Source of the DNA: an uncultured delta proteobacterium
Lineage (GTDB): Bacteria > Desulfobacterota > Binatia > Binatales > Binataceae
Assembly: GCA_963842085.1 (NCBI GenBank)
Contig: CAWJET010000001.1
Span: 2,400,001 to 2,464,000, forward strand
Reading direction: 5' to 3'
Length of the DNA stretch: 64,000 nt
Part shown: positions 1 to 64,000 of the stretch, piece after piece
Numbering within the stretch: the first letter of the stretch is position 1
Layout of the letters: each line of letters starts with the position of its first letter
Notes under the pieces: generated by a model
Database searches by the model: none
What the model saw: only the letters and a program-made list of their open reading frames with translations
What the model was told of the DNA's origin: nothing
Program-made: the position numbers and the translations under genes

Positions 1-628
1 CGCATTTTAGTTCGCGCTTGCCGTCGCTCGTCGGGCGCGTGCCGAACTCGCAATAGTCGCGCAGGATGTCCTTTCGCCAGGTGTTATAGGGCGGCTTGCT
101 CTCGAAGTTCGAGTACATGGCCTCGACGCTGTCGAAAATGCGCCTGCGCTTCAGGGTCCGTTCGATAAACGGATTGCGCCATCCGAGCTCCGGCGCGGTC
201 GGCGACTCGAAGATCACCGGCTCAACGAGCACCGCGCGAGAGATCAGGTCCGGGCGCTCGCAGGCAAGCGAGCCGATCGCCGTCGCGCCTGCAGAGTGCC
301 CAACCGCCCGAACACTCGGCCAGCCCGTAGCTCTTATGAACCCTTCGAGGTCCCGCATCGTCCAGTCCCAGTTGTAGTCGCCACCAGGCGCCGCCGAACT
401 GTCGCCGTGGCCGCGCTGGTCGTAGCTGTACACATGACCGATCGCGCGCAACCGCTCTGCGAGCGGCCGATAGATGCGCCCGAGCAGCCCGGTAGCATGC
501 AGGATCACAATCGGTGTGCCGTCGCCGCCCCAGTCCAGCGTATGTAATCGGATGCCGTTGACGTTCACGAAGCTCGACTCCGGTTCCCCGAATTTCGAGT
601 TGATGCCGCGGGATTTGATTTTTTCCAT
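1..628 (-). CDS. alpha/beta hydrolase (partial, runs off window start)
   Basis: Translated by hand from ATG 628: MEKIKSRG...LHTLDWGG...ILHATG...YDQRGHGDS...GHSAG nucleophile elbow. Absent from the ORF track. Confidence 0.85.
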   Translation of the reverse strand, partial: MEKIKSRGINSKFGEPESSFVNVNGIRLHTLDWGGDGTPIVILHATGLLGRIYRPLAERLRAIGHVYSYDQRGHGDSSAAPGGDYNWDWTMRDLEGFIRATGWPSVRAVGHSAGATAIGSLACERPDLISRAVLVEPVIFESPTAPELGWRNPFIERTLKRRRIFDSVEAMYSNFESKPPYNTWRKDILRDYCEFGTRPTSDGKRELKC

Positions 629-729
629 GTTTGAAGGAATCGATTGTCAGGGCATGACTTGCGCGATGTCAAGCGTGAGCTCGCGCCGCGCGTTGCGCGC
701 CCATCGGCTTTGCGATTAGCTCATCGTTC

Positions 730-3189
730 ATGGCTCGGCTGGCACCGCAAGGAAAATACCTCTTCGACGGCGCGCAAAAATTTTACCTTCGCGGCGTTTC
801 CTATGGTCCGTTTGCTCTGAATTCCCGCGGCGAAAGATATCCCGAGCCCGAGCGCGCCGCCGCCGACTTCGCGCTGATGAGCCGGCTCGGCGCCAACGTG
901 ATTCGTCTTTACGTTCCACCGCCACCGTGGATGCTCGAGGAGGCGCAAAAGGCCGGACTGCGCATGATGCTCGGCATTCCGTGGCCCTTTCACATGGCGT
1001 TTCTGGACTCGCGCGACATGATGCGCGAAATCCGCGACGCGATCCGCAAAACAGTTCTCGAGACGCGCCAATTCGGCGAGACCATCGCCGCCTACAGCAT
1101 CGGCAACGAGATTCGATCGGATATCGTGCGCTGGCACGGGCCGCGCGCCGTCAGCCGCTTTCTCGCCGAACTCCGCGACCTCGGTAAGCAGATCGATCCC
1201 GGCGCGCTTTTCACCTACTCGAACTATCCGTCCGCAGAATACCTTGATCTGAGTTTTCTCGATTTCATTTCGTTCAATGTGTATCTGCATCGCGAAGAAG
1301 ACTTCCGCCGTTACCTGACGCATCTGATGGGACAAGCCGGCGAGTTGCCCTTGGTGCTCAGCGAATCCGGCATGGATACGATTCGCGAAGGCGAGGAGCA
1401 TCAAGCAGACCTCCTTTCATGGCAGTGCCGCGCGGCATTCGAGCTCGGCCTGTCCGGCTTCATCGTGTTCGCCTTCACCGACGAATGGCACACTGGCGGC
1501 GCCGAGATTACCGACTGGGCATTCGGACTGACCCGCCGCGATCGCTCGCCTAAACTTGCCTTCGACGCGGTCGCCAGAGTCTTCAGCGACCATCTGCCGC
1601 CTCCGCTTGCGGCCGCTCCCAAAGCGACCGTGGTGGTTGCCGCTTATAATGCGGCCTCGACGCTCGGCGAATGTCTCTCGTCGATTCGGGCGCTTAGCTA
1701 TCCGGACTACGAAACGATTGTCATCGATGACGGCTCGACCGACTCGACTTCCGAAATCGCCGGCCAGTCAGGAGTCCGCAAGATTCGCGTCGAGCACAAT
1801 GGCCTGGCCGCAGCGCGCAACGCAGGCGTCGATGCCGCTTCTAATGAAAGCGAAATCGTCGCGTTCATCGACGCCGATGCACGCGCCGATCGCGACTGGC
1901 TGTATCATCTGGTTGAGACGATCAAGCGCCGCGATGCGGCCGCGGCGGCCGGCCCGAATTTCGCTCCCGATCCACAATCCGAAGGCGCCGCGGCGATGGC
2001 CGCCGCGCCTGGCCTGCCGCGCGAGGTGCGGGCCGGCGACGACCGCCTCGCGCAACTGTGCGGATGCAATATGGCAATCACCAAGGCCGCGCTGCGGAAG
2101 GTCGGCCGCTTCGATCCGATGTTTACCGCCGCCGGCGACGACGTGGATCTTTCCTGGCGTCTCGCGGCGTCGAACGAAACGCTCGCGTACGCTCCGGGAG
2201 CGGTCGTGATTCACGAGCGCCGCGCGACGCTCGCTGCCTATCTCCGCCAGCAACGCGGCTACGGCATCGGCGAGGGCTTGCTGTTCCGCAAATATCCACT
2301 TCGCATCGCGGACCAGGACGCAATGTACGCAGGCCCGTCATGGATCGGTTCGCTCCTCGGCGGGGCACGCATTTACTACGGCGCTTTCGGTCGCGGCCTC
2401 TTTCAGACGGTTTATTCTGCGGGTAGCTCGTACGCCGATCTGCCACTGACTATTCAATGGATCGGACTGTCGCTGATCTTTCTTATCCTCGGCGCCATCA
2501 ACCGCTTGCTGGGCGTGCTTGGCGCAGGTGGAATCGGGCTCTCAATATTGACCGCCGCGGCGAGAGCAGCATCCGCGCCCCTGCCGCGCGCGCATTCCGG
2601 ACCAGCGGCACGAATCTATCTATGGATCGTCAATTTGCTCGGCCCGCCGGTTCGCAGCCTCGCGCGCGAGCGTGTCAAATGGCGATTCGAACCCGCCGGT
2701 GCCAGTGCCGAGCGCAACGGTCAGATCAAATTACACGGCCAGATAGGATTGGTCGCGTCCGCAGGCGTCGCGAAGATCGAGTCCGCGACGATCCTCGCCG
2801 CTATCCGCAACGCACTGATTCGCCGCGGCGTCGTCGTCGCCGAGACCGACGGCTTCCAGTCCTATGATCTCGAGCTGGTCGTTGCGCCCATGATTCGCGT
2901 GCCGATAAACGCGCTGCGGAGCGACTCCACAATCGCACTGCTTTGGCGCATTCGATCGGCGCCGCGACGTGCGCTGATCGCCGCGGCAATCAGTCTGCTT
3001 GTATTGCTGGCCGCGGGATTCTCGCTACGCGCGGCGATCCTCCTCGTAACGGGCGCCGCGATGGGAGTAGGGATTTTCGCGCTCACGCGTGCGCGGCGCA
3101 TTCCCGCGATCATCGCCGCCTGCGCCGCCGAAGTCGCTGGCTCGCTTGGAATCTCAGTCGCAGCGCGCCCCGAAGGCGAAACTCGATGA
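730..3189 (+). CDS. Fusion of GH-A clan (GH2/GH5-like) TIM barrel, GT2 glycosyltransferase and C-terminal TM helices
   Basis: IGNEI acid/base and LSESG nucleophile motifs; GT2 motifs DDGS, DAD, GDDVD, QQRGY; hydrophobic C-terminus. Confidence 0.85.
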   Translation: MARLAPQGKYLFDGAQKFYLRGVSYGPFALNSRGERYPEPERAAADFALMSRLGANVIRLYVPPPPWMLEEAQKAGLRMMLGIPWPFHMAFLDSRDMMREIRDAIRKTVLETRQFGETIAAYSIGNEIRSDIVRWHGPRAVSRFLAELRDLGKQIDPGALFTYSNYPSAEYLDLSFLDFISFNVYLHREEDFRRYLTHLMGQAGELPLVLSESGMDTIREGEEHQADLLSWQCRAAFELGLSGFIVFAFTDEWHTGGAEITDWAFGLTRRDRSPKLAFDAVARVFSDHLPPPLAAAPKATVVVAAYNAASTLGECLSSIRALSYPDYETIVIDDGSTDSTSEIAGQSGVRKIRVEHNGLAAARNAGVDAASNESEIVAFIDADARADRDWLYHLVETIKRRDAAAAAGPNFAPDPQSEGAAAMAAAPGLPREVRAGDDRLAQLCGCNMAITKAALRKVGRFDPMFTAAGDDVDLSWRLAASNETLAYAPGAVVIHERRATLAAYLRQQRGYGIGEGLLFRKYPLRIADQDAMYAGPSWIGSLLGGARIYYGAFGRGLFQTVYSAGSSYADLPLTIQWIGLSLIFLILGAINRLLGVLGAGGIGLSILTAAARAASAPLPRAHSGPAARIYLWIVNLLGPPVRSLARERVKWRFEPAGASAERNGQIKLHGQIGLVASAGVAKIESATILAAIRNALIRRGVVVAETDGFQSYDLELVVAPMIRVPINALRSDSTIALLWRIRSAPRRALIAAAISLLVLLAAGFSLRAAILLVTGAAMGVGIFALTRARRIPAIIAACAAEVAGSLGISVAARPEGETR

Positions 3190-4964
3190 GCACGCTCGAA
3201 CTCTACGGCCACGCGATCCGCAGGATGCGCCCGCATCTCGGCCGTCTCGCAATCGCCATCGCCGGCGTGCTGCTCGCCTCCGCGACCGAAGTCCTCAAGC
3301 CGTGGCCGCTCAAGATTGTAATCGACAACGTGCTGCGCGGCGCGCCGCTCACGAGCTCCTGGATTCCGCCGATGCCGCGCGCCGAGCTTCTCATCGCGGC
3401 GTGCGTCAGCCTCGTCATCCTGTACGCGCTGCTCGGCCTGCTCAACGTCATGACCAACTACGTCACCATCTCGATCGGCCAGCGCATGGTCAACGAGTTG
3501 CGCGCGCGCCTGTTTGACCACCTGCAGCGCCTCTCGCTCTCATTCCATCGCCGCCGCGAAGTCGGCGACCTGATGGTGCGCATCACCTACGACACCTACT
3601 CGATTCAAACGATCGCGATGAACGGCTTCTTTCCGGTCTTGTCGTCGCTGATCCTGCTCGGTGGCATGTTCGTCGTGATGATCAAGATGGACGCGATACT
3701 GACGCTCGTCGCGCTCGCGATCATCCCGCTGCTGATTCTTCTGATCATGTCGATTAGCGGCCGCATCGACGCCATCGCCGGCGGCGCGCGCATCAAGGAG
3801 AGCCGTCTGTTCACCGTCGCGCAGAGCGCACTCGCCGCCATTCACGTGGTGCAGGCCTTCACGCGCGAGGGCGAGTCCTACCGCGAGTTCGTCGAGTCGA
3901 GCAGCGCGAGCCTGAACGCGACGCTCCGCCTGTACACGCTGCAAACGCTCTACGCCGGCGCGGTCGGCGTGTTGATCGCGTGCGGCACCGCGGTCGTGAT
4001 TTACCTGGGCGCGGAGCACGTCCTCGACGGCCGCCTCACGATCGGCGACCTGATCGTTTTCACCACTTATCTTGCCTCGCTCTACGCGCCGGTGAATCAG
4101 ATCTCCCAGACCTACGGACAGATCGAGGGCGCCAAGGCGGGGCTCCGGCGATGCCTCGAATTGCTCGCGATCGATCCCGAAATCAAGGATCGTGCGGGCG
4201 CGCAGGCGCTCGGCCGCGCGCGCGGCGAGGTCGAATTCGACAATGTCGTATTCGGCTACGAACCCGGCCGAACGGTCCTCAAGGGGATCAGCTTCAAGGC
4301 GTCGCCCGGCGAGACTATCGCGATCGTCGGTCCGAGCGGTTCCGGAAAAACCACGATGGCCAGTCTGCTCGCGCGCTTTTACGAACCGCAGAGCGGCGCG
4401 ATCAAGATTGACGGCAACGACACCCGCTACCTGACCCTCGATTCGCTTCGCGGCAACATCGGCATGGTTCTGCAACCGCCGCTCGTGCTTGGCGACACGC
4501 TGCGCGTCAACGTCGCGTTCGGGAAGCCTGCCGTTGACGACGCGAACGTGCTCCGCGCGATCGAGATGGCGCGTCTCGGACCGGTGCTCGCCAAGCTGCC
4601 GGCCGGCCTCGACGAAGTGATCGGGCAGGGCGGTCACAGTCTCTCCGAGGGCGAGGCGCAGCGCGTGACGATCGCGCGCGCGCTGCTGAAAGACGCGCCG
4701 ATTCTGATTATGGACGAGCCGACCAGCGCGCTCGACGCCGAGACCGAATCGATGGTGCTGGCCGCCGTGCGCGAAGCGATGCGCGGGCGCACCACGCTCG
4801 TGATCGCGCACCGGCTTTCGACCGTTCAGAATGCCGATCGGATACTGGTGCTGCGCGACGGGGCAATCGTCGAGCATGGATCGTTCGACGAATTGCTGGC
4901 TCGCGGCGGTTTCTTCAGCTACCTCTACAACATCCAGGCGTGGAGTCGCGAAGCCGCGGGCTAG
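3186..4964 (+). CDS. ABC exporter, fused TMD and ATPase (MsbA/NdvA-like)
   Basis: ATGA overlap with upstream gene; Walker A GPSGSGKT, LSEGE signature, ILIMDE, IAHRLST. Confidence 0.92.
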   Translation: MSTLELYGHAIRRMRPHLGRLAIAIAGVLLASATEVLKPWPLKIVIDNVLRGAPLTSSWIPPMPRAELLIAACVSLVILYALLGLLNVMTNYVTISIGQRMVNELRARLFDHLQRLSLSFHRRREVGDLMVRITYDTYSIQTIAMNGFFPVLSSLILLGGMFVVMIKMDAILTLVALAIIPLLILLIMSISGRIDAIAGGARIKESRLFTVAQSALAAIHVVQAFTREGESYREFVESSSASLNATLRLYTLQTLYAGAVGVLIACGTAVVIYLGAEHVLDGRLTIGDLIVFTTYLASLYAPVNQISQTYGQIEGAKAGLRRCLELLAIDPEIKDRAGAQALGRARGEVEFDNVVFGYEPGRTVLKGISFKASPGETIAIVGPSGSGKTTMASLLARFYEPQSGAIKIDGNDTRYLTLDSLRGNIGMVLQPPLVLGDTLRVNVAFGKPAVDDANVLRAIEMARLGPVLAKLPAGLDEVIGQGGHSLSEGEAQRVTIARALLKDAPILIMDEPTSALDAETESMVLAAVREAMRGRTTLVIAHRLSTVQNADRILVLRDGAIVEHGSFDELLARGGFFSYLYNIQAWSREAAG

Positions 4965-4973
4965 ATATTTCAG

Positions 4974-5579
4974 ATGCTGACAATTGGTCTCACCGGTGGA
5001 ATCGGTTCGGGCAAGAGCACCGTCGCGCAGATTCTCGGCCAGTTCGGCGCGCCGATTCTTGACGCCGACAAAGTCGCGCACACCACTTACGCGCCCGGCG
5101 CTCCCGCCTACAACGCCGTCATCGATGCCTTCGGCGCGGAGATCGTCGCTCCCGATCGCACGATCGATCGCCGCAAGCTCGGCTCCATCGTGTTTGGAAA
5201 TCCCGAGCGGCTTAACCGGCTGACGTCGATCGTATGGCCCGCGACGTTCGAGAGCATCCGCCGCAACGTTGCCGACTTGCGTGCGAGCGGCGCCACGCAG
5301 CCGATCGTCGTCGAGGCCGCGATTTTGATCGAGGCGAAGTGGCAGCCGCTGTTCGACGAAATCTGGCTGGTGCGCGCCTCGCGCGAGCAAGTCGTCGCCC
5401 GCATCGAGAGCCAGCGCGGGCTCAAACCTGCCGAGACCGAAGCGCGAATTCGCGCGCAGTTGTCCGACGAGGAACGCGCAAAGCACGCTACCCTGGTAAT
5501 CGAAAACGACGGCTCACTCGACCAACTCCGCGAGCTGCTCAAAGAGGTCTGGGCCAAAGCACTCAAGCGCAACGGTTAG
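4974..5579 (+). CDS. coaE: dephospho-CoA kinase
   Basis: IGLTGGIGSGKST, DAD, IDRRKLG, RIRAQLS motifs. Confidence 0.95.
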   Translation: MLTIGLTGGIGSGKSTVAQILGQFGAPILDADKVAHTTYAPGAPAYNAVIDAFGAEIVAPDRTIDRRKLGSIVFGNPERLNRLTSIVWPATFESIRRNVADLRASGATQPIVVEAAILIEAKWQPLFDEIWLVRASREQVVARIESQRGLKPAETEARIRAQLSDEERAKHATLVIENDGSLDQLRELLKEVWAKALKRNG

Positions 5580-6352
5580 GCACGAAGCGCGGCCAGCACT
5601 GCAAATGTAACGACCTCAACCAGAGCGCATCCCCCCGCCAGCGTATAGCCCGACGCCCCGCCCATCCGGCGGCTCAGCACCAGGCGCATTGCCAGAATCG
5701 TCAGAGCCAGCGCGACGATCACCGCTAGCCCGACGTTTTGATACAACCCCATCGTAAGTCCCAGCGCGACCACGCTCGAGACGGCAAACTCGCGAAACGA
5801 AATGCCGCCTTCGTACGGGACGCCGAGCCCCCAATGCTCCAGCGGCCTCAGCCCGTAGCCGATCGGGATGATCGCCCATCGCGACAGCATCATCGCCATC
5901 ACCAGCGCGCCTGCCCGGCCGGCGTCGCCGGAAATTCGCGACAAGCACCAGACCTCGAATGCGAACGCTGCCACCGCCGCGCTCACCCCCACCGGTCCGA
6001 TTCGCGCCAACCCCGTCGATGCCGGCCGCGTGCCCCGGCGAAGTACCTCGACCGTGTCCGCGACCCCGCGATTCGCCAGCCCCAGTGAAAGAGCAGCTCC
6101 CATAATCAGCACGACGAACGAGCGTCCGGCCGGTCCCGCCACCAGGCCGGCGGCTCGATCGGCAATCGCGAGAACCGCTCCTAGGACGAATCCAATAATG
6201 GGAAAATAGACCATCGCGCGCGAGCGCTGTGCGGCGGTGCCCTGCGATCTTTCGTCGAGAATCGGCCACAGCGTCAGAGTCGCGGCCGCCAGCACTGCTT
6301 CGAACAGCAGTTCACGTACGCCCGGAAGACTCGTTTCGCTCGTCGATTCCAT
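5576..6352 (-). CDS. cobS: adenosylcobinamide-GDP ribazoletransferase-like membrane protein (divergent)
   Basis: YFPIIG, GVADTVE, IGPVGV, SRW, GGASG resemble CobS motifs, several degenerate. Confidence 0.7.
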   Translation of the reverse strand: MESTSETSLPGVRELLFEAVLAAATLTLWPILDERSQGTAAQRSRAMVYFPIIGFVLGAVLAIADRAAGLVAGPAGRSFVVLIMGAALSLGLANRGVADTVEVLRRGTRPASTGLARIGPVGVSAAVAAFAFEVWCLSRISGDAGRAGALVMAMMLSRWAIIPIGYGLRPLEHWGLGVPYEGGISFREFAVSSVVALGLTMGLYQNVGLAVIVALALTILAMRLVLSRRMGGASGYTLAGGCALVEVVTFAVLAALRA

Positions 6353-6427
6353 CGTGACCGCAGTTCAGGAGTTGATTACAACAGATCGCGGCAAGGCTAC
6401 GATAGGCACAGTGAAAAAAGTGAAAAA

Positions 6428-7342
6428 ATGAAAATCCTGGTGATGGGCGCGGGCGCAGTGGGAGCCTACTTCGGCGCGCGGCTGAGGGCGTCCGGCGAGG
6501 ACGTCGTACTGTGTGCGCGCGGCGAAAATCTGCGCGCGATTCGCGCGCACGGCCTCGACATCACCAGCATCGGCGGCGATCTGCGAATCGATGTCAGCGC
6601 GACCGACACGCCGCGCGATTTCGCGCCGTACGATCTGATCCTGCTCTGCGTGAAGGCTTATGACACCGATGCGGCCGCCGATGCGATCTCAGGATGCCTC
6701 AAGCCGGGCGGTGCGATTCTCACGCTGCAGAACGGCGTCGAGAACGAAGTGAAGCTGGCCGCGATCTTCGGCCGCGAGGCCGTCATGGGCGGCAACGCTC
6801 GCGTCGGCGTCGAGATGGTCGCGCCGGGTAAAATCGTTCACCTCAGTAGCGGCCACATCGACTTCGGCGAACTCGACGGGCGCGAGACTGAGCGAGCGAG
6901 GAAGATCGCAGACGTGTTTCGACGCGCCGGGATTCTCGGCGAACTCTCAGCCGACATCATGACCGCGCGATGGGACAAGCTGATCTGGAACGGCGCGTTC
7001 AACACTGTGACGACCCTGACGCGCCGGCATGTCGGTGAAGTTCTCGACGATCCCGAAGGCGTGAAGCTGTTGCGCACGATGATGCAGGAGATCGTCAACG
7101 TCGCGCGCGCTGAGGGTGCGCGGATTTCCGACGACCGCGTCGAGGCGTATTTTGCACACTCACAAAAGAACCTGCGTGCGCTCAAGACCTCGACCCAGCA
7201 GGATCTCGTACGCGGCAAAGCTCTCGAATATGAAGCTCTGAGCGGTGCCGTAGTGCGCGCCGCCCGCCGCCACAACATCGATGTCCCAGCGGTCGAAACC
7301 GTCTACGCGCTGTTGCGATTACTAGACGGCGCTCCAAAGTGA
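6428..7342 (+). CDS. panE: ketopantoate reductase family
   Basis: GAGAVG, CVKAYD, LQNG, WDKL, STQQD, EYEALSG. Confidence 0.9.
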   Translation: MKILVMGAGAVGAYFGARLRASGEDVVLCARGENLRAIRAHGLDITSIGGDLRIDVSATDTPRDFAPYDLILLCVKAYDTDAAADAISGCLKPGGAILTLQNGVENEVKLAAIFGREAVMGGNARVGVEMVAPGKIVHLSSGHIDFGELDGRETERARKIADVFRRAGILGELSADIMTARWDKLIWNGAFNTVTTLTRRHVGEVLDDPEGVKLLRTMMQEIVNVARAEGARISDDRVEAYFAHSQKNLRALKTSTQQDLVRGKALEYEALSGAVVRAARRHNIDVPAVETVYALLRLLDGAPK

Positions 7343-7343
7343 A

Positions 7344-8063
7344 TTACCTCTTCTCGAACTGCTTGTTGCCGAACAGTATCTCCCACGATTTCTTGTCGCC
7401 GGCCGGCTGATTCGCCGCCGCCGCCGCGCGCATCTTCTCGACGACGTCGCTCATCACGGCAAAGCCGCGCTGAGTCGCCGCGCGTGCGCGCAATTCGTCG
7501 TACCATTTTTTCAGGTTCGGAAAATCCTCGAGGTTCTGTCCCTGCATCGAATGCGGCACCAGCCACGGGTAAGTCGCGATATCGGCGATCGAGTACTCGC
7601 CCGCCAGGTATTTCGCTTCTCCCAGCCGCTTGTCGATGACGCCGTAGATGCGCCTGGCCTCGTTGGTGTAGCGGTTGATCGCGTACTCGATCTTCTCGGG
7701 CGCGTAGCGGCGGAAGTGATGCGCCTGGCCAAGCATCGGGCCGACGCTCGCCATCTGGAACATCAGCCACTGGATCACATTGTACTTTCCGCGCGTGTCC
7801 GACGGCATCAGCTTGCCGGTCTTCTCCGCCAGGTACATCAGGATCGCACCCGACTCGAACATCGAAATCGGCTTGCCGCCGGGACCGTCGGGATCGGTTA
7901 TCGCGGGCATCCGATTGTTCGGGCTGATTTTCAGGAACTCGGGTTTGAACTGGTCGCCCGCACCGATATTGACCGGGATCACATTGTACTTGAGAGCGAC
8001 CTCCTCGAGCATCCAGGTGATCTTGTAGCCGTTGGGCGTTGGCCAGAAATATAGGTCGATCAT
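7344..8063 (-). CDS. glutathione S-transferase / disulfide oxidoreductase (YfcG/YghU-like)
   Basis: TPNG, ISPNNRMP, FESGAIL, SIADIA. Confidence 0.92.
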   Translation of the reverse strand: MIDLYFWPTPNGYKITWMLEEVALKYNVIPVNIGAGDQFKPEFLKISPNNRMPAITDPDGPGGKPISMFESGAILMYLAEKTGKLMPSDTRGKYNVIQWLMFQMASVGPMLGQAHHFRRYAPEKIEYAINRYTNEARRIYGVIDKRLGEAKYLAGEYSIADIATYPWLVPHSMQGQNLEDFPNLKKWYDELRARAATQRGFAVMSDVVEKMRAAAAANQPAGDKKSWEILFGNKQFEKR

Positions 8064-8261
8064 CCGCGACTCCTTTTGTGACTAATCGAAGCGACCCGTC
8101 CGTTTCATAATGCAACTTGGATCAGTCCAGCCGGCGACGCAACACCAAAATCAGCAAAGGCTCGCAAGCCTAGCTCGGCATTCGCCTCAAAATGCAGCGA
8201 TGGTAAACTTAGAGAAAGCACCCGTTCAGGTTACGACTGTCGTTTGAAGAGGAACATTCTC

Positions 8262-9116
8262 ATGCAAACGATCCACTACCGCGCTGCCGATGTTAATGGT
8301 CTGAAGATTTCGTATCGCGAAGCCGGTCGGACGGACGCTCCGACATTGCTCTTGTTGCACGGCTTTCCGAGCGCCGGCCACATGTTCCGCGATTTGATTC
8401 CACTTCTCGCCGACAGCTTTCACCTCGTGGCGCCTGACCTGCCGGGCTTTGGTCAGTCGGACCTGCCGCCACGCCACACGTTCAAATACACGTTCGAGAA
8501 CCTCGCCGAGACGATCGACCGTTTCACCGACAATATCGGGCTGAAACGCTTCGCGATCTACATCTTTGATTACGGCGCTCCCGTGGGCTTGAGGATTGCT
8601 CTAAAGCATCCGGAACGCATATCTGCCATCGTCTCCCAGAACGGCAACGCCTACGAGGAAGGGTTGAGCGACGGCTGGAACCCGATCCGGGCATATTGGG
8701 AAGACCCATCGCAGGCGAACCGCGACGCGCTCCGCGCCTTCCTCAAGCCCGAGACCACCGTCTGGCAATACACGCACGGCGTCTCCGACGTGACAAGGGT
8801 TTCGCCCGACGGCTACTCGCTCGATAATTTCTACTTGGCCCGGCCTGGTGCGGATGAGCTGCAGCTCGACCTATTCGGTGATTACAAGAGCAACGTCGCG
8901 CTTTACCCGGCTTTCCAGAGGTATTTCCGAGACCACAAGCCGCCATTTCTGGCCGTATGGGGAAAGAACGACCCGTTCTTCCTGCCGCCCGGCGCGGAGG
9001 CCTTCAAGCGGGATATTCCCGGCGCACTCGTGCGCTTCTTCGATACCGGGCACTTCGCGCTCGAGACGCACGCCGCCGAGATCGCGGCGGCGATCCGCGA
9101 TTTTCTTAGTGGCTGA
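8262..9116 (+). CDS. alpha/beta hydrolase (epoxide hydrolase/dehalogenase type)
   Basis: HGFP, PDLPGFG, FDYGAP (Asp nucleophile), GHFALE; GAGGA SD before ATG 8262. Confidence 0.9.
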   Translation: MQTIHYRAADVNGLKISYREAGRTDAPTLLLLHGFPSAGHMFRDLIPLLADSFHLVAPDLPGFGQSDLPPRHTFKYTFENLAETIDRFTDNIGLKRFAIYIFDYGAPVGLRIALKHPERISAIVSQNGNAYEEGLSDGWNPIRAYWEDPSQANRDALRAFLKPETTVWQYTHGVSDVTRVSPDGYSLDNFYLARPGADELQLDLFGDYKSNVALYPAFQRYFRDHKPPFLAVWGKNDPFFLPPGAEAFKRDIPGALVRFFDTGHFALETHAAEIAAAIRDFLSG

Positions 9117-9231
9117 TTTCGCAACTCGGTGCGCCGACACCTCGCGCGAATTGGCCCGCAGCCGCAGATCCTCGGCGCAAACTTGCACGACGTCGCCGAT
9201 CAGTTGATCGCGCAGCACGAGGAGAGAACCA

Positions 9232-9924
9232 ATGCCTGAGAATGTGAGTGTTGTACTGGTGCACGGTGCCTGGGCTGACGGATCGAGTTGGGCCAAAGTC
9301 ATCGGACCGCTGGCGGCCGAAGGCATCAAGGTACTCGCGGCTCCGTTACCCCTGACGTCGTTTGCTGAGGATACGGCGGCGGTTGAGCGCACGCTGGAGC
9401 GAGCTTCGGGGCCGGTCGTTCTTGTGGGTCACGCCTACGCTGGGGCTGTGATCGCGGCTGCGCGGAGTGAGAAGGTGAAGGCGCTTGTTTACGTTGCCGC
9501 CCTTGCGCCGGACGAGGGCGAGACTGTCGCCGATGTCTTCTATCGTGCCAAGCCTCATCCGCTGGCTCCAAAGTTGGCCCCGGACAATCATGGATTGATC
9601 TATCTGCCGGACGAGTCATTCGCCGCGGCGTTCGCGCAGAATGCCTCGGCTGATGAATTGGTGCTGCTGTCCGCGGTTCAGCGGCCGATTTCGGCTGCAT
9701 GCATCACCGTGCCTGTGAATCGGCCACTCTGGAAAGACCGCCCGACCTGGTTTCTCATAGCGGAGCAGGACCGCATGATCGTCCACGACACGCAGCGCTT
9801 CATGGCGGAGCGGATGCACGCAAGCGTGCGGTCGCATCCGGTAGACCACGCGCCAATCGTTACTGCGCCTGGCCTCGTCGTCGACATTATACGCGAGGCC
9901 ATTGGCGAAGCGATCAGCGGCTGA
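9232..9924 (+). CDS. alpha/beta hydrolase fold protein with Ala at the nucleophile position
   Basis: LVHGAWADGSSW, GHAYAG, DHAP; GAGGAG SD. Confidence 0.88.
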   Translation: MPENVSVVLVHGAWADGSSWAKVIGPLAAEGIKVLAAPLPLTSFAEDTAAVERTLERASGPVVLVGHAYAGAVIAAARSEKVKALVYVAALAPDEGETVADVFYRAKPHPLAPKLAPDNHGLIYLPDESFAAAFAQNASADELVLLSAVQRPISAACITVPVNRPLWKDRPTWFLIAEQDRMIVHDTQRFMAERMHASVRSHPVDHAPIVTAPGLVVDIIREAIGEAISG

Positions 9925-9941
9925 TCGCCAGGGTTCCAAGG

Positions 9942-11070
9942 CTAGCTCGGTACGGTGTCGGCGTCGCCTTTGCGCACGCCCATCAGGTAGGCCTGGATAA
10001 ACTCGTCGATAGCGCCGTCGAGCACCGCGCCGGTGTTGCCAACCTCGACGCCGGTGCGATGGTCCTTGACCATCTGATACGGCTGCAGCACGTACGAGCG
10101 AATTTGGCTGCCCCAGGCGATATCTTTTTTGTCCTTGCTGAACTTCTCGAGCTCTTCTTTTTTCTTGCGCTGCTCGAGCTCGAACAGCCGCGCGCGCAAG
10201 ATCTTCATCGCCATCGCGCGGTTCTTGTGCTGCGAGCGTTCATTCTGACAGGTCACGACGATGCCGGTCGGGATATGCGTGAAGCGCACGGCCGAGTCGG
10301 TCTTGTTGACGTGCTGCCCGCCCGCCCCCGACGCGCGGAACGTATCGATTCTCAAATCGGCGGGATTGATGGTTATCTCGACCTTGTCGTCAACCGCCGG
10401 AAACACGAAGACCGACGCGAACGACGTATGACGCCGAGCATTCGAGTCATACGGCGAGATTCGCACCAGCCGATGTATCCCGGCCTCGGCCTTCAGGTAC
10501 CCGTACGCGAAATCGCCCTCGACCGTGACAGTTGCGCTCTTGATTCCCGCGCCGTCGCCCGGCTGCAGGTCCGCAATCTCGGTCTTGAAGCCGCGCCGCT
10601 CGGCCCATCGCAGATAGAGGCGTAGCAGCATCTCGGCCCAGTCCTGCGCCTCCATTCCGCCGGCGCCGGGATGTATCGAAACGATCGCGCCGAGGCGATC
10701 GTACTCGCCGCTGAGCATCAGGCGCAGTTCCTGGCGCTCGAGCTCGGCGCGCGACGCCTCCAGCGCGGCCGCGGTCTCACGCGCAGCTTCGGAATCGTCG
10801 GCGCCTTCTTCTTCGGCCATCTGCAGGAACACGCGCGCCTCGTCAAGCTTGTCGCGCAGCATCTTGTAGCCCGCGAGCTGAGCGCGAATCTGTTCCTGCT
10901 CCTTGAGCGCGGCCTGCGCGGTTTCCTGGCGATCCCAGAAGTCGGGCTTGGCGGATTGTTCGACGAGTTGGTTCTGGCGGGCGGTCAGTGCGGGGACGTC
11001 AAAGACGCCTCCCGAGCTTTTCGGCGCGGTCATCAAACTCGGAAAGCTGCTGTTTCATGTCGCTGAGCAT
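9942..11070 (-). CDS. prfB: peptide chain release factor 2, with programmed +1 frameshift
   Basis: First segment from ATG 11070 reads [23 protein letters not shown] then CTT TGA C; the shifted frame carries [11 protein letters not shown] and WGSQIRSY. Confidence 0.97.
10998..11013 (-). promoter_or_regulatory. RF2 autoregulatory frameshift site with internal SD
   Basis: Minus strand GGGAGG-CGT-CTT-TGA-C, the canonical prfB slippery site. Confidence 0.95.
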
Positions 11071-11139
11071 CAGGAGTCACACCTCACACCGGCATTCGCC
11101 GGCGACGTCCGGTAATTATGTCACGAAGCAGCATGCGGA

Positions 11140-12759
11140 TTAATGGGGGCGGCCGTTGGCCGGCAACCGGCGCGAGCGAACCGCCGCAACTTCAACCGGC
11201 GCCGAGCGCGGCCACTGCCACGCGAGGATCAGGCCAATCGCCGTCAGCGCGAAGCAAATCTCCGCGAACAAATCGCCCACGATCGTGTACAGCGTCCGCA
11301 CCGGCCGCCACGACACGTCCACGAGCACCGTGTCCCGCTTGAACAGCGGCGTGCGATGCGTGATTTGTCCCGACGGCTGGATCAACGTGCTGATTCCCGT
11401 ATTCGCCACCCGCACCATCGGGACTTTCGTCTCGACCGAGCGCATCGCCGCCATCGCGAGCACCTGGTAGGGCGCCGAACTCTCGCCGTACCAGGCGTCG
11501 TTGGTGATGTTCACGAGCACGTCGGCGCCCTCGTTCACTTCGCGCCGGGTGAGATCGGGGAAGATACTTTCGTAGCAGATCAAGATTCCGAGCTTCGCGC
11601 CTTTGACGTTGAACAGCGTCTGCTCTTTGCCGGGAATCATATCGCCGAAGCCCTGCACGATACGGTTGACGAAGTAGCCGAGGATCGAGCGTGCCGGAAC
11701 GTACTCGCCGAATGGCACCAGCTCGATCTTGTCGTAATGCGCCTCCACTTCGCCCTCGGCGGAGACGAGATACGCCCGGTTGTAGAATCCCAGGAGTCCA
11801 TCCTCGCGTCCCAGCGCCGGCGCGCCGAACAACAGCGGCTCGCCGATATTGTGCGCCAGCGTGAGCAGCGCGGCGCGATAGGCGGCGTCAGTTGCCAGCG
11901 CGGCGGGATATTGATCGTCGGGCTGGAACAGGAAGGCCGCCGCCGCCTCCGGCCAGACGACCAGGTCGGCGCCGCGCTTCGCCGCGTCCACGGTTTCGTC
12001 CTGGTAAACCTTGTAACTCTGCGGCAGGAAATTCGGATCCCACTTGAGCGATTGCGGAATGTTGCCCTGCACCATCGCGACCTTGAAGCTGCCCGCGCTC
12101 GGCGCATTCTTGAGATTGTTGATTCGCCACGCGCCAAACGCGACCAGCGCGATCATCATCGCGGTGAGTGCGCTCAGGCTGACTGTCTGCAGGCGATAAC
12201 CGCCGCGGCGGGAAATCACGACGTACACCACCGCGTTGAAAAACACTATCAGCGCCGAAACGCCGTAAACGCCGGTGAACTCGGCGAACTGGATCAATTC
12301 CAGATTGCGGTACGCCGTGTAGCCGAGCAGATTCCACGGGAAACCGATCGGGAAGTAGGTGCGAATCCATTCGAGTGCGGTCCACGCGACCGGCATCGTG
12401 AGCACGGCCGGAATTCGCGTCCGCCGCGCGGCGAATTCACCCGCCCAAATCGCAACCGCCGTGTTAACCGCGACGATACCCGCCAGCAGCAGCATCGGGA
12501 AGATCGCGAGACTCATTCGCACGTCGGCGAAGTCGTGCAGCGGAATCGGAATCCAGTAGAGCTCGACGACGTTCGCGGCGAAGCCTTGCAGGTAGGCCCA
12601 CCCGAACACGCGCCGCATGCTTTCGCCTTCGATCACGTAGAACAGCGGCACGAACGCGACCCACGCCAGCAGTCCGTAATCGAATTTCGGAAATGCCAGC
12701 CCCAGCGCAAGGCCGCTGGCTACGGCGAGCGCCGCGCGCGATGCGTTGTTCGACGACAT
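11140..12759 (-). CDS. lnt: apolipoprotein N-acyltransferase
   Basis: GFPW, QGNIPQ, WPE, YDKIELVPFGEY, ICYE, TNDAWYG, ANTGIS. Confidence 0.96.
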   Translation of the reverse strand: MSSNNASRAALAVASGLALGLAFPKFDYGLLAWVAFVPLFYVIEGESMRRVFGWAYLQGFAANVVELYWIPIPLHDFADVRMSLAIFPMLLLAGIVAVNTAVAIWAGEFAARRTRIPAVLTMPVAWTALEWIRTYFPIGFPWNLLGYTAYRNLELIQFAEFTGVYGVSALIVFFNAVVYVVISRRGGYRLQTVSLSALTAMMIALVAFGAWRINNLKNAPSAGSFKVAMVQGNIPQSLKWDPNFLPQSYKVYQDETVDAAKRGADLVVWPEAAAAFLFQPDDQYPAALATDAAYRAALLTLAHNIGEPLLFGAPALGREDGLLGFYNRAYLVSAEGEVEAHYDKIELVPFGEYVPARSILGYFVNRIVQGFGDMIPGKEQTLFNVKGAKLGILICYESIFPDLTRREVNEGADVLVNITNDAWYGESSAPYQVLAMAAMRSVETKVPMVRVANTGISTLIQPSGQITHRTPLFKRDTVLVDVSWRPVRTLYTIVGDLFAEICFALTAIGLILAWQWPRSAPVEVAAVRSRRLPANGRPH

Positions 12760-12761
12760 CG

Positions 12762-13316
12762 TCAGGCGGCGGCGCCAAACATCTCGGCGATCGGAATCAC
12801 GCCGGCGCACGGCGGCAGGCCATTGAAGCGCTCGAAAATCTCGTCCACATCCTTCCAGCTTTCGACCAGCGCGGCCGCCAGCGGAGGCTCGAATGGGAGG
12901 TCGCCCACCGTGCGCCATTCGCGCTCGAAGCTCCAGTCGACCGGCGGAGTCTTGTCGATTTCAAGAGACACCACACGCCAACTCTCTTCCGGCGCGAGGA
13001 TTTTTTCCGCCTCGCGCCATGGCAGGTAAATCACAGGCCGCGCACCCATCGTGAAAGCATACCGCTTGTCGACCGCGATCCCGAATGGTTCATAGCGGCG
13101 GCGATTGCGCCGGTTGAGGATCGTGCGAAGTTCCGCGATCGGCACGTCGAACATGCAAACCGCAGGGCGCGCGCCGCGGACCATCCGGCTGCCGCCGCGA
13201 ATCACGCCATCCCTGAGAATCGCCACCAGGTTGTCCAGCGCAGTGGCGGAGCCCGAGGCGCGCGTGAAATGCGTCAGCATCGCGACGGCGGGAATCCTGG
13301 CGGGCGCGCGTTTCAT
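12762..13316 (-). CDS. AbiGi/DUF2743-like protein (putative ART-like fold)
   Basis: LTHFT...IL.DG...VCMFDVP...YEPFGIAVDK...PVIY...EREWR pattern; ATGA-coupled to ybeY. Confidence 0.65.
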   Translation of the reverse strand: MKRAPARIPAVAMLTHFTRASGSATALDNLVAILRDGVIRGGSRMVRGARPAVCMFDVPIAELRTILNRRNRRRYEPFGIAVDKRYAFTMGARPVIYLPWREAEKILAPEESWRVVSLEIDKTPPVDWSFEREWRTVGDLPFEPPLAAALVESWKDVDEIFERFNGLPPCAGVIPIAEMFGAAA

Positions 13317-13800
13317 CGCGACGATACTCGCCTTTCATCGAGCTTCGCTGCCAGCGTTCGCTCGCGCGCAAACATTCGCCGCGCGTCGGAGGCCGAGCGT
13401 TCGTGGTCGTAGCCGATCAGATGCAGAAAGCCGTGAATCAGGAGCCGGCGCAGTCGCGACGACGGGCTCACGCGCAATTCGCGCGCCTGCCGGATTGCGC
13501 TGTCGATCGAGATCACCACGTCGCCGACCGGAAGTCCCGGACTATTCTTCACACTGCGAGGGTCCAATGGCGCGGCGCCGGCTTGCTCGATTTGCGAGAA
13601 GGAAAGAACGTCGGTGGGCGCGTCGATTCCCCGGAAGTCGCGATTCAGCCGGCGCATCGCGCGATCTGTCGTGAGCGTGAGCGACAATTCGCACTCCGCC
13701 AGACCCGCCGCGCGCATCAGCCGGTCCGCATCAGCGCAAAGCCCGCGCGCGTAGCCACGGCCGCGCGCCGTCGCGCATCGGAACTCGACCGCCACGCGCT

Positions 13801-13804
<4 letters not shown>
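13313..13804 (-). CDS. ybeY: rRNA maturation endoribonuclease
   Basis: LNRDFR, PTDVLSF, HGFLHLIGYDH. Confidence 0.95.
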
Positions 13805-14814
<1,010 letters not shown>

Positions 14815-14931
14815 CGCCGGGGCCTCTTGAGGTACTGATTTCGTGTCCGTCGCCCGCCGGCCAGCAGTCGTTCAATCACCGGCGACGCTAATCGTAATCA
14901 TTTCGCCGGGCGTATGAAAGTGCCCGAAAAG

Positions 14932-17592
14932 CTAGTGCACCAGAGACGCGACTTTGGACAGGGCTTCGTCGAGCTTCGAGGCGTCGCGGCCGCCGGCCTG
15001 GGCCAGGTCGGGGCGGCCGCCGCCGGTGCCGCCGACGATCGGCGCGATATTCTTGATGATGTCGCCGGCTTTGATTTGCGCCGTCAGGTCAGGCGTCACT
15101 GCGACCAGCAGCGCGACCTTGCCGTCGCCGAGGTCGGAGCCGAGAGCGACCACGGCAGAGCCGTGCTTCTGGCGCATCCGATCCGCCATCTCGCGCATGG
15201 TGCGCGGATCGACGCCGTCGAGCTTGCGCGTCACGATCTTTACGCCGCCGGCCTCGCGCACTTGTTCCTCGGCCGCCGCGCCGCCGGCGCCTGCGGCGAG
15301 CTTTTGTTCCATCGCGCGCAGCTTCTTCTCCAGCTCTTTTTCGCGCGCTAGCAGTTTTTCCAGCCGCTCGACTGCGGCGCCGTCGCGCGCGCCGAGCTGC
15401 GCGCCAATCTCTTCGAGGATTCTCTCGCGCTTGCGAATCGTTTCGAGCGCGCCTTGTCCCGTCACCGCTTCGATTCTCCTCACTCCCGCAGCGACTCCCG
15501 ATTCCGCTTCGAGTTTGAACATCCCGACGTCGCCGGTACGCGAGATGTGCGTGCCGCCGCATAGCTCGACCGAAAAATCGCCCATCCTGACGACGCGTAC
15601 GCGGTCGCCGTACTTGTCGCCGAAAAATGCGAGCGCGCCGGCCTTGATCGCGTCGTCGTAGGCCATTTCCTCGACCGTCACTTCGGCGTTCTCCCGGATG
15701 CGCGCGTTGATCTCTTCCTCGATGGTCGCCAGCGCGTCGTCCTTGACCGGCCCCTGATGCGCGAAGTCGAAGCGCAGCTTGTCGGGATCGACCAGCGAGC
15801 CCGCCTGATGCACCGAACTACCCAGCACGTCGCGCAATGCGTAGTGCAGGATGTGTGTCGCGGAATGATTGAGCATCGCGGCGTCGCGCCTGAGACGGTC
15901 AATTTTGAGTTTGACGCGCGCGCCGCGTGCGAAGTCGCCGGCCTCGCCACGCAGAATTCGCCCCAGGTGAACGATAGAGCCTTCAGCCTTGCGCGTGTCC
16001 GACACTTCGAGAATCGCGCCCGACGCGGTCTCGATCACGCCGCGATCGCCGACCTGCCCGCCGCCCTCGGGATAGAAGGGAGTCTCCGCGACGACGACCG
16101 CTACGTGCTCGGCGTCCTTGCCGCCGGCCGCGAGCACTTCGGACTCGCCCTCGTAGCGGTGATAGCCGACGAAGCGCGAGGCAGTCCCGGTGCCGAGGCT
16201 GATCTCCGGTGCGACGGCGTCATCTTTGCGGGCAGCGCGTCCGCGCTCCTTCTGCTCGTCCATCAGCCGGTTGAAGCCGGCGACATCGACCGTGAAACCG
16301 TCCTCGCGAAGAATGTCCTCCGTTAGGTCAAGTGGGAAGCCGTAGGTGTCGTAGAGCTTGAAGGCTGCTTCAGCGGAAAGCGCATGATGCCCAAGAACTC
16401 GCAACTGCTTACGCGCGCCGTCCAGCAACGAAAGCCCACGGTCAAGCGTCTCCGAGAATCGTCGCTCTTCCAGATCGACCTGTTCGCCGATCCTGATACC
16501 CTCTATACGGAGCTCTGGGTAAAAAGAACCCATGGTTTCGACGACTCGGCCGCATACACCCTCCAAGAAGGGCTCGTGAATTCCCAATCGGCGTCCGTGT
16601 CGGACAGCGCGACGGATTATTCTCCGCAGCACGTATTCGCGATCCGTATTGCCGGGAACAATACCCTCGGCAAGCAAAAAACTTATTGCGCGAGCGTGGT
16701 CCGCTATAGCTCGGAAAGAAACGTCGGTGTCGGCGCTTTGCCCATATCGTGCGCGATTGCCAACAACTCGCGCGGCTTCCTGGATATTAGAGATAATGTC
16801 CCGGAACAGATCAATTTCGTAGTTGCCGAGGATCCTGCCTGTCTCGATGCTCTGCAGGGCCGCCGCAATGCGCTCGAGCCCTGAGCCGGTATCGACGTGC
16901 TTCTTCGGCAGCGGAGTCAGCGCGCCCGACGCGTCGCGGTTGTACTGGATGAAAACCAGGTTGGCGATCTCGATGAAGCGCTCGCATCCGTCGACGTTCA
17001 CAAAACATTTCTGCCCCGGATGATTTCTTTCAGGCTGGCATGCGGCTTCGCCGCGGTCGATGCTGATTTCCGAGTTCGGGCCGCTCGGCCCCGTCTCGGC
17101 CATCTCCCAGAAATTATCCTTGTCGCCGAATTGCAGAATCCGCTCGCGCGGCAGCACTCCCATCTTCAGCCAGATGTCCTCGGACTCCTTGTCGTCCTTG
17201 TGGACCGTCGCGTAGAGCAGCTTTGGATCGATTTCCCAGACCTTGGTGATCAGCTCCCAATGCCACCGAATCGCTTCTTCCTTGTAATAGTCGCCAAAAG
17301 ACCAGTTGCCGAGCATCTCGAAAAAAGTGTGATGGTAAGTGTCGCGGCCGACCGCTTCGAGATCGTTATGCTTGCCCGATATGCGCAGGCATTTCTGACA
17401 ATCTGCGACGCGCACGTGCTGAGGAGAGCGCACGCCCAGGAAATAATCCTTGAACTGCACCATCCCGGCGTTGGTGAAGAGGAGCGTGGGGTCGCCCTTG
17501 GGAATCAGCGGCGCCGACGGCACGATCGTATGACCGCGCTCGGCGAAGAAATCGAGAAACGATTGGCGGATTTTTGCAGTAGTCCAGCGCAT
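14932..17592 (-). CDS. alaS: alanine--tRNA ligase
   Basis: DPTLLFTNAGM, HHTFFEMLGN, YDTYGFP, HSATH, ELCGGTH, GGGRPDLAQAGG. Confidence 0.98.
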   Translation of the reverse strand: MRWTTAKIRQSFLDFFAERGHTIVPSAPLIPKGDPTLLFTNAGMVQFKDYFLGVRSPQHVRVADCQKCLRISGKHNDLEAVGRDTYHHTFFEMLGNWSFGDYYKEEAIRWHWELITKVWEIDPKLLYATVHKDDKESEDIWLKMGVLPRERILQFGDKDNFWEMAETGPSGPNSEISIDRGEAACQPERNHPGQKCFVNVDGCERFIEIANLVFIQYNRDASGALTPLPKKHVDTGSGLERIAAALQSIETGRILGNYEIDLFRDIISNIQEAARVVGNRARYGQSADTDVSFRAIADHARAISFLLAEGIVPGNTDREYVLRRIIRRAVRHGRRLGIHEPFLEGVCGRVVETMGSFYPELRIEGIRIGEQVDLEERRFSETLDRGLSLLDGARKQLRVLGHHALSAEAAFKLYDTYGFPLDLTEDILREDGFTVDVAGFNRLMDEQKERGRAARKDDAVAPEISLGTGTASRFVGYHRYEGESEVLAAGGKDAEHVAVVVAETPFYPEGGGQVGDRGVIETASGAILEVSDTRKAEGSIVHLGRILRGEAGDFARGARVKLKIDRLRRDAAMLNHSATHILHYALRDVLGSSVHQAGSLVDPDKLRFDFAHQGPVKDDALATIEEEINARIRENAEVTVEEMAYDDAIKAGALAFFGDKYGDRVRVVRMGDFSVELCGGTHISRTGDVGMFKLEAESGVAAGVRRIEAVTGQGALETIRKRERILEEIGAQLGARDGAAVERLEKLLAREKELEKKLRAMEQKLAAGAGGAAAEEQVREAGGVKIVTRKLDGVDPRTMREMADRMRQKHGSAVVALGSDLGDGKVALLVAVTPDLTAQIKAGDIIKNIAPIVGGTGGGRPDLAQAGGRDASKLDEALSKVASLVH

Positions 17593-17601
17593 CAAGATCT
17601 G

Positions 17602-17631
17602 ATTGTAGCCGGGGAAGGGTAAATCACTCAA
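17602..17631 (-). promoter_or_regulatory. putative sigma70 promoter of alaS (near-leaderless transcript)
   Basis: TTGAGT-N18-TACAAT ends 9 nt before the ATG; no SD visible. Confidence 0.5.
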
Positions 17632-17637
17632 TTGAAC

Positions 17638-17710
17638 GCGGAACCCAGTGTGGGTTCCGCACCTCCTTGGGCGGGGGTGATCACCCCCTGCGCGTCCCCT
17701 GCACCCGGTG
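17638..17710 (+). repeat. palindromic repeat family B, copy 1 (long form)
   Basis: GCGGAACCCA-gtg-TGGGTTCCGC, linker ACCTCCTTGG, GCGGGGGTGATCACCCCCTGCGCGTCCCCTGCACCCGGTG. Confidence 0.85.
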
Positions 17711-17772
17711 GAGCAGGGTTTGGCCTGCGGGGAGCGGTTGGCCCAACGCTAAGCGTCGGACAAACTGGATGG

Positions 17773-18753
17773 ATGGACATCACTATCGACGCGCCCACCG
17801 GCACCCGGGAGAAGTTCTCCTTCACCGATTTTTTTCTTTCTCATAAAGGCGATCTGACGCTCGCTTTTTCGGCCTTGGTGTATCTCGTGAGCCTCGCCGC
17901 CCTGATGTTCACGCGTTGGCGGAGCTCGTCCGAGATTGCGGTCTCGATGGCGGAGGCGGCGCTGATCGGCGGCCTGTGCGATTACATCGCGCTCAAGATG
18001 ATCTTCGAGCGGCGATGGTACCTGCCCAACTCCGGCGTGCTGCCGCGCAATCGGGTCAAGCTGATCGACGGAATCGCCGCCACGATAGAGAACGAATGGC
18101 TCACGCCTCAGATGATCGGGCGCAAGCTCGGCGAGATGGATCTCGTCGGACGCCTCGGCACGTATCTGCAGGAGCTGAAGTTGAACGATGTGCTGGGGCA
18201 GGCCGGGCTCGAGCGAATAATCAGCCAGGCCATCGATTACCTCGATTCACCCGAGAAACGCGAGCGCCTTGAAAAAGTCCTCAAGCGGATGCTGCCGAAG
18301 ACGGTCACGCGAATCTACGCGGTGATGAGCCGGTTCGGCGCGGAGTCGATCGGCGCGCGGATCGCGGCTAACTTGCGCAAGCGGCTGCCCGAGCTGCAGA
18401 ACGATCCCGAGCTGCGTGACACGATCGAAAGCGCGATTCACGAGTTCGGGGCTCAACTTCACGATCCCGAGAGCTACGCGAATCAATTTGCGCAGCGATT
18501 GATAGACAACCTGGTGCGCAGGACGGTCGAAGCAAGCCGCGGGCAGATCACGCAGATGGTGCGGGAGAACCTGGCGCGGCTGTCCGACGATCAGATCAGG
18601 ATTCAGATTGAATCGAAGACGCGCACGCATCTGGACTGGATTCGCGTCAACGGCGGCCTGTTCGGCGCGTTCTTCGGCCTGCTGTTCGCGCTATCGCGAA
18701 TCCTGTCGCACAACGGCCCCGCAATCCTCGCGCATTTTCACATCGCGATGTGA
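17773..18753 (+). CDS. DUF445-family membrane protein
   Basis: AEAALIGGLCDYIAL, GVLPRNR, HLDWIRVNGGLFG. Confidence 0.85.
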   Translation: MDITIDAPTGTREKFSFTDFFLSHKGDLTLAFSALVYLVSLAALMFTRWRSSSEIAVSMAEAALIGGLCDYIALKMIFERRWYLPNSGVLPRNRVKLIDGIAATIENEWLTPQMIGRKLGEMDLVGRLGTYLQELKLNDVLGQAGLERIISQAIDYLDSPEKRERLEKVLKRMLPKTVTRIYAVMSRFGAESIGARIAANLRKRLPELQNDPELRDTIESAIHEFGAQLHDPESYANQFAQRLIDNLVRRTVEASRGQITQMVRENLARLSDDQIRIQIESKTRTHLDWIRVNGGLFGAFFGLLFALSRILSHNGPAILAHFHIAM

Positions 18754-18768
18754 GCGGAACTAATCGTA

Positions 18769-18832
18769 GTGAAACCCCACCTGGGTTTCACACTTCCTTG
18801 GGCAGGGGTGACCCCTGCACCCGGTGTTAAAA
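18769..18832 (+). repeat. palindromic repeat family B, copy 2 (short form)
   Basis: GTGAAACCC-cacct-GGGTTTCAC, ACTTCCTTGG, GCAGGGG-TGA-CCCCTGCACCCGGTGTTAAAA. Confidence 0.85.
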
Positions 18833-18886
18833 GAAAGATGCCGGACTTCGTCCCTGTTAGAACTTATTGCGGGATGTCGTCAGACG

Positions 18887-19957
18887 TCAGCCTTTTTTCT
18901 TTGGCGATTGCGCCGGCGGCTGTTCCGGCTCCTCGATTGCCGCGTCGGCCGGCAGCGCGACCGGCCTGGCCGCGAGCTTCTCACGCACCTTGGTTTCGAT
19001 CTCGTCGGCCAGCTTCGGATTCGCCTTGAGCAAGTCGCGCGCGTTCTCTCGTCCCTGCCCGATCCGCTCGCCGTTGTACGAGTACCAGGCGCCAAGCTTC
19101 TCGATGATACCGTGCTCGCTCGCCAGATCGACCAGCTCGCCTTCCTTCGAGATCCCGGTGCCGTACAGGATGTCGAACTCGGCCTCGCGAAACGGCGGCG
19201 CGACCTTGTTCTTCACCACTTTGACCTTGGTGCGGGAGCCGATCACCTCGGTCGCGTTCTTGATCGTGCCGATGCGCCGGATGTCGATTCGCACCGACGA
19301 ATAAAACTTCAGCGCGTTACCGCCGGTGGTCGTTTCCGGATTCCCGAACATCACGCCAATCTTCATCCGGATCTGGTTGATGAAGATCACGATGGTGCGC
19401 GAGCGTGAGATGATCGACGTCAGCTTGCGCAGCGCCTGCGACATCAGGCGCGCCTGCAGGCCCATCTGCGGCTCGCCCATCTCGCCTTCGATTTCCGCGC
19501 GCGGCACCAGCGCCGCCACCGAGTCGATGACCAGCACGTCGATTGCGCCCGACTGCACCAGAGTCTCCGTGATCTCGAGTGCCTGCTCGCCGTTGTCCGG
19601 CTGCGAGATGAGCAGGTCCTCGACCTTGACGCCGAGCTTGCGCGCGTAGGCGGCGTCGAGCGCGTGTTCCGCGTCGATAAAGGCGCACGTGCCGCCCATC
19701 TTCTGCGCTTCCGCGATAACTTCCAGCGCCAGCGTCGTCTTGCCCGACGATTCCGGGCCGTAGATTTCGACCACGCGCCCGCGCGGCAATCCGCCCACGC
19801 CCAGCGCGATGTCGAGTCCGAGCGAGCCGGTCGGCACGACAGCGATATCGGCCGAAATCGCCTGCTCGCCGAGCTTCATGATCGAGCCCTTGCCGAACTG
19901 TTTCTCGATTTGGCTGAGCGCCAGGTCGAGCGCCTTACTTTTGATCTCTATCGCCAT
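18887..19957 (-). CDS. recA: recombinase A
   Basis: [40 protein letters not shown]. Confidence 0.99.
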
Positions 19958-20111
19958 CGCTTGTGCTCACATGAGATTTGTTAATCGCGGTGCGAATCTT
20001 GCCACAAACTCGCCTCGATAGCTCTATCCGCGCCGGGGCTCGTGTCCACAGGGCTGTTGAGAAGACGCACGGGTGTTACGAAAAGAACAAAAAGACGGCG
20101 CTGCCGCAGTG

Positions 20112-20753
20112 CTAGCGCGACTGGAATAGAAATGTCGCGAGCGCTTCGTAGCTGGCGCCGTCGGGCCCGAGATGGCTGCGATAGAGCGTGATCGATTCGA
20201 TCTTCGAGACGCCGAACTCGCGGTCCCGCGCCGCATGCAACGCCTCGCGAGTTTTGCCCGCAATCGGCTTGTCGTTAAGCCGTCCGATAGTCAGATGCCC
20301 GCTCCAGCGCCGCTTCTCGCGCTCGAATCCGTAGTCTGCCGCTACAGTCTCCAATCGCGCGGCCAGCGCGGCGAGCACGCCTGATTCGACACTGTGCAAT
20401 CCCACCCAAATCGCGCGCGGATGCTCGAGGCCGGGAAATGCGCCGACTCCCGCGGCCGCGACCTCGAACGGCGCGGTCTTCATCGCGAGCTGACGAAGCC
20501 CTGCGGTGAGCCGCTGCAGTCGATGCGAATCCACGGCCGGCCCAAGAAACTTGAGCGTGATATGCAGATTTGCCCGCGGTACCCATCGCACGCCGTCTCC
20601 CGGATGCCGCAACTCGTCGAGGGTCTTCGCCACCGACTCCTCGACCTGCTCGCTCATCCGGATTGCGACGAACGCGCGCACTCCTTTGGCTTCGCGATCT
20701 CCGAGGTCGTCGCGCGGGTCCGTTCGTGCCTGACTTTCCGCCCAATGTGTCAT
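20112..20753 (-). CDS. thpR: RNA 2',3'-cyclic phosphodiesterase (2H family)
   Basis: RAFVAI, HITLKF and HLTIGR (two HxT motifs); sits upstream of recA. Start uncertain. Confidence 0.9.
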   Translation of the reverse strand: MTHWAESQARTDPRDDLGDREAKGVRAFVAIRMSEQVEESVAKTLDELRHPGDGVRWVPRANLHITLKFLGPAVDSHRLQRLTAGLRQLAMKTAPFEVAAAGVGAFPGLEHPRAIWVGLHSVESGVLAALAARLETVAADYGFEREKRRWSGHLTIGRLNDKPIAGKTREALHAARDREFGVSKIESITLYRSHLGPDGASYEALATFLFQSR

Positions 20754-20781
20754 CGACCGTGATTGAACCGCTGCGCCCTGA

Positions 20782-21396
20782 TTAAGCCTTGCCCGCTCCG
20801 GCCGCCAGTTCGTGCTCGACCAGCGGCAGCCGGTCGTTGCCAAAGAACATCGATCCCTCGACGAACATCGTCGGCGAGCCAAAACCGCCGCGCGCGATCA
20901 ACTCCTCGACGTTCGCGCGCAGCTTGCCCTTGTATTCCTCGGACGCGATCTTGGCGAAGAATTCTTTTTCGTCGAGGCCGGCTTCGCGCACGATTTCGCG
21001 CAGCACCTCGTCCTTGCTGATGTCCTTGTCGTCGCCCCAGTAGCTCTCGAACACGAGCCTCGAATAACGCGCGATTACCCGATGCTCGTCGGCGACGAAC
21101 GCCCCGCGCATCGCCTTGACGGAGTTGACCGGAAACACCGCGGGGTTGCCGATTTTGAGACCGTAGAACCGCGCCCAGTCGCGCAGATCCTTGACGTAGT
21201 ATTTTGCCTTGACCGGAACCGGCTTGGCGCGGCTTTCGTAGACCGAAGGATTGACCGTATTGAACAGCCCGCCCACCAGGATCGGCCGCCAGATCAGGTC
21301 CGCCCCGTGGCGCCGCGCGACGTCCTCGATCTTGGTGAACGCCAGGTATGTCCACGGGCTCGAGCAGTCGTAGAAAAATTCGAGTCGCTTCGGCAT
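20782..21396 (-). CDS. 2-hydroxychromene-2-carboxylate isomerase / DsbA (kappa-GST) family
   Basis: FFYDCSSPWTY, GGFGSPTMFV, FFGNDRL. Confidence 0.9.
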   Translation of the reverse strand: MPKRLEFFYDCSSPWTYLAFTKIEDVARRHGADLIWRPILVGGLFNTVNPSVYESRAKPVPVKAKYYVKDLRDWARFYGLKIGNPAVFPVNSVKAMRGAFVADEHRVIARYSRLVFESYWGDDKDISKDEVLREIVREAGLDEKEFFAKIASEEYKGKLRANVEELIARGGFGSPTMFVEGSMFFGNDRLPLVEHELAAGAGKA

Positions 21397-21430
21397 GGTC
21401 CGATTCCTTTTCTCACATTATCTCAGTCAA

Positions 21431-22393
21431 TCACTTCTGCGCACTCTCGACGCCATCTTTGCCATCGATCTTTATCAAGTCCGCCCGCACGTACCCGATG
21501 AACGCCTGCGCCTCGATCCGCAGCGGCAGATGGCGCTGATCGGCCGAGATCCACAACACCGTCCCGCGCGCCTCGCTGCGCAACTCGCCGTCGCTGACGT
21601 ACCAGACATCGGGCACGACGCGCCACGCGTCGAAGTCGCCCGTCGCGAGGTGAATCTTCTCGCGCTGCTCGACCTCGAACGCGAAAACATAGCGCTGGCT
21701 GCCGCTGAACACGTCGAACGCATAGGTCTTGCCCGGCTCGAAATCCTGCGTCAGCGCCATCATCGCGCCCGATATCGGCCCCCACGGATCCGACGCGATG
21801 TATTCCTTGCTCTGCGTCCCCTTGTGATTCTTCCTGGTCATCGTGACGATCTCCGCGGGCCGATCGATCTTCACCTCGTAGTAATTGAGCCGGGATTTCT
21901 CGTGCTGGACCAGGTAAACGCCGCTGCTGTGGAGCGTGTCATCGGCCATGCTCTCGCGCATGTAGTCGCGCATCTTGTAAAACAGGTCAGCGAAGGGGTT
22001 GGTCTCGATCCAGATTTCGCCGAGCCATCGCGGAGGATCCTTTTGCTGTTTGTGGAACTCGATACGCGCCTGCGCCGCCGGAATCCCGAGCCACGACGCC
22101 TGGTAGACCAACTGCTCGCCGTCGTGAAACGGTATCGGCCCGGGTTTGTATGCCGGCACCTTCGCCTTGATCTCGGGCGGCAGCGCCATCGGGGTCGGCG
22201 CCGGAGTCGGCAAATGGCGATGCTTGTGCAGGCGCGCGGGCCGCTCCGAATCCGACGCGCCCGATGCCACTCTCGGCGCGGCGATAGCACTCGCAATCAG
22301 TATCAGCGCCGCGATTACGACGCTGGCCAGCGCATCGCGGCACACTTTCACGCGTCTCGTCCGGGCGGCGCGGTTCCTTGCAATGTCCCTCAT
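21431..22393 (-). CDS. DUF3108-like exported protein (start uncertain)
   Basis: Signal-like hydrophobic stretch, GEQLVYQASWLGI, WISADQRHLPLRI. Confidence 0.75.
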   Translation of the reverse strand: MRDIARNRAARTRRVKVCRDALASVVIAALILIASAIAAPRVASGASDSERPARLHKHRHLPTPAPTPMALPPEIKAKVPAYKPGPIPFHDGEQLVYQASWLGIPAAQARIEFHKQQKDPPRWLGEIWIETNPFADLFYKMRDYMRESMADDTLHSSGVYLVQHEKSRLNYYEVKIDRPAEIVTMTRKNHKGTQSKEYIASDPWGPISGAMMALTQDFEPGKTYAFDVFSGSQRYVFAFEVEQREKIHLATGDFDAWRVVPDVWYVSDGELRSEARGTVLWISADQRHLPLRIEAQAFIGYVRADLIKIDGKDGVESAQK

Positions 22394-22432
22394 GATCGCC
22401 AATAATTCTGGCCGATTGCGGAGGTGCGCGAA

Positions 22433-23221
22433 ATGACTATCACGCGAAATTTATTTTCTGCCTTCGCGCTTGGCGTCGCGCTTGCCGTACCACACCTCGC
22501 CTTTGCGCAGTATGGCGGCCAGGGATTGGGCAGTGCGCTCAGTGCCAACCCGATGTCGCATCAGGAAGCTACGAAAGCCGGCGTCGACGACATAGCCAGT
22601 CACGCGCAGCAGGAAACGCCGTTCAAAATCATCAAAGACGTAAAACTCGGCCTCAAGGACGCCGACCCCAACGTACGCGTCTCCGAGCTGGAAAAGCTCC
22701 GCAACCTCCAGGATCCGGAAGTCAATCAGATCCTGATGAACTCGCTGTCCGACCCCGACGTGCGCGTCAAAATAAAGGCGGTCGATATCCTCGGCGCGCG
22801 TGAAGCCAATGAGGCCGTGCCGCCAATGTCCTCGATGCTGTTCCTGCGTTCCACCGAGCCCATCGTCAAGCTCCATCTGGTTGCGGCACTGGGCAGGATT
22901 GGCGATGCGCAGGGCGTGCTGCCGGTCATGCAGTATCTCGGCGAAGATCAGGATGAGCGCGCTCGCGGCACCGCCGTCTTCGCCCTGGGCGAAATCGGAA
23001 GCGACAAGGCCGTGCCGCTGCTCAACAAGGTCGTGGCCGAGGATGAGAGCCCGATGGTCCGGCGACTCGCGAAAGAAGCGCTGGAAAAGGTCAGCGGCGA
23101 ATTGCCGACCGAGCGGGCGAAGACGATGGCCGCGAATACGAGCAAGGCCGACGAGCCCACCGATCAGAAGCTCGCCAAGCTGCGCGAGATGGACAAGAAG
23201 ATGCAGGACATGGAGCGCTGA
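22433..23221 (+). CDS. exported HEAT-repeat protein
   Basis: GGAGG SD, signal peptide (AFA/Q), D.DPNVR and AALGRIG repeats. Confidence 0.85.
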   Translation: MTITRNLFSAFALGVALAVPHLAFAQYGGQGLGSALSANPMSHQEATKAGVDDIASHAQQETPFKIIKDVKLGLKDADPNVRVSELEKLRNLQDPEVNQILMNSLSDPDVRVKIKAVDILGAREANEAVPPMSSMLFLRSTEPIVKLHLVAALGRIGDAQGVLPVMQYLGEDQDERARGTAVFALGEIGSDKAVPLLNKVVAEDESPMVRRLAKEALEKVSGELPTERAKTMAANTSKADEPTDQKLAKLREMDKKMQDMER

Positions 23222-23226
23222 GCGCT

Positions 23227-23279
23227 CCCTCTGATCCCCGCCCGTTGATTCAGGCGAGAGGTGAGGTGAGGGTTCTGCG
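23227..23279 (+). repeat. repeat family A, solitary degenerate copy
   Basis: ctctgatCCCCGCCCGTTgattcAGGCGAGAGGTGAGGTGAGGGTTCTGCG aligns with the DUF559 IR; lies between convergent genes. Confidence 0.8.
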
Positions 23280-23311
23280 CTGCATGAGCAATCTCCGCGC
23301 GATTCTTCTAC

Positions 23312-24943
23312 TTATCTCCTTCCGATCCACTCGCCCGCCATCACGCCATCGCCGCACCACTTCCCGTCCGCGACCACCGCGGTTCCATTGACCATCACGT
23401 GCTCGATTCCGACCGGCGTCACCGTCGGCGTTTGCGCATCGGCGGCGCAGCCGATCGTATCCGGATTGAATATCACCAGGTCCGCTGCGTAGCCCGGACG
23501 CACCAGGCCGCGCCCGCCGAGCCGCATCCGCTCCGCCGCCATGCCCGTCGCCTTGTGCACCGCGTCTTCGAGCGTCAGCAGTTTCAACTCGCGCACGTAA
23601 TGCCCCAGGATTCGCGGGTAGGTGCCGAAGCTCGCGGGATTGTGATGCCCATGCGAGGTCAGGATCGTGTCCATTTCGAACATGTTCAGCGGATGTTTCA
23701 TCGCCTCCCGCAGCGCATGCTCGTCGCCGAAGTCGTCGCCGCTGTATAGATGGTTCAGCACGCGCGCCCGCGTCCCGCTCTCACGCGTAATCGTCAGGTA
23801 CGCGTCGATCGGATCGAGTTTCAGCTCATCGGCGATCTGCCCGAAGAACTTGCCCTCGAGATGACTGAGTTCGGGCTTGACCGCCCACATGAGCTGAACC
23901 GAGTCGGCAATAAACGGCCGGAGCGGCTCGAATCCGTCGCGCAATTTCTTCCATTCTTCCGGTGACTCGAGCAGACCTTCGAGTCCGGTCTGCGCCCAAG
24001 CGGGAAAAATAACCCGAATCGTCGTGTTGCCGCAGGTGTAGGGGAAAGTGTCGAACGCGATATCGACGCCGTCGCTTTTGTGACGCTCGACTTCGGCGAT
24101 CGTGTCTTCGACCGTCGCCCAGGTCTGCGGGCCAACAAAAATCAGATGCGAGACTTGCAGCGGTACGTCCGCCTCGCGCGCGACGTTGGCCATCTCGCGC
24201 ACGGCCAGGATGTTGTGTGGAACCACCCTGGTGTCGAAGAACAACGAGCGCACCGAGTATGCGCGCAGATGCGAGGTCAACACGCCGCCCGCCGCTGCCG
24301 CCACGCGAGCCAGCGCCGCCAGCTCGGCCGGCTTCGCGATCATTCCGGGAAAATAGCCGAGCCCACACGACAGTCCGACCGCGCCATCGGCCATTGCCCG
24401 CTCGACCATCGCCTGCATCGCGCGCAACTGCTCCGCCGACGGCTCGCGCGCGTCCGAACCCATCACGCTCAAGCGAATGCTGCCGTGGCCCGCCAGATGC
24501 GCGACGTTGAGCGCGAGTCCGCGGCGCTTCAGATAGGCGGCGAAGCCCGCCACGTCGTCCCATTCCCAATCGAACGTCCGCTCGGCGCATAGCCGTCCCG
24601 ACTCGTCGAGCATCCGCCGCCGCTCGCGCATAACAGGCGCTACCGAGAAGCCGCAATTGCCGCCGACAAACGTCGTCACGCCTTGCAGCAGAAACGGTTT
24701 AAGGATTTGCCCGTGCTCGGCCATCGGCAGGACCCAGTCGGAATGCGAATGCATATCGATGAAGCCCGGCGCCACTGCGAGGCCGCTCGCATCGATCTCA
24801 TGCGCGGCGAACGCGCTGGCGACGTCACCCGGATCGATCAGCGCGGCTATTTTGCGGTCCTTGATCGCGACGTCGGCGCGAAAGCGCGGCGCGCCGCTGC
24901 CATCGACCACGATGCCATTACGAACGACTACGTCATATTCCAT
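23312..24943 (-). CDS. N-acyl-D-amino-acid deacylase / amidohydrolase
   Basis: DGSG, PGFIDMHSHSD, GNCG, GTYPRILG, GYAADLVIF. Confidence 0.9.
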   Translation of the reverse strand: MEYDVVVRNGIVVDGSGAPRFRADVAIKDRKIAALIDPGDVASAFAAHEIDASGLAVAPGFIDMHSHSDWVLPMAEHGQILKPFLLQGVTTFVGGNCGFSVAPVMRERRRMLDESGRLCAERTFDWEWDDVAGFAAYLKRRGLALNVAHLAGHGSIRLSVMGSDAREPSAEQLRAMQAMVERAMADGAVGLSCGLGYFPGMIAKPAELAALARVAAAAGGVLTSHLRAYSVRSLFFDTRVVPHNILAVREMANVAREADVPLQVSHLIFVGPQTWATVEDTIAEVERHKSDGVDIAFDTFPYTCGNTTIRVIFPAWAQTGLEGLLESPEEWKKLRDGFEPLRPFIADSVQLMWAVKPELSHLEGKFFGQIADELKLDPIDAYLTITRESGTRARVLNHLYSGDDFGDEHALREAMKHPLNMFEMDTILTSHGHHNPASFGTYPRILGHYVRELKLLTLEDAVHKATGMAAERMRLGGRGLVRPGYAADLVIFNPDTIGCAADAQTPTVTPVGIEHVMVNGTAVVADGKWCGDGVMAGEWIGRR

Positions 24944-24999
24944 GAACGCGATTATTCGCGCCTGGCAACACTCAGCGCAAACGTGCGCTCCCGCCCTTT

Positions 25000-26301
25000 T
25001 TACGCTCTGATCAAGCCATCGACGTGGCCGCTGGAGCGCGGGCGTCCCGGGAATACTCGATCGATCTGCGCGTCTGAAAACTGCATGTGCGAGCGCAGCA
25101 CCGTCGCGATCGGCTCGCGAAAGTCGGTGGTCACCGCCAGGTCGCGCTCCTGGTAAAGGCTCCCCGGTGAAAGGCCCGGCCACTTGCCGTAAACCTTGCC
25201 GCCTTTCACCGGCCCGCCCATCACCCACATGACGTTGCCGTGCCCGTGATCGGTGCCGCCGTTGCCGTTTTCATGCATCGTGCGCCCGAACTCCGAGATC
25301 ACCAGAATGACGGTTTCCTGATAGTTTGGCCCGAGCTGACTGGCGAAGCTTGCCAGCCCCTCGCCGAGCGGCTTGAGATGGCCCGCGAGCTGGCCGTTGG
25401 CCGCGCCTTCGCTGACGTGCGTGTCCCAGCCGCCGAGCGCCATGAACGCGACTCGAATCGTGGGATCGCGGCCGATCAGGCGCGCCAGCCTGTCCGTGTC
25501 GTCGGAGAATCCATTGGGCGAGGGCGCTCCGGCATCGGCCTCCGTCATATCCTGCTTCAGTTCGCTCATCAGCCGCATGCGTGCCTGGCGTCCATCGCGA
25601 TACGCGCGGCTGATTGAATCGCTGCCGGTGTACATCCGATCGAATGCCGCTTCGATCACCGGTCGGTCCATCGGCATCGGCCGCTCCGCCGCTCGCCCAA
25701 GCGCGATATTCGCGACCGGCATCCTGCCGCTCAGAATCCGCGGCACCGTCGGGCCGAGACTGAGCGCTTCGGTCGGGCTATGCGTCCCCGGAATTACTCC
25801 GAGCGTCCGATTCAGCCATCCGTCCTGCGTTGACTTGACGCCGGGCGTGCCGCTCTCCATGAAATCCTGCGCGTCGAAATGCGATCGCGTCGGATCCGGC
25901 GAACCGCAGGCATGCACGAACGCCAGCGTGCCATCTCGCCATTGGCGCTCCATCGGCGCGAGCGCAGGATGCAGACCGAAATAGCCGTCGAGATCGACCA
26001 GCCCGTCGCTCGCGCCCATGCGCCCGATCGCGATTGTCGGGCGCGCATCGTAGTACGCCGGCTCGCCATGCGGTACCACCACGTTCAGGCCGTCAACCGC
26101 GCCGCGCAGGAAAACCACGATCAGCCTGCCCTTGCTACTTGAGTCGAGCGAACGCGCCGCCCACGCATTTGGGCTCAGCAGCACGATGCCCGACGCCGAC
26201 AGAAGAGCCGCGCGCCGCAAAAACGCCCGCCGGCTGAGCGAAGTTGCGAGTGCCGGACTGCACTCCGTACACGCGTTATTTTCCTGAAGAAATTTTTCCA
26301 T
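25000..26301 (-). CDS. DUF1501 protein with Tat signal
   Basis: SRRAFL, LRGAVDGL, TRSHFDAQD, GGWDTH, SEFGR, GTDHG. Confidence 0.9.
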   Translation of the reverse strand: MEKFLQENNACTECSPALATSLSRRAFLRRAALLSASGIVLLSPNAWAARSLDSSSKGRLIVVFLRGAVDGLNVVVPHGEPAYYDARPTIAIGRMGASDGLVDLDGYFGLHPALAPMERQWRDGTLAFVHACGSPDPTRSHFDAQDFMESGTPGVKSTQDGWLNRTLGVIPGTHSPTEALSLGPTVPRILSGRMPVANIALGRAAERPMPMDRPVIEAAFDRMYTGSDSISRAYRDGRQARMRLMSELKQDMTEADAGAPSPNGFSDDTDRLARLIGRDPTIRVAFMALGGWDTHVSEGAANGQLAGHLKPLGEGLASFASQLGPNYQETVILVISEFGRTMHENGNGGTDHGHGNVMWVMGGPVKGGKVYGKWPGLSPGSLYQERDLAVTTDFREPIATVLRSHMQFSDAQIDRVFPGRPRSSGHVDGLIRA

Positions 26302-26310
26302 CGTAAGCTC

Positions 26311-28029
26311 TCAGCGCTTCATGAACTCGGGACTGCCGAGTATCAGCGGCGCGCGCAGTTGCGTTGGCGACGCCTCCACAGCGTTGGCCGTCGCGGTTGA
26401 AAAATAATCGCCAAGCGTCGCCGCGAGCTGCGCGGGATCGGGCGGCGTCATCTTCGGTCCGCGTGGCCCGGGGTCGAACTTGATATTCACTTTGCCGACG
26501 CCATTTTTCAGGACTGCCGCCGGCTCGCGCCGTCTCTCGCCAGCGGCCGCGTCTTCTTCGAACGGCGGATTTTCCAGCGGCAGATTCCCCGAGCCCAGCG
26601 CGGTCGCGAAGCTGAGCCGCGTCATCATCGCGTCCGGATTCAGCCACGCAACCTGCGTGTTGGCGTAGCCGTTGGGCGTTTGACATGCATACAGCGGCAT
26701 CCCAAGAATCTGCATCGTGCCGTACAGCGGCCGGTAATTGCGCACCGGCACGCCGGTCGCGCGCACGCACGAAACCACGTACTCGTAAGGCGTTTTGAAC
26801 TTGGCGCCGTAGTAGCGCGGGTCCCAGAATTCCGCGCTCGTGAACATCGTCTCGAGCACCGCGCGAGTCTCGCCGTCGCTGGCCAGGTAGCGCTGCGCCA
26901 TCCGCTGCACCAGCGCTTTGGGTGGATCGTCGGCGACGAAGTATTGCGCCAGCTTGAAGCTGAGATGCTTCGCTGTGGCGGGACTGCGCGCCAGGATGTC
27001 AAGCGCATGCTCGCCTTCCGCCATTCCGCCGCCCTCGATCTGGCGGCCCAGAAAAGTTTTTTCAGAAAAGTCGTGGCGCGAGGCGTCGAAATAAAATCCG
27101 CTCGGGTCCGCCGGCCGAATGAGGTTTTGCCGGCGTTGCATCATCATTCGCCGCATCGGAAAAAATCCGCCCATTTCGGCGCCCGGCATGCCTTCGACGC
27201 CGGGCCTGCGATTCCCACCGCCACCGCCGTTGCCCTTGGGCAGTCCCCATCCGGTCAGAATATGCGCGAGCGCGATTACGTCGGCTTGATGGTAGCCGCC
27301 GTTGACGCCCAGCGTATGCAGCTCCATCAGCTCGCGCGCGTAGTTCTCGTTTATTCCCTCGAACCTGCCCTTCGAGCCGGGGCTGCCAGGCGCGGTGTTC
27401 AGCCAGTTGTCGAGGTAGAAGAGCATCGCCGGATGATGCGCCGTCGCGCCCAGCAGCGTGCGGAACTTGCCGAACGTATGCGGCCGAATCGCAGTTTCCT
27501 CGAACGCACCCGTCCAGATCAGGTCGAGGCCTTTGCCGGCGAAAACATTGAAGTGGTTGAACCAGAACGCGGTCATCACTTCCTGCAACTGACGCGGCCC
27601 TGCGATCGCGCGCAACATCCGGGCCTCGACCGCCTCGCGCATCACGACGCGCTGCCGGATTCGCGCGTCCTTGGTCGCGTCTTTTATCGCCGACTTGTCG
27701 CCACCGCTCGCGGCCTTGGCTTCCCGGCGCGCCTGCATGATCGGCCGCTGATATTCCATGAACAGCGCGAGCGGCGACATGTGCAGCGTGCGATATTCGC
27801 TCACGCGCTTGATCAGGTCGCCGGGAATCGCAATCGACTCGGGGTGCAACTGCTCCTGCACGTAGCGTTCGGGTCCAATCGCGCTGACCCGCTCGAAGTC
27901 GCCGGGCCGCGGCCCGAACGCGAGCCGGTTAAGCACGTGCAGTGTCCGGTCTCGCTTTGATTCTTCGCTCGATTCCAGCACGGCTGTATCTCGTCTATCT
28001 AGTACGAACCCGCCAGCCAGCGGATTCAC
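26311..28029 (-). CDS. DUF1800 protein (start uncertain)
   Basis: LNRLAFG, FWFNHFNV, PAMLFYLDN, NENYARELMELHTLG, LGSPEF. Confidence 0.88.
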   Translation of the reverse strand: MNPLAGGFVLDRRDTAVLESSEESKRDRTLHVLNRLAFGPRPGDFERVSAIGPERYVQEQLHPESIAIPGDLIKRVSEYRTLHMSPLALFMEYQRPIMQARREAKAASGGDKSAIKDATKDARIRQRVVMREAVEARMLRAIAGPRQLQEVMTAFWFNHFNVFAGKGLDLIWTGAFEETAIRPHTFGKFRTLLGATAHHPAMLFYLDNWLNTAPGSPGSKGRFEGINENYARELMELHTLGVNGGYHQADVIALAHILTGWGLPKGNGGGGGNRRPGVEGMPGAEMGGFFPMRRMMMQRRQNLIRPADPSGFYFDASRHDFSEKTFLGRQIEGGGMAEGEHALDILARSPATAKHLSFKLAQYFVADDPPKALVQRMAQRYLASDGETRAVLETMFTSAEFWDPRYYGAKFKTPYEYVVSCVRATGVPVRNYRPLYGTMQILGMPLYACQTPNGYANTQVAWLNPDAMMTRLSFATALGSGNLPLENPPFEEDAAAGERRREPAAVLKNGVGKVNIKFDPGPRGPKMTPPDPAQLAATLGDYFSTATANAVEASPTQLRAPLILGSPEFMKR

Positions 28030-28058
28030 ACTATTAGACGTAGCCGGAGCCGCCCCGT

Positions 28059-28511
28059 TTACCTGGACGCGCGCCCCCATGCCTCGATCAGCCGCTCGAA
28101 TGCCTTCCGCAGCTCGGGATCCTTCAACTCCGGCAGCTCGATCGATTTCCGCGCAGCCCGCGCCACCGTGCGCAATTTCGGCTTTAGTTGCTCGCGCCGG
28201 CTTAGTCGCCCCTGCACGAATCGCAGCTCGCGCACGACGTCGTCGCCCAGCCGCTCTTGCACGCGCGTCAGAATTTGCGACTTCATCAGGTTCAGTTCTT
28301 GTATCCACATCGCGCCCGACACTTTCACGACCGCGGTGTGGAATTTCAGCGAGACGATTTCCGTGCGCCGCGCGATCGTCTCGCCGACGATCTCCGGCCA
28401 TGCTTTCGCCAGCCGCACGATCGCGAAATGACCTTCGCGGTCGATCCGATCGAGCAGCGGCTGCATCGCCGCGCCGATCTGTTCTGGAGCCTTATGGCGT
28501 CGCGTCGGCAT
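28059..28511 (-). CDS. dciA: DciA/DUF721 helicase-loader family protein
   Basis: WPEIVGETIARRT, WIQELNLMKSQIL, VRELRF pattern. Confidence 0.8.
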   Translation of the reverse strand: MPTRRHKAPEQIGAAMQPLLDRIDREGHFAIVRLAKAWPEIVGETIARRTEIVSLKFHTAVVKVSGAMWIQELNLMKSQILTRVQERLGDDVVRELRFVQGRLSRREQLKPKLRTVARAARKSIELPELKDPELRKAFERLIEAWGRASR

Positions 28512-28677
28512 CGGCGCTCCACGATAGCGCCGGCACCGTCGCAGGCATACCGACTGAATGGTCAGTGACTTTCGCCGCTCCAACCGCGGTTACAATTTCG
28601 ATTAGCATGGCTAATTTAAGATCATCGGTCATTCACAAGTATTAATGAAAGCGAAGATTTACCAAAAGTTATCAACA

Positions 28678-28725
28678 ACCTAATATATGGGTTGTGAACA
28701 GATTGTCCTACACTACCTGTAGGGG
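28678..28725 (+). promoter_or_regulatory. tandem NrdR boxes
   Basis: ACCTAATATATGGGTT (28678) and ACACTACCTGTAGGGG (28710), starts 32 bp apart, upstream of nrdJ; resemble acaCwAtATaTwGtgt. Confidence 0.75.
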
Positions 28726-28733
28726 GTCGGGGC

Positions 28734-28763
28734 TTGACAGCCCGCACGGGCCGCGCGCATATT
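28734..28763 (+). promoter_or_regulatory. putative sigma70 promoter of nrdJ
   Basis: TTGACA-N18-CATATT just downstream of the NrdR boxes. Confidence 0.55.
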
Positions 28764-28913
28764 GTCGCCCACGACGCACTTGGCAATCACTAGATTGCGC
28801 TGGAGCCATGGCAGCGGCTACGACGACGCTACGGAAACTGAATGCGGGCTTAATGCGCATGTAACTGAGGTGGGGAGGATGCGGTGATGGGTGGGGGAGC
28901 GATAGATTTGGAG

Positions 28914-31697
28914 ATGGATTCGAAGTCAAAAGTAACCGACCGCGCACCGGCCCCCAGTGCTGCTCCGGTCAATTCTGCCGCGCGCGGCCGGGGCGTCGTG
29001 CTCGAGCGCTTCTTCACCCAGGCCGGCGTCGATCCATATTCCCAGGTCGAGTGGGATCTCCGCAGCGCCGTCATCTCGGGCGAAGACGGCCGCGTGGTCT
29101 TCGAGCAGAAAGACGTCGAGGTGCCGCGAGCGTGGTCGCAAACCGCCACCAACGTCGTCGTCTCGAAATATTTCCGCGGCCCGCTCGGCACGCCGCGGCG
29201 CGAAACCAGCGTCCGCCAACTCATCTCACGCGTCGTCGACACCATCACCGGATGGGGTGACAAGCAGGGTTACTTCGCCGACGCCGACGCGCGCGAGACT
29301 TTCCACGCCGAGCTCAAGTACCTGCTCCTGAATCAAAAGGCCTCGTTCAACAGCCCCGTCTATTTCAACGTCGGCATCGAAGCCAAGCCGCAGTGCTCGG
29401 CATGCTTTATCCTCAAGGTCGACGACAGCATGGACTCGATCCTGAGCTGGTACCGCAACGAGGGCATGATCTTCAAAGGCGGCTCGGGCGCCGGCGTGAA
29501 CCTGTCGGCGCTGCGCTCATGCCGCGAGAAGCTCTCGTCGGGCGGGACTGCGTCGGGCCCGTTGTCGTTCATGAAGGCCGCCGACGCGAGCGCCGGCGTG
29601 ATCAAGTCGGGCGGCAAGACGCGGCGCGCGGCCAAGATGGTCGTGCTCAACGCCGACCATCCCGACATCGTCGATTTCATCAAGTGCAAAGTCGAAGAGG
29701 AGCGCAAGGCGTGGGCGCTGATCGAAGCCGGCTATGACTCCTCGCTCGACGGCCCCGCTTACGGCTCCGTGTTCTTCCAGAACGCGAACAATTCCGTGCG
29801 CGCCACCGACGGCTTCATGCAGGCAGTCCTCGACGACGCCCAATGGCAGACGCACTTCGTCAAGTCCGGCGAAGTCGCCGAGACCCGGCCCGCGCGCAAG
29901 ATACTCCACCTGATCGCCGAGGCTGCCCACGCCTGCGGCGACCCCGGGATGCAATTCGACACCACCATCAACCTCTGGCACACCTGCCCCGCCAGCGGGC
30001 GCATCAACGCGTCGAATCCGTGCAGCGAGTACATGCATCTCGACAACTCGGCCTGCAATCTCGCCTCGCTCAACCTGATGAAGTTCATCGACGAGCGCGG
30101 CGAGTTCGACGTGCGCGCATTCCGCCACGCAGTCGACGTGATGATCACGGCGCAGGATATCGTGGTCGACAATTCCTCGTATCCGACCGACGAGATCGCC
30201 AGGAACGCGAGCGCGTTCCGCGAGCTCGGCCTTGGCTACGCAAACCTCGGCGCGCTGCTGATGGCGCTCGGGATGCCGTACGACTCCGAGCAGGGCCGCA
30301 GCTACGCCGCCGCGATTACCGCGTTGATGACGGGCGAGGCCTATCTGCAGTCGGCGCGCATCGCGGAGCAGATGGGTCCGTTCGCCGGCTACGCGCCCAA
30401 TCGCGAGCCGATGCTGAAAGTGATCGAGCGCCACAAATCGTACGCGTACAAGCTCGATCCGTCGTACGTCCCGCTCGACATGCTGCGCGCCGCGCGCGAC
30501 TCCTGGGACGACGCGCTCAAGCTCGGCACCGCGGCCGGCTACCGCAACTCGCAGGCCACGGTGATCGCGCCGACCGGCACGATCGCCTTCATGATGGATT
30601 GCGACACCACCGGCATCGAGCCCGACATCGCGCTCATCAAGTACAAAAAGCTGGTCGGCGGCGGGATGCTGAAAATTGTCAACGGCACCGTCCCGCGCGC
30701 GCTCAAGCGGCTGGGCTACGACTCGAAGGAAGTCCAGGAGATCGTCGAATACCTCGATGAGAACGAAACGATTGAAGGCGCGCCGCAACTCGCCGACGCG
30801 CATCTCGCCGTCTTCGATTGCGCTTTCAAGCCGCGCGCCGGCGCCCGCACCATTCACTACAACGGCCACCTCAAGATGATGGGCGCGGTGCAGCCGTTCA
30901 TCTCGGGCGCGATTTCCAAGACCATCAACATGCCCGCGGAAGCGACTGTGGACGAAGTCGCCGAGGCTTACGTCACCGCCTGGAAGCTCGGGCTGAAGGC
31001 GGTCGCGATTTACCGCGACGGCTCCAAGCGCACGCAGCCGCTCAACACCGGCAAGAAGGACCTCGAGAAAGCGGTGGAAGCGGTCGCGTCGATCGCGGCG
31101 TCCGACGACCGGATGCAGCGACGCAAGCTGCCCGACGAGCGCAAATCGATCACGCACAAGTTCGATATCGCCGGCCACGAAGGCTACATCACGGTCGGCA
31201 TGTACGAGGACGGCACGCCGGGCGAAATTTTCGTCACGATGTCCAAGCAGGGCTCGACCATCTCGGGCCTGATGGACTCCTTCGCCACCGCGATTTCGTT
31301 CGCGCTGCAATACGGCGTCCCGCTGCAGTTCCTGGTGGACAAATTTTCGCACATGCGCTTCGAGCCGTCGGGCTTCACCAAGAATCCGCAGATTCCGTAC
31401 GCCAAGTCGATCGTCGACTACCTGTTCCGCTGGATGGCGTCGAAATTCCTCGACGAAGAAGCGAAGCGAGAAGTCGGAATCGTCGAGTCGGAAAAAACGC
31501 TGTCAGCAAAATCAGACGCGGCGGCTGTCGCGATGGCTCCAGTGGCGAGTTTGCGCGACGGCAAGGACGGCGGCATCCGCCAGGCGTTCATCAACCAGGC
31601 CGACGCGCCGCCATGCCCCGACTGCGGCAGCATAATGGTGCGCAACGGCGCCTGCTACAAATGCATGAACTGCGGCACCACCAGCGGGTGCTCATGA
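28914..31697 (+). CDS. nrdJ: class II (B12-dependent) ribonucleotide reductase
   Basis: FNSP, QCSACFI, SNPCSEY, ACNLASLN, APTGT, SGAISKT, C-terminal CPDC/CMNC zinc finger. Confidence 0.97.
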   Translation: MDSKSKVTDRAPAPSAAPVNSAARGRGVVLERFFTQAGVDPYSQVEWDLRSAVISGEDGRVVFEQKDVEVPRAWSQTATNVVVSKYFRGPLGTPRRETSVRQLISRVVDTITGWGDKQGYFADADARETFHAELKYLLLNQKASFNSPVYFNVGIEAKPQCSACFILKVDDSMDSILSWYRNEGMIFKGGSGAGVNLSALRSCREKLSSGGTASGPLSFMKAADASAGVIKSGGKTRRAAKMVVLNADHPDIVDFIKCKVEEERKAWALIEAGYDSSLDGPAYGSVFFQNANNSVRATDGFMQAVLDDAQWQTHFVKSGEVAETRPARKILHLIAEAAHACGDPGMQFDTTINLWHTCPASGRINASNPCSEYMHLDNSACNLASLNLMKFIDERGEFDVRAFRHAVDVMITAQDIVVDNSSYPTDEIARNASAFRELGLGYANLGALLMALGMPYDSEQGRSYAAAITALMTGEAYLQSARIAEQMGPFAGYAPNREPMLKVIERHKSYAYKLDPSYVPLDMLRAARDSWDDALKLGTAAGYRNSQATVIAPTGTIAFMMDCDTTGIEPDIALIKYKKLVGGGMLKIVNGTVPRALKRLGYDSKEVQEIVEYLDENETIEGAPQLADAHLAVFDCAFKPRAGARTIHYNGHLKMMGAVQPFISGAISKTINMPAEATVDEVAEAYVTAWKLGLKAVAIYRDGSKRTQPLNTGKKDLEKAVEAVASIAASDDRMQRRKLPDERKSITHKFDIAGHEGYITVGMYEDGTPGEIFVTMSKQGSTISGLMDSFATAISFALQYGVPLQFLVDKFSHMRFEPSGFTKNPQIPYAKSIVDYLFRWMASKFLDEEAKREVGIVESEKTLSAKSDAAAVAMAPVASLRDGKDGGIRQAFINQADAPPCPDCGSIMVRNGACYKCMNCGTTSGCS

Positions 31698-31712
31698 AGA
31701 AGGAGTCTTAAG

Positions 31713-31850
31713 GGGTCCCGGAGAATAGGAGGGGAGGCGTTCGAGAGACTGGCGATGATGCGGGGGAGGCGGACGGGTAAGCAGCTACCGGCGGCGGCAA
31801 AGATTCAGCCAGTCCTCGGAGAAATGGGGATGACGAATTCTCCGGGACCC
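31713..31850. ncRNA. candidate structured RNA (nested stems)
   Basis: 14-bp perfect IR 31713-26/31837-50 encloses stem CGAG-a-GACTGGC/GCCAGTC-CTCG. Confidence 0.4.
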
Positions 31851-31918
31851 ACATACTAAAGAAGGCGCGATCGGACTCGCGCCCTTACAGGATGTGGTGG
31901 GGCGGCGGATGTGGTGAC

Positions 31919-31960
31919 GGCAGGGGGCTGGGAGCAATCCCAGCCCCCAAATTGCCTTTC
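31919..31960 (+). terminator. terminator-like hairpin
   Basis: GGGGGCTGGGA-GCAA-TCCCAGCCCCC, followed by a short T run. Confidence 0.6.
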
Positions 31961-31973
31961 TGCGATCTTCTTA

Positions 31974-32503
31974 ATGCCTCGCCCGTTACTTCACGGGAGA
32001 GGTTAGGTGAGGGTTCTGCGGTTCACCACCATTTCATGTCACGCGCAAAAGTGAGATTGTCCCATCGATGGCCGACCTCACGCCGCCGCGACTCCTTCCA
32101 AAAGTACCACTCGCTCGTTCTCGTGCACTGCGTCGCGATTCCACCGAAGCTGTGAAGCGACTGTGGGCGATTCTGCAGAATCGACAACTCGACGGCAGGA
32201 AGTTTCGTCGTCAGGTTGCGCTCGATTCGTACATCGTAGATTTCTGCTGCAGCGCGGCGAGGTTGATCGTCGAAATCGATGGCGAACAGCATGCTGACAA
32301 ACGCAAGCGCTACGACGACGCACGTACGCGAGAACTGGAAGCGCGCGGTTTCAGAGTGATCAGATTCTGGAACTACGAAGTGTTGCAGGGCGCTGAGGGC
32401 GTGGTCGAGGAGATTCGACGCCTATTGTCTGACGCTGGCCGATCACCACGATGATCCGCAGTACCCTCACCTAACCTCTCCCGTAAACTAACGGGCGAGG
32501 CAT
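31974..32503 (+). mobile_element. putative DUF559 element bounded by 52-bp inverted repeats (family A)
   Basis: 31974-32025 and 32452-32503 are inverted repeats at 48/52 identity, each containing an internal hairpin. Confidence 0.7.
32068..32454 (+). CDS. DUF559 / Vsr-like endonuclease
   Basis: RALRRDST, LW, FRRQ, YIVDF, IVEIDGEQH, GFRVIRFWN. Confidence 0.92.
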   Translation: MADLTPPRLLPKVPLARSRALRRDSTEAVKRLWAILQNRQLDGRKFRRQVALDSYIVDFCCSAARLIVEIDGEQHADKRKRYDDARTRELEARGFRVIRFWNYEVLQGAEGVVEEIRRLLSDAGRSPR

Positions 32504-32517
32504 CAGAAAGAGACCAC

Positions 32518-32994
32518 ATGGCGATGAAATGGCCGGCGGGATTTGAACCTGACAAATCATCGGTTTGCGCGCGCAACGAAATTGCGATTGCTGCGCCGCC
32601 GGAGCGCGTTTGGCGATGGCTCATTCGCGCCGTCAAGTGGCCTGAGTGGTACAGCAACAGCGCCAACGTTAATTTCATTCGCGGCAATCCGCCCGACCTT
32701 GCGCCCGGCACCGAATTCAAATGGAAGACCTTTGGCGCGACCGTCGCCAGCCGCGTGATCGTCTTCGATCCGCCGCATGAACTCGGATGGGACGCGCATG
32801 GCGTGTTGAGCGCCTATCACGGCTGGCTTATCGAGCCGGACGGCGGCGGCGGATGCCGCGTCGTCACCGAGGAATGCCAGAACGGCCTCGTGCCGAAACT
32901 TGCATGGTGGTATCTGCGCCCGATGCTCGAGCGCGGGCATCAGAACTGGGTCGAGAGCCTCAAACGCGTTGCCGAAGGCGGAGATCCGTCGTAG
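32518..32994 (+). CDS. SRPBCC/polyketide cyclase family protein
   Basis: IAAPPERVW, WPEW, LKRVAE. Confidence 0.8.
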   Translation: MAMKWPAGFEPDKSSVCARNEIAIAAPPERVWRWLIRAVKWPEWYSNSANVNFIRGNPPDLAPGTEFKWKTFGATVASRVIVFDPPHELGWDAHGVLSAYHGWLIEPDGGGGCRVVTEECQNGLVPKLAWWYLRPMLERGHQNWVESLKRVAEGGDPS

Positions 32995-33012
32995 CAATCC
33001 GCCGGCGTCGTG

Positions 33013-33408
33013 CTAGTCGTCCGCCAGGATCACTTCGAAGGCGGCGCTGTTGTCGCGGATAATACCCATCGACGCTAGAAATCGCGCCAGCCGAAGCATC
33101 GGAATCACGTACCAGTATTTGCGCTCGACCAGGCCGCTCACCTTTTCGCGTTCCTGCGCGTCCGTAATCTCGCGCACGTCGCCGTTGAAAGCTTCGTTGC
33201 CAACCCGAAGCGAGACGGCGGGTCGCACTTTCACGTTGCGCACCCAGTTGCGATCGGCATTTGCCGAGACCAGGTACAGCCGGTCGCCATCGACCAGGTA
33301 CCAGATAGTCACCTCGTAGGGGCGGCCGCTCTTGCGTCCGTAGTGAGTCAGGCGCAGCGTCTGCCGGTCACCGGCCTTGCGCAGCCGTTCGAAAGATTTC
33401 GATGCCAT
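33013..33408 (-). CDS. deazaflavin-dependent nitroreductase-like (split barrel)
   Basis: LTHYGRKSG, NWVRNV. Confidence 0.8.
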   Translation of the reverse strand: MASKSFERLRKAGDRQTLRLTHYGRKSGRPYEVTIWYLVDGDRLYLVSANADRNWVRNVKVRPAVSLRVGNEAFNGDVREITDAQEREKVSGLVERKYWYVIPMLRLARFLASMGIIRDNSAAFEVILADD

Positions 33409-33433
33409 CGTAGTGCACCTCGCGTTCTTCGCT

Positions 33434-33967
33434 TTATCGCGCCGCCGCGGCCTCGTAGTCCTGTCGCAAAAGCGCCATCATGAAAACGTCGCGATATTTT
33501 CCATCGACGAAACTCTCCTGACGCAGAAGTCCTTCGCGGACGAAGCCGCACTTCTCGTAGCATCGCACCGCGCGGGAATTGTCGACCAGGGTGGTGAGCC
33601 ACAATCGATTCAGGTTCATTTTGTCGAACGCCAGGCGAATTACGATTCGCAGCGCGTCGCTGCCAAGACCCTTGTCCCAGAGCTGTTTCTCGCCGATCGT
33701 GATGAAGAACTCGGCCTTGCGGCTTTTCCAGTCGATCTTTCGCAGTCCGCAATCGCCGACCAGCTTTCCGTCGAGCGTTTCGATTGCGAAGTACTTCGCA
33801 TCGTCGCCCGCTGCCTGTGCGAGCTCGATGAATTTTTCCTGCTGCGCGCGCGAGGGCAGATTCGGCGGCCCGAGCCATCGCGTGACTTCCTCGTCAGAGA
33901 ACCATCGGAACAGCGCGTCGACGTCGGATTTTTCGTAACCGCGCAGCCTGGTCAGTTTTCCCTGCAT
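33434..33967 (-). CDS. GNAT acetyltransferase (RimJ/RimL-like)
   Basis: WDKGLG, NSRAVRCYEKCGF, EGLLR. Confidence 0.9.
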   Translation of the reverse strand: MQGKLTRLRGYEKSDVDALFRWFSDEEVTRWLGPPNLPSRAQQEKFIELAQAAGDDAKYFAIETLDGKLVGDCGLRKIDWKSRKAEFFITIGEKQLWDKGLGSDALRIVIRLAFDKMNLNRLWLTTLVDNSRAVRCYEKCGFVREGLLRQESFVDGKYRDVFMMALLRQDYEAAAAR

Positions 33968-34003
33968 CCGGCTCCATCGCGCGATTGATATTCGCGCAGT
34001 CGG

Positions 34004-35377
34004 TTACTGAGTGATGGTTTCCATGACGCGGCCGCTCGCACCGTCAACGATATTGACCTCGACCGGCGCCGAAATGTTGTTGTCTTTCTTGGCGCTGTCG
34101 ATGCCCGCCTTCAGATCGGACAGGAACTTGTCCTTGGCAAACGGCGGCATTTGATCCATCGGAAAGTTGTCCATCAGGACCTTGGCCTTGAACTTGTCGG
34201 GCCACTCGACGGAGCCGACTTTTGGTCCCGCAACCGGCAAGCCTCGCACCATCTGCTCGATAGCACCGTGAAAATCCTTTGCACCAGCCGCTGGCGCCGC
34301 CGCGGGCGCGCCGGAGGTTTGCGCCACCATCGCGGCTGACGCAGCGGGAGCGCCCGCCGCCGCATTCTGCGCCGCCGGCGCAGCGGCAGGCGTCGCCGAC
34401 ACCGCCTGCATCGACGCGCTCGCGGCCGGCGCGCCGCTGAACTTTGCGATCAGATCCTTCACCTGGCTGCGCGCAGTATCGTCCGGCGCGAGCGCCAGCG
34501 CTTGCTTGAGCGCGGCCGCCGCGTCATCGGGCTTGTTCTCCTGCGTGTACGCGATCCCCATGTTGTAGTACGCCTGGAAAAATCCGGGCTTGGCGGCGAG
34601 CGCTTTCTTGTATTGCACGATCGCCTGATCGGCGTTGCCGGTGTAGAGGTACATCGTGCCGAGGTCGGTGCGAACTTCCGGATCGTCCGGCTTCTTCTTC
34701 AGGTAATGCTCGTACGCGGCAATCGCTTCGTCGTAGAGCTGCTTGTCGTAGTCGATGTCGCCGATGCCGCGCAGCGCGTCGAGGTTGTCCGGCTCCAGCT
34801 TCAGCACGTGGCCGTACGCTTCCTCGGCCTTGCCGTAGTAAGTTTGATCGAACATCGCCGCGCGCATCGAGACGGCGCCGAATTTGTTCCATGCCGCGAC
34901 GTCGCGGGGTTTCGCGAGCGCGTCTTTTTCGATCTTGTCGACAAAAGTGCGAGCTTCGGTCGGCAGCTCGATCGTGGGATGTCCCGGCGGCAGACTGCCG
35001 TTCTGACTTCCACCAGCCGCGGGATTTGCTGTGACATTCTGCGGCGCGGCCGGGTTGGGCGCGACACTGCCCGGATTCAAAGCGGGCGCGGCGGCGCTCG
35101 GTGCGTTGGCGACGGGTGGCGCAACCGCGATTTGTTCGCGCACCACTTCGGGGGTGCGCAGATATATCCATCCGGCCACAGCCAGGCACGCCACGGCGAG
35201 CGTGATGAACACGGACGCAAACGCCGTCGTGATCGTTGTGCCGCGTCCGCGAGCCGCGCTGACGCCGCCCGATTCTCCCGCGCCCGATGCAGCGGCGTCG
35301 AGAGCGCGGCCGCATTCCACGCAGAACTTGGCTCCGGCCAGCAGGGGCGCTCCACATTGCGGACAAAATCGCATCAT
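34004..35377 (-). CDS. zinc-ribbon / TM / TPR protein
   Basis: CPQCG...FCVECG, one TM, LPPGHP, several TPRs. Confidence 0.85.
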   Translation of the reverse strand: MMRFCPQCGAPLLAGAKFCVECGRALDAAASGAGESGGVSAARGRGTTITTAFASVFITLAVACLAVAGWIYLRTPEVVREQIAVAPPVANAPSAAAPALNPGSVAPNPAAPQNVTANPAAGGSQNGSLPPGHPTIELPTEARTFVDKIEKDALAKPRDVAAWNKFGAVSMRAAMFDQTYYGKAEEAYGHVLKLEPDNLDALRGIGDIDYDKQLYDEAIAAYEHYLKKKPDDPEVRTDLGTMYLYTGNADQAIVQYKKALAAKPGFFQAYYNMGIAYTQENKPDDAAAALKQALALAPDDTARSQVKDLIAKFSGAPAASASMQAVSATPAAAPAAQNAAAGAPAASAAMVAQTSGAPAAAPAAGAKDFHGAIEQMVRGLPVAGPKVGSVEWPDKFKAKVLMDNFPMDQMPPFAKDKFLSDLKAGIDSAKKDNNISAPVEVNIVDGASGRVMETITQ

Positions 35378-35494
35378 CAAATTCCTACATGACCCGTTCG
35401 TTCCAGCGCAACACGCCCCGGATTCGGGTTCCCGCGCTTGAGGCGCCTGATGTATAGTCCCGCTCGCAAGTCTAATTGTGCGAGGTAACCGGCC

Positions 35495-36145
35495 ATGCTG
35501 CTCTACGACTCATTTGGACCCAACCCGCGCGCGACGCGAATGTTTCTGGCGGAGAAGGGAATTACCATCCCGAGCAAGAATGTCGATCTGATGGCGGCGG
35601 AAAATCGCAGGCCGCCCTACACCGATCGCAATCCCGGCGGACAACTGCCGGCGCTCGAGCTCGACAACGGCAAGTGTATCGGCGAGACCGTCGCGATCTG
35701 GGAATACCTCGAGGAAAAACATCCGACGCCCGCGCTGATCGGCGCCACCGCCGAAGAACGCGCCGAGACCCGCCAGTGGCAGCGCCGAATCGAGCTGCTG
35801 ATCACCGAGCCTCTTTACAGCGCCTTCCGCTATTCCGAGGGCGCCGAGCTGTTCAAGGATCGGATGCGCATCCTGCCCGAGGCGGCGCCCGGAATGAAGG
35901 CGGCCGTGCAGGACAAGCTCAAGTGGCTCGACAAGCTGCTCGAGGGCAAGCAATACATCGCGGGCGATCGATTCACCGTCGCCGACATCATTCTGTATTG
36001 CGCGCTCGACTTCGGCGCCAGCGTCAAGCAGCCGCTCGACCCGTCGCTGAAGAACGTGAACGCGTGGTTCAAGCGCGTCGATTCGCGGCCCAGCGCCAGG
36101 TCGAGCCTGCATCCCGCGTCGGCGCAAGTCGGGATGAAGGGTTAG
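35495..36145 (+). CDS. glutathione S-transferase
   Basis: GPNPR, NPGGQLP, ETVAI, FTVADI. Confidence 0.9.
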   Translation: MLLYDSFGPNPRATRMFLAEKGITIPSKNVDLMAAENRRPPYTDRNPGGQLPALELDNGKCIGETVAIWEYLEEKHPTPALIGATAEERAETRQWQRRIELLITEPLYSAFRYSEGAELFKDRMRILPEAAPGMKAAVQDKLKWLDKLLEGKQYIAGDRFTVADIILYCALDFGASVKQPLDPSLKNVNAWFKRVDSRPSARSSLHPASAQVGMKG

Positions 36146-36163
36146 CCGGCGAGACGCGTCGCG

Positions 36164-37171
36164 ATGCCCGGAAATTTCGAACAGGTAACCGCGCAACTGA
36201 CCGCGTTGGTGCGCGCGAAGACGGGCGACCCCGGCGCGCGAGCGCATTCGCTCGCGGCGCTGCCGGGTCACGCCGGCTTCAGTTACAGCTTTATTCTCGA
36301 ACGGAGCCGGCCGGGCGCGGCGCCGGCGGGAAAATTCGTCGTGCGCATCGCGCCTCCCGGCGTGAAAATTTCCGGCCCCGCCGACATCGTGCGCCAGGCG
36401 CGCGTGATGGCGTCGCTGGCCGACACCCCGGTCGCAGTGCCGCCGATCGTCTGGTACGGCGACGAGCCCGAGTTCTTCGAGCGTCCGTACTTCGTCGCCG
36501 GCTTCGTCGAGGGCTTCAAGCTCGGCGAATCTTCCCTGCCACTCGCGCACCTGAAACGCCTCGCGCGCAACGGGATCGCGACGATGGCCGCGCTGCACAA
36601 CGTCCCGTGGGAGCCGCGCTGCGCCGCATGGGGCGAGCCGTTCGCGCTGAGCGAGGAGCTCAAGCGCCTGGACTACCTGCTCGACCGTCCGACGCTCGAT
36701 CCCGCGGTGGTCGCGCGCGCGCCCGAACTTCGCGAGCGCCTGCGCTCGAGCCTGCCCGCGGGCGCGCGCATCGGATGCGTCCACGGCGACTTCCAATGGT
36801 CGAACGTGCTGTTCAACGAGGTGCGCGTGGTCGCGCTGATCGACTGGGAAATCTCGCTGGTCGGCGCGACGCTGCTCGACCTCGGCTGGATTTGCTTCTT
36901 TTCAGATCCCGAAAGCTGGGTCGGAGCCGATGTTCGCGGCTCGCTGCTCAACGCCGACGAAATCGTCGACGCGTACGCCGAGGCCGCCGGCTTCCCCGTC
37001 TCGATTCCCGAAGTGCGATGGTTCCGCGCATTCGCGGGCTACCGTTTCGGTGTGATCACGTGCTTCAACCTGATGCTCCACCGCCGCGGCAAGCGCCCCG
37101 ACCCGTTGTGGGAAGATACCGCTCTGTCTGCGCCGCGAATGTTCGAGCGCGGCCTCGAACTGTTGGGCTAG
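36164..37171 (+). CDS. APH-family phosphotransferase
   Basis: HGDFQWSNV, IDWE, DLGW. Confidence 0.88.
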   Translation: MPGNFEQVTAQLTALVRAKTGDPGARAHSLAALPGHAGFSYSFILERSRPGAAPAGKFVVRIAPPGVKISGPADIVRQARVMASLADTPVAVPPIVWYGDEPEFFERPYFVAGFVEGFKLGESSLPLAHLKRLARNGIATMAALHNVPWEPRCAAWGEPFALSEELKRLDYLLDRPTLDPAVVARAPELRERLRSSLPAGARIGCVHGDFQWSNVLFNEVRVVALIDWEISLVGATLLDLGWICFFSDPESWVGADVRGSLLNADEIVDAYAEAAGFPVSIPEVRWFRAFAGYRFGVITCFNLMLHRRGKRPDPLWEDTALSAPRMFERGLELLG

Positions 37172-37203
37172 GGAGCATACTTTTAGGATCGGGAGGTGGC
37201 GAA

Positions 37204-38913
37204 ATGGACGGTGCAGCCAAACGTCAGCCTGAAATTCAGACGCCCGAGGAAAACCATCCCGCGCTGAACGCGATTCTGGGCGCCAATCCGTTCGTCGGCC
37301 TCGACGCCACGCAGGTGGTCGGAACGTTGACGACCTTGCTGACCCATCTGGCGTCGGAGCCCGCTGCCGTCGCCTCGCGAGCGATTCAACTGTGGCTTGA
37401 GCTGGGGCAGATTGCGGCGGGCGTTTCCTCGGTGGCTCCCGAAGCCGGTGACAGACGTTTCGCCGATCCCGCATGGACGCAGCATCCGCTCTACCATCGC
37501 ATGATGCAGACCTACCTCGCGTGGCGCGCCGCGATGCACGATCTCGTCGACCAGGATGAAAGCGTCGAGTGGAAGGAGGTCGAGCAGCAGAAGTTCGCGG
37601 TCACGCTGATGACCGAGGCGCTCGCGCCCACCAACGTGTTCTGGCTCAATCCCGCGGCGCTCAAGCGCGCCTTCGACACCGCGGGGATGAGCGTGCTCTG
37701 GGGCATGCGCAATTTCATCGGCGATCTGTGGAACAACGGCGGGATGCCGTCGACGGTGGACAAGCGGCCGTTCGAAGTCGGCAGAAATCTCGCGCTATCG
37801 CCGGGCGCCGTCGTGTTCCGCAACCCGGTCTGCGAGGTGATCCAGTACGCGCCCGCGACCGACAAGGTTTACGAGCGCCCGCTGCTCTTCATCCCGCCGC
37901 AAATCAACAAGTTCTACATCATGGATCTCGCGCCCGGCCGGAGCTTCGTCGAGTACGCGGTCAAGCACGGCATTCCGATGTTCACGATCAGCTGGCGCAA
38001 TCCGACCCCGCGCGATCGCAACTGGGGGCTCGACGCGTACGTCACGGCGTGCAAGGACGCCATCGCGGCCGCCTGCGAGATCACCGGCAGTCCCGATTGC
38101 AACGTGCTCGGAGTATGCGCCGGCGGTATCACGACCTCGCTCATGCTCGGGCATCTCGCGGCGTCGGGTGACAAGCGGGTCAACGCAGTCACGCTGCTGG
38201 TGACGATGCTCGATACGAGCCTGCCCTCGATGACCGGGATGTTCGCGACCGCGGACGCGATCAGGGCGGCGCGCGATCGTTCTGCGGAAAAAGGCGTGCT
38301 CGACGGCGGCGACATGGCGCGAGTCTTCGCCTGGCTGCGTCCGAACGATCTGGTGTGGAACTATTGGGTCAACAATTATCTGCTCGGCAACGATCCCGCG
38401 CCGTTCGACATCCTCTATTGGAACGCCGACTCCACCAATCTTCCGGCCAAGCTGCACGCGGGCTTCCTGGATCTGTTCCTGAGAAATCCTTTGACACGCG
38501 GCGGCGAAGTCTCGGTGCTCGGCACGCCGATCGATCTGCGCGCCGTCAAGAACGATCTTTACCTGGTCGCCGGCATGACCGACCACATCTGCGCATGGCG
38601 CGCGTGCTATCGCGCGACTCGGATGTTCGGCGGACGAATCGAATTCGTGCTCGGCTCCAGCGGCCATATCCAGAGCCTCGTCAATCCGCCGGGCAACTTC
38701 AAAGCCCGCTACTACATCGGCGCGCGCCTACCGGAAGATCCCGACGAATGGGTCAAGGGCGCAGTTGAAAACAAGGGCACCTGGTGGGACCACTGGATCA
38801 AGTGGATAGTCGCGCGCTCCGGCGGCGAACGCCCGGCGCCAAAATCCCTGGGCAGCGAGTTGTATAAGGCAGGCGAACCCGCCCCCGGCCTATACGTCCA
38901 CGAACGCCACTAG
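37204..38913 (+). CDS. phaC: polyhydroxyalkanoate synthase (class II-like)
   Basis: DRRFADPAW, PPQINKFYIMDL, GVCAGG, WLRPNDLVWNYWVNNYL, DHI, SGHIQS; GGAGG SD. Confidence 0.93.
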   Translation: MDGAAKRQPEIQTPEENHPALNAILGANPFVGLDATQVVGTLTTLLTHLASEPAAVASRAIQLWLELGQIAAGVSSVAPEAGDRRFADPAWTQHPLYHRMMQTYLAWRAAMHDLVDQDESVEWKEVEQQKFAVTLMTEALAPTNVFWLNPAALKRAFDTAGMSVLWGMRNFIGDLWNNGGMPSTVDKRPFEVGRNLALSPGAVVFRNPVCEVIQYAPATDKVYERPLLFIPPQINKFYIMDLAPGRSFVEYAVKHGIPMFTISWRNPTPRDRNWGLDAYVTACKDAIAAACEITGSPDCNVLGVCAGGITTSLMLGHLAASGDKRVNAVTLLVTMLDTSLPSMTGMFATADAIRAARDRSAEKGVLDGGDMARVFAWLRPNDLVWNYWVNNYLLGNDPAPFDILYWNADSTNLPAKLHAGFLDLFLRNPLTRGGEVSVLGTPIDLRAVKNDLYLVAGMTDHICAWRACYRATRMFGGRIEFVLGSSGHIQSLVNPPGNFKARYYIGARLPEDPDEWVKGAVENKGTWWDHWIKWIVARSGGERPAPKSLGSELYKAGEPAPGLYVHERH

Positions 38914-38959
38914 TTTCTGTCTCCTCTCCCTGCAAGGGAGAGGATGAAGGTGAGGGTCC
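38914..38959 (+). repeat. repeat family A, solitary copy
   Basis: tttctgtctCCTCTCCCT-gca-AGGGAGAGGatgaaGGTGAGGGT between convergent phaC and lutA. Confidence 0.75.
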
Positions 38960-39014
38960 GATTGCAGCGCGGCTTCTCTTTCGCGCGCGATTAAAGACTC
39001 TGTCTTCCGACCGC

Positions 39015-39737
39015 TCACCTCGCAGCCAGCACCTCCGCCAGATGCCGCACCTCGATCTTCTCGCCCGCGCGGCTCAAGCCTCCACCGATCTGCATCAGGC
39101 ATCCGCAATCGTTGGCGACCACGACCTCGGCGCCACTCTCCTTGATACGCTCCATCTTGTCGTCGAGCATCGACGCCGAGATATGCGGGAACTTCACCGA
39201 GAACATCCCGCCGAAGCCGCAGCACTCCTCGCGATCGCGCAGCTCGCATATCTTGATTCCCGCCACCGCGCTCAGCAGCGTCATCGGCTCGGCGCGCACG
39301 CCCAGCTCGCGCATCAGGTGACACGACGGATGATACGCAACCGCCCGCTCGTAGCGCGCGCCCAAATACTTCACCTTCAGCACGTTGACGATGAACTGCG
39401 AGAGCTCGAATACCCACGGCCGAATCGCCATCGCCTTGGCGGCCAGTGCGGGATCGTCGGCGAGCAAGTCGCCGTAAAAAATCTTCAGCATGCTTGTGCA
39501 TGAGCCCGACGGAACGACGATCGGAACGCCGGGCTCGACCGAGTTCAGAAAACGTCGCGCGAGATCGAGCGCCTGGTCGCGCATGCCTTCGTTGAATGCC
39601 ACCTGCCCGCAGCAGAACGCGCCGCGCACGGGAGTCACCTTGAGCCGCAGCCGCTCGAGCACCGTTGCGGCAGCGTCGTTGACCTCGGGGAAAAATTCCT
39701 CTGCGAGGCAGGTTGAGAATAATTGGACTTCAGTCAT
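39015..39737 (-). CDS. lutA: lactate utilisation Fe-S protein A (CCG domains)
   Basis: CCGQ, SGSC, HPSCH, CCGFGGMF, DCGCLMQI. Confidence 0.9.
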   Translation of the reverse strand: MTEVQLFSTCLAEEFFPEVNDAAATVLERLRLKVTPVRGAFCCGQVAFNEGMRDQALDLARRFLNSVEPGVPIVVPSGSCTSMLKIFYGDLLADDPALAAKAMAIRPWVFELSQFIVNVLKVKYLGARYERAVAYHPSCHLMRELGVRAEPMTLLSAVAGIKICELRDREECCGFGGMFSVKFPHISASMLDDKMERIKESGAEVVVANDCGCLMQIGGGLSRAGEKIEVRHLAEVLAAR

Positions 39738-40422
39738 CGCGTGGCCACACCACCATCACGTGCAACGACTTGGGGCCATGCACACCGAGTACGATTCGCT
39801 TCTCTATATCCGCGGTCCTGCTCGGTCCGGTGATCAAAGTCAATCGATTCTCCGCGACGCCAGCCGGGCCCAACTGGGCGAGCACCGCCGCGAGATTGGC
39901 TTTTATCCGGTCGATCTGAACGATTGCCAGGCTCGCCGGCGGCAGCAGTGTAAGCGAACTCGGCCGATTCGCGGTTGAAACCACGGCCAACGTGCCGGTC
40001 GAGGCGATCGCGAACTCGGCTTCGGCGATCCCGAGCTCGGCATCCGCGACGCGCGCGCGCATCGCGGCGCGCTCGGTGTCCGCCACCGGCACCGTGCGGA
40101 CGATCCTGAAGTCTGCGCGCTCGAGCGCCTCGCCGATCGCATCCATGTCGCTCACGACGCCTTGTCCAACCGCTACCGTCCTGGCGCCGATCTCGCCGGC
40201 GAGAGTGACTATTCGATTAGTCACTTCGGCCGGAGTGAGTATTCCAAGAAACTTGCCGCCGACCTCTTCGAGCTCGCGTGCGAACGTCGATGCGAGCTCG
40301 GCGCGCTGCGCCGACTGTGCCACAGGCACCGCTGCGCTCGCGTCCGCGTCGTGCAAGTTGCTCCGCGCGCCGGCGCCCAGGGCGTCCTTTACGCTCGCGA
40401 TTATTTTGTGCAGCTCGGCCAC
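39730..40422 (-). CDS. lutC: lactate utilisation protein C (LUD domain)
   Basis: TGTL, LLPP, ITGPSRTADIE, GVHGP. Confidence 0.9.
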   Translation of the reverse strand: MAELHKIIASVKDALGAGARSNLHDADASAAVPVAQSAQRAELASTFARELEEVGGKFLGILTPAEVTNRIVTLAGEIGARTVAVGQGVVSDMDAIGEALERADFRIVRTVPVADTERAAMRARVADAELGIAEAEFAIASTGTLAVVSTANRPSSLTLLPPASLAIVQIDRIKANLAAVLAQLGPAGVAENRLTLITGPSRTADIEKRIVLGVHGPKSLHVMVVWPRDD

Positions 40423-40424
40423 GT

Positions 40425-41849
40425 TCAGCTCGGCGGCCGCTCGGGCTCGGGGCGCTTATGTGGCCGTGGGCGCGGGAAGTCGCGATACTTCGTCCAGTTC
40501 CCGAACGGCCCCGGCATCCGACGCAGATAACCGTTGTGCGCGAACGGTTTCAGCACCATCGCGGCAAATTTTCCAAGCGCTCGAGCCGTCCGTGGATGCC
40601 GCGCCGTCGCCGCGAACCGCCGCGCGCCCCGCCGCGCCCGCTCGATCGCGCGCGGCCATTTGAGCGGACGCCTGCCCATGCTCTCTTTCCAGCGCAGATG
40701 GAGCAGGATTCGCGGGATATCGATCTTGACGGGACAGATGTCCTTGCACGCGCCGCACAGTGTCGACGCGAACGGCAGGTACCCCGCGGCGCTGCCGAAA
40801 AGATTTGGACTGATGATCGACCCGATCGGTCCCGGATACACCGAGCGATACGCGTGACCCCCGATGCGCCGGTAAATCGGGCACATATTCAGGCACGCGC
40901 CGCATCGGATGCAATTCAACGTCTCGCGCAGGACCGGATCCGCCAGCATCGCGCTACGGCCGTTGTCCACGATGACGACGTGCATCTCGCCCGGCCCGTC
41001 GAGCTCGCCCTCGCGCCGCGGACCCGTGATGAAGCTGGTGTAGGTCGTGAGCTTCTGCCCGGTCGCGGTGCGCGCGAGGATTTCCAGGAAGTGGCTCAGG
41101 TCTTCGAGCCGCGGGATAACCTTCTCGATTCCCATGACGGCCACGAACGTCTCCGGCATCGTGCTCGAGAGCCGGCCGTTGCCTTCATTCTCGACGACAA
41201 TCAGCGTGCCGGTCTCCGCGATCGCAAAATTGACGCCAGTGACGCCGAAATCCGCGGCCAGAAAAATCGCGCGCAATCGCGCACGCGCTTCGGCCGTGAG
41301 CTTTTCGGGCTCCGCGGTGTATTCGATGCCGAATTTGTCGGTGAACAGTTGTCCGATGTCTTCCTTCGACAGGTGAATCGCGGGCGTGATGATATGCGAC
41401 GGGCGCTCGCCGCGAAGCTGCACGATATACTCGCCGAGGTCCGTCTCGACCGCGTCGATGCCGGCCTTTGCGAGCGCGTCGTTGAGATCGATCTCCTCGG
41501 TCGTCATCGACTTGCCCTTGACGACGTTCTTCGCACCCTTGGCCTTCGCGAGTTTGACGATGTAGTCGCGTGCCTGTGTCGCATCCTCGGCGAAGAACAC
41601 CTTGCATCCGCGCGCTTCGAGCTTCGAGGTCAGCTCGATGAGCAACTCGTCGAGATGCGCAATCGCGTCGGTCTTGATTCGATGCGCGGCGTCGCGCTCG
41701 CTGTCATACGGCGGAAACTCCGCCTTGACTTGCGCGAAGTGATCGAGATGCCGCGCGCTGGCGCTCTCGAGCTTGCGCCGCAACTCATGGTCGCCGATGG
41801 CGGCGGTGCTCGACTCGAAGAAATCGCGGGCTTTCGGAAATTCAGCCAT
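40425..41849 (-). CDS. lutB: lactate utilisation protein B
   Basis: KSMTTEE, ETDLGE, NEGN, CIRCGAC, CPVKI. Confidence 0.93.
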   Translation of the reverse strand: MAEFPKARDFFESSTAAIGDHELRRKLESASARHLDHFAQVKAEFPPYDSERDAAHRIKTDAIAHLDELLIELTSKLEARGCKVFFAEDATQARDYIVKLAKAKGAKNVVKGKSMTTEEIDLNDALAKAGIDAVETDLGEYIVQLRGERPSHIITPAIHLSKEDIGQLFTDKFGIEYTAEPEKLTAEARARLRAIFLAADFGVTGVNFAIAETGTLIVVENEGNGRLSSTMPETFVAVMGIEKVIPRLEDLSHFLEILARTATGQKLTTYTSFITGPRREGELDGPGEMHVVIVDNGRSAMLADPVLRETLNCIRCGACLNMCPIYRRIGGHAYRSVYPGPIGSIISPNLFGSAAGYLPFASTLCGACKDICPVKIDIPRILLHLRWKESMGRRPLKWPRAIERARRGARRFAATARHPRTARALGKFAAMVLKPFAHNGYLRRMPGPFGNWTKYRDFPRPRPHKRPEPERPPS

Positions 41850-41883
41850 CGAGGATGTCGCGCGTCAGTTTATCGGCGCAACT

Positions 41884-42708
41884 TTAGTTTATCAGGGCCA
41901 CTTGCCGAATCAGGCGCAGCACCGCTTCGCGCGCCGACTCGGCCGCAGGATGCTCGGGCGCCTGCGAAAGAAAACTCTGGTAGTCGTCGAGCGCCGGCTT
42001 GAAGCATTCCAGCCGCTCGAACAGACCGCCGCGCTCCACCAGCTCGTCGAGCGCGCGCGGCTCCAGCATGATAATCCGATCGAGCGCCGCCAGCGCGCGC
42101 GTCCAGTCCGACGCTCTCATATAGATGATCTTCAGGTTGCGCAGCATCCGCGCCAGGATGTGTCGGGCGCCGCGCGGCTTCAACATCGCGGGATTCAACT
42201 CGACCGGCTGTCCGTAAATTTGCGTCAGGCGCGCGCGAATCTCGTCGAGCGCGAGAATCTTTCCGCCGACGAACGGGTCGATGATCAGCTCGCCCCGCTC
42301 GTCCACCGCCTTGACCAGGAAATGGGTCGGGAACGAAACCCCGTAAAGATTGATCCCGAGCCGCCGGCCCACTTCGAGATATACCACCGACAGTGTGATC
42401 GGAATTCCGAGCCGGCGATTGATGACGTCGTTCAGAAACGAGTTGCGCGGGTCGTTGTAGTTCTCCGCGTTGCCCTCGAAGCCCTTCAGCTCGAACAGAA
42501 AATGCGACAGCAACTGGACGCGCTCGACCGTGTCCTCGCCCGCGCGCACGATCGGTTCCGCTTCGCGCGCCAGTGTCGCAATCTTGTCCAGGTACTCCTC
42601 GATGTCGAGGTCGGGGTACTCTTCTTTCGCGATCAACAGCGCGCCGCGCGCCAGTGGCACCGGCTCCTTCGCCGCAATCATCGCAAATTCCCGCCGTGCG
42701 TCGTTCAT
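41884..42708 (-). CDS. SirB1-like transglutaminase/TPR protein
   Basis: FEGN..Y.DPRNS, GIPITLS, FPTHF, DPF, RMLRNLK. Confidence 0.88.
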   Translation of the reverse strand: MNDARREFAMIAAKEPVPLARGALLIAKEEYPDLDIEEYLDKIATLAREAEPIVRAGEDTVERVQLLSHFLFELKGFEGNAENYNDPRNSFLNDVINRRLGIPITLSVVYLEVGRRLGINLYGVSFPTHFLVKAVDERGELIIDPFVGGKILALDEIRARLTQIYGQPVELNPAMLKPRGARHILARMLRNLKIIYMRASDWTRALAALDRIIMLEPRALDELVERGGLFERLECFKPALDDYQSFLSQAPEHPAAESAREAVLRLIRQVALIN

Positions 42709-42768
42709 CAGGTGGGCACCGTTCGTAACAGTGTTGCTTTGCGCGGATGCTTTGACAAGCGTCTGCGA

Positions 42769-43878
42769 TCAGTTTGTTTCGAGCGCCGCCGCTGCCTCTG
42801 TGCGCACCGCAGGGTCGCGGTCCCGGAGCGCGCGCTCGAGTGCGCGTCGCGCCGCGCTTCCCCCGATTTGTCCGAGCGCCCATGCCGCATGCGAGCGGAT
42901 GAGCGGCTCATTTTCGGTTTGCAGTGCGCGCGCGAGCGGAGCCACCGCCGCGGGATTTTGCGTATTGCCGAGCACGACCGCGACGTTGCGCAGCAACCCG
43001 CGCCGCTTGGCGCGCTTCACCGCGCTCACTGTAAAGCGGCGGCCGAACTCATCGTCGTTGAGCGCCAGCAGCCCGGGAAGATAGGGGAGGAGATCGTCAG
43101 AGCCTGCCGCGGACGCATGCTCGCCGTTCCATGGACAAACGTCGTTGCAAATGTCGCAGCCGAAGATCCAGTTGCCGAGTTTCGAGCGCATCTCGCGCGG
43201 AATCGCGCCGCGATTTTCGATCGTCTGATACGAGATGCACAGATCCGAGCGCATCACGTAGCCGTCCGCGAGCGCGCCGGTTGGACACAGCTCGAGGCAT
43301 CGCCGGCACGTCCCGCAATGTTCGCGGTAAGGCCCGGTCGTCGCCTCGAATTCGGCGTCGGTGAAAATCTCGGCGAGAAAAAAGTACGAACCGTGGTCGC
43401 GGTTCAGGAGCATCGTGTTCTTGCCGAACCATCCGATGCGCGCATCCGCCGCCCATTCGCGCTCGAGGACCGGCCCCGTGTCCACGTACGCGCGCGTGAT
43501 CGAGCAGGGACGAAGCTGCGAAATCACTCCGGCAACGGCGCGCGCCCGCCGCAGCACTACGTCGTGATAGTCGCGGCCAAGCGCGTACGCCGCGATTCTG
43601 CCGCGCAACTCGCCGCGCCAATCGACCTTCGGCGTCGCGCGCGCGGCGTACGGATAGCCCAGGCTCACGACCGACTTGTAGCGCGCGTCGAGGAGGCGCG
43701 GGTCGAACCTGCGCTCGGGCTCCCGCGCCAGGTAAGCCATGGTCGCGTGACCGCCCTCTGCGAGCCATTGGCGATAAAACGCTTCGCGTTCATCTAGCTG
43801 ACGCAGCCGCGCGAATCCCACCAGCACGAATCCTTGCTCGATGGCGGCGCGCTTCAAGCTTTCACGTGAAAGGTCCAT
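42769..43878 (-). CDS. queG: epoxyqueuosine reductase
   Basis: YALGRDYH, VDTGPVLER, GWFGKN, CGTCRRC, FGCDICNDVCPWN. Confidence 0.95.
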   Translation of the reverse strand: MDLSRESLKRAAIEQGFVLVGFARLRQLDEREAFYRQWLAEGGHATMAYLAREPERRFDPRLLDARYKSVVSLGYPYAARATPKVDWRGELRGRIAAYALGRDYHDVVLRRARAVAGVISQLRPCSITRAYVDTGPVLEREWAADARIGWFGKNTMLLNRDHGSYFFLAEIFTDAEFEATTGPYREHCGTCRRCLELCPTGALADGYVMRSDLCISYQTIENRGAIPREMRSKLGNWIFGCDICNDVCPWNGEHASAAGSDDLLPYLPGLLALNDDEFGRRFTVSAVKRAKRRGLLRNVAVVLGNTQNPAAVAPLARALQTENEPLIRSHAAWALGQIGGSAARRALERALRDRDPAVRTEAAAALETN

Positions 43879-44023
43879 CGCGATGCCAAAACGCTAGCAT
43901 CTGTCTAGGCTTTTTGCGCTGATAATTGTGGATGCATTGACTCGACTATTGGGCTACGATTAATTTCTTGGTGGAGCGCATGATTGACAGGTAAGCGCTT
44001 CTTACCGGAGGTTGGCAGTAAAA

Positions 44024-44449
44024 ATGGCCGAAGGACTTCACATCGAGCATAATGGTCACGAGCATGAGCACGAGCGTGCCGAGCAGCAGGCGCCAGTTCA
44101 GCCAATCGACACCGCGTCGTTGCCCGACGTCAAGCTGACGCCCAAGGCGATCGAGATGGTCCGCAAGATGCACGCGAAGGAAGGTCTCGGCGCCGAGCAC
44201 GGGATGCGAATCGGCGTGGTCGGCGGCGGATGCTCCGGCTTTCAGTATTCGCTCAACTTCGACACGCGGAAAGAAGGCGACCGGGTGACGGATTTCGGCG
44301 GCGTGCTGGTATTCGTCGACGAGATTTCGCTGCCGTATATCGCGGGCACGACGCTCGACTACGTCGAGGGGCTGCACAGCGCGGGATTCCGCTTCGATAA
44401 TCCGCGCGCTAGCCGCACGTGCGGATGCGGGTCGTCGTTCAGCGCGTAA
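44024..44449 (+). CDS. HesB/IscA/ErpA Fe-S carrier with His-rich N-terminus
   Basis: GGGCSG, NP, CGCGSSF. Confidence 0.93.
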   Translation: MAEGLHIEHNGHEHEHERAEQQAPVQPIDTASLPDVKLTPKAIEMVRKMHAKEGLGAEHGMRIGVVGGGCSGFQYSLNFDTRKEGDRVTDFGGVLVFVDEISLPYIAGTTLDYVEGLHSAGFRFDNPRASRTCGCGSSFSA

Positions 44450-44471
44450 CATTAGCCACTGCTCTATTTAC

Positions 44472-44504
44472 AAGGCCGCTCCCTCCGAGCGGCCTTTTTC
44501 TTTT
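44472..44504 (+). terminator. intrinsic terminator
   Basis: AAGGCCGCTC-cctcc-GAGCGGCCTT followed by TTTCTTTT. Confidence 0.85.
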
Positions 44505-44530
44505 CAGGAAAGGGCGTGTTAGACGGATCG

Positions 44531-45091
44531 ATGATGCTGGCTGGATTGCTCAACTGGCTGTCTCCGGCGCGACGGCGCTTCATGCGGCGGCTGGCGAAGC
44601 CGGGACTCGACGCGACGCGCGCGCGGCTGGCCGAGGCGGGGTCGCCGCGCGCCGTTCAGTTCATCTCGACGATTCTGGACGCCAACGCCGACTTCCTTGC
44701 CTACGCGCTATCGCCCAAGGGTCCGCTTAAGATGTATTGCGATCGCGCGACGCCCGCGACGGTTACAGCGTGTATCGTCACGATGCTGATCTACTCGGTG
44801 AACCTGTTCGCGCGCGACGAAATGCAGAACAACGAGAGCGAGATGCTCGCGCTGCTGGCGCATATCGCGGGTGTCAAGCCGACGCAGGTGATGCTGCGGC
44901 GCGACGCGCTGCGCAAGGCGCCGCGCTCCGAGGAGTGGATGGTGCTGACGTGGCTCGCGAAGGACCTTGGCGCCGAGCCGCCGAAGTACGACGCCGAGCT
45001 TGAGCGCGCCTTCGGATACAATTATCTGTCGTACATCGCTCAGTACCGGCCGACGCTCGAGCGTGAGATTGCCGCGGCGGACACGGCCTGA
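44531..45091 (+). CDS. hypothetical protein
   Basis: Host-like codon usage; closely linked to the downstream SDR. Confidence 0.65.
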   Translation: MMLAGLLNWLSPARRRFMRRLAKPGLDATRARLAEAGSPRAVQFISTILDANADFLAYALSPKGPLKMYCDRATPATVTACIVTMLIYSVNLFARDEMQNNESEMLALLAHIAGVKPTQVMLRRDALRKAPRSEEWMVLTWLAKDLGAEPPKYDAELERAFGYNYLSYIAQYRPTLEREIAAADTA

Positions 45092-45107
45092 ACTTCAGGA
45101 GCTCAAG

Positions 45108-45854
45108 ATGAAAGACCTCGAAGGGCGGGGAGTTATCGTCACCGGCGCGACACGCGGAATCGGGCACGCGATCGCGCTGGAAGTCGCGCGGCGCGGCGCC
45201 AACGTGTCGTTCAACTACGTCAAGAGCGATCAGAATGCGGCGGAGCTCAAAACCGAAATCGAAAAGCTCGGCGTGAAGGTGCTCGCGTACAAGGTCGATG
45301 TCGGCGACCTCAAGAGCGTGCGCGAGATGGTCAACGCGACCAAGAAGGAATTCGGACAAATCGACGGGCTGGTCAACAACGCCGGCATGACGCGCGACAA
45401 GGTGTTCGTGATGATGTCGGAAGAGGACTGGAACGAGGTCATCCGTGTCAACCTGACAGGGGCGTTCAACTTCGCGCGCGCGGCGGCGTTCATGATGATG
45501 AAAGCGAAGCGCGGCTCGATCCTCAATATAACATCGGTCAGCGGGCTTATCGGACTGCCGGGACAGGCGAACTATTCTGCGGCAAAGGCGGGACTGATAG
45601 GTCTTACAAAATCCGTCGCCAAAGAAGTAGGGCGGCTCGGCGTCCGCGTCAACGCACTGGCACTGGGATTCATCGAAACCGACATGACCGCATCACTCCC
45701 CGAAGAGAATCGAGCCCAGGCACTCGCGATGATTCCGCTAGGCCGCTTCGGCAAAGTGGAGGACGTAGTGCCGATGGCGGCATTCCTGCTGAGCGACGCC
45801 GCATCATACATAACCGGCGCAGTAATCCAGGTTGACGGCGGCCTCGCGATGTAA
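45108..45854 (+). CDS. fabG: 3-oxoacyl-ACP reductase-like SDR
   Basis: TGATRGIG, NNAG, YSAAK, GFIETDMT. Confidence 0.85.
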   Translation: MKDLEGRGVIVTGATRGIGHAIALEVARRGANVSFNYVKSDQNAAELKTEIEKLGVKVLAYKVDVGDLKSVREMVNATKKEFGQIDGLVNNAGMTRDKVFVMMSEEDWNEVIRVNLTGAFNFARAAAFMMMKAKRGSILNITSVSGLIGLPGQANYSAAKAGLIGLTKSVAKEVGRLGVRVNALALGFIETDMTASLPEENRAQALAMIPLGRFGKVEDVVPMAAFLLSDAASYITGAVIQVDGGLAM

Positions 45855-45958
45855 GCGCGCGGCGCGCGTTTCGGGGAAACCGGGGTCGCACTGCGTGCGT
45901 GATTTGGTGGCCTTGTGCCTGCGGCGAGCGCGATAGTGTCGACGCCCACCAGCGTATG

Positions 45959-48262
45959 TCAGTGCCCCCAGGAGCGGGCGCAGCTTAAGATGTCGATCGG
46001 CGTGCCGTCCTCGACTGCGCGGTACTTTTGCCAGAAGCTCGAATCGATTTGCTTGAGCGCCGGCGGCTCGCGCCGGCGCCATCGATTGCACGCTCCCGGG
46101 CCGCCGTTGTAGGCCGCATACGCCGAGCGCGCGAGATGGCTGGCTACCGGCACAGGATCGAACTTCGGTTGCGCGGCCGACGCATACTGCATCATGCGCG
46201 CCAGGATCTCGCACCCCGCGCCCGCGTTGTAGAGCACGTCCCACTTGAGGCGCTCGATATCGTAAAACCCGCGCCACACGTGCTTGTTCACCTGCATCAG
46301 GCCGATGTCGCCGGTCGCGGACTCGAGCCATCGCAGGCGCGCGCCGTCCAACACGAATTGGCGCCAGCAGCTTTCCTCCCATGCGGTGCTGAGCACGAGC
46401 GTTACGTAAGTCTGTGAATTGTTGGCGTCGATGGCGGCGGTGCTGAGTTGGTGCTCGGCGCTGAGATTGAGCAGCAGGCCCATGTCGTGGCGATAGGAGT
46501 CGGCGTTCGCTTCGGTCACGACGAGATGGTAGAGGCGGCCGGCGACATCCTGCAGGCGAGGCATCAGTGCGGTGTCGTCCTCGGCAGCGTCGGCCTCTTG
46601 CGGTGAGAGGAGGTTTAGCAACCTAACCCCTAACCCAGGGGCAGCAGAACCCGCACCTGCCTCGCTACGCGAGGTCGCCTCTCCCGTAAAGTAACAGGCG
46701 AGGTAATTTCGGAACATTCGCGCGGAAGGCCCGGGCGTCGGGAGAATTGATCCGCGCGGCGACGGGACCGCCGCCGGCGTGCTTGCGCTGCTTGAACCTG
46801 GCAACGCGCCGCCCGCGGAGGAGGGAGGGATGTTTTCTTCTTCGATTGGATGGTGGCTTGCGGTCGGCACCGCCGCGGTCGGCACCGCCGCGGGCGGCTC
46901 CGCCGCGGGCGGCTCCGGGAATGCGAAGAGCTTTTTCAGGTCACGATCTTCGCTGTAGTTGAACTGAAGCGGATCGCCGGTGGCAGTGGGCGCCATGATA
47001 TGCGCGAGGCGGCGAAGATCGGCGGCCGAGATGCGCATCCCAAGCGCGGGCGCCGCCTGATCGAGCGCAAACAGCGCGTCGCCGGCCGAGATGAACGACA
47101 TGAATTCGAGCGCGCTCGGCCCCAGCATCCCGCGCCGCGCGGCGGCGCGGACCGCGTCGTGGAGCTGGCGCCATTCGTCGAGGAACAAAACGCGCACCGG
47201 ATCGGGCCCCGCCGCGGCGGGCGGATTGTTCAGCGCCTGGACGAGGCGATAGCGGCTGTCGAGCAGGATTTGCAGCAACTGGTCGCGGAATTGATGGTCG
47301 CCGACCGCGTCGCCGAGATGCTTGATCGAGAAAACCAGAAACGCGTCCCATTGATCGAGCGTGTCCTGGAAGGCTTTCAGCTCGGCCGGCCTGGGCGAGG
47401 CCGCGGCGCCGGGAATCGCGGTCGGAGTCGGGAAGTCAGGCACCGTCATCACGAGCGTGATGCGGACGCCGTCGTCGAGCGCGGCGATGTCCCGCTCGGC
47501 GGTCAGACTTGCGATCGCGGCGCGGACGCGCTCGGCGGCGTCGGGCGGAATCGCATCGGCGGCCATCGCGGCGAGCTGCTGAACCGCGGGATTGAGATCG
47601 TAGGAAAAGTCGTCGAGCCGCGGAATGAGATAGCTCTTGATGAGGTCGAAGCCCCGGCTGACGAGCTCCGTTTCCTGATGGGCCGTATCGTAGAGATTCA
47701 AATCGGTGAAGTGAAATTTGAGCTGGAGGCCGGGCGCGATGTACGGGACGCCGAGCGCCTCGACGATGCCGCTCCATTGTATGGCGTTGAGGCATTGCGA
47801 TCCCATCGCGACGCCCAGCGCGAGGCTGTTGGCGGTTTCGAGCCGCACCGTTGCGGCGCCGCCGGCGGTGGCGCGTGAGAACTCGGGATTTTCGGCGTAG
47901 AGATACTGGCAATCGCTGAGGCCCTTCCAAAGCTCGGCGCGCCCGCCGGGCGCGGTGTAGAGCTTGCGCTTGAGCGCTTCGCGCAGCGTGATGTAGTCGA
48001 TGGTGAGCGGAATGCGCACTTGCGATGCGCGCGCGGGAGCGGAGTGGCCGAGGAAGATTGACATCGCGACGGCGATAATTGTCCACAACCTAACTGCTGA
48101 GGTCTTTGGTGCAACCTGAGCGGCCGCGTTACGCGAGGCCGCCTCTCCCCTAAAATAGTGGGCGAGGTAATCGCGGAAAAATCGCGGACAGAGGAGGCGC
48201 GGCGAGTCGGATCTAACGAGCATGGTCATGAATTGCCGGTTTTGGTTACGAAGGCGACTCAA
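45959..48262 (-). CDS. exported protein with C-terminal lytic transglycosylase (SLT) domain (start uncertain)
   Basis: AWEES, GLMQVN, AAYNGG; signal-like stretch LWTIIAVAMSIFLGHSAPARA. Confidence 0.82.
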   Translation of the reverse strand: MSRLRNQNRQFMTMLVRSDSPRLLCPRFFRDYLAHYFRGEAASRNAAAQVAPKTSAVRLWTIIAVAMSIFLGHSAPARASQVRIPLTIDYITLREALKRKLYTAPGGRAELWKGLSDCQYLYAENPEFSRATAGGAATVRLETANSLALGVAMGSQCLNAIQWSGIVEALGVPYIAPGLQLKFHFTDLNLYDTAHQETELVSRGFDLIKSYLIPRLDDFSYDLNPAVQQLAAMAADAIPPDAAERVRAAIASLTAERDIAALDDGVRITLVMTVPDFPTPTAIPGAAASPRPAELKAFQDTLDQWDAFLVFSIKHLGDAVGDHQFRDQLLQILLDSRYRLVQALNNPPAAAGPDPVRVLFLDEWRQLHDAVRAAARRGMLGPSALEFMSFISAGDALFALDQAAPALGMRISAADLRRLAHIMAPTATGDPLQFNYSEDRDLKKLFAFPEPPAAEPPAAVPTAAVPTASHHPIEEENIPPSSAGGALPGSSSASTPAAVPSPRGSILPTPGPSARMFRNYLACYFTGEATSRSEAGAGSAAPGLGVRLLNLLSPQEADAAEDDTALMPRLQDVAGRLYHLVVTEANADSYRHDMGLLLNLSAEHQLSTAAIDANNSQTYVTLVLSTAWEESCWRQFVLDGARLRWLESATGDIGLMQVNKHVWRGFYDIERLKWDVLYNAGAGCEILARMMQYASAAQPKFDPVPVASHLARSAYAAYNGGPGACNRWRRREPPALKQIDSSFWQKYRAVEDGTPIDILSCARSWGH
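46619..46714 (-). repeat. repeat family A copy, in frame within the SLT gene
   Basis: + strand GCAGAACCCGCACCT-[gcctcgctacgcgaggtcg]-CCTCTCCCGTAAAGTAACAGGCGAGG matches the DUF559 IR; encodes FRNYLACYFTGEATSRSEAGAGSAAPGLGVRL. Confidence 0.8.
46861..46917. repeat. 15-bp tandem repeat, about 3.8 units
   Basis: cggtcggcaccgccg x2, cgggcggctccgccg x1.8; encodes EPPAAEPPAAVPTAAVPT linker. Confidence 0.85.
48086..48178 (-). repeat. repeat family A copy at the 5' end of the SLT gene
   Basis: Paralogous to 46619-46714; reads FRDYLAHYFRGEAASRNAAAQVAPKTSAVRL in the SLT frame. Confidence 0.75.
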
Positions 48263-48324
48263 CTCGCGCGCATCAGGCGCGCACTCCTGTCATGAGTCAA
48301 CTATTATGGCAACTGCGTTCGTCC

Positions 48325-48353
48325 TTGAAAGCGGTTGCGCCGGTTACGATAAT
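48325..48353 (+). promoter_or_regulatory. putative sigma70 promoter
   Basis: TTGAAA-N17-GATAAT, 40 nt before ATG 48393. Confidence 0.5.
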
Positions 48354-48392
48354 CATGTCCGAAGTATCGCCGGAAGCTGACGGGTAAGCCCG

Positions 48393-48908
48393 ATGAGTAC
48401 AGAACGTCAGGCAGATTTTTACGAAGCGGAGCCGCCGCAGGCGTCGCGCGAACTGGCGAAGCTGCGAGCCTCGAGCGACTACGTGGCGCCGTTCGAGATC
48501 GTGCGGCGGCGCGTGATCGACGACGTCTACGAAGGCAAGATGACGGTCGATGCGACGCTCATAATCCGCATCGGCGACATCGAGGAAACCGAAGCGGCGT
48601 CGGGTGTCGGCGTGCTGCACGCGCTCGACGTGGCGCTGCGCAAGGCCCTGCTCAAATATTTTCCGTACCTCGAACCGGTAAAAGTGATCGAAACTTATCA
48701 GCACGCGACCGGCGCTTCGACCGAGGCGGACGTCGTGTCGGTCAAGAAATTTTCCGACGGGCAGATGTTGTGGACCACGCTGGCGAAGTCGTCCAACACG
48801 ATCGAGGCGGCATGGATGTCGCTGCTCGACGGCTACGAATGGCGAATCATCAACGAGAACGCCCGGCTGCGCCGGCTGAACGCGAATTCGCGGCTGTCGC
48901 GGCGCTGA
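48393..48908 (+). CDS. stand-alone LeuA/CimA-type allosteric regulatory domain
   Basis: GVGVLHALDVALRKAL..FP.L and SSNTIEAAWMSLLDG resemble the CimA C-terminus. Confidence 0.7.
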   Translation: MSTERQADFYEAEPPQASRELAKLRASSDYVAPFEIVRRRVIDDVYEGKMTVDATLIIRIGDIEETEAASGVGVLHALDVALRKALLKYFPYLEPVKVIETYQHATGASTEADVVSVKKFSDGQMLWTTLAKSSNTIEAAWMSLLDGYEWRIINENARLRRLNANSRLSRR

Positions 48909-48928
48909 CGGGACAAGGGACGAGCGCG

Positions 48929-49357
48929 ATGACCGTGGGTGAGCAAGCGGCAAACGTCGGCAAGGCGTCGCCGGGCAAGCTGGCGATTTTGTACGACGGC
49001 TCGTGCGAGATGTGCCGCGCGAGCCTCGACGGAATCCGCCAATTCGACAACTCAGGAAACATTGAGCCGCTCGACCTTCATGAAGAAGAAGTGCGCGCAC
49101 AGTTTCCGGAGTTGAAGCTGGAGAACCTGCTCGAGGAATTGCACGCAGTGGACGAGAGCGGGCGCGTGTACCGCGGCGCGCGTGCGATCAACGAAATCCT
49201 GCGGCGGCAGCGCGGGCTCAAGGGCTGCCTCGCATACCTGTGGTATGTCCCCGGCTACGCGTGGCTGGCGGACCGGCAGTACAAGCGGATCGCGGCGTCG
49301 AGATACGCACGCGATGCGCGCGGCAGGCTCAAGGGGCAGCCGGCCGGGGAGCAATAG
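48929..49357 (+). CDS. DCC/DUF393 thiol-disulfide oxidoreductase family
   Basis: LYDGSCEMC (DxxCxxC), YKRIAASRY. Confidence 0.85.
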   Translation: MTVGEQAANVGKASPGKLAILYDGSCEMCRASLDGIRQFDNSGNIEPLDLHEEEVRAQFPELKLENLLEELHAVDESGRVYRGARAINEILRRQRGLKGCLAYLWYVPGYAWLADRQYKRIAASRYARDARGRLKGQPAGEQ

Positions 49358-49387
49358 TCGCCTCTTCCCCCAAGCCCCGCATCTCTG

Positions 49388-49433
49388 TTTTAACATTGGG
49401 TGCAGGGGATGCGCCGGGGGCGATCGCCCCTGC
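49388..49433 (-). repeat. repeat family B, copy 3 (long form)
   Basis: Minus strand GCAGGGGCGATCGCCCCCGGCGCATCCCCTGCACCCAATGTTAAAA. Confidence 0.8.
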
Positions 49434-49453
49434 TAAGCTTGGCGCTCGCACTC

Positions 49454-50881
49454 GTGAAACCATTCTACATTTTCAATTCGCTCAACCGCGCGGTCGAGGA
49501 GTTTCGGCCGCTCAATCCGCCCGAGGTCACGCTGTATTCGTGCGGGCCGACGGTCTATCTGCCGCAGCATCTCGGGAATTTGCGCGCGTACGTGTTCGTC
49601 GACAGCCTGCGCCGAACGCTGGAGTTCAACGGCTACCGGGTGCGTCACGTGATGAACGTGACGGACGTCGGGCACATGACGGGCGACCTGGACGAGGGCG
49701 AGGACAAAGTCGAGAAAACCGCACGCGCGCAGGGTAAATCGCCGCTCGCGGTCGCGAACTATTATCTCGAGCAGTTCCAGCGCGATTGCGCGGCGCTCAA
49801 TCTCGAGCCGCCGCACGTGTGGTCGCGCGCGACCGATCATATCGGCGACATGATCGCGCTGACCGCGAGAATTATCGACGCGGGATTTGCCTACGTCACC
49901 AACAGCGGCGTGTACTTCGACGTCGAGAAGTATCGCGGGGAGAATCGCCTCGGGCGGCTCTCGCGCCAGAGCCTCGATGAGCAGAACGCCGCGCAACGCC
50001 TCGAGCATTCGGCGGACAAGCGTAGCCCGCACGATTTCACGCTGTGGGTGCTCGGCCAGCCCGGCCATCTGATGCAATGGGACAGTCCGTGGGGACGCGG
50101 CTATCCGGGCTGGCATATCGAGTGCTCGGCGATGGCGATGAAATACCTGGGCGAGACTATCGACATCCACACCGGCGGCATCGATCACATCCCGGTGCAT
50201 CACGAGAACGAAATCGCGCAGTCGGAAAGCGCAACTCACAAACCGTTCGCGCGATATTTTGTACATAACGCGTTTCTCGTCGGCAAGGAGGGATCCAAGA
50301 TCAGCAAGAGCGCGGGCAAGTTCCCGCTGCTGAGCGATCTTGGGCCGGCGGGAATCGAGCCGCTGGCGTTCAGGATCTTCTGCTACGGCGCGAAGTACCG
50401 CTCCGAGCTTGCCTTCAACGACGAGGCCATCCGCGCGGCGCAGCGCAATCTCGATTACTTTCGGGAGTTCGCGCGCGGCGTGCCCGACGAGGCGGCGGCC
50501 GACGGGGTCGAGGCGGCGGGATGGGCGGCGGAGTACTACGAACGCTTTCACGACGCGATTAACAACGATCTGAATACGCCGCAGGCGCTTGCAGTGGCGC
50601 TGGAACTGATCGCGGAGGTATACCGGCGCAAGGATTTCCGCGCGTGGCCGACCTTGCGCGCGCTCGACACGGTGTTGGGGCTCGAACTCGGAAAGCATCG
50701 CGCGACGGCGCGCGCGGGTGCGATCGCGTCAGACGTGCAGCAACTGATCGACAATCGAACGGCAGCCCGCAAGGCGAAGGACTTCATACTCGCCGACGAG
50801 CTGCGCAAGGAAATCGAGCGGCGCGGCTACGAGGTCAAGGACAATCGCGACGGCACGGCGACCTATCAGCGGCGCGGCTGA
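49454..50881 (+). CDS. cysS: cysteine--tRNA ligase
   Basis: CGPTVY, HLGN, TDVGH, PGWHIECS, HHENE, KISKS. Confidence 0.96.
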   Translation: MKPFYIFNSLNRAVEEFRPLNPPEVTLYSCGPTVYLPQHLGNLRAYVFVDSLRRTLEFNGYRVRHVMNVTDVGHMTGDLDEGEDKVEKTARAQGKSPLAVANYYLEQFQRDCAALNLEPPHVWSRATDHIGDMIALTARIIDAGFAYVTNSGVYFDVEKYRGENRLGRLSRQSLDEQNAAQRLEHSADKRSPHDFTLWVLGQPGHLMQWDSPWGRGYPGWHIECSAMAMKYLGETIDIHTGGIDHIPVHHENEIAQSESATHKPFARYFVHNAFLVGKEGSKISKSAGKFPLLSDLGPAGIEPLAFRIFCYGAKYRSELAFNDEAIRAAQRNLDYFREFARGVPDEAAADGVEAAGWAAEYYERFHDAINNDLNTPQALAVALELIAEVYRRKDFRAWPTLRALDTVLGLELGKHRATARAGAIASDVQQLIDNRTAARKAKDFILADELRKEIERRGYEVKDNRDGTATYQRRG

Positions 50882-50913
50882 TCTACCAAGCCAAGGAAAT
50901 AGCGGATTTTTTC

Positions 50914-50941
50914 TTAATACTGGTGCAGGGGTCACCCCTGC
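50914..50941 (-). repeat. repeat family B, copy 4 (short form)
   Basis: Minus strand GCAGGGG-TGA-CCCCTGCACCAGTATTAA. Confidence 0.8.
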
Positions 50942-51015
50942 TGCCTTGAATGGTTGCGCGAAAGTCTCTTAGAATCGCGCCTTGACGCTTCGAATTGTCT
51001 GCCCAGAAGGAACCA

Positions 51016-51882
51016 ATGGGGATCGAGTTAAAGAAGTTCGACACCAGGCTGCAGGCCGAGGGACCCGAGGTACGCCATCTCGACCCCGCCGCAGCGCCGT
51101 TCTACCTGCCGATTAGCGACGAGGTGGAAATCTTCACCGCCGCCTACAAGGCGCGACTGCCGTTGCTGCTCAAGGGACCGACGGGATGCGGCAAGACCCG
51201 CTTCGTCGAGCACATGGCGCATCAGTTGTCATCGCTCGCCAACGGCCCCAATGAGCTGATCACGGTTGCGTGTCACGAGGATCTCACCGGCAGCGACCTG
51301 GTCGGCCGCTTCCTGATCCAGGCCGACGAGACGGTTTGGGTCGACGGTCCGCTGACACAGGCCGTGCGGCGCGGCGCGATTTGTTACCTGGACGAAGTGG
51401 TCGAGGCGCGCAAGGACACGACCGTGCTGATCCATCCGCTGTCGGATCACCGGCGGATTCTGCCGATCGAAAAGCGCGGCGAGACGATCGAGGCGCACGA
51501 CGGATTTCTGCTGGTGATTTCGTATAACCCCGGCTACCAGAGCATCCAGAAAAACCTGAAGCATTCGACGCGCCAGCGCTTCGTGACGATCGAGTTCACC
51601 TATCCGCCGGCGGACAAGGAAGTCGAGATTATCGCGCACGAGGCAGGCGTCGAGCAGGATATCGCGTCGCAACTGGCGGTGCTGGGCGAGAAGGTGCGTC
51701 ATCTTAAGGCGTCGGGCCTGGAGGAGGGCGTTTCGACGCGCCTGTTGATCTACGCCGGTGAACTGATCCGGCAGGGGATTGCGCCGCGGCGCGCGGCGAC
51801 GGTCGCGGTCACGTGGTCGCTGACCGACGAAGCCGACAGCAAGCGCGCGATCGACGAAGTGGTAAAAGCGATCTTTCCATAA
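51016..51882 (+). CDS. CbbQ/NirQ/NorQ-family AAA+ ATPase
   Basis: [42 protein letters not shown]. Confidence 0.93.
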
Positions 51883-51943
51883 GTTGCGGCAAGATTCGTG
51901 ACTCGACGCGAATGACTCCAACCAATCCAGCGAGGTCGCGTAA

Positions 51944-52984
51944 ATGACAGTCTCCGCAAACTTCAAGGTGATTCTGGCTTTGGCCGCGACGCTCGCGATG
52001 CTCGGCTTGGGGGCGCCTGCGATGGCGCAGGAACCGATGGCCGGGCTCCAGGCACAGTCGGGACCGCGGCTGGATTTTCCGGCCGGGCTGGCGACCGACG
52101 GCCGCGCCGTTTACGTCGCTAACAGCCGCAACAATACCGTCGAGGCGATTGATACGGCGACGAGGTCGCTCCGAATCGTGGCGGGCAAGCTCTTCCAGGA
52201 AGGCAGCAACGACGGCGTTGGCGACACTGCGCGCTTCAACAGCCCGGACGGGATGACGATGTCGGGGCAGAACCTCTACCTTTGCGACACCAACAATTCC
52301 GACGTTCGCCAGGTCAACGTCAGCAGCGGAGCTGTCACCACCATCGCGGGCACGGCGAATATCTCCGGCACCGAAGACGGCTCCGGCGCGGCGGCGCACT
52401 TCAACCTGCCCACCCAGATCGCGACCGACGGCACCTCGCTGTACGTGGCTGACAGCGGCAACAACACCATCCGGCGCATCACGCTCGGCGACATGAAAGT
52501 CAAGACGATCGGTGGACAGGCAGGCACTGCGGGCAAGACCGAAGGCGGTCCGGACAAGTCACAGTTCAGCAGCCCGCGCGGAATCGCGGTTGACAAGAAA
52601 GCGATCTACGTCTCGGATACCGGCAACGACGTGATCCGCAAGATCGATATCACGACGCTCCAGACCAGCACCTTGGCGGGCACCGGCGAGGAAGGCGACA
52701 AAGACGGTCCCGCCCTGCAGGCGCAGTTCAACGACCCCGGCGCGTTGTGCACCGACGGCACGATGCTCTACGTGCTGGACGCCGACAATCATTCGATTCG
52801 CAAGATCGATCTGAACGCCAACACCGTGACCAAAGTGACTCTCGTCAACGGCCATATCGGTTCGGGCTGTGCGCTCAGCAGCGATGGCAAGCAGCTCTAC
52901 TTCTCCGACACCACCGAGAACGCCGTCGAGGTCGTCGATACCACCAGCGGCAACTTCACCACGCTCTATCCTCCGGGGCAGTAA
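51944..52984 (+). CDS. exported NHL-repeat beta-propeller protein
   Basis: Signal peptide (AMA/Q); repeated F..P...TDG..LYV.D..N..IR units. Confidence 0.88.
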   Translation: MTVSANFKVILALAATLAMLGLGAPAMAQEPMAGLQAQSGPRLDFPAGLATDGRAVYVANSRNNTVEAIDTATRSLRIVAGKLFQEGSNDGVGDTARFNSPDGMTMSGQNLYLCDTNNSDVRQVNVSSGAVTTIAGTANISGTEDGSGAAAHFNLPTQIATDGTSLYVADSGNNTIRRITLGDMKVKTIGGQAGTAGKTEGGPDKSQFSSPRGIAVDKKAIYVSDTGNDVIRKIDITTLQTSTLAGTGEEGDKDGPALQAQFNDPGALCTDGTMLYVLDADNHSIRKIDLNANTVTKVTLVNGHIGSGCALSSDGKQLYFSDTTENAVEVVDTTSGNFTTLYPPGQ

Positions 52985-53011
52985 CACGGCACGCGCGGCG
53001 GGCATCGCGAC

Positions 53012-54058
53012 TTGATCGATCTGCGCAGCGACACTGTAACCTTGCCGACGCCCGCGATGCGCGAGGCAATCGCGCGCGCCGAGCTGGGTGACGACGTTTA
53101 CGGCGAAGACCCCAGCGTGAACCGGCTCCAGGCGATGGCGGCGTCGCTGATGGGCAAGGAGGCGGCGCTGCTCGTGCCGAGCGGCACGATGGGCAACCTG
53201 GCCGCGATGCTGACGCACTGCGCGCGCGGCACCAAGGCAATAGTCGGCTCCCAGTCGCACACCAATCTTTACGAGGCGGGCGGCGCGTCGGCTCTGGGAA
53301 GCATCGTGCTCACCGCGGTCGCCAACACCGAGGACGGCGAGCTCGACCCGGGCGAACTCGCGCGCGAGCTCGGTACGCCGGCCGACGATCACTTCGCGCA
53401 GCCGTCGCTGGTGGTGATAGAGAACACTCATAACCGATGCGGCGGCGCGCCGATCAAGCTCTCGCACATGGCGGAGGTTTCCGGCGCGGCGCATCGCCGA
53501 GGAGTTCCGCTGCATCTTGACGGCGCGCGAATCTTCAACGCCGCGCTGGCGCTCGAGACGACTCCGAAAGAAATCGCCGGCATCGCGGATACGGTTTCGT
53601 TCTGCCTGTCGAAGGGACTCGGATGTCCGGTGGGCTCTCTCCTGTGCGGGAGCCGCGAGTTTATCGCGCGCGCGCATCGCACGCGCAAGGTGCTGGGCGG
53701 CGGAATGCGGCAGGCGGGAATAATCGCCGCGGCCGGAATCGTCGCGCTGACCACGATGGTCGATCGGCTGGCCGAAGATCATCAGAATGCGCGCGCGCTG
53801 GCGCAGGGCCTGGCGCTGGTCGCCGGACTGAACGTGCGGCCGGTCGCGAACCGGACCAACATGGTCGTGTTCGACGTCGACGGCGACGCCGAAACGTCGC
53901 GGCGTTTCGCGGCGGCGATGCGTGAGCGGGGGGTCCTGATCTCGCCGCGCGAGGCGACCTCGTTCCGCGCCGTGACCCATCATGGAATTTCGCGCGCCGA
54001 CATCGATCGCGCGGTCGCGGCGGCCGCCCAAGCCGCCGGCGAAGTTTTCGGCGACTGA
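53012..54058 (+). CDS. ltaE: low-specificity L-threonine aldolase
   Basis: DLRSDTVT, PSGTMGN, ENTHN, HLDGAR, CLSKGLG, GGGMRQAG. Confidence 0.95.
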   Translation: MIDLRSDTVTLPTPAMREAIARAELGDDVYGEDPSVNRLQAMAASLMGKEAALLVPSGTMGNLAAMLTHCARGTKAIVGSQSHTNLYEAGGASALGSIVLTAVANTEDGELDPGELARELGTPADDHFAQPSLVVIENTHNRCGGAPIKLSHMAEVSGAAHRRGVPLHLDGARIFNAALALETTPKEIAGIADTVSFCLSKGLGCPVGSLLCGSREFIARAHRTRKVLGGGMRQAGIIAAAGIVALTTMVDRLAEDHQNARALAQGLALVAGLNVRPVANRTNMVVFDVDGDAETSRRFAAAMRERGVLISPREATSFRAVTHHGISRADIDRAVAAAAQAAGEVFGD

Positions 54059-54079
54059 AAACTTTAATGTGAGGTTGCT

Positions 54080-54460
54080 ATGATCAAACTCGTTTACGTG
54101 GTCCGAAAACGCGCTGACGTCTCCGAAAAAGATTTCCACGAGTACTGGCTGAAGAAGCACGGACCGCTGGTGCGCAGCTTCGCGAAAGCGATGCGCGCGA
54201 GAAAATACGTGCAGAGCCACACCGTGTTGGAAGACGCGGGCAGGCAGATTCGCGCCACCCGCCCCAGGATGACGGAGACCTATGACGGCATCACCGAGGT
54301 ATGGTGGGACACGCTCGAGGATTTCAGTTCAGTCACCGACCCCAATGACCGTACTGAGGCGGCCCGCGCCCTGCTCGAAGACGAATCCAAGTTCGTTGAT
54401 TTCGAGCGCTCCTCGATTTTCTTCACCGAAGAGCACGAGATCTTTGACTACACGAAGTAG
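54080..54460 (+). CDS. EthD-family protein
   Basis: FHEYW...HGPL, YDGITEVWW, DESKF. Confidence 0.85.
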   Translation: MIKLVYVVRKRADVSEKDFHEYWLKKHGPLVRSFAKAMRARKYVQSHTVLEDAGRQIRATRPRMTETYDGITEVWWDTLEDFSSVTDPNDRTEAARALLEDESKFVDFERSSIFFTEEHEIFDYTK

Positions 54461-55274
54461 CCTGGAACCAGGCTTCGTCCGGGGCGAAGACTCGGATTCG
54501 CTCGAAGCTCTTTTCTCTCTGCGCGGACATCGCGCACTGGTCACCGGCGCGTCGTCCGGGCTGGGCGTGGAATGCGCGAAAGCGCTGGCGATTGCGGGCG
54601 CCGACGTGGCGCTCGTCGCGCGTCGCAAGGACCGCGTCACGCAAGTTGCGGCCGTGCTGGCGAAAGCCCACGGCGTCAAGGCTGTTGGAATCGGCGCCGA
54701 CGTGACGCGCGAGGCCGACCTCGATCGCGTGATGGCCGAGACGACGGCCGCGCTTGGCGACGTGGACATCCTGGTGAACAACGCGGGCGTGTCGCCGACC
54801 GGTCGCGCCGAGAACTTCAAGCGCGAGGCGTGGGACGAAGCAATCGCGGTCAACCTGACCGCGCCGATGATGCTCGCGCAGCGCGTCGCGCGCCGCCTGA
54901 TCGAGACCAAACAGCCGGGCCGCATCATCAACATGGTTTCGATTTACGCATCGGTGGCGAGTTCCGTGTACCGGCTGTCGGCCTACGCGGCGACCAAGGC
55001 GGCGTTGGCGAATCTGACGCGTCAGTTGGCGGTCGAATGGGCCGGCTACGGGATCCTGGTCAACGCGATCGCGCCGGGATGGATCCCCACCGAGGCGACC
55101 GAAGGCGGAATCGCCAAGCCCGCGAACAAGGATCGGATGGAAGCGTTCACGCCGATGAAGCGGCTCGGGCTGCCGCATGAGGTTCGCGGCGCGGTCATCT
55201 TCCTTGCCAGTCCGGCTTCAAGCTACGTTACGGGGTCGGTGATTTCGGTGGACGGCGGATACCAGGCGTGGTGA
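54444..55274 (+). CDS. short-chain dehydrogenase (probable TTG start)
   Basis: TGASSGLG, NNAG, YAATK, DGG. Confidence 0.88.
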   Translation: MTTRSSLEPGFVRGEDSDSLEALFSLRGHRALVTGASSGLGVECAKALAIAGADVALVARRKDRVTQVAAVLAKAHGVKAVGIGADVTREADLDRVMAETTAALGDVDILVNNAGVSPTGRAENFKREAWDEAIAVNLTAPMMLAQRVARRLIETKQPGRIINMVSIYASVASSVYRLSAYAATKAALANLTRQLAVEWAGYGILVNAIAPGWIPTEATEGGIAKPANKDRMEAFTPMKRLGLPHEVRGAVIFLASPASSYVTGSVISVDGGYQAW

Positions 55275-56713
55275 ACGATACCGGGCTTAGAGCGCAACTT
55301 TTCCGGCGCAAGCCGGCTGCCACCTTGATGGCGGAGGCGGACTCGCGCGACGGGGGCCTCAAGCGGGCTCTGGGAGCGCTCGATCTCACGCTGCTGGGGA
55401 TAGGCGCGATCGTTGGCGCTGGAATTTTCGTGCTCACCGGCGTAGCCGCGGCAAGATACGCGGGCCCGGCAATCGTGCTCTCGTTCGTAGTGTCGGGCTT
55501 CGCCTGCGCGATGGCGGCGCTGTGCTATGCGGAGTTCGCCGCGATGATCCCGGTGGCCGGCAGCGCGTATTCATATTCGTACGCGACGATGGGCGAGCTG
55601 GTCGGCTGGATCATCGGATGGGACCTGGTGCTCGAATACGCGGTCGGCGCGGCCGCCGTCGCCGTGGGATGGTCGGGCTATCTTACCGTCATTCTCCACG
55701 GACTTGGGCTGCACCTGCCGGTTGCGATAACCAGCGCACCCGGCTCCGCTCCCGGCGCGATCGTCAACCTGCCCGCGTTGCTGATCGTGATGCTGATCAC
55801 GTGGGTGCTGTACATCGGAATTTCGGAGAGCGCGCGGCTCAATTCGATCATCGTCGGGATCAAGCTGTGCGTGATCGGCGCCGTGATCGTTGTCGGCGCG
55901 TTCTTCGTCAGGCCGGCGAACTGGAGTCCGTTCGCGCCGATGGGATGGTCGGGAGTGATGAAGGGCGCGGCGGTGATTTTTTTCGCATACATCGGCTTCG
56001 ATGCGGTCTCGACAGCGGCGGAAGAGGTCGTCGATCCCAATCGCGACCTGCCGCTCGGCATTCTCGGTTCGCTGTTCGTCTGCACCTTGCTCTACATCCT
56101 GGTCGCGGGCGTGTTGACCGGGATGGTGCCGGCGCATCTGATCGACGTGAACGCGCCGCTGGCCTCGGCGTTTGTGCTGCGCGGGATGCATGCGTTGTCG
56201 GGATTTATTTCGCTCGGCGCGGTGGCGGGCCTGACCTCGGTGCTGCTGGTGCTGATGCTCGGGCAGTCGCGGGTTTTTTTCGCCGTGTCGCGCGACGGCC
56301 TGCTGCCGCCCGCCTTCAGCCGGATTCATCCGAAGTATCGCACGCCTTATATTCCGACCACGCTGACGGGTTTCGCGGTCGGAATCACCGCGGCGCTCCT
56401 GCCGATCCAGGAAATCGCCGAGCTGACCAATATCGGGACGCTGTTCGCGTTCGTGCTGGTATGTTTCGGCGTATGGATCCTGCGCCACGTCGAGCCCGGC
56501 TTGAAGCGCCCGTTCCGCACGCCGCTGGTGCCGCTGGTGCCGATTCTCGGCGTCGTTTTTTGCCTCTACCTGATGGCGAGTCTGCCGGTGGTGACGTGGA
56601 TTCGTTTCTTTGTGTGGCTGGTGATCGGCCTGGTCATCTACTTCAGCTACGGCCGCTTCCACAGCCGGGTACAGAACAACGTAGTCGATCAGGCCGCCGC
56701 GTCAGGCAGATAG
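55271..56713 (+). CDS. APC amino-acid permease
   Basis: GAIVGAGIF, GSAYSY, FFAYIGFD; many TM segments. Confidence 0.93.
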   Translation: MNDTGLRAQLFRRKPAATLMAEADSRDGGLKRALGALDLTLLGIGAIVGAGIFVLTGVAAARYAGPAIVLSFVVSGFACAMAALCYAEFAAMIPVAGSAYSYSYATMGELVGWIIGWDLVLEYAVGAAAVAVGWSGYLTVILHGLGLHLPVAITSAPGSAPGAIVNLPALLIVMLITWVLYIGISESARLNSIIVGIKLCVIGAVIVVGAFFVRPANWSPFAPMGWSGVMKGAAVIFFAYIGFDAVSTAAEEVVDPNRDLPLGILGSLFVCTLLYILVAGVLTGMVPAHLIDVNAPLASAFVLRGMHALSGFISLGAVAGLTSVLLVLMLGQSRVFFAVSRDGLLPPAFSRIHPKYRTPYIPTTLTGFAVGITAALLPIQEIAELTNIGTLFAFVLVCFGVWILRHVEPGLKRPFRTPLVPLVPILGVVFCLYLMASLPVVTWIRFFVWLVIGLVIYFSYGRFHSRVQNNVVDQAAASGR

Positions 56714-56758
56714 GCACTGGTTCAGTTTGGCTTGATTTGGCCTTTTGTTTCTCGACGC

Positions 56759-57058
56759 TTAGGGATGTGGAGTGATCGCCAGGATCGTCATTTGCCCAGT
56801 TTTAGGACCATAGCAGAAGAAGACTCGAAAAGCCGCGGGCGTCCTGTTCTCTGCATACGCCTCAAAAACTTTCTGGCCTTGCGGACCGGAAAGCTTCGAG
56901 TACTCATGCGTATTTAAGCTCGGATGGCGAGGGTTCATTTCTAAGAGGCCGAGTGTTTTCTGAACGGCGCGAAGTCGCTTGCCGGCACCGGGATCTTTCG
57001 ACAGCAGCGCAAGCGCGTCTCGTGCTGATGGCGTGAAAACCAGGCGAAACTTCCCCAC
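56759..57058 (-). CDS. RelE/ParE-superfamily-like toxin
   Basis: 99 aa, basic; FTPSA, NPRHPSLNTH, FRVFF, ITPHP; lies just downstream of a small acidic-tailed gene. Confidence 0.7.
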   Translation of the reverse strand: MGKFRLVFTPSARDALALLSKDPGAGKRLRAVQKTLGLLEMNPRHPSLNTHEYSKLSGPQGQKVFEAYAENRTPAAFRVFFCYGPKTGQMTILAITPHP

Positions 57059-57069
57059 CGGACCTTCCC

Positions 57070-57408
57070 CTAGTCAATCTCGTCGTCTGCATATTTTTCG
57101 AACGATCCCACGTCCATCAGTTTTCCTTCGCGCGCCTCCTCCAAGCCTCTCACGACCATTTTCAGCGCTTCAGGGTTGCGGTACAGCCAAAGTTCGTGCA
57201 TCGGCACTGAAATCTCTGGTGAGAGCAACACTTGCCCAGCGTCGTTTACGTAGATGCCAAATCGGATCGCTGGGTCCAATTCGCCTCCGAGGATTTGCTT
57301 CAAGGATTCCAACGTCTTCGCCAGCGAGACCCGTTTTCGTTCATCGAGTGATGCTTCGCCGATTCGTTTAAAGCTGTCGTTCAATACCGCGGTCGCCATC
57401 TGTGCCAT
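57070..57408 (-). CDS. putative antitoxin (AbrB/MraZ-like N-terminus)
   Basis: GGAGA SD; LDERKRVSL, ELWLYRNPEA...GLEEAREGK, acidic tail. Confidence 0.7.
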   Translation of the reverse strand: MAQMATAVLNDSFKRIGEASLDERKRVSLAKTLESLKQILGGELDPAIRFGIYVNDAGQVLLSPEISVPMHELWLYRNPEALKMVVRGLEEAREGKLMDVGSFEKYADDEID

Positions 57409-57491
57409 CTCTGTTTCTCCTATTGCGTCGACTGTTACGACGTAACAATGGGGATAATATTCAAATGCAACAATGAGCCAATAAGCTAAAC

Positions 57492-57707
57492 GTGTCAAAT
57501 GTACCGACTACCCCTCTTAATGCCGCTCGACTTGCAAAACACCTTGAGATTACGCGCGAAGCTGCGCGACTGAGGCTTCAAAAAGCCGCAAAAGCCGGCT
57601 TGATCTCGCGAATGGCTAACGGGCGGTATCGGACGCGGAAACCGCAAGAGTCAAAGGCCGACGCGATGTTATCTAGGATACAGGAGGGCGAGACAGTGGA
57701 AGAATAA
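57492..57707 (+). CDS. small winged-helix-like protein or remnant
   Basis: AARLAKHLEITREAARLRL...GLI...GRY pattern; weak start context. Confidence 0.4.
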   Translation: MSNVPTTPLNAARLAKHLEITREAARLRLQKAAKAGLISRMANGRYRTRKPQESKADAMLSRIQEGETVEE

Positions 57708-57836
57708 AAAAGCGGCTCAGACTATCACCGTCACAAACTGAACCACTACCGCCCGATAGCAAGTCGCCGCGATATTGCGTTGCCACGACTGAAAAACGTC
57801 CGCTGCCCGGATTGCTGACGAAAAAACGTATGCGCG

Positions 57837-58421
57837 CTATTGGCTGGAGCGGTCGGCCGCCTTTTGCGCGGCTGCGGCCGCTGCCGCCGCAGCGGCGCGG
57901 GTCTGCGCGGCTTTTTCCATCGCGGCCTGGCGCTTCTCGCCGCGTGCGAGATTCTGGTTCATCTGCTTGGCGCCCGCTATCCCGAGGTCCTGCGACTCCC
58001 ACTTGGGCTTCGCTACGGAGACCCATTTCCCATCGTCAAGCGCGTAGGTGAAGACCAAATACTTGAGCTTGCCGGTGGCGAGGCCCTTGGCGGTGCCGCC
58101 TTTTTTGGTCGGGTCGTACTCGACGCCGCCGAGCTTGCAGCTCACGACGAGATGATTGTGCGGGCCGTAAGTCGGCAGGTACTCGAACTTCTGCTGGAGG
58201 TCGATGTATATCTGCCCCTTGCCTTTCTTTTCATCCTGCTCGTCAAAATAAGGCTCGGCTACATCCGAAAGTTTATCCTGCAGCGACTGCTCCAGGGCAG
58301 GCGTGAGGTCCTTTTGCGCGCGCGCGTGCCGCAAGTCCACCGCATGTGCAGGCGGCGCCTCGAGCGAAAACGAAAGCGCAGCCGCAAGGGCGACCGCGCC
58401 GAGTATCCTGAGATTTTTCAT
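57837..58421 (-). CDS. exported hypothetical protein
   Basis: Signal peptide MKNLRILG...AHA; Ala-rich tail; 47 bp downstream of the VWA gene. Confidence 0.75.
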   Translation of the reverse strand: MKNLRILGAVALAAALSFSLEAPPAHAVDLRHARAQKDLTPALEQSLQDKLSDVAEPYFDEQDEKKGKGQIYIDLQQKFEYLPTYGPHNHLVVSCKLGGVEYDPTKKGGTAKGLATGKLKYLVFTYALDDGKWVSVAKPKWESQDLGIAGAKQMNQNLARGEKRQAAMEKAAQTRAAAAAAAAAAQKAADRSSQ

Positions 58422-58468
58422 GACGTCCCGGCCACCATCATAGTAGACGATTGGCCGGGCGCAAATAT

Positions 58469-59689
58469 TTACGGGCTGGAGCTGCTGTTGTTCAGCCCGC
58501 GCCCAAAGGCTGCGACCTGCGACTGCCATTGATCGCCGAACGCGAGGATCAGCACCTGCTGGTTGATGTGCGCGTCCTTGGTCAGCGACTTCATCGAGCC
58601 GCCACCAGCCGTCGCCAGCACTTTGTACGCCGCCTGCGTCTGCCGGTAGAACTCCGGCAGCGGCGAGATCTTCGGCGGCTCCTCGCGATGCACCTTGAGC
58701 CAGAACTCGCGCTCGAAACGCTCGTGCTCTTCAGCCGCCACGTCCACCGTGTTGAAAGTGCCGTTGTTGGTCTTGAACTGGCGGATCAGCGCCAGCAGCG
58801 GTCCGAAGTCCTCCTTATGCGGCGGCGAATCGCCCACCAGCACCACCACCTTCTTGGCGTACGGCTTCCAGTCCATCTTGTTGATTGCCGTCTGACACGC
58901 GCCAAAGGTGTCCTCTTCCCATTCACCGCCGCCCATCGCCTGGATGCCGTTAAGGAAGGTGCTCAGTTTTTGCGGCGACAAGGTCAGCGGCTGGATATGC
59001 ATTGGCTCGCCTTGGCCGCCGAACACGATTATTCCAATTCGCGCGATCGGCACCAGCCGGTGAATCGACTGGACCAACTGCTCCATCTTGGCCTTGACGT
59101 CGTCGATGATCAGTTTCATCGAGCCGGTGCCGTCGATCACCAGCACCACGTCCAGTCCCTTGCGCCGCAGTTCGCCGATAAATCCGCCGAAGCCCGAGCC
59201 GATGCCGTGGCCGTAGCCCGAGCCCATGCCGCCGCCGCGGCCGATGCCGATACCGCCGCCGCCGGCGGCGCGCACGTAGTCGCTGGCCAGGCCCACCGCC
59301 TGCGACGTGTCGACCGCGGTCGGCTGCTCCATCTGCTGCGGCGCCGTGTCGGGCATCGGCACTTCGGGCATGTCGAGATCCTGCATCTCGTTGCCGCCCC
59401 CGCCGCCGCCGCCTGCCTCCAGGTTCACCATGATCAACTCGCGACCCCGCTGCTCGTGCACCGTGATGATCAGGAACAGCAACGCCAGGACGTGAAGGGC
59501 GACCGAGAGGGGAAAGGGCCCGATCAGCAGACCGAGCGCATCTCTCATCTTCTGCAGACGGGTCGCGTCCGCTTCGTCATCGTCGCGGCGCGCTTCGGCC
59601 TCGAGCTCTCGTTTGCCGATTATGCGGTAGAAGATGAAAGCGACGACGAACGTCGAGAGGACGAGCAAAATTATAATTGCTGCGATCAT
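58469..59689 (-). CDS. membrane-anchored VWA protein with TonB-like SxxxH helix
   Basis: Two TM segments, the second LSVALHVLALL; Gly/Pro linker; MIDAS-like DGTGS and LVGDSPPH. Confidence 0.85.
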   Translation of the reverse strand: MIAAIIILLVLSTFVVAFIFYRIIGKRELEAEARRDDDEADATRLQKMRDALGLLIGPFPLSVALHVLALLFLIITVHEQRGRELIMVNLEAGGGGGGGNEMQDLDMPEVPMPDTAPQQMEQPTAVDTSQAVGLASDYVRAAGGGGIGIGRGGGMGSGYGHGIGSGFGGFIGELRRKGLDVVLVIDGTGSMKLIIDDVKAKMEQLVQSIHRLVPIARIGIIVFGGQGEPMHIQPLTLSPQKLSTFLNGIQAMGGGEWEEDTFGACQTAINKMDWKPYAKKVVVLVGDSPPHKEDFGPLLALIRQFKTNNGTFNTVDVAAEEHERFEREFWLKVHREEPPKISPLPEFYRQTQAAYKVLATAGGGSMKSLTKDAHINQQVLILAFGDQWQSQVAAFGRGLNNSSSSP

Positions 59690-59812
59690 ATAGAAACGTG
59701 CTCCCCGCTTGGGCCACGCTTGACGGAGCGGCCGAGGCCGAGGTCCTTATACATTAAGTTTAAGGCCGCGCGGTCTCCGCGGCAACGCGTGATTCCTCCA
59801 AAAGTCAAATTC

Positions 59813-60271
59813 CTACGCTCCGCCGCCCGGCGCTGGCGCACCACCGCCGCCGCCGCCAGGAGGTAGCGACGACACCGCGATCGCGATCGCCTCCGCGCCC
59901 GCCGACTTTGCCACGTCCAGAATACGAACCATATCACCAAGTATAACCTTTGGGTCACCCTGGAAAATCACTATTTTGTCGGTCGAATTCTGGAGCGCGT
60001 CATGAAGCTGCGGCATCAACTCGGGCTCCGTGACCTGCTTGTCGTTCAGATAGATCAAATGGTCGGCGGTGTAAGTGACAATGATGCCCTTGGGCTTTTC
60101 GTTTGGCGCGGTCGAAGCTTCGGCCTTGGGCAAATCGACGTGCGCCGCAGACTCGATTGTCACAGCCGTCGTCACCATGAAAATGATCAGCAGGACCAGA
60201 AAGATATCGGTCAGCGGGGTGATGTTGATATCGGCGAACACCCCGCCGCCCTGGTTTTTACTCATTGCCAT
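59813..60271 (-). CDS. exbD: ExbD/TolR family
   Basis: INITPLTDIFLVLLIIFMV with the conserved Asp. Confidence 0.9.
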   Translation of the reverse strand: MAMSKNQGGGVFADINITPLTDIFLVLLIIFMVTTAVTIESAAHVDLPKAEASTAPNEKPKGIIVTYTADHLIYLNDKQVTEPELMPQLHDALQNSTDKIVIFQGDPKVILGDMVRILDVAKSAGAEAIAIAVSSLPPGGGGGGAPAPGGGA

Positions 60272-60326
60272 GTGCAAATACCTCTGCGGGTGTCGATGCT
60301 CGGGTCAGCCACGGCGGCCGGCCCGC

Positions 60327-60773
60327 TCAACCTCCGGCACCCGACGAGTTGGCTAGTTGCGCACCCGTAACCCGCTTGGCCGCGATTGCAATTTGCGAGG
60401 CTCCGGCAGCCTTGGCAATATTGAGGATCCGTACCATGTCACCGAGCAGCACTTTGCGATCGCCCTGAAACACGACGATCTTCTGGTCAACCTTGCCCAA
60501 CGCGTCGGCCAGACTGGAGCGGAGTTCGCGCTCGGGAACGTCCCTGGAGTTCACGAACAGCTCGTGCTGGGCGGTGTAGGTCACGATGACGCCCTTGTTC
60601 TCGGGCGCGGTGTTGGTCGCGGTCGGCAGATCGACGTGCGCGGCGGACTCGATGGTGACCGAAGTGGTCACCATGAAGATGATCAGCAGCACCAGGAAGA
60701 TATCGGTCAGCGGCGTGATATTGATGTCGGCGAAAACGCCGCCACCGCTGGTATGCGGTCCGCTAATTGCCAC
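60327..60773 (-). CDS. exbD: ExbD/TolR family (paralog)
   Basis: Same TM motif; overlaps the exbB stop. Confidence 0.9.
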   Translation of the reverse strand: MAISGPHTSGGGVFADINITPLTDIFLVLLIIFMVTTSVTIESAAHVDLPTATNTAPENKGVIVTYTAQHELFVNSRDVPERELRSSLADALGKVDQKIVVFQGDRKVLLGDMVRILNIAKAAGASQIAIAAKRVTGAQLANSSGAGG

Positions 60774-61404
60774 GCGCCTGTCTCCCCTGGAGTACTGCGT
60801 CGATCAGGCGGTCGTCATTGATGTGCTGGATGGCGCTGATGTTCTCAACCTTGACTGAGAAATAGTTGTAGAAGATAACCGCGACGATCGCGACCGCGAG
60901 TCCAAGCGCCGTCGAAATCAACGCTTCCGAAATACCGGCCGCGACGACCGAGAAACCGCCGGTGCCCATGATTGCCATCGATTGGAACGCCACCAGAATG
61001 CCGACGACCGTGCCGAACAGCCCGATGAACGGCGCCGACGCGCCGGCGGTTGCCAGCACCCAGATGTAGCGCTTGAATTCGAGACCTTCCTGGTAACGGC
61101 GTTCGTCGTCGAGCTCGAGCAGATGATCGCGGTCCATCGTCTGCGAACCCGAAATCAGGGTGTGGTAAATGCGCTCGGCCGCGGTGGCGCGCGCCTGGGT
61201 CGCCTGCAACGCTTCGTTGATCTTGCCCTGCCGCAGTTGGGGAATCAGCGAGTCGGCCAGCTTGGCCGTCTTGGGTCCGACACCCCACAGCGCCCAGACC
61301 CGTTCGAAAATGATTGCCAGGCAGACCACCGAAATGAAGAGCAGGGGATACGTCGCGTAGTAGCCCTGCTGAATCATCGCCAGAATACCGAAGTTGCTTT
61401 GCAT
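60763..61404 (-). CDS. exbB: MotA/TolQ/ExbB proton channel
   Basis: APFIGLFGTVVGI, GISEALISTALGL. Confidence 0.92.
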   Translation of the reverse strand: MQSNFGILAMIQQGYYATYPLLFISVVCLAIIFERVWALWGVGPKTAKLADSLIPQLRQGKINEALQATQARATAAERIYHTLISGSQTMDRDHLLELDDERRYQEGLEFKRYIWVLATAGASAPFIGLFGTVVGILVAFQSMAIMGTGGFSVVAAGISEALISTALGLAVAIVAVIFYNYFSVKVENISAIQHINDDRLIDAVLQGRQARGN

Positions 61405-61943
61405 CTCTTATCCCTCTCGAGAGTGTAATAGATTAGAGCGGCGAAATTTTGGCTCCGCTCGAACCGTTGAATAACTGCCCCAAACTGCCTTAGCGGTTCT
61501 CCCTTGAACCGGTCGTTAGCCCAGTTTTAACGGATTGGGTTCCCACCAGCCGGTCAAACTCGTCCGCGATGGCGCGGAAAGTCTGAATGCAACAATAGGA
61601 AGTATTTGTCAAGAGTCGCCGCAAGGAAGCAAAATTGCCGTTTGGCTCGTCCATAATTGCGAACGAGCACGGTGACTTCCCGCGCCGTGCCACGCTGCGC
61701 AACGCTCCCCCCACGCTCGATTATCGGGTTGAAGCATCACTTAATCTACGCCATTGTCAATGCCGGCGACTACCGCAAACCGGTCCCCGACGGCACCGCC
61801 GGCGCAACTCGTCGCCTTGACTTCTTGGTCCCTCACGTCTATCCAGAAGCTTGTCAGGCCACGCCGCAGGTTGACCGCGATGCGGTCATTATTTTTTTGG
61901 CGATTGACGCTTGAGAAATCTGTACCCACCATGTCTTTTGACG

Positions 61944-62510
61944 ATGAATAGTCCCGGTCTGTTCATTCGGGCTGCGCTGGCCGCCGCGTGCGTGCTCGGA
62001 TTCGCCGCTTGCAAAGCAAAGCCGGTGGTTGCTCCCGTTGCACCTCCCGTCGTGCAGGTTTCGATGACCGCGCCGGATGAGCCCACCAACGCATTGCCGC
62101 CGGACCTGTACAAGGCGATGCCGATATATCCAGGCGCCGCGATCGACCATGTCCGCAAACCAAAAGGTGCGATGCGCGAGATTCTGTTCATTTCCAACGC
62201 CTCGATGCCGCAGATGGTTGCCTACTACAAGGACGCGCTGAAGAAGGGTGACTTCCACATCACCTCGTCGCTCATCATGCCGGCGCGCAGGACCTGGTCG
62301 TGCGATTTCAACTACGATGGGCGCCCCGGCAGCCTCATGCTGTACCCGAGCGATCAGGATAAGTCGAAGATGACGATCGATCTCATCTACGAGCTGCCGG
62401 CGCATATGGACGAATCCATGATGGAACCCCAGGAAAAGTTTGACATAGAAGGACCGGGCGAAATGGCCCAGCAAGCACCAAATCCCACGGAGAAAGAGAA
62501 GAGGAATTAG
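61944..62510 (+). CDS. putative lipoprotein
   Basis: Hydrophobic signal ending FAA-C; PIYPGA motif. Confidence 0.75.
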   Translation: MNSPGLFIRAALAAACVLGFAACKAKPVVAPVAPPVVQVSMTAPDEPTNALPPDLYKAMPIYPGAAIDHVRKPKGAMREILFISNASMPQMVAYYKDALKKGDFHITSSLIMPARRTWSCDFNYDGRPGSLMLYPSDQDKSKMTIDLIYELPAHMDESMMEPQEKFDIEGPGEMAQQAPNPTEKEKRN

Positions 62511-62514
62511 CGAA

Positions 62515-63447
62515 ATGGCACTACTGACAGGCAAAGTTGCGGTAATCACTGGCGCCGGCCGCGGCATCGGGCGCGAAGAGGCGTTGTTGCTGGCCAAGCA
62601 CGGGGCCAAGGTGGTCGTCAATGACCTTGGCGGTCACTTCGACGGGACCGGGCAGTCGCGCTCCCCGGCCGAGGACGTCGTCAAGGAAATCCGCTCGGCT
62701 GGCGGCGAGGCGGTCGCCAACTTCGAGAGCGTGACCGACTTCAAGGCCGCCAAGCGAATCGTCGATTGCGCCATCGACAACTTCGGCAAGTTGAACATCG
62801 TCGTCAACAACGCCGGCATCCTGCGCGACCGCATGATCTTCAACATGAGCGAAGAAGACTGGGACGCGATCGTCACCGTCCATCTGAAAGGCTCATTCAA
62901 CGTCGCCCGCCACGCGACCGCCTACTGGCGCGAGCAGCACAAGGCCGGCAACGTGCTCAACGGCCGGCTCATCAACACCAGCTCCGACTCGGGCATCCTG
63001 GGCAACGCGGGGCAGAGCAACTACGGCTCGGCCAAGGCGGCGGTCGCCGCGATGGCGATAATCGTCGATCGCGAGATGAGCCGCTACGGCGTCACCGCCA
63101 ACGCGATCGCGCCGGTCGCGCGCACCCGCCTGACCGTCGACGCGACTCCGCAGACCGCCGCCGGCATGGCGCAGAAGGCGGGCGAATGGGACGCATTCAC
63201 GCCCGCGCACGTCGCGCCGCTGGTCGCGTGGCTGGCGAGCGACGACGCCAAAGACGTTCACGGCGAAGTGTTCCGCGTCGGCATGGGCAACGTGTGGCTG
63301 ATGCGCGGATGGCACACCGGCGCCAGGGTCTCGAAGAAAGGCTCGATGTGGGAGCCGGCGGAACTCGGCGCCAAGCTCAAGGAAGAGCTCGCCAAGGGCG
63401 TGACCAAGAAGGAGAGCATGGGCGAGGTGATGGGCGGGGGCGTGTAA
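62515..63447 (+). CDS. SDR (MFE-2/17beta-HSD4-like)
   Basis: TGAGRGIG, VVVNDLG, NNAGILRD, YGSAK. Confidence 0.92.
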   Translation: MALLTGKVAVITGAGRGIGREEALLLAKHGAKVVVNDLGGHFDGTGQSRSPAEDVVKEIRSAGGEAVANFESVTDFKAAKRIVDCAIDNFGKLNIVVNNAGILRDRMIFNMSEEDWDAIVTVHLKGSFNVARHATAYWREQHKAGNVLNGRLINTSSDSGILGNAGQSNYGSAKAAVAAMAIIVDREMSRYGVTANAIAPVARTRLTVDATPQTAAGMAQKAGEWDAFTPAHVAPLVAWLASDDAKDVHGEVFRVGMGNVWLMRGWHTGARVSKKGSMWEPAELGAKLKEELAKGVTKKESMGEVMGGGV

Positions 63448-63451
63448 ATTT

Positions 63452-63973
63452 TTGACGGCCGAGAAGCAACCGAAGCGCGCGGCTCATCGTGAGCCGCGCT
63501 TTCGTTCCATCCTGTTCATTTGCGCCGCCAACACCGCGCGCAGCGTGATGGCCGAGCATATCCTGCGCCGCGAGCTCGACGCGCTCGGCTTCGAGCACAA
63601 TATTACGATTACCTCGGCCGGAATCGCGCCGTACGCGCGCGACGGCGCATTGGTCTCGCTCGACACGCGGATGGCGCTGCGCGAAGTCGGCATCGACATC
63701 GGCGACGAAGCGACCTCCACTGATCTGAAGCGGCACCCCGAGATGCTCGAGCAGACCGATCTCATCATCGCGATGACCGAGCAGCAGGCGCGCGAGCTGG
63801 TCGAGCGCTTTCCCGGCGCGCGGGAGCGGCCGGTGTTCACCCTGCGTTCGTTCGCGGGTGAGGCCGGCGATATCGACGACCCCTACGAAAAGGGCGACCT
63901 CGTATTCGCCGAATGCCGCCAGGAAATCCATCGCCTCGTCTCGACGATCATCGAGCGGCTGTTTCATCCCTAA
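63452..63973 (+). CDS. low-molecular-weight phosphatase family
   Basis: FICAANTARS (CX5RS), SAG, DDPY. Confidence 0.85.
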   Translation: MTAEKQPKRAAHREPRFRSILFICAANTARSVMAEHILRRELDALGFEHNITITSAGIAPYARDGALVSLDTRMALREVGIDIGDEATSTDLKRHPEMLEQTDLIIAMTEQQARELVERFPGARERPVFTLRSFAGEAGDIDDPYEKGDLVFAECRQEIHRLVSTIIERLFHP

Positions 63974-64000
63974 TCAGATGGCGACCGAATTCAGCAATCC

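Follow-up and report, generated by a model that had tools for sequence, protein, structure and literature searches.

Results

We label the alaS gene of this Candidatus Binatus genome, and its alanyl-tRNA synthetase (AlaRS), Q; alaS loci of relatives are L001-L0xx and AlaRS proteins P0001-P0xxx, all labels being internal to this analysis. The window is the whole 64-kb stretch of DNA analysed. Three features locate the gene and the two codons that align with G3:U70-reading residues.

14932..17592, minus strand: alaS (alanine--tRNA ligase), 886 aa from the ATG at 17592, from the ORF list
16648..16650, minus strand: codon of Asn315, aligned with the G3:U70-reading Asn
16348..16350, minus strand: codon of Asp415 (in YDTYGFP), aligned with the G3:U70-reading Asp

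The longest alaS open reading frame (ORF) spans 14932-17631, with an upstream in-frame TTG at 17631, and the ATG at 17592 is the start common to homologues, which begin MRWTT. The protein carries the Pfam domains tRNA-synt_2c (7-566), tRNA_SAD (665-708) and DHHA1 (784-885) and is 74-87% identical to AlaRS of other Ca. Binatus/Binataceae. Asn315 corresponds to chain position 302 of E. coli AlaRS 3HXU and, by position arithmetic, approximately to A. fulgidus N359; it is nearly invariant among 52 aligned Binataceae proteins. Asp415 corresponds to chain position 399 of 3HXU and is invariant in all 52. A role in reading G3:U70 is described for N359 and D450 of A. fulgidus AlaRS (PMC8887476). As judged from the alignment, the divergent tract described below keeps every invariant residue, including both putative G3:U70-reading residues. 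An antisense ORF at 16384-16884 was set aside as a shadow frame because it occupies the same triplets as alaS codons. Neighbouring antisense ORFs along alaS likewise share alaS codon triplets, and open shadow frames are usual in GC-rich genes.

The initial annotation had flagged 16321-16800 as a scrambled patch in which, by hand count, about 70 of 160 codons end in A or T. Our recount, taking only codons wholly inside these limits, gives exactly 70/160, compared with 150/726 in the rest of alaS (Fisher p = 5e-9). The patch has a GC3 of 0.56, as against 0.79 for the rest of the gene, without any drop in GC1 or GC2. The codons enriched in the tract relative to the rest include CGA (9 vs 1), CTT (7 vs 0), ATA (4 vs 1) and GTT (5 vs 2), and its two halves have GC3 of 0.53 and 0.62, with 0.72-0.85 in the other six alaS segments. 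Among 6,993 stretches of 160 codons from 28 coding-like ORFs of the 64-kb window (mean GC3 0.79, sd 0.075), alaS ranks second lowest, with a minimum of 0.556. A stretch of lower GC3 at the 5' end of a DUF1800 ORF proved to be an artefact of out-of-frame reading and is no second patch. The motifs quoted in that annotation are present in AlaRS and the reading frame is unbroken through the patch, as it had stated. However, GNTDREY, which it had taken as a sign of divergence, is the consensus of all Binatus/Binataceae AlaRS (PGNTDREYVLRRIIRRA) and therefore no peculiarity of the patch.

The divergent region and the conserved blocks at its ends have the following limits.

16288..16803, minus strand: probable imported (recombinant) tract, codons 264-435, 516 bp, from breakpoint fits, GC3, saturation and discordant phylogeny
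16792..16833, minus strand: 5' junction block, codons 254-267 (ILGNYEIDLFRDII), from the codon alignment, conserved across Binataceae
16240..16290, minus strand: 3' junction block, codons 435-451 (D VAGFNRLMDEQKERGR), from the codon alignment, conserved

The tract spans most of the tRNA-recognition domain; the patch had been placed correctly at first, but its extent (16321-16800) was drawn slightly too narrow. Maximum-likelihood two-breakpoint fits against L007, L003 and L001 delimit codons 264-434/438, with nucleotide divergence of 0.40-0.42 inside and 0.11-0.12 outside (dLL 97-124). Amino-acid identity between Q and its Binatus relatives is 0.56-0.61 (about 59%) in the tract and 0.90-0.94 in the flanks; ordinary Binatus pairs (flank identity >=0.88) have tract identities of 0.82-0.97, and 31/31 pairs with flank identity >=0.88 but tract identity <=0.61 involve Q or L011. 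Over 8.7 kb of conserved synteny, the sole coding dip in nucleotide identity is at 16264-16845 (0.50-0.68 vs 0.83-0.97), and at these positions L011 likewise drops against L007, its 97% relative. By the Nei-Gojobori method the tract has pS of 0.70-0.82 and dN of 0.36-0.38, so that synonymous sites are saturated, compared with pS of 0.33-0.36 and dN of 0.03-0.04 in the flanks. This is divergence at the family level (the L007-L041 tract dN is 0.35): the tract differs from its congeners as much as the genera of the family do, at synonymous and non-synonymous sites alike. The breakpoints are abrupt and the step in divergence is also present at synonymous sites. With dN/dS of 0.12-0.19 where computable, the tract is under purifying selection. 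The tRNA-recognition domain is the most variable part of AlaRS, bracketed by conserved blocks, and even in ordinary Binatus pairs the 15-codon windows starting at codons 266-281 have an identity of only 0.51-0.62.

The phylogeny of the internal segment is significantly unlike that of its flanks. In a tract-only search the nearest full-length proteins are P0121 (79%), P0123 (75%), P0122 (74%) and P0124 (73%), and their flanks are 67-76% identical to Q, except for P0122 at 87-92%. The Q tract has an identity of 0.61-0.63 to other genera, a similar distance as to Binatus (0.57-0.61), with P0121 closer at 0.79. A quick tract tree joins Q with P0121-P0126 (97*); a careful one, based on 180 columns only, joins it with P0121-P0125 at moderate, unstarred support (83/85) and loses P0126. 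The end branch of Q is short (0.17-0.19) in the tract trees, and no tract lies outside the Binataceae clade there. In the flank tree, Q and P0122 belong to the Binatus clade (100*), P0121 and P0126 go with L041 (99*) and P0123 with L043 (100*). Tracts of the Q type are found on at least four flank backgrounds. With the tract data, AU tests reject a single clade of all 16 Binatus rows (p = 1.5e-6), a grouping of Q with the 12 core rows (p = 0.0025) and one of Q with a 16-row core-type clade (p = 3.4e-4; a group named after seeing the trees). The flank data in turn reject the tract grouping, also named after seeing the trees (lnL difference 543, p = 4e-77). No donor was found among the best 80 of 588 confirmed matches of the genome scan (75 distinct loci) or in the tract-only protein search, where the nearest tract is that of P0121, at 79% protein identity.

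Within the species the tract is fixed, not variable. P0002, a conspecific protein from an independent assembly (a separate NCBI record, on a 14.5-kb contig), is identical to Q over residues 1-810, with 0 differences in 160 aligned tract residues, and the exact Q protein is present on 4 contigs. In Ca. Binatus soli the analogous tract and its flanks evolve equally fast (93.3% and 94.6% identity, respectively); B. soli proteins show 0/164 tract differences despite up to 16 flank differences, and at least 57 contigs of several sources encode proteins in which this tract is identical. Unlike in targets of the retroelement type, variation among close relatives is not concentrated in the region. The initial annotation had said that near-identity among relatives, a chimeric assembly or a match to one low-GC donor would speak against its reading; the patch is indeed identical in the closest relative, and no single donor matched it (best 79%).

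That reading was targeted local hypermutation, in which a native Binatus tract has mutated fast in place, with AT bias and under purifying selection. AT-biased mutation would yield low GC3, synonymous and non-synonymous sites are both highly diverged, and several lineages are affected at the same place, but the Q tract is as far from Binatus as from other genera and nearer to P0121, whose flanks are distant. The short end branch, the rejection of Q with the Binatus type by the AU tests, the absence of differences from P0002 and the B. soli-type tract diverging in step with its flanks all count against it as well, as does the finding of no template repeat in the 64-kb window and no reverse transcriptase domain in 68 ORF translations. 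We therefore regard hypermutation as extremely improbable; conspecific identity and discordant phylogeny point to a recombinant mosaic. The low GC3 is, in our interpretation, a compositional mark of imported DNA and not of local mutagenesis.

The same identities bear on an assembly, polishing or binning chimera, that is, a patch contributed by a different organism of the sample. The lineage of the window is metagenome-derived and several related long-read loci carry frameshifts, but on either side of the patch the sequence is again that of one Binatus background, in conserved synteny, the identical tract occurs in a separate NCBI record and the exact protein on four contigs, and the analogous B. 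soli tract is equally reproducible. A segment that is ~40% divergent would have no long k-mers in common with its native counterpart, so that an assembly bubble or mis-mapping would have little to arise from, and we give a chimera next to no credence.

Also very improbable is gene conversion in which the donor would be another, divergent copy or fragment of alaS, carried by the genome itself or by a mobile element, and not the chromosome of a different species. Low GC3 is often seen in mobile DNA, all orphan tracts (described below) have lowered GC3, and no chromosomal donor better than the 79% match was found. However, the 64-kb window holds no second copy or template, only chance matches of <=27 nt to the tract, and all tracts fall inside the Binataceae clade. 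Searched by tblastn with the 172-aa tract, phage (26 records) and plasmid (65 records) collections gave only matches below 60% identity, apparently ordinary alaS: where annotated they are alaS or alanyl-tRNA synthetase, most listed records being unannotated. A HMMER search with the tract shows no stand-alone domain gene in a library of 1.84 billion representatives collapsed at 50% identity, where many matches are sub-full-length and of indeterminable completeness; its best match is a 265-aa protein at 69%, followed by matches at <=60%. No reverse transcriptase, integrase or transposase occurs in the 68 ORF translations of the window, a near-complete scan that includes some shadow frames, and together with the repeat search this upholds the earlier observation that neither a reverse transcriptase nor a template repeat is visible there. 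The pair of reverse transcriptase and template repeat that accompanies the variable region of a retroelement is accordingly absent from the 64-kb window. Among the 52 aligned proteins (848-933 aa), no insertion was noticed of the kind that a co-conversion tract of a homing intein or intron would be expected to have in some alleles.

Several other Binataceae species have had the same module replaced, each independently. A further 7 or 8 species or lineages have their own orphan tracts replacing the same region, starting at codons 264-272, with one exception at 236-248, and ending near codons 408, 435, 499 or 556-562.

Codons 269-435: L011 tract, two-breakpoint fit
Codons 269-435: L018 tract, two-breakpoint fit
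Codons 268-408: L028 tract, two-breakpoint fit
Codons 265-499: L026 tract, two-breakpoint fit
Codons 268-556: L031 tract, two-breakpoint fit
Codons 236-562: L022 tract, two-breakpoint fit

In one pair, P0005 and P0024, the flanks are 96.9% identical and the tract 56.7%. Every strongly divergent tract has lowered GC3, with flank GC3 of 0.72-0.86 in 37/38 loci, and the length of the GC3 dip follows the length of the tract across the replaced loci. The dip correlates with excess divergence (Spearman 0.68, n = 38), although these loci are related and the p-value therefore overstates independence. Donors drawn randomly from the sampled Binataceae would not obviously predict the lowered GC3 of every divergent tract, although the L041 lineage is itself low in GC (57% over the locus, with an alaS GC3 of 0.62). 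In an unguided scan of the 38 loci, frameshifted rows do not account for the strong tracts of nine rows, and all nine lie within codons 248-561; strong tracts outside these codons are confined to long-read loci that lack a full-length ORF (L006, L008, L013, L015-L017) and are provisionally attributed to frameshifts. L032, L033 and L037, which are fragments or have no full-length ORF, were omitted from the correlation and the scan.

The replaced tracts of Q, L011, L018, L028, L031, L032 and L026 all start within codons 264-272, and those of Q, L011 and L018 all finish at codons 434-438. In the codon alignment the breakpoints adjoin locally conserved blocks, and the 5' and 3' junction blocks are likely crossover zones. 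They are not the stretches most conserved at the nucleotide level: when Binatus is paired with distant Binataceae, exact runs of >=17 nt are present in a fraction 0.00-0.07 of the pairs at codons 251-270, 431-440 and 551-560 and in up to 0.51 elsewhere. Breakpoints off the longest runs of identity mean that crossover at the most conserved spot is not a full explanation of the common junctions.

Discussion

The alaS gene of Q is very probably a mosaic in which codons 264-435 were replaced by homologous recombination with a deeply divergent Binataceae allele. An internal 516-bp segment would have been swapped for the homologous segment of that allele, with crossovers in or beside the conserved blocks that bracket it. 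Repeated domain-level recombination, which the initial annotation had offered as its second option, describes the family well, with its 7 or 8 further lineages, but for this genome a single replacement would suffice. The recurrence probably reflects the modularity of the domain, as the most variable part of the protein between conserved blocks, and selection on the tRNA-binding surface may add to it.

A stronger role for selection refines this explanation and does not exclude it. Recombination would act as described, but its recurrence would be driven by selection, with divergent domain alleles kept and exchanged because they alter sensitivity to a domain-binding inhibitor, toxin or phage factor, or match tRNA-Ala variants. 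About 7 or 8 replacements among 38 species-level loci all lie in codons 236-562, with none credible elsewhere in alaS, the tracts have common junctions that are yet off the strongest recombination anchors, and the same tract type occurs on several flank backgrounds. However, the domain has no known partner of this kind, the tract has a low dN/dS, and the region is the least conserved of AlaRS even in ordinary Binatus pairs, so imports may simply be best tolerated there. On balance we consider selection-driven recurrence unlikely. No tRNA gene, including one for tRNA-Ala, was found in the 64-kb window.

Mosaic genes that arise by gene-fragment transfer have been surveyed by Chan et al. 2009 (PMC2817436), and intragenic recombination is described in argS of Wolbachia (PMC7719230). 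As in the cases these sources describe, the internal segment of alaS has a phylogeny unlike its flanks, sharp breakpoints and an intact ORF, and as in Wolbachia an aminoacyl-tRNA synthetase gene is affected. Unlike the mosaic genes described there, the alaS tract is at family-level divergence (~40% of nucleotides, saturated synonymous sites), nearly coincides with one structural domain, and belongs to a module whose repeated replacements have nearly the same 5' junctions and low GC3 in common. Homeoalleles are known for TyrRS, ThrRS and SerRS, and their exchange by homologous recombination in conserved flanks has been proposed (Andam and Gogarten, PMC3191353). As with the homeoalleles described there, each genome of a higher taxon has one of the divergent alaS forms of the same function, in a common syntenic context and with a distribution off the organismal tree, functional equivalence here being suggested only by the conserved residues. 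Those homeoalleles are whole genes, of two classes, with crossovers in neighbouring genes, whereas the alaS unit is one domain with crossovers within the ORF (only codons 264-435 are exchanged, up to ~556-562 in some relatives) and has several allele classes. Targets of diversity-generating retroelements share with alaS a localized divergent patch in an otherwise conserved gene with an intact frame. Unlike them, alaS has no template repeat or reverse transcriptase in the window, its tract lacks conspecific variation and is related to tracts of other lineages, the 516 bp are changed at every codon position, and the enzyme is an essential housekeeping one. Among the matches listed for alaS mosaicism, and in the literature found on homeoalleles, gene-fragment transfer, synthetase recombination and Binatota recombination, the alaS pattern is undescribed.

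Our most speculative proposal, which we hold to be distinctly unlikely, is that ancient divergent allele classes of the AlaRS tRNA-recognition domain ('domain-level homeoalleles') circulate across Binataceae by selection on the tRNA-binding surface. The driver may be, for example, escape from an inhibitor, toxin or phage factor docking there. If so, the common low GC3 would be intrinsic to the alleles; conceivably, rare alleles too divergent to recombine with the majority type miss GC-biased conversion, or the alleles are housed in a mobile pool of low GC.

AlaRS generally passes for a conservative marker, inherited vertically and built on a fixed plan of four domains. In these closely related soil bacteria, one functional domain of the essential enzyme acts like a cassette that can be exchanged, and the versions repeatedly swapped in at nearly the same junctions differ as much as those of separate genera do. 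Should this hold generally, it would affect alaS-based marker phylogenies and species delineation, provide a natural experiment on viable synthetase domain chimeras, and pose the testable question whether the tRNA-recognition domain is a target of something in soil. If it is only neutral mosaicism, it would still be a clean case of gene-fragment transfer, and a warning that a local drop of GC3 in a core gene marks import and not mutagenesis.

Results

The alaS gene of the window (termed Q, like its product AlaRS) lies in an ordinary chromosomal setting, with phoH and ybeY downstream and recA and a DUF445 gene upstream, and no mobile-element or reverse-transcriptase domains were found among 68 ORF translations of the window. 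AlaRS has the usual domain layout (Pfam), its nearest proteins carry Candidatus Binatus or Binataceae names (74–87% identity), and another record holds a 99% partial match. The recA neighbourhood, which lies beyond the DUF445 gene on the upstream side of alaS, is also present in the Binatus relatives L007 and L003 (L-numbers denote alaS loci from species-representative genomes, P-numbers AlaRS proteins from database records). It is missing from Ca. Binatus soli (L011; locus 1–1815 compared with window 18750–20650), where synteny breaks at approximately 18750.

Features of the window's alaS
14932–17631, minus strand: alaS ORF, starting from TTG; the ATG at 17592, common to homologues, gives 886 aa
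16288–16803, minus strand: divergent tract, codons 264–435, placed by two-breakpoint likelihood fits

The query-anchored codon alignment comprised 75 distinct loci fetched from species-representative genomes. They derive from one genome-collection scan with 588 confirmed matches, of which the best 80 were kept. Protein identity of Q to its Binatus congeners is 90–94% outside the patch and 56–61% within it. Where flank identity is 0.88 or higher, the 31 pairs whose patch identity is 0.61 or lower all include Q or L011, and the remaining pairs have patch identities of 0.82–0.97. Over an 8.7 kb syntenic stretch the tract is the sole coding dip in nucleotide identity (0.50–0.68 versus 0.83–0.97). 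Positive selection on amino acids alone is ruled out as its cause, because synonymous sites are saturated in the tract (pS 0.70–0.82; flanks 0.33–0.36). The tract dN of 0.36–0.38 equals between-genera divergence within the family (flanks 0.03–0.04), and tract dN/dS is low (0.12–0.19 where computable). The tract is thus either foreign DNA or the product of a locally raised mutation rate. Even between ordinary Binatus species, conservation along the protein is lowest at the start of the tRNA-recognition domain (codons 266–295, window 16705–16797), with core-versus-core amino-acid identities of 0.51–0.62 in 15-codon windows.

The initial annotation had counted by hand 70 A/T-ending codons among the 160 in 16321–16800, and this count is exact (150 of 726 in the remaining alaS; Fisher p = 5e-9). 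The motifs it quoted are present, but GNTDREY, read there as a local oddity, is the family consensus. GC at third codon positions (GC3) falls to 0.45–0.60 in the patch with GC1 and GC2 level, and across 28 coding-like ORFs (6,993 windows, each of 160 codons) no genuinely in-frame value lies below the alaS minimum of 0.556. Low GC3 tracks the replaced tract: Q and L011 are back at 0.78–0.85 in codons 436–500, and L031, L032 and L022, with tracts to approximately 556–562, remain at 0.52–0.63 as far as codon 557. Strongly divergent tracts are all GC3-poor, and the GC3 drop correlates with excess tract divergence (Spearman 0.68, n = 38 loci, related to one another). A donor of lower GC is plausible for the Q tract, given that L041, a lower-GC Binataceae lineage (locus GC 57%, alaS GC3 approximately 0.62), is by its flanks the sister of P0121 and P0126, both bearing Q-type tracts (those that group with Q's); L041's own tract is not Q-type.

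Two other ORFs in the window have unusual 5' parts. In the DUF1800 ORF (26311–28401, minus strand) the first 150 codons have a GC3 of 0.38–0.50, followed abruptly by 0.86, and 27952–28401 has coding-like composition in a different frame of the same strand, with three stops; probably the gene really starts close to 27950, or else what lies upstream carries a frameshift or is a remnant of its own. In the amidohydrolase ORF (23312–25228, minus strand; a stop-to-stop ORF), GC3 over the first 160 codons is 0.58, which ranks third-lowest among the 160-codon windows scanned.

Separate trees for patch and flanks are discordant, with Q-type rows scattered on the flank tree, which favours the recombination and counts against the local hypermutation that the initial annotation had offered as alternatives. 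A tract-only search returned P0121 as best match at 79%, followed by 75, 74 and 73%. The flanks of P0121, P0123 and P0124 are merely 67–76% identical to Q, and P0122 carries a 74% tract on Binatus flanks (87–92%). A quick tract tree grouped Q with these matches (seven rows, support 97), and a careful one gave six rows (support 83/85); on both, Q has a short end branch (0.17–0.19) outside the core type, the ordinary Binatus tract. On the flank tree, Q and P0122 fall inside the Binatus clade (100), P0121 and P0126 with L041 (99) and P0123 with L043 (100). With tract data, AU tests rejected three arrangements: a single clade of all Binatus rows (p = 1.5e-6), a grouping of Q with the 12 core rows (p = 0.0025) and a placement of Q with the core-type clade of 16 rows (p = 3.4e-4). 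With flank data the tract grouping was rejected (lnL difference 543, p = 4e-77). Groups for the last two tests were picked after the trees were seen. The Q tract is no closer to Binatus (identity 0.57–0.61) than to other genera (0.61–0.63), which is not expected under in-place divergence from a Binatus ancestor.

The Q tract shows no present variability: P0002, a conspecific protein from a separate record, equals Q across residues 1–810. The tract of L011 (B. soli-type) is identical among proteins with up to 16 flank differences, and matches that of the P0037 group at 93.3% (flanks 94.6%); P0005 has flanks 96.9% identical to those of P0024, yet a core-type tract at 56.7%. Assembly chimerism is ruled out by tract identity in independent records. 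Hypermutation is unsupported, given the foreign affinity of the tract, its short end branch, the AU rejections and the lack of current variability. Against residues 811–846 of Q, the final 36 residues of P0002 have eight substitutions and a one-residue insertion, reflecting either an error at the contig end or one more junction, within C-Ala.

Recombination, supported by the discordant trees and AU tests, reaches across the whole family, and further species-level loci carry orphan tracts of their own when set against their close relatives by flank.

Orphan tracts at other alaS loci
L011: codons 269–435
L018: codons 269–435
L028: codons 268–408
L026: codons 265–499
L031: codons 268–556
L022: codons 236–562
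L032: codons 272–559 (frameshifted row, uncertain)

When 38 loci were scanned, unguided, against their nearest neighbours, the log-likelihood gain of the two-breakpoint fit exceeded 30 in 21 rows, nine of which (Q, L011, L031, L018, L025/L019, L022, L026, L028) have tracts inside codons 248–561. Long-read loci lacking a full-length ORF are involved in the other 12, and also in the fit of Q against L015, which extends upstream (165–434); we attributed both to frameshifts. Eight long-read MAG loci (L006, L008, L013, L015, L016, L017, L032, L033) lack a single full-length alaS ORF, look frameshifted and give spurious divergent tracts in codon-based scans. Over codons ~268–450, L025 and L026 carry tracts of one type (82% protein identity) on flanks that are only 76% identical, each with closer flank relatives elsewhere; this is another exchange of the same alaS module. 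Some genome titles disagree with their alaS, probably through binning contamination or mislabelling: L035, titled Klebsiella pneumoniae MAG, is Binatia-like (57% to the query, among Binatia outgroups), and L042 and L037, titled Candidatus Acidiferrales (Acidobacteriota), are Binatus-type (85–88%).

The upstream junction adjoins the locally conserved block ILGNYDIDLFQxII, and downstream junctions adjoin the conserved blocks VAGFNRLMDEQKERGR or YDTYGFP, or others near codons 500 and 566. Since these blocks are not the gene's longest identity runs, junction placement may also be shaped partly by the viability of domain-boundary chimeras.

Discussion

The patch had been placed over the tRNA-recognition region, and alignment to the 1RIQ and 3HXU fragments bears this out: the tract starts downstream of the catalytic core and corresponds to approximately residues 252–407 of A. 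aeolicus and 276–416 of E. coli AlaRS, most of that domain. Within it, Asn315 and Asp415 align with positions 302 and 399 of the E. coli AlaRS chain, in which we take the G3:U70-reading residues to be numbered N303 and D400. Among 52 aligned Binataceae proteins Asp415 is invariant and Asn315 nearly so. By position arithmetic Asn315 corresponds approximately to A. fulgidus N359, which with D450 is reported to read G3:U70 from the tRNA-recognition domain (PMC8887476). On this alignment and the conservation of these two residues, the exchanged unit is most of the tRNA-recognition domain, with key residues kept.

Gene-fragment transfer with breakpoints inside ORFs is described as common (PMC2817436) and intragenic recombination is reported for Wolbachia argS (PMC7719230). 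We found no published description of the Binataceae alaS pattern in the literature searched, mostly at listing level. Synthetase 'homeoalleles', as described, are whole genes exchanged in conserved syntenic context (PMC3191353). In contrast, exchange in Binataceae alaS is domain-scale and involves several allele classes, with repeated replacement at common junctions.

Follow-up and report, generated by a model that had tools for sequence, protein, structure and literature searches.

A DUF559 nuclease gene between inverted BoxC/PIT/TM repeats: a candidate REP/RAYT-like pairing that recurs across bacterial phyla

RAYTs are HUH Y1 transposases acting on GTAG-tagged hairpins in single-stranded DNA, elements of the TIR transposon/MITE kind combine terminal inverted repeats with a short target-site duplication and a DDE transposase, and Vsr, which makes its nick on the 5' side of the mismatched T in a T:G pair, has a cytosine-5 methyltransferase gene as its partner. 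That a selfish element can employ a Vsr-fold nuclease has a precedent in I-Bth0305I, a homing endonuclease located in a phage group I intron and equipped with N-terminal DNA-binding modules of the NUMOD/HTH kind (accessible text of PMC3239194), and YcjD has been linked to Vsr by profile comparison (accessible text of PMC1189080). Among repeats, the BoxC/PIT/TM intrastrand-triplex motif occurs, according to the accessible text of Holder 2015 (PMC4666352), in more than 260 genomes, with 23 copies and five inverted pairs in E. coli K-12, where the commonest type has one mismatched triplet. A single strand of the E. coli motif forms a triplex in vitro, earlier work cited in the same text found neither terminator nor promoter activity, and its authors tied the motif to local instability and repair but never found remnants of transposases or integrases near it (PMC4666352). 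The terms ycjD, DUF559 and endonuclease do not occur in the main text of that paper, and no paper connecting DUF559 with the motif was found in the literature searched, which did not cover subscription journals. The link between the repeat and DUF559 is what is new here; the repeat itself is known.

The locus described here lies in a 64-kb window (the whole stretch of DNA that was analysed) and is interpreted, with a probability of about 0.6, as a compact cassette (31966-32511) in which a stand-alone DUF559 nuclease is combined with its cognate structured repeats in a REP/RAYT-like pairing, with cutting and mobilisation as presumed activities. A repeat search of the window returned two inverted arms at 31966-32025 and 32452-32511, each 60 nt long, 88% complementary and 426 nt apart. 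Pairing by eye gave 53/60 matched positions overall and 48/52 across the 52-nt span of the preliminary description, reproducing its inverted repeats around a 128-aa DUF559 gene with the right one starting at the stop codon. The open reading frame, at 32068..32454 (+), is enclosed by both arms, its TGA stop codon at 32452 forming the first bases of the right arm, and the repeat search together with the pattern matches given below confirmed the layout, in which inverted copies of a dispersed hairpin repeat enclose a nuclease gene. The left arm (31966..32025, +), supported by the repeat search, a motif finder match, the fold and the profile, begins with an outer extension (31966-31976); next come the hairpin (31977-32002), whose stem has a single G.A mismatch, loop 2 with the sequence TTA (32003-32005), the mirror G block, GGTGAGGG (32006-32013), and an inner extension ending at 32025. 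The right arm (32452..32511, -) has the mirror orientation, and the G block of either arm is turned towards the gene. Folded as single-stranded DNA under a hairpin-only model, both arms adopted the expected hairpin, its stem interrupted by one internal mismatch (-8.7 kcal/mol, z about -2.1).

The upstream neighbour is a class II ribonucleotide reductase (RNR) gene (28884..31697, +) whose protein is 80% identical to that of L049, a syntenic Binataceae locus, and downstream of it a conserved stretch with a GC hairpin (31896..31949, +) forms the left flank of the cassette. Since this flank is common to L049, the insertion site of the window cassette is fixed. On the other side, an SRPBCC/polyketide-cyclase-like gene (32518..32994, +) starts 7 nt past the right arm, where L049 is not syntenic. 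No cytosine methyltransferase gene lies beside the DUF559 gene, whose neighbours are the RNR and SRPBCC genes. The GC3 of the DUF559 gene was 0.59, that of four named neighbours 0.65-0.87 and that of the other ORFs measured 0.57-0.84. A promoter/terminator scan of 31650-32650 found no promoter, and its sole terminator-like site (31862-31885, minus strand) is an unrelated hairpin upstream, outside both arms; no Rfam family reached the gathering score in the window, the only match being a chance-level tmRNA fragment near 18650-18720. A TIR transposon or MITE was considered and rejected: inverted repeats are present, but no direct repeat (target duplication) was found flanking the window cassette and no transposase domain was detected in the 14 adjoining ORFs scanned, so that no other transposase is flanked by the repeats in the window.

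In every copy of the repeat a loop separates a pyrimidine arm from a purine arm, and a short second loop (TTA) leads on to a G block mirroring the purine arm. The window repeat has the C/T-rich arm, loop and complementary purine arm of the BoxC/PIT/TM hairpin and, beyond a short loop 2, the G block mirroring the purine arm that is its third block; it is the intrastrand-triplex motif already described (Holder 2015, PMC4666352, accessible text), and so not new. The third block was perfect against its own hairpin arm in 140/379 cases, compared with 29/379 against the arm of another locus. The window repeat and the published motif are alike in architecture, with a near-identical core, multi-copy occurrence, occasional inverted pairs and a common one-mismatch variant, whereas the Binatia copies stand apart by their conserved outer (TTCTGAT) and inner (TTCTGCGG) extensions and by long variants with a loop-2 mini-hairpin. 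In the literature, as far as its accessible text goes, BoxC/PIT/TM is an orphan motif, whereas here it is tied to one specific gene.

Searching the window with the hairpin pattern CCTCGCCCGT-N6-ACGGGAGAGG, with at most three mismatches, located it at 23236(+), 31977(+), 32475(-), 46678(-) and 48142(-). As the pattern is a palindrome, both arms and the copy at 46678 were matched on the other strand too, for a total of eight matches against 0.01 expected, a number reached in 0/100 shuffles. An nhmmer profile made from three copies recovered the other three (E=8e-7, 1e-3 and 0.047); the remaining rows (E 1.2-2.7) were opposite-strand echoes of known copies and one 16-nt match at 46553-46568, and therefore no seventh copy is credible in the window. 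The motif finder matched at 31977-32013, 32464-32500 and 38922-38955, with 1 match in 10 shuffles. The four further copies listed in the preliminary description (23227, 38914, 46619 and 48086) were all recovered by the profile, the hairpin pattern or the motif finder and are solo members of the same repeat family. The first (23226..23284, +) is of a short type with a degenerate hairpin, 5 nt past the stop codon of a HEAT-repeat gene, and the second (38914..38972, +), which has a perfect 10-bp stem, directly follows the stop codon of a PhaC-like gene; an 87-nt stretch here matches the Binatus locus L007 at 81%. The third (46619..46714, -) is a long composite, its hairpin sharing the G.A mismatch of the arms and being accompanied by a loop-2 mini-hairpin, a G block and a GGGGTTAGGTT tail, and the fourth (48086..48179, -) is a second, degenerate long composite in the same orientation. 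Folds of the copies at 23226 and 48080 were degenerate (z 0.02 and -1.4, respectively). Four of the six copies in 64 kb are clearly intergenic and the two long ones lie inside a 767-aa open frame with constant GC3 phase. The stem mismatch said to be shared by both arms and kept in the last two copies was likewise seen in the pattern matches, where the two arms and the hairpins at 46678 and 48142 have it, and the 23236 copy has that G plus further mismatches.

The preliminary description had called for a test of co-occurrence of repeat and gene across genomes. Loci were picked by protein similarity alone, in an alignment scan of species-representative genomes, and 80 loci of at least 578 confirmed stretches were examined. 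They were 42-59% identical to the window protein, with none above 59% among the matches listed, and came from Alpha- and Gammaproteobacteria, Chloroflexota, Binatota, Bacteroidota, Planctomycetota, Melainabacteria, a CPR lineage and others. Aligning upstream against downstream flanks revealed the same motif in most of the 80 loci before the motif finder, which demands a hairpin and a mirror block, was applied. In 70 loci each flank was 150 nt or longer; of these, 51 had the layout of the window (motif upstream on the + strand and downstream on the - strand), seven a downstream copy only, three an upstream copy only and five other arrangements, and four had no motif. Within 300 nt of the gene, 200 motifs were counted in 49.8 kb (4.0/kb), compared with 117 in 1,200 kb (0.098/kb) elsewhere, an enrichment of about 41-fold, and with 51/70 fully flanked loci in the same layout the expected co-occurrence was borne out. 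The repeat even extends into the protein: in the closest 120 homologues, 110 with the RFWN landmark, long C-terminal tails were found in 37/110, and in 30/37 these were the translated 3' repeat. A cyanobacterial (Picosynechococcus) plasmid copy had the same arrangement, with short-armed motifs seen by eye, and the N. gonorrhoeae locus had four motifs 150-570 nt downstream by the strict finder, no canonical bracket and, by eye, a motif-like piece upstream. The pairing of the DUF559 gene with the repeat is thus conserved across bacterial phyla, and its recurrence across groups points to the DUF559 nuclease as the missing partner of the repeat.

The window protein is a member of Pfam DUF559 (PF04480; E=1.1e-38, 131.9 bits, cut-off 20.6), matches the NCBIfam YcjD model more weakly, and contains DUF559 as the sole Pfam domain in its 128 aa, in keeping with the earlier claim that it is neither a DDE nor a HUH transposase. 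The family profile matched the PDB entry 3HRL ('endonuclease-like protein') with E=4e-38 across profile residues 25-124; this close homologue, which we take to be from Neisseria gonorrhoeae, has no function attached to its entry, and because of it the fold of the DUF559 family can be considered solved. The profile also matched 3R3P, the catalytic domain of I-Bth0305I, with E=4e-4, whereas Vsr appeared neither as a family in the Pfam scan at E<=0.01 nor as a chain in the PDB search at E<=10. D58, E69, D71, H75 and D83 were invariant in 32 aligned sequences and, in the 3R3P alignment, fall on I-Bth0305I positions equated with Vsr D51, H64, H69 and D97 in the accessible text of PMC3239194, and therefore the active site of the window protein looks intact as judged from the alignment. 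With I-Bth0305I and the EDxHD homing endonucleases it shares a homologous catalytic domain and the same five acidic/histidine positions (PMC3239194, accessible text); unlike I-Bth0305I, the window protein is free-standing, 128 aa long, without a NUMOD/HTH region, intergenic and bracketed by repeats. Judged via I-Bth0305I, Vsr has the fold family and catalytic residues in common with it (same text), and differs from it in giving no detectable sequence match, in the adjacent Dcm-type methyltransferase that the window gene lacks and in genomic context. The gene at 32068..32454 (+) is accordingly listed as encoding a Vsr-fold/EDxHD-type PD-(D/E)XK nuclease, and the description of DUF559 as Vsr-like stands for fold family and catalytic residues, the sequence being nearer to I-Bth0305I than to Vsr.

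Searches of PADLOC and PHROGs gave only weak matches (E>=3e-4). DUF559 relatives were present in two records of a phage collection, at 36-40% identity, and in 45 records of a plasmid collection, all below 60% identity and many of them megaplasmids or mislabelled chromosomes. A DUF559 tree, from which L021, L062 and L064 were left out because of in-frame stops, was considered as evidence of transfer and not used, since it was unresolved (112 columns; 47/75 inner branches open); phylum labels were weakly clustered on it, with 16 changes against a shuffled mean of 17.8.

We adopt a functional partnership as our reading, in which the nuclease would act on the motif and host repair or recombination would do the joining. 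The nuclease would recognise the repeat, most likely in a folded state (hairpin or triplex) within DNA that is single-stranded or supercoiled, and would nick or cut beside it; host repair, recombination or replication might then copy, move or exchange the repeat and the cassette. A hydrolytic PD-(D/E)XK nuclease cannot join strands, so that integration must rely on the host. Counting against the partnership are the four of 70 loci without a motif and the 15 more that are off-layout, the 114/117 distant motifs without a DUF559-like sequence nearby, the vertical look of the Rhodanobacteraceae and E. coli genes, the persistence of repeats in E. coli without ycjD and the lack of a target duplication at the window cassette.

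Comparisons between related loci showed that the cassette occupies non-homologous sites, is present or absent at syntenic sites, and is bounded by discrete ends that lie at the outer hairpin foot. Between the Binataceae loci L037 and L057, identity (87%) was confined to the repeat-gene-repeat unit, with unrelated flanks, and homology reached 3 nt past the right hairpin and, on the left, began about 19 nt ahead of the hairpin. In Mesorhizobium, where the gene lies between two motif doublets, the whole unit was found in L024 at a site unrelated to that of L015/L048. Empty sites, which the preliminary description had proposed to look for, were found in sphingomonads. Site B holds a unit in L020, L063, L073 and L056 (the filled sequence was read for L020 and L073), and L005 has 86 nt of motif-free intergenic DNA there; at site A, L005 carries a unit, L056 has one at a different position and L020 has none. 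The L005 insertion, at a motif-free position inside the 3' end of carA, is flanked by a 52-bp direct duplication (51/52) of that 3' end, the only host-sequence target duplication among 69 loci tested, other high direct-repeat scores reflecting motif doublets on both sides. Units also differ at one and the same site: L020 and L073 have DUF559 proteins only 50% identical between flanks 76-80% identical in DNA, and in L049 the unit directly follows the same conserved stretch and hairpin as in the window, its far flank not being syntenic, with the gene inverted and only 48% identical to that of the window and with long-type repeats with perfect stems.

The strongest rival within the partnership frame, although we consider it unlikely, is homing into motif pairs: the motifs would be older or belong to the host and have spread otherwise, and DUF559 would be a homing-type parasite that cleaves motif pairs from which it is absent and enters them through gene conversion. 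The inverted motifs would serve as homology arms, so that either cassette orientation would be possible, and the occurrence of divergent cassettes at the same site, once in opposite orientation, is as expected, as is the profile match to I-Bth0305I (3R3P) when Vsr is unmatched even at E<=10. The dispersed motifs are also compatible with it. Of the 117 motifs far from the gene, 23 were solo and 28 adjacent pairs were '+-' doublets with G blocks facing each other, which is the geometry of an empty site. Furthermore, the motif was found in 5426/5426 complete E. coli genomes, at a median of 16 places, and the K-12-like fabI-ycjD-sapF region in 3346 of them, so that repeats persist without ycjD. 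However, no motif of any kind is present at the empty L005 site, the L005 insertion lies at a motif-free position and is accompanied by a duplication unlike the product of gene conversion, the doublet spacers are unrelated to the cassette ends, and the extra DNA-binding domain of I-Bth0305I (PMC3239194, accessible text) is missing from the window protein. The '+-' doublets were also scored at 12 loci as possible internal-deletion derivatives of the local cassette, an origin that was rejected because the likeness was confined to the motif and the spacers were unrelated. The purine arm of a distant motif equalled the local DUF559-flanking arm in 58/116 cases (permuted mean 16.3, maximum 46; 0/1000 permutations reached 58), in a test that has relatedness and multiple motifs per locus as confounders; within a genome, the dispersed repeats and those flanking DUF559 tend to share one subtype.

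A weaker and decidedly improbable rival is a domesticated, structure-specific housekeeping nuclease engaged in processing hairpins or triplexes, for instance at stalled forks, with the flanking repeats arising through autoregulation or local accumulation and not through mobility. Part of the distribution suits it. The Rhodanobacteraceae gene is syntenic over the long term and diverges like its flanks, and E. coli ycjD occupies one fixed locus; both look vertical and domesticated, not actively mobile. The 20-kb stretches of the 80 loci usually have one DUF559 copy, with a single extra copy among them all, and the gene is under purifying selection, with dN/dS of 0.11-0.20, relocated pairs included; the L048 copy is frameshifted. 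The published link of the motif to local instability and repair (PMC4666352, accessible text) is likewise in its favour. Speaking against it are the relocation of the cassette with sharp ends at the repeats, its presence, absence and replacement at syntenic sites, the atypical GC3 of the gene in the window and the about 2080/5426 E. coli genomes without the K-12-like region, which make ycjD dispensable. One E. coli genome examined has an RND efflux operon in place of the fabI-ycjD-sapF region, with the breakpoint beside a motif. In K-12 itself, motif-like sequence lies over the 3' end of ycjD, and a full motif with the same G mismatch is located about 170 nt downstream, by a duplicated fragment of the ycjD 3' end.

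The preliminary description had gone further on mechanism and proposed that a Vsr-like nickase reads the single stem mismatch in the hairpin and thereby spreads the repeat, which now appears very improbable. Its appeal lies in the recurrence of one variant, G opposite A (CCTCGCCC / GGGAGAGG), in the window arms, two solo copies, Binatus L007, L068 and beside E. coli ycjD, and in the one-mismatch type being the most frequent in E. coli K-12 (PMC4666352, accessible text). Across the 80 loci, however, 183/200 DUF559-flanking motifs had perfect 8-bp stems and only 5/200 were of the G.A type, so that the comparison lends no support to a mismatch-reading nickase. Perfect stems are also found in the 38914 copy of the window and in the syntenic L049 cassette, the protein has no detectable sequence similarity to Vsr itself, and the cytosine methyltransferase neighbour is absent. 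The recurrent G.A variant is curious, yet it does not make the mismatch a recognition element. That ordinary terminators or regulatory hairpins merely happen to flank the gene is scarcely credible, for although the solo copies at 23226 and 38914 lie just past stop codons, the coincidence is already contradicted by the about 41-fold enrichment in fixed orientation across phyla, the conserved mirror G block is unneeded for termination, the terminator scan found no site in either arm but only that at 31862-31885 on the minus strand upstream, and the earlier work cited by Holder et al. detected no terminator or promoter activity (PMC4666352, accessible text).

A wider reading than the partnership is tentative, and we rate it somewhat below an even chance: the repeats may be non-autonomous partners of an unrecognised minimal selfish element, the sole protein of which, a Vsr-fold DUF559/YcjD nuclease, would read the hairpin or triplex, cut beside it and drive spread, exchange and local instability. 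If so, two orphans would explain each other, namely DUF559/YcjD, very widespread and of solved structure, and BoxC/PIT/TM, of unexplained origin and spread, and the genome instability reported around the motifs would gain a protein-based explanation. The question is directly testable in E. coli K-12, with its one ycjD gene and 23 motifs (PMC4666352, accessible text).

Placed among known systems, the nuclease-repeat pair may be functionally analogous to REP/REPIN and RAYT or, in an alternative analogy, to a homing endonuclease using the repeats as target and as homology arms. The likeness to REP/REPIN-RAYT lies in one small nuclease gene flanked by inverted copies or doublets of a dispersed structured repeat that exists as singlets and doublets, and in long vertical residence in some lineages. 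The REP/RAYT-analogous system of the preliminary description thus holds for the gene between inverted copies of a dispersed hairpin repeat and does not extend to the enzyme or the hairpin foot: unlike a RAYT, the window protein is a PD-(D/E)XK Vsr-fold hydrolase without an HUH Y1 domain, the Pfam scan giving DUF559 only, and unlike REP sequences the window arms have no GTAG tetranucleotide at the hairpin foot. REP sequences are also species-specific, whereas the core of the repeat described here is conserved across phyla. If the wider reading is true, the REP/RAYT lifestyle would have been invented a second time, independently, from a PD-(D/E)XK hydrolase and a triplex-capable DNA fold.

The two long copies of the repeat in the window, both on the reverse strand (46619-46714 and 48086-48179), are composites: after the mismatch hairpin come a mini-hairpin in loop 2, the G block and then another motif, truncated, which terminates in GGGGTTAGGTT. 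The same composite build was found at 5610-5775 of L007, a DUF559 locus from a Binatus MAG. Long variants at six further DUF559 loci from other genomes (L003, L011, L025 and L053, and L015 and L024 from Mesorhizobium) carry small stable hairpins in place of the second loop, with sequences that differ among loci; several of these hairpins are capped by GAA or GAAA loops. In these variants the structure of the loop-2 hairpins, rather than their sequence, appears to have been kept.

Both long copies in the window are read through in frame by an open frame of 767 amino acids (45959-48262, reverse strand) with an SLT transglycosylase domain at its C-terminal end, and the translated long repeats account for a near-identical peptide that it encodes twice. 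The GC3 phase is unchanging along this frame, which represents either a single gene with in-frame repeat insertions or a pair of genes that share one phase.

The window and L007 also have in common a 67-nt intergenic stretch (window 18757-18821; L007 5481-5547), 87% identical between the two and containing two small hairpins, for which a search of Rfam returned no match. In L007, a long repeat copy lies about 70 nt from this stretch.

At the sphingomonad locus L005, a vapBC-like toxin-antitoxin pair (266-1075) lies between carB and a duplicated carB 5' end. It is a second case, in that intergenic region, of an insertion enclosed by duplicated host sequence. Another sphingomonad locus, L056, contains a second DUF559 cassette (3040-3545) within the same 10 kb; nested between its gene and right-hand repeat is a motif belonging to a different subtype. 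Tandem arrays of the repeat were observed at L032 (10634-11323), where plus- and minus-strand copies alternate at spacings of 46 and 34 nt, and at L043 (10776-11628), where the copies lie on the same strand about 160 nt apart.

At the ycjD (DUF559) locus of E. coli K-12, a duplicate of a 3'-end fragment of the gene lies about 100 nt downstream, with a full copy of the repeat after it (L081 6330-6470). One E. coli strain (hit H1) has a ycjD locus with IS1 and two DUF559 annotations. E. coli TCM3e1 carries a TetR-regulated RND efflux operon and an MFS transporter in place of the ycjD region (L082 12264-20160), and homology to K-12 stops about 36 nt from the repeat.

The motif at 31977-32013 of the window has tracts of G2-G3; in other taxa, and at most of the loci, the purine arm and mirror block together provide four G3 tracts separated by 3-nt spacers, a reading that also corresponds to a G-quadruplex-type pattern.

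What the first reader, a model, noticed from the sequence alone, without database searches (positions are those of the whole stretch)
46619..48178. The mobile repeat is written into protein: two in-frame copies in a lytic transglycosylase gene
Units of about 95 bp at 46619-46714 and 48086-48178 contain the family-A hairpin plus an extra small hairpin (cctcgc-tac-gcgagg in the first). Both read in the gene's frame as related peptides: FRNYLACYFTGEATSRSEAGAGSAAPGLGVRL and FRDYLAHYFRGEAASRNAAAQVAPKTSAVRL. The first lies mid-ORF in a Pro/Ala linker, so it is translated if the ORF is one gene. The second depends on the true start. This parallels Rickettsia palindromic elements that add peptide inserts to proteins.
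Basis: partly seen in the sequence, partly recalled or inferred. Interest (0 to 1): 0.75.

Follow-up and report, generated by a model that had tools for sequence, protein, structure and literature searches.

The report
Hairpin repeats translated inside bacterial genes
Two copies of a small hairpin-forming repeat sit in frame inside one cell-wall enzyme gene of an uncultured soil bacterium, the same repeat is also written into two other proteins, and it looks like the loose end of a tiny, undescribed mobile gene.

Summary
Confirmed. The window comes from a Candidatus Binatus genome, named by the source labels of homologous proteins. Both units (46619-46714, 48086-48178) are real copies of a lineage-specific hairpin repeat. 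Both lie in frame in one 756-aa gene: unknown N-domain, disordered linker, SLT lytic transglycosylase domain.

Orthologs show it is one gene. The frame runs through the linker in 19 of 22 genus genomes. Both sites also exist without the insert.

The picture is richer than one insertion. Most orthologs carry an older, shorter hairpin element ("B", peptide LFPFPRGKGLGVRL) at both sites. In this genome a "long A" element has replaced the B hairpin at both.

The mid copy is almost certainly translated as linker. The N-terminal copy is probably translated in the n-region of a cleaved signal peptide. A conserved ATG is in frame in 19 of 21 orthologs.

The same long-A element is also in frame, in reverse orientation, in PurL and in a STAND-type cyclase.

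This closely parallels Rickettsia palindromic elements but is an unrelated family.

Unexpected lead: the repeats match the terminal inverted repeats of compact, about 540-630 bp DUF559 nuclease elements.

No RNA or protein data exist.

The parts
45959..48229 (-). Single gene for a 756-aa secreted protein: signal peptide, N-terminal domain of unknown family, long disordered linker, C-terminal SLT lytic transglycosylase domain. The start is taken as the conserved ATG at 48229. The stop-to-stop frame reaches 48262 or beyond.
   Evidence: ORF. Public gene calls give 756 aa for this exact protein (P0001). Both halves lie in one frame in 19 of 22 genus genomes. The homologous ATG is in frame in 19 of 21 orthologs.
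46064..46414 (-). SLT (family 1 lytic transglycosylase) catalytic domain, aa 617-733 of the 767-aa ORF.
   Evidence: Pfam PF01464, E 3.2e-7, above cut-off. The stretches WEESCW, GLMQVN and AAYNGG are visible in the translation and conserved in 52 homologs.
46577..46975 (-). Pro/Ala/Ser-rich interdomain linker, predicted unstructured. It contains the mid-ORF repeat.
   Evidence: AlphaFold2 model on 52 sequences gives pLDDT under 50 for residues 419-551 of the 756-aa protein. Its length varies among orthologs but is always in frame.
46619..46723 (-). Mid-ORF composite repeat. B tail at 46619-46636. Long-A element at about 46637-46710: tail 46644-46657, small palindrome 46659-46675, main hairpin 46678-46703. 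B head at 46711-46723. It reads ...ARMFRNYLACYFTGEATSRSEAGAGSAAPGLGVRL...
   Evidence: Orthologs carry a B-only form (7 of 21), an A-in-B form (5 of 21) or neither (9 of 21) at this site.
48086..48187 (-). N-terminal composite repeat. Degenerate B tail at about 48086-48106. Long-A element with decayed tail: small palindrome 48123-48139, main hairpin 48142-48167. B-type head at 48175-48187. It reads ...PRFFRDYLAHYFRGEAASRNAAAQVAPKTSAVRL...
   Evidence: A long-A form at this site was seen only in this genome, among 21 genus orthologs and 120 database homologs.
48029..48091 (-). Signal-peptide hydrophobic core and A-x-A type cleavage region (LWTIIAVAMSIFLGHSAPARA / SQVRIPL). It lies directly downstream of the N-terminal repeat. 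The TTG at 48091-48089 is the alternative start.
   Evidence: Translation. Conserved in orthologs. Predicted helix at residues 43-61 of the 756-aa protein. The cleavage site is inferred from the sequence pattern; no signal-peptide predictor was run.
31966..32511 (+). Compact DUF559 nuclease element in the same window. A 128-aa ORF (32068-32454) is flanked by inverted short-A repeats (31966-32025 and 32452-32511). This is the candidate autonomous relative of the repeat.
   Evidence: Inverted pair of 60 nt, 88% complementary. PF04480 E 3.9e-38. PDB 3hrl 'endonuclease-like protein' E 1.2e-24.
23236..23300 (+). Another intergenic short-A copy in the window.

Best explanation
**The repeats.** The two units are copies of a hairpin repeat superfamily specific to Candidatus Binatus. 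Each copy is built from three modules:
- a polypyrimidine/polypurine hairpin
- an optional second small palindrome
- a G-rich tail of the type GGTGAGGG or GGTTAGGGGTTAGG

Copies normally sit just after stop codons.

**Order of events in the SLT gene (inferred).**
1. A short 'B' element became fixed at two places in an ancestor within the genus. The first was in front of the signal-peptide hydrophobic core. The second, later, was in the interdomain linker.
2. A 'long-A' element then replaced the B hairpin at the linker site in some lineages.
3. In this genome's lineage it did the same at the N-terminal site. The route was either a second insertion into the B hairpin or intragenic gene conversion between the two B-flanked sites.

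**Why the copies survive.** Only copies that add a multiple of three bases, carry no stop in the host frame and land in tolerant, unstructured segments persist. They are then translated.

**Fate of each copy.** The linker copy adds about 25-32 residues to a roughly 130-residue disordered linker. The N-terminal copy lengthens the n-region of a signal peptide that is cleaved off.

**Which steps are shown.** Repeat identity, in-frame position, states without the insert in orthologs, and the single gene.

**Which steps are inferred.** Translation, the start codon, the order of events, neutrality of the inserts and the mobilising enzyme.
For: **Repeat family.**
- nhmmer finds 41 A and 25 B copies in the genome. 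Most lie outside coding-like ORFs, and several sit directly after stop codons.
- The A hairpin pattern was found in 8 of 151 class genomes: 5 of 5 other genus genomes plus G000, 2 of 12 genomes of other genera of the family, and 0 of 133 genomes of other families. A reversed control gave 0.

**One gene.**
- Both halves lie in one frame in 19 of 22 genus genomes with a match. The three exceptions are G009, which breaks inside the SLT domain, and G014 and G020, which are 82% and 64% complete.
- Relatives at 35% identity also have one frame.
- All 120 listed homologs are called at 490-821 aa; most are 650-720 aa.

**Mid site** in 21 genus orthologs: A-in-B in 5, B-only in 7, neither in 9. The forms without an insert occupy the early branches of the tree.

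**N-terminal site.**
- The homologous ATG is in frame in 19 of 21 orthologs.
- The ATG-to-(T/C)TG distance takes 10 different values (27-180 nt), all multiples of 3.
- The alternative start codon is CTG, not TTG, in 7 of 21.

**Junctions and descent.**
- The A junctions are the same in L001, L002, L004 and L007.
- Orthologous mid copies are 81-95% alike.
- The N-terminal copy shares their special small-palindrome arm.

**Tolerance.** Both inserts fall in regions with pLDDT under 50.

**Generality.**
- The long-A element is in frame, in reverse orientation, in PurL. 6 of 30 genus loci carry it, and 75 nt replace 45 nt of a variable linker. The protein otherwise aligns end to end with Thermus PurL 3viu.
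- It is also in frame in a STAND cyclase. 5 of 23 aligned relatives carry it, and the others have a short loop there.

**Independent assemblies** reproduce both copies.
Against: - No RNA or protein evidence exists. No RNA run holding the stretch was listed, so translation is inferred from frame conservation only.
- In G004 (L016) the homologous ATG is out of frame. G006 (L017) has no ATG there, only an in-frame GTG.
- At least 17 of the 120 public gene calls start at the (M/L)WI.. codon right after the repeat.
- No Shine-Dalgarno-like motif is evident before the ATG. The promoter scan found nothing on this strand.
- The inserts are replacements rather than clean insertions. No target-site duplication was seen. 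The integration mechanism is therefore unknown.
- The A/B state changes at least 6 times on the ortholog tree (quick tree, several weak forks). A single-insertion history does not explain this without recombination or conversion.
- The mid copy's mRNA fold is no better than shuffles.
Confidence: 0.8

Rival explanations
1. Only the linker copy is coding. The N-terminal copy lies in the 5' untranslated leader, and translation starts at the TTG (48091) immediately after it. On this reading the element supplies a G-rich stretch upstream of the start.
For: - At least 17 of 120 public gene calls for homologs start at (M/L)WI...
- In G004 the upstream ATG is out of frame, and its frame ends in a stop within the hydrophobic core.
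- No Shine-Dalgarno-like motif precedes the ATG.
Against: - The ATG is in frame in 19 of 21 orthologs.
- The 10 distinct ATG-to-TTG spacings are all multiples of 3.
- The alternative codon is CTG in 7 of 21 orthologs.
- A start at TTG would leave a signal peptide with no charged n-region. This point rests on established knowledge of Sec signal peptides, not on a tool.
Confidence: 0.2
2. The ORF is really two genes, an N-domain protein and an SLT protein. The mid repeat would then sit in the intergenic spacer, and the open frame would be a chance feature of GC-rich DNA.
For: - The repeat family is normally intergenic.
- The segment after the repeat (LLNLLSP..) is mildly hydrophobic.
- Frames are broken in G014 and G020.
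Against: - A single frame spans the linker in 19 of 22 genus genomes and in distant relatives, despite linker lengths that differ among orthologs.
- By my estimate from base composition, about 0.03 stops per codon are expected. That gives about a 2% chance that 130 codons stay open in one lineage.
- No conserved start or stop codon lies at the linker.
- Public gene calls are single proteins.
Confidence: 0.03
3. The peptide motifs are ancestral functional modules of the protein, and the genomic 'repeats' are fragments derived from this gene.
For: The same short motif (LFPFPRGKGLGVRL) stands at both sites in many orthologs.
Against: - Early-branching orthologs lack both motifs.
- The DNA is a hairpin with dozens of intergenic copies.
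- The same DNA is read in the opposite orientation, as a different peptide, in PurL and the STAND protein.
- Within G009 the two B copies are identical over 46 nt, while orthologous B copies at the same sites differ between species.
Confidence: 0.03
4. Sub-question on origin: the second long-A copy arose by an independent insertion into the B hairpin, which would make B hairpins a preferred target. The alternative is intragenic gene conversion from the linker copy.
For: - A and B elements cluster elsewhere in the genome, for example at C2:1025575-1025801 and C2:668549-668635.
- The 3' half of the N-terminal copy differs strongly from the linker copy.
- The A state is scattered on the tree.
Against: - The N-terminal copy shares the unusual small-palindrome arm (GGCGGCCTCGCGTA). 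This arm is seen in the SLT linker copies but not in the nine other long-A copies aligned.
- It shares the same 5' junction.
- The two B copies of G009 are identical over 46 nt, which suggests conversion between the sites.
Confidence: 0.35

Closest known systems
Rickettsia palindromic elements (RPE). Basis: Ogata et al. 2000 Science as cited in the review PMC10969869. I read passages of the review only, not the original paper.
   Same: - Short palindromic repeats present both between genes and inside ORFs.
- In frame, without stops.
- Inserted in unrelated genes, including housekeeping enzymes.
- Orthologs without the insert exist.
- Inserts sit in structurally tolerant places.
   Different: - No sequence relation was tested or is expected. 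Rfam has no match.
- The host is a free-living soil bacterium of a candidate phylum, not an obligate intracellular one.
- The units are shorter: about 66-75 nt for long-A and about 95 nt for the composite.
- A lower share is in ORFs: 4 of 41 A copies here, against nearly half of the RPEs from three of ten families according to the review.
- Both orientations are used, giving two different peptides.
- One element is nested in another.
- One copy lies in a signal peptide.
- The repeats match the terminal repeats of a DUF559 gene.
REP / REPIN elements with their RAYT transposase, and BIME mosaics of enterobacteria (recalled knowledge; no paper read here).
   Same: - Imperfect palindromes of 20-40 nt with a conserved mismatch.
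- Located mostly after stop codons.
- Form mosaic clusters of several subtypes.
- Found in inverted orientation on both sides of a small nuclease gene.
   Different: - The flanked gene is a DUF559 (PD-(D/E)XK, Vsr-like) nuclease, not a Y1 HUH transposase.
- The genome's only Y1_Tnp hit has none of the A/B hairpin or tail motifs within about 1.3 kb.
- No GTAG-type 5' motif was noticed in the printed copies; no specific search was made.
Bacterial MITEs that make in-frame fusions (intragenic ERIC, BOX, Anabaena MITEs). Basis: review PMC10969869, passages read.
   Same: A small non-autonomous repeat related to the ends of a larger element that carries a gene. It occasionally contributes coding sequence.
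   Different: - Copies are single terminal repeats, not paired TIRs around a short core.
- No target-site duplication was found.
SLT-domain (family 1) lytic transglycosylases, Pfam PF01464.
   Same: The C-terminal domain matches the family above its cut-off and keeps the conserved ES, GLMQ and AYNGG stretches.
   Different: - The N-terminal domain of about 400 aa gave no hit in Pfam (whole-protein scan, E up to 0.01) and none in NCBIfam.
- The long disordered linker carries repeat-derived sequence.

Membership tests
RPE-like protein-coding palindromic repeats (the kind, not the Rickettsia families) | A repeated, hairpin-forming element with many copies in the genome | tested here: met
   41 A and 25 B copies by nhmmer. 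The hairpins are visible in the sequence. The generic hairpin pattern occurs 68 times in G000, against 0 for the reversed control.
RPE-like protein-coding palindromic repeats (the kind, not the Rickettsia families) | Copies inside ORFs that keep the frame and carry no stop | tested here: met
   4 of 41 A copies lie inside coding-like ORFs: two in SLT, one in PurL and one in the STAND cyclase.
RPE-like protein-coding palindromic repeats (the kind, not the Rickettsia families) | Orthologs or paralogs without the insert at the same position | tested here: met
   - SLT mid site: 9 of 21 orthologs have neither form.
- PurL: 24 of 30 loci lack it.
- STAND: 18 of 23 aligned relatives lack it.
RPE-like protein-coding palindromic repeats (the kind, not the Rickettsia families) | The insert is expressed as part of the protein | not testable with these tools
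   No RNA run was listed and no proteomics is available. Translation is inferred from frame conservation and, for PurL, from the enzyme being a core purine-synthesis gene (this last point is general knowledge).
Rickettsia RPE families proper | Sequence similarity to RPE-1 to RPE-10 | not tested
   No RPE sequences were at hand. Rfam has no match for the region. The organism is unrelated, so membership is not claimed.
REP/REPIN-RAYT system | A RAYT (Y1 HUH transposase) gene flanked by the repeats | tested here: not met
   The genome has one PF01797 hit (C1:1118947-1119174). None of the four A/B hairpin and tail motifs searched lies within about 1.3 kb of it.
REP/REPIN-RAYT system | Short imperfect palindromes, mainly extragenic | tested here: met
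   The G/A mismatch in the A stem is conserved in copies across genomes.
MITE | Terminal inverted repeats at both ends plus a target-site duplication | tested here: not met
   Dispersed copies are single hairpin modules. No direct repeats flank 11 full DUF559 elements examined.
SLT lytic transglycosylase (PF01464) | Domain match above the curated cut-off, and the conserved stretch holding the catalytic glutamate | tested here: met
   30.3 bits against a cut-off of 21.3. E619 and S620 are invariant in 52 homologs. Their catalytic role is inferred from family knowledge.
DUF559 endonuclease-like family (PF04480) | Domain match and similarity to a solved endonuclease-like protein | tested here: met
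   PF04480 E 3.9e-38 for the window copy. PDB 3hrl E 1.2e-24. The NCBIfam DUF559 model scores below its equivalog cut-off (89 against 218 bits).

The most novel reading that the evidence does not exclude
**Proposal.** The hairpin repeats are solo terminal inverted repeats of a previously undescribed class of compact mobile element. Each element is about 540-630 bp and holds one DUF559 (Vsr-like PD-(D/E)XK) nuclease gene between 42-92-nt hairpin-bearing TIRs. The nuclease would mobilise the repeats in trans, as RAYTs are thought to do for REPs. The dispersed solo ends then seed new peptide segments in proteins.

**Support.**
- All 3 DUF559 genes of this genome have inverted hairpin modules on both sides.
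- 20 of 30 genus loci have a flanking inverted pair at E<1e-7, against 0 of 300 random control segments.
- The outer ends of the TIRs are exactly short-A, long-A or B-like modules.
- DUF559 occurs in 0-19 copies per genome. Its count tracks the hairpin count (Spearman 0.68, n=41, uncorrected for kinship or genome size).
- The window's element is absent from the same site in some relatives.

**What is not shown.** Any nuclease or transposition activity, target duplications, or that the gene is not simply a passenger between repeats.
Probability: 0.35. Interest if true: 0.8.

Novelty: new member of a known kind. Interest (0 to 1): 0.62.

Why it matters
In-frame palindromic repeats that become protein sequence are textbook-known almost only from Rickettsia. 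The MITE review I read (PMC10969869) says it is merely 'conceivable' that the same happens in other prokaryotes.

This is a clean second case, in a free-living, uncultured soil lineage. States with and without the insert, and a nested state, are all preserved among relatives. One insert sits in a core enzyme (PurL). One gene was hit twice, once in its signal peptide. That makes the birth of linker and signal-peptide sequence from selfish DNA directly traceable.

It also matters for annotation. Gene callers disagree on the start of this gene because of the repeat.

If the DUF559 link holds, it would give a very widespread 'domain of unknown function' a role as the engine of a REP-like repeat family.

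Tried and rejected
- **Rfam:** no family matches 45900-48400 at E up to 1.
- **RAYT link:** the single Y1_Tnp gene has none of the searched A/B hairpin or tail motifs nearby.
- **Promoter/terminator scan:** nothing on the gene's strand.
- **RNA evidence:** no RNA holder listed.
- **Population variants:** contigs of four soil runs show no joint that skips either repeat. One 248-nt skip (46881-47130) appears in a single X2 contig with a 21-nt side and lies outside the repeats. Loose ends at 46676 and 46708 are other genomic copies of the hairpin.
- **Earlier scan notes for this genome:** two notes were returned, a FixJ-type operator and a selenoprotein pair. Neither bears on this finding.
- **Target-site duplications:** none seen around 11 DUF559 elements.
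- **Insertion boundaries:** precise boundaries at the window's DUF559 site could not be defined, because the intergenic region varies in every relative compared.
- **N-terminal 'empty' state:** G005 and G002 at first looked like an empty N-terminal site. They keep the B head (CGATTGT), so they are better read as secondary deletions.
- **Tree:** I did not run an AU test on monophyly of the A state. The tree is a quick LG+G4 search with several open forks.
- **Rows left out:** G014 and G020 (broken frames) were left out of the ortholog alignment. G009's frame-shifted C-terminus was left in.
- **Literature:** the Binatota genome paper (PMC8262859) contains none of 'repeat', 'palindrom', 'transposable', 'MITE' or 'insertion sequence' in its main text. 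25 library papers hold 'DUF559', and none of the 22 listed titles concerns mobility or inverted repeats (listing only). These searches cover the held library only.
Full report
**What is there.** The minus-strand ORF 45959..48262 encodes a protein with a C-terminal SLT lytic transglycosylase domain (PF01464, aa 617-733, E 3.2e-7). Public gene calls give 756 aa for it.
- A 24-nt core pattern hits only these two places in the window, with 0 expected by chance.
- Each unit holds the family-A hairpin and a second small palindrome.
- In the gene's frame each reads as the quoted peptide.
- Source labels of homologous proteins name the organism Candidatus Binatus.
- The genome (G000) has two contigs, 4.93 Mb in all, at 61% G+C.

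**The repeat family.** Profile searches of the genome find 41 A-type and 25 B-type copies.
- A consists of an imperfect hairpin (CCTCGCCCGT-loop-ACGGGAGAGG) followed by a GGTGAGGG-type tail.
- By the spacing between hairpin and tail, 12 copies are 'short', 19 are 'long' (a second small palindrome of about 20 nt lies between) and 10 are unclassed.
- B consists of a head (CGATTGTTCC), a short hairpin (CCCTTCCC-loop-GGGAAGGG) and a tail (GGTTAGGGGTTAGG).
- Most copies lie outside coding-like ORFs, and several sit directly after a stop codon.
- The A hairpin was found in 8 of 151 genomes sampled from the class. These were 5 of 5 other genus genomes plus G000, 2 of 12 genomes of other genera of the family, and 0 of 133 of other families. 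The reversed control gave 0. G018, which is unpublished, is one of the five.
- The 'extra small hairpin' is therefore a regular feature of the long-A subfamily.

**One gene, not two.** Relatives of the protein were found in 22 of 24 other genus genomes.
- In 19 of these 22, the N-domain and the SLT domain lie in one open frame.
- The exceptions are G009 (break inside the SLT domain), G014 and G020 (82% and 64% complete).
- More distant relatives at 35% identity also have one frame.
- All 120 listed database homologs are single proteins.
- The linker varies in length among orthologs but stays in frame.

**States at the two sites.** I aligned 21 genus orthologs and 2 outgroups. G014 and G020 were left out because of broken frames.

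*Linker site.*
- 5 orthologs carry the long-A form: G000, G016, G021, G023 and G011. G023 is unpublished, and the other four show the same thing.
- 7 carry only B, read as LFPFPRGKGLGVRL.
- 9 carry neither.
- A regex count over the 120 database homologs gave 5 with the A peptide and about 34 with the B peptide at this site.

*N-terminal site.*
- Most orthologs of the same clade carry B or a decayed B.
- The four deepest-branching genus orthologs and both outgroups have neither form.
- Only G000 has long-A there.

*Structure of the G000 copies.* At both sites in G000 the B head and B tail are kept, and the long-A element stands where the B hairpin was.

*Tree.* On a tree built without these columns, forms without an insert occupy the deep branches. 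The A/B state changes at least 6 times (quick search, several weak forks).

*Descent.*
- Four of the five A copies share identical junctions and are 81-95% alike.
- The G000 N-terminal copy shares their distinctive small-palindrome arm.
- In G009 the two B copies are identical over 46 nt.
- Together this suggests few insertion events plus conversion or recombination between the two sites or between lineages. That part is inference.
- The small palindrome differs between orthologs by paired changes (CCTCGC/GCGAGG against CCGAGC/GCTCGG).

**Is the N-terminal copy translated?**
- A homologous ATG (MNILDRS.. or MTMLVRS..) is in frame in 19 of 21 orthologs.
- The distance from it to the codon after the repeat takes 10 values between 27 and 180 nt, all multiples of three.
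- That codon is CTG, not TTG, in 7 of 21 orthologs.
- Against this, G004's ATG is out of frame, and G006 has only a GTG.
- At least 17 of 120 public calls start after the repeat.
- I put translation of this copy at about 0.7-0.8.
- It would lie in the n-region of a signal peptide (hydrophobic core LWTIIAVAMSIFLG, then APARA/SQ) and would be removed on export. This is inferred from the sequence pattern.

**Tolerance.** An AlphaFold2 model on 52 homologs is only moderate overall (mean pLDDT 57.5). It gives pLDDT below 50 for residues 1-18 and 24-41, and for the whole of 419-551. Those are the regions that hold both inserts.

**The same element in other proteins.** I scanned all copies against coding-like ORFs. 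4 of 41 A copies lie inside genes, and all four are of the long type. Besides the two in SLT:

*(i) PurL (C2:1132390-1134708).*
- The element is in reverse orientation and reads PEPSPAGRNAAGLLSREITGEV.
- 6 of 30 genus loci carry it, and 24 have a different short linker.
- At the DNA level 75 nt stand in place of 45 nt.
- The protein otherwise aligns end to end with Thermus PurL, PDB 3viu (E 5.6e-191), and the element falls in a variable inter-domain stretch.

*(ii) A 1180-aa cyclase/ATPase/TPR protein (C1:445635-449174).*
- 5 of 23 aligned relatives carry the insert. The others have a short loop there.

In some lineages the hairpin inside PurL has decayed. The inserts therefore seem to evolve as ordinary linker once fixed.

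**Robustness.**
- Seven soil-metagenome DNA runs from two studies hold the stretch, and no RNA run was listed.
- Contigs from runs other than the likely source bridge both repeats without differences.
- No joint skips either repeat.

**Comparison with known systems.**
- The behaviour matches the Rickettsia palindromic elements as described in the review PMC10969869 (passages read).
- Membership in those families is not claimed.
- The repeats resemble REPs in form and position.
- However, the genome's single Y1 transposase gene is not flanked by them.
- Rfam has no match.

**An unexpected lead.** In the same window, a 128-aa DUF559 gene (32068-32454) lies between inverted short-A copies.
- All 3 DUF559 genes of G000 have inverted hairpin modules on both sides.
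- In 41 genus genomes DUF559 occurs in 0-19 copies.
- Of 30 loci examined, 20 have a flanking inverted pair of 22-92 nt at E<1e-7, against 0 of 300 random control segments of G000. One of the 20 is from the unpublished genome G018.
- In 11 elements inspected, the units are 537-632 bp long. Their TIR outer ends are exactly short-A-like, long-A-like or B-like modules. No target duplication was seen.
- Hairpin counts per genome (9-161) correlate with DUF559 counts. Spearman rho is 0.68, and 0.48 after removing three hairpins per gene. n=41, uncorrected for kinship or genome size.
- The window's element is shared with G004 and G042. It is absent at that site in G006, G013 and G045.
- The protein resembles a solved 'endonuclease-like protein' (3hrl, E 1.2e-24).
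- The dispersed repeats, including those written into the SLT gene, may thus be solo ends of a DUF559-borne mobile element.
- I found nothing on this in the held library (listings only). No activity is shown.

**Verdict.** This is a new, well-documented case of a known kind of phenomenon, with an interesting and testable lead on what moves the repeats.

Noticed in passing
window 31966-32511; also G000 C2:104838-105152 and C1:374498-374812; loci L078-L107: DUF559 nuclease genes sit between hairpin-bearing inverted repeats of the same superfamily, forming compact units of about 540-630 bp. They occur in 0-19 copies per genus genome.
   Followed up: partly
G000 C1:2217050-2217664 and loci L063-L067: A paralog group of the STAND cyclase carries a different insert of about 33 aa (WQPPTISAIASTNPEA..LSRK..) in the very same loop where the long-A element sits in the other paralog. 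Whether it is repeat-derived was not checked.
   Followed up: no
locus L005 (G008), N-terminal region of the SLT ortholog: At the N-terminal site this ortholog has a different insert of about 105 nt, built from two hairpin modules of the same superfamily. It is also in frame between the ATG and the signal-peptide core.
   Followed up: no
locus L069 (G015), STAND ortholog loop: The peptide ..LTPISFPRGKENDIS.. in the same loop resembles the B-element peptide (FPFPRGK). It may be another in-frame B-type insertion.
   Followed up: no
window 17671-17706, 18802-18848, 49372-49433, 50907-50941: A different palindromic repeat family (GCAGGGGTGA.CACCCCTGC type, with a GGGTGCAGGGG motif) recurs in intergenic places, including just upstream of the gene that starts at 49400.
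   Followed up: no
window about 31920-31950: A G+C-rich hairpin (GGGGGCTGGGAGCAATCCCAGCCCCC) at the end of the upstream gene is conserved across the genus. It marks the left edge of an intergenic hot spot whose content differs in every relative compared.
   Followed up: partly
G000 C1:1118791-1119240 (locus L027): A solitary 149-aa Y1 (IS200/RAYT-like) transposase ORF lies just downstream of the rho gene, without the A/B repeats nearby.
   Followed up: partly
window 60129-60250 and 60625-60746: A direct repeat of 122 nt at 85% identity, with the two copies 496 nt apart.
   Followed up: no
G001 (loci L008 and L013): This relative has two copies of the SLT gene on different contigs (C67, with one in-frame TAA, and C25). 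They differ in repeat state at both sites. The genome's contamination estimate is 8%, so they may come from two strains.
   Followed up: no
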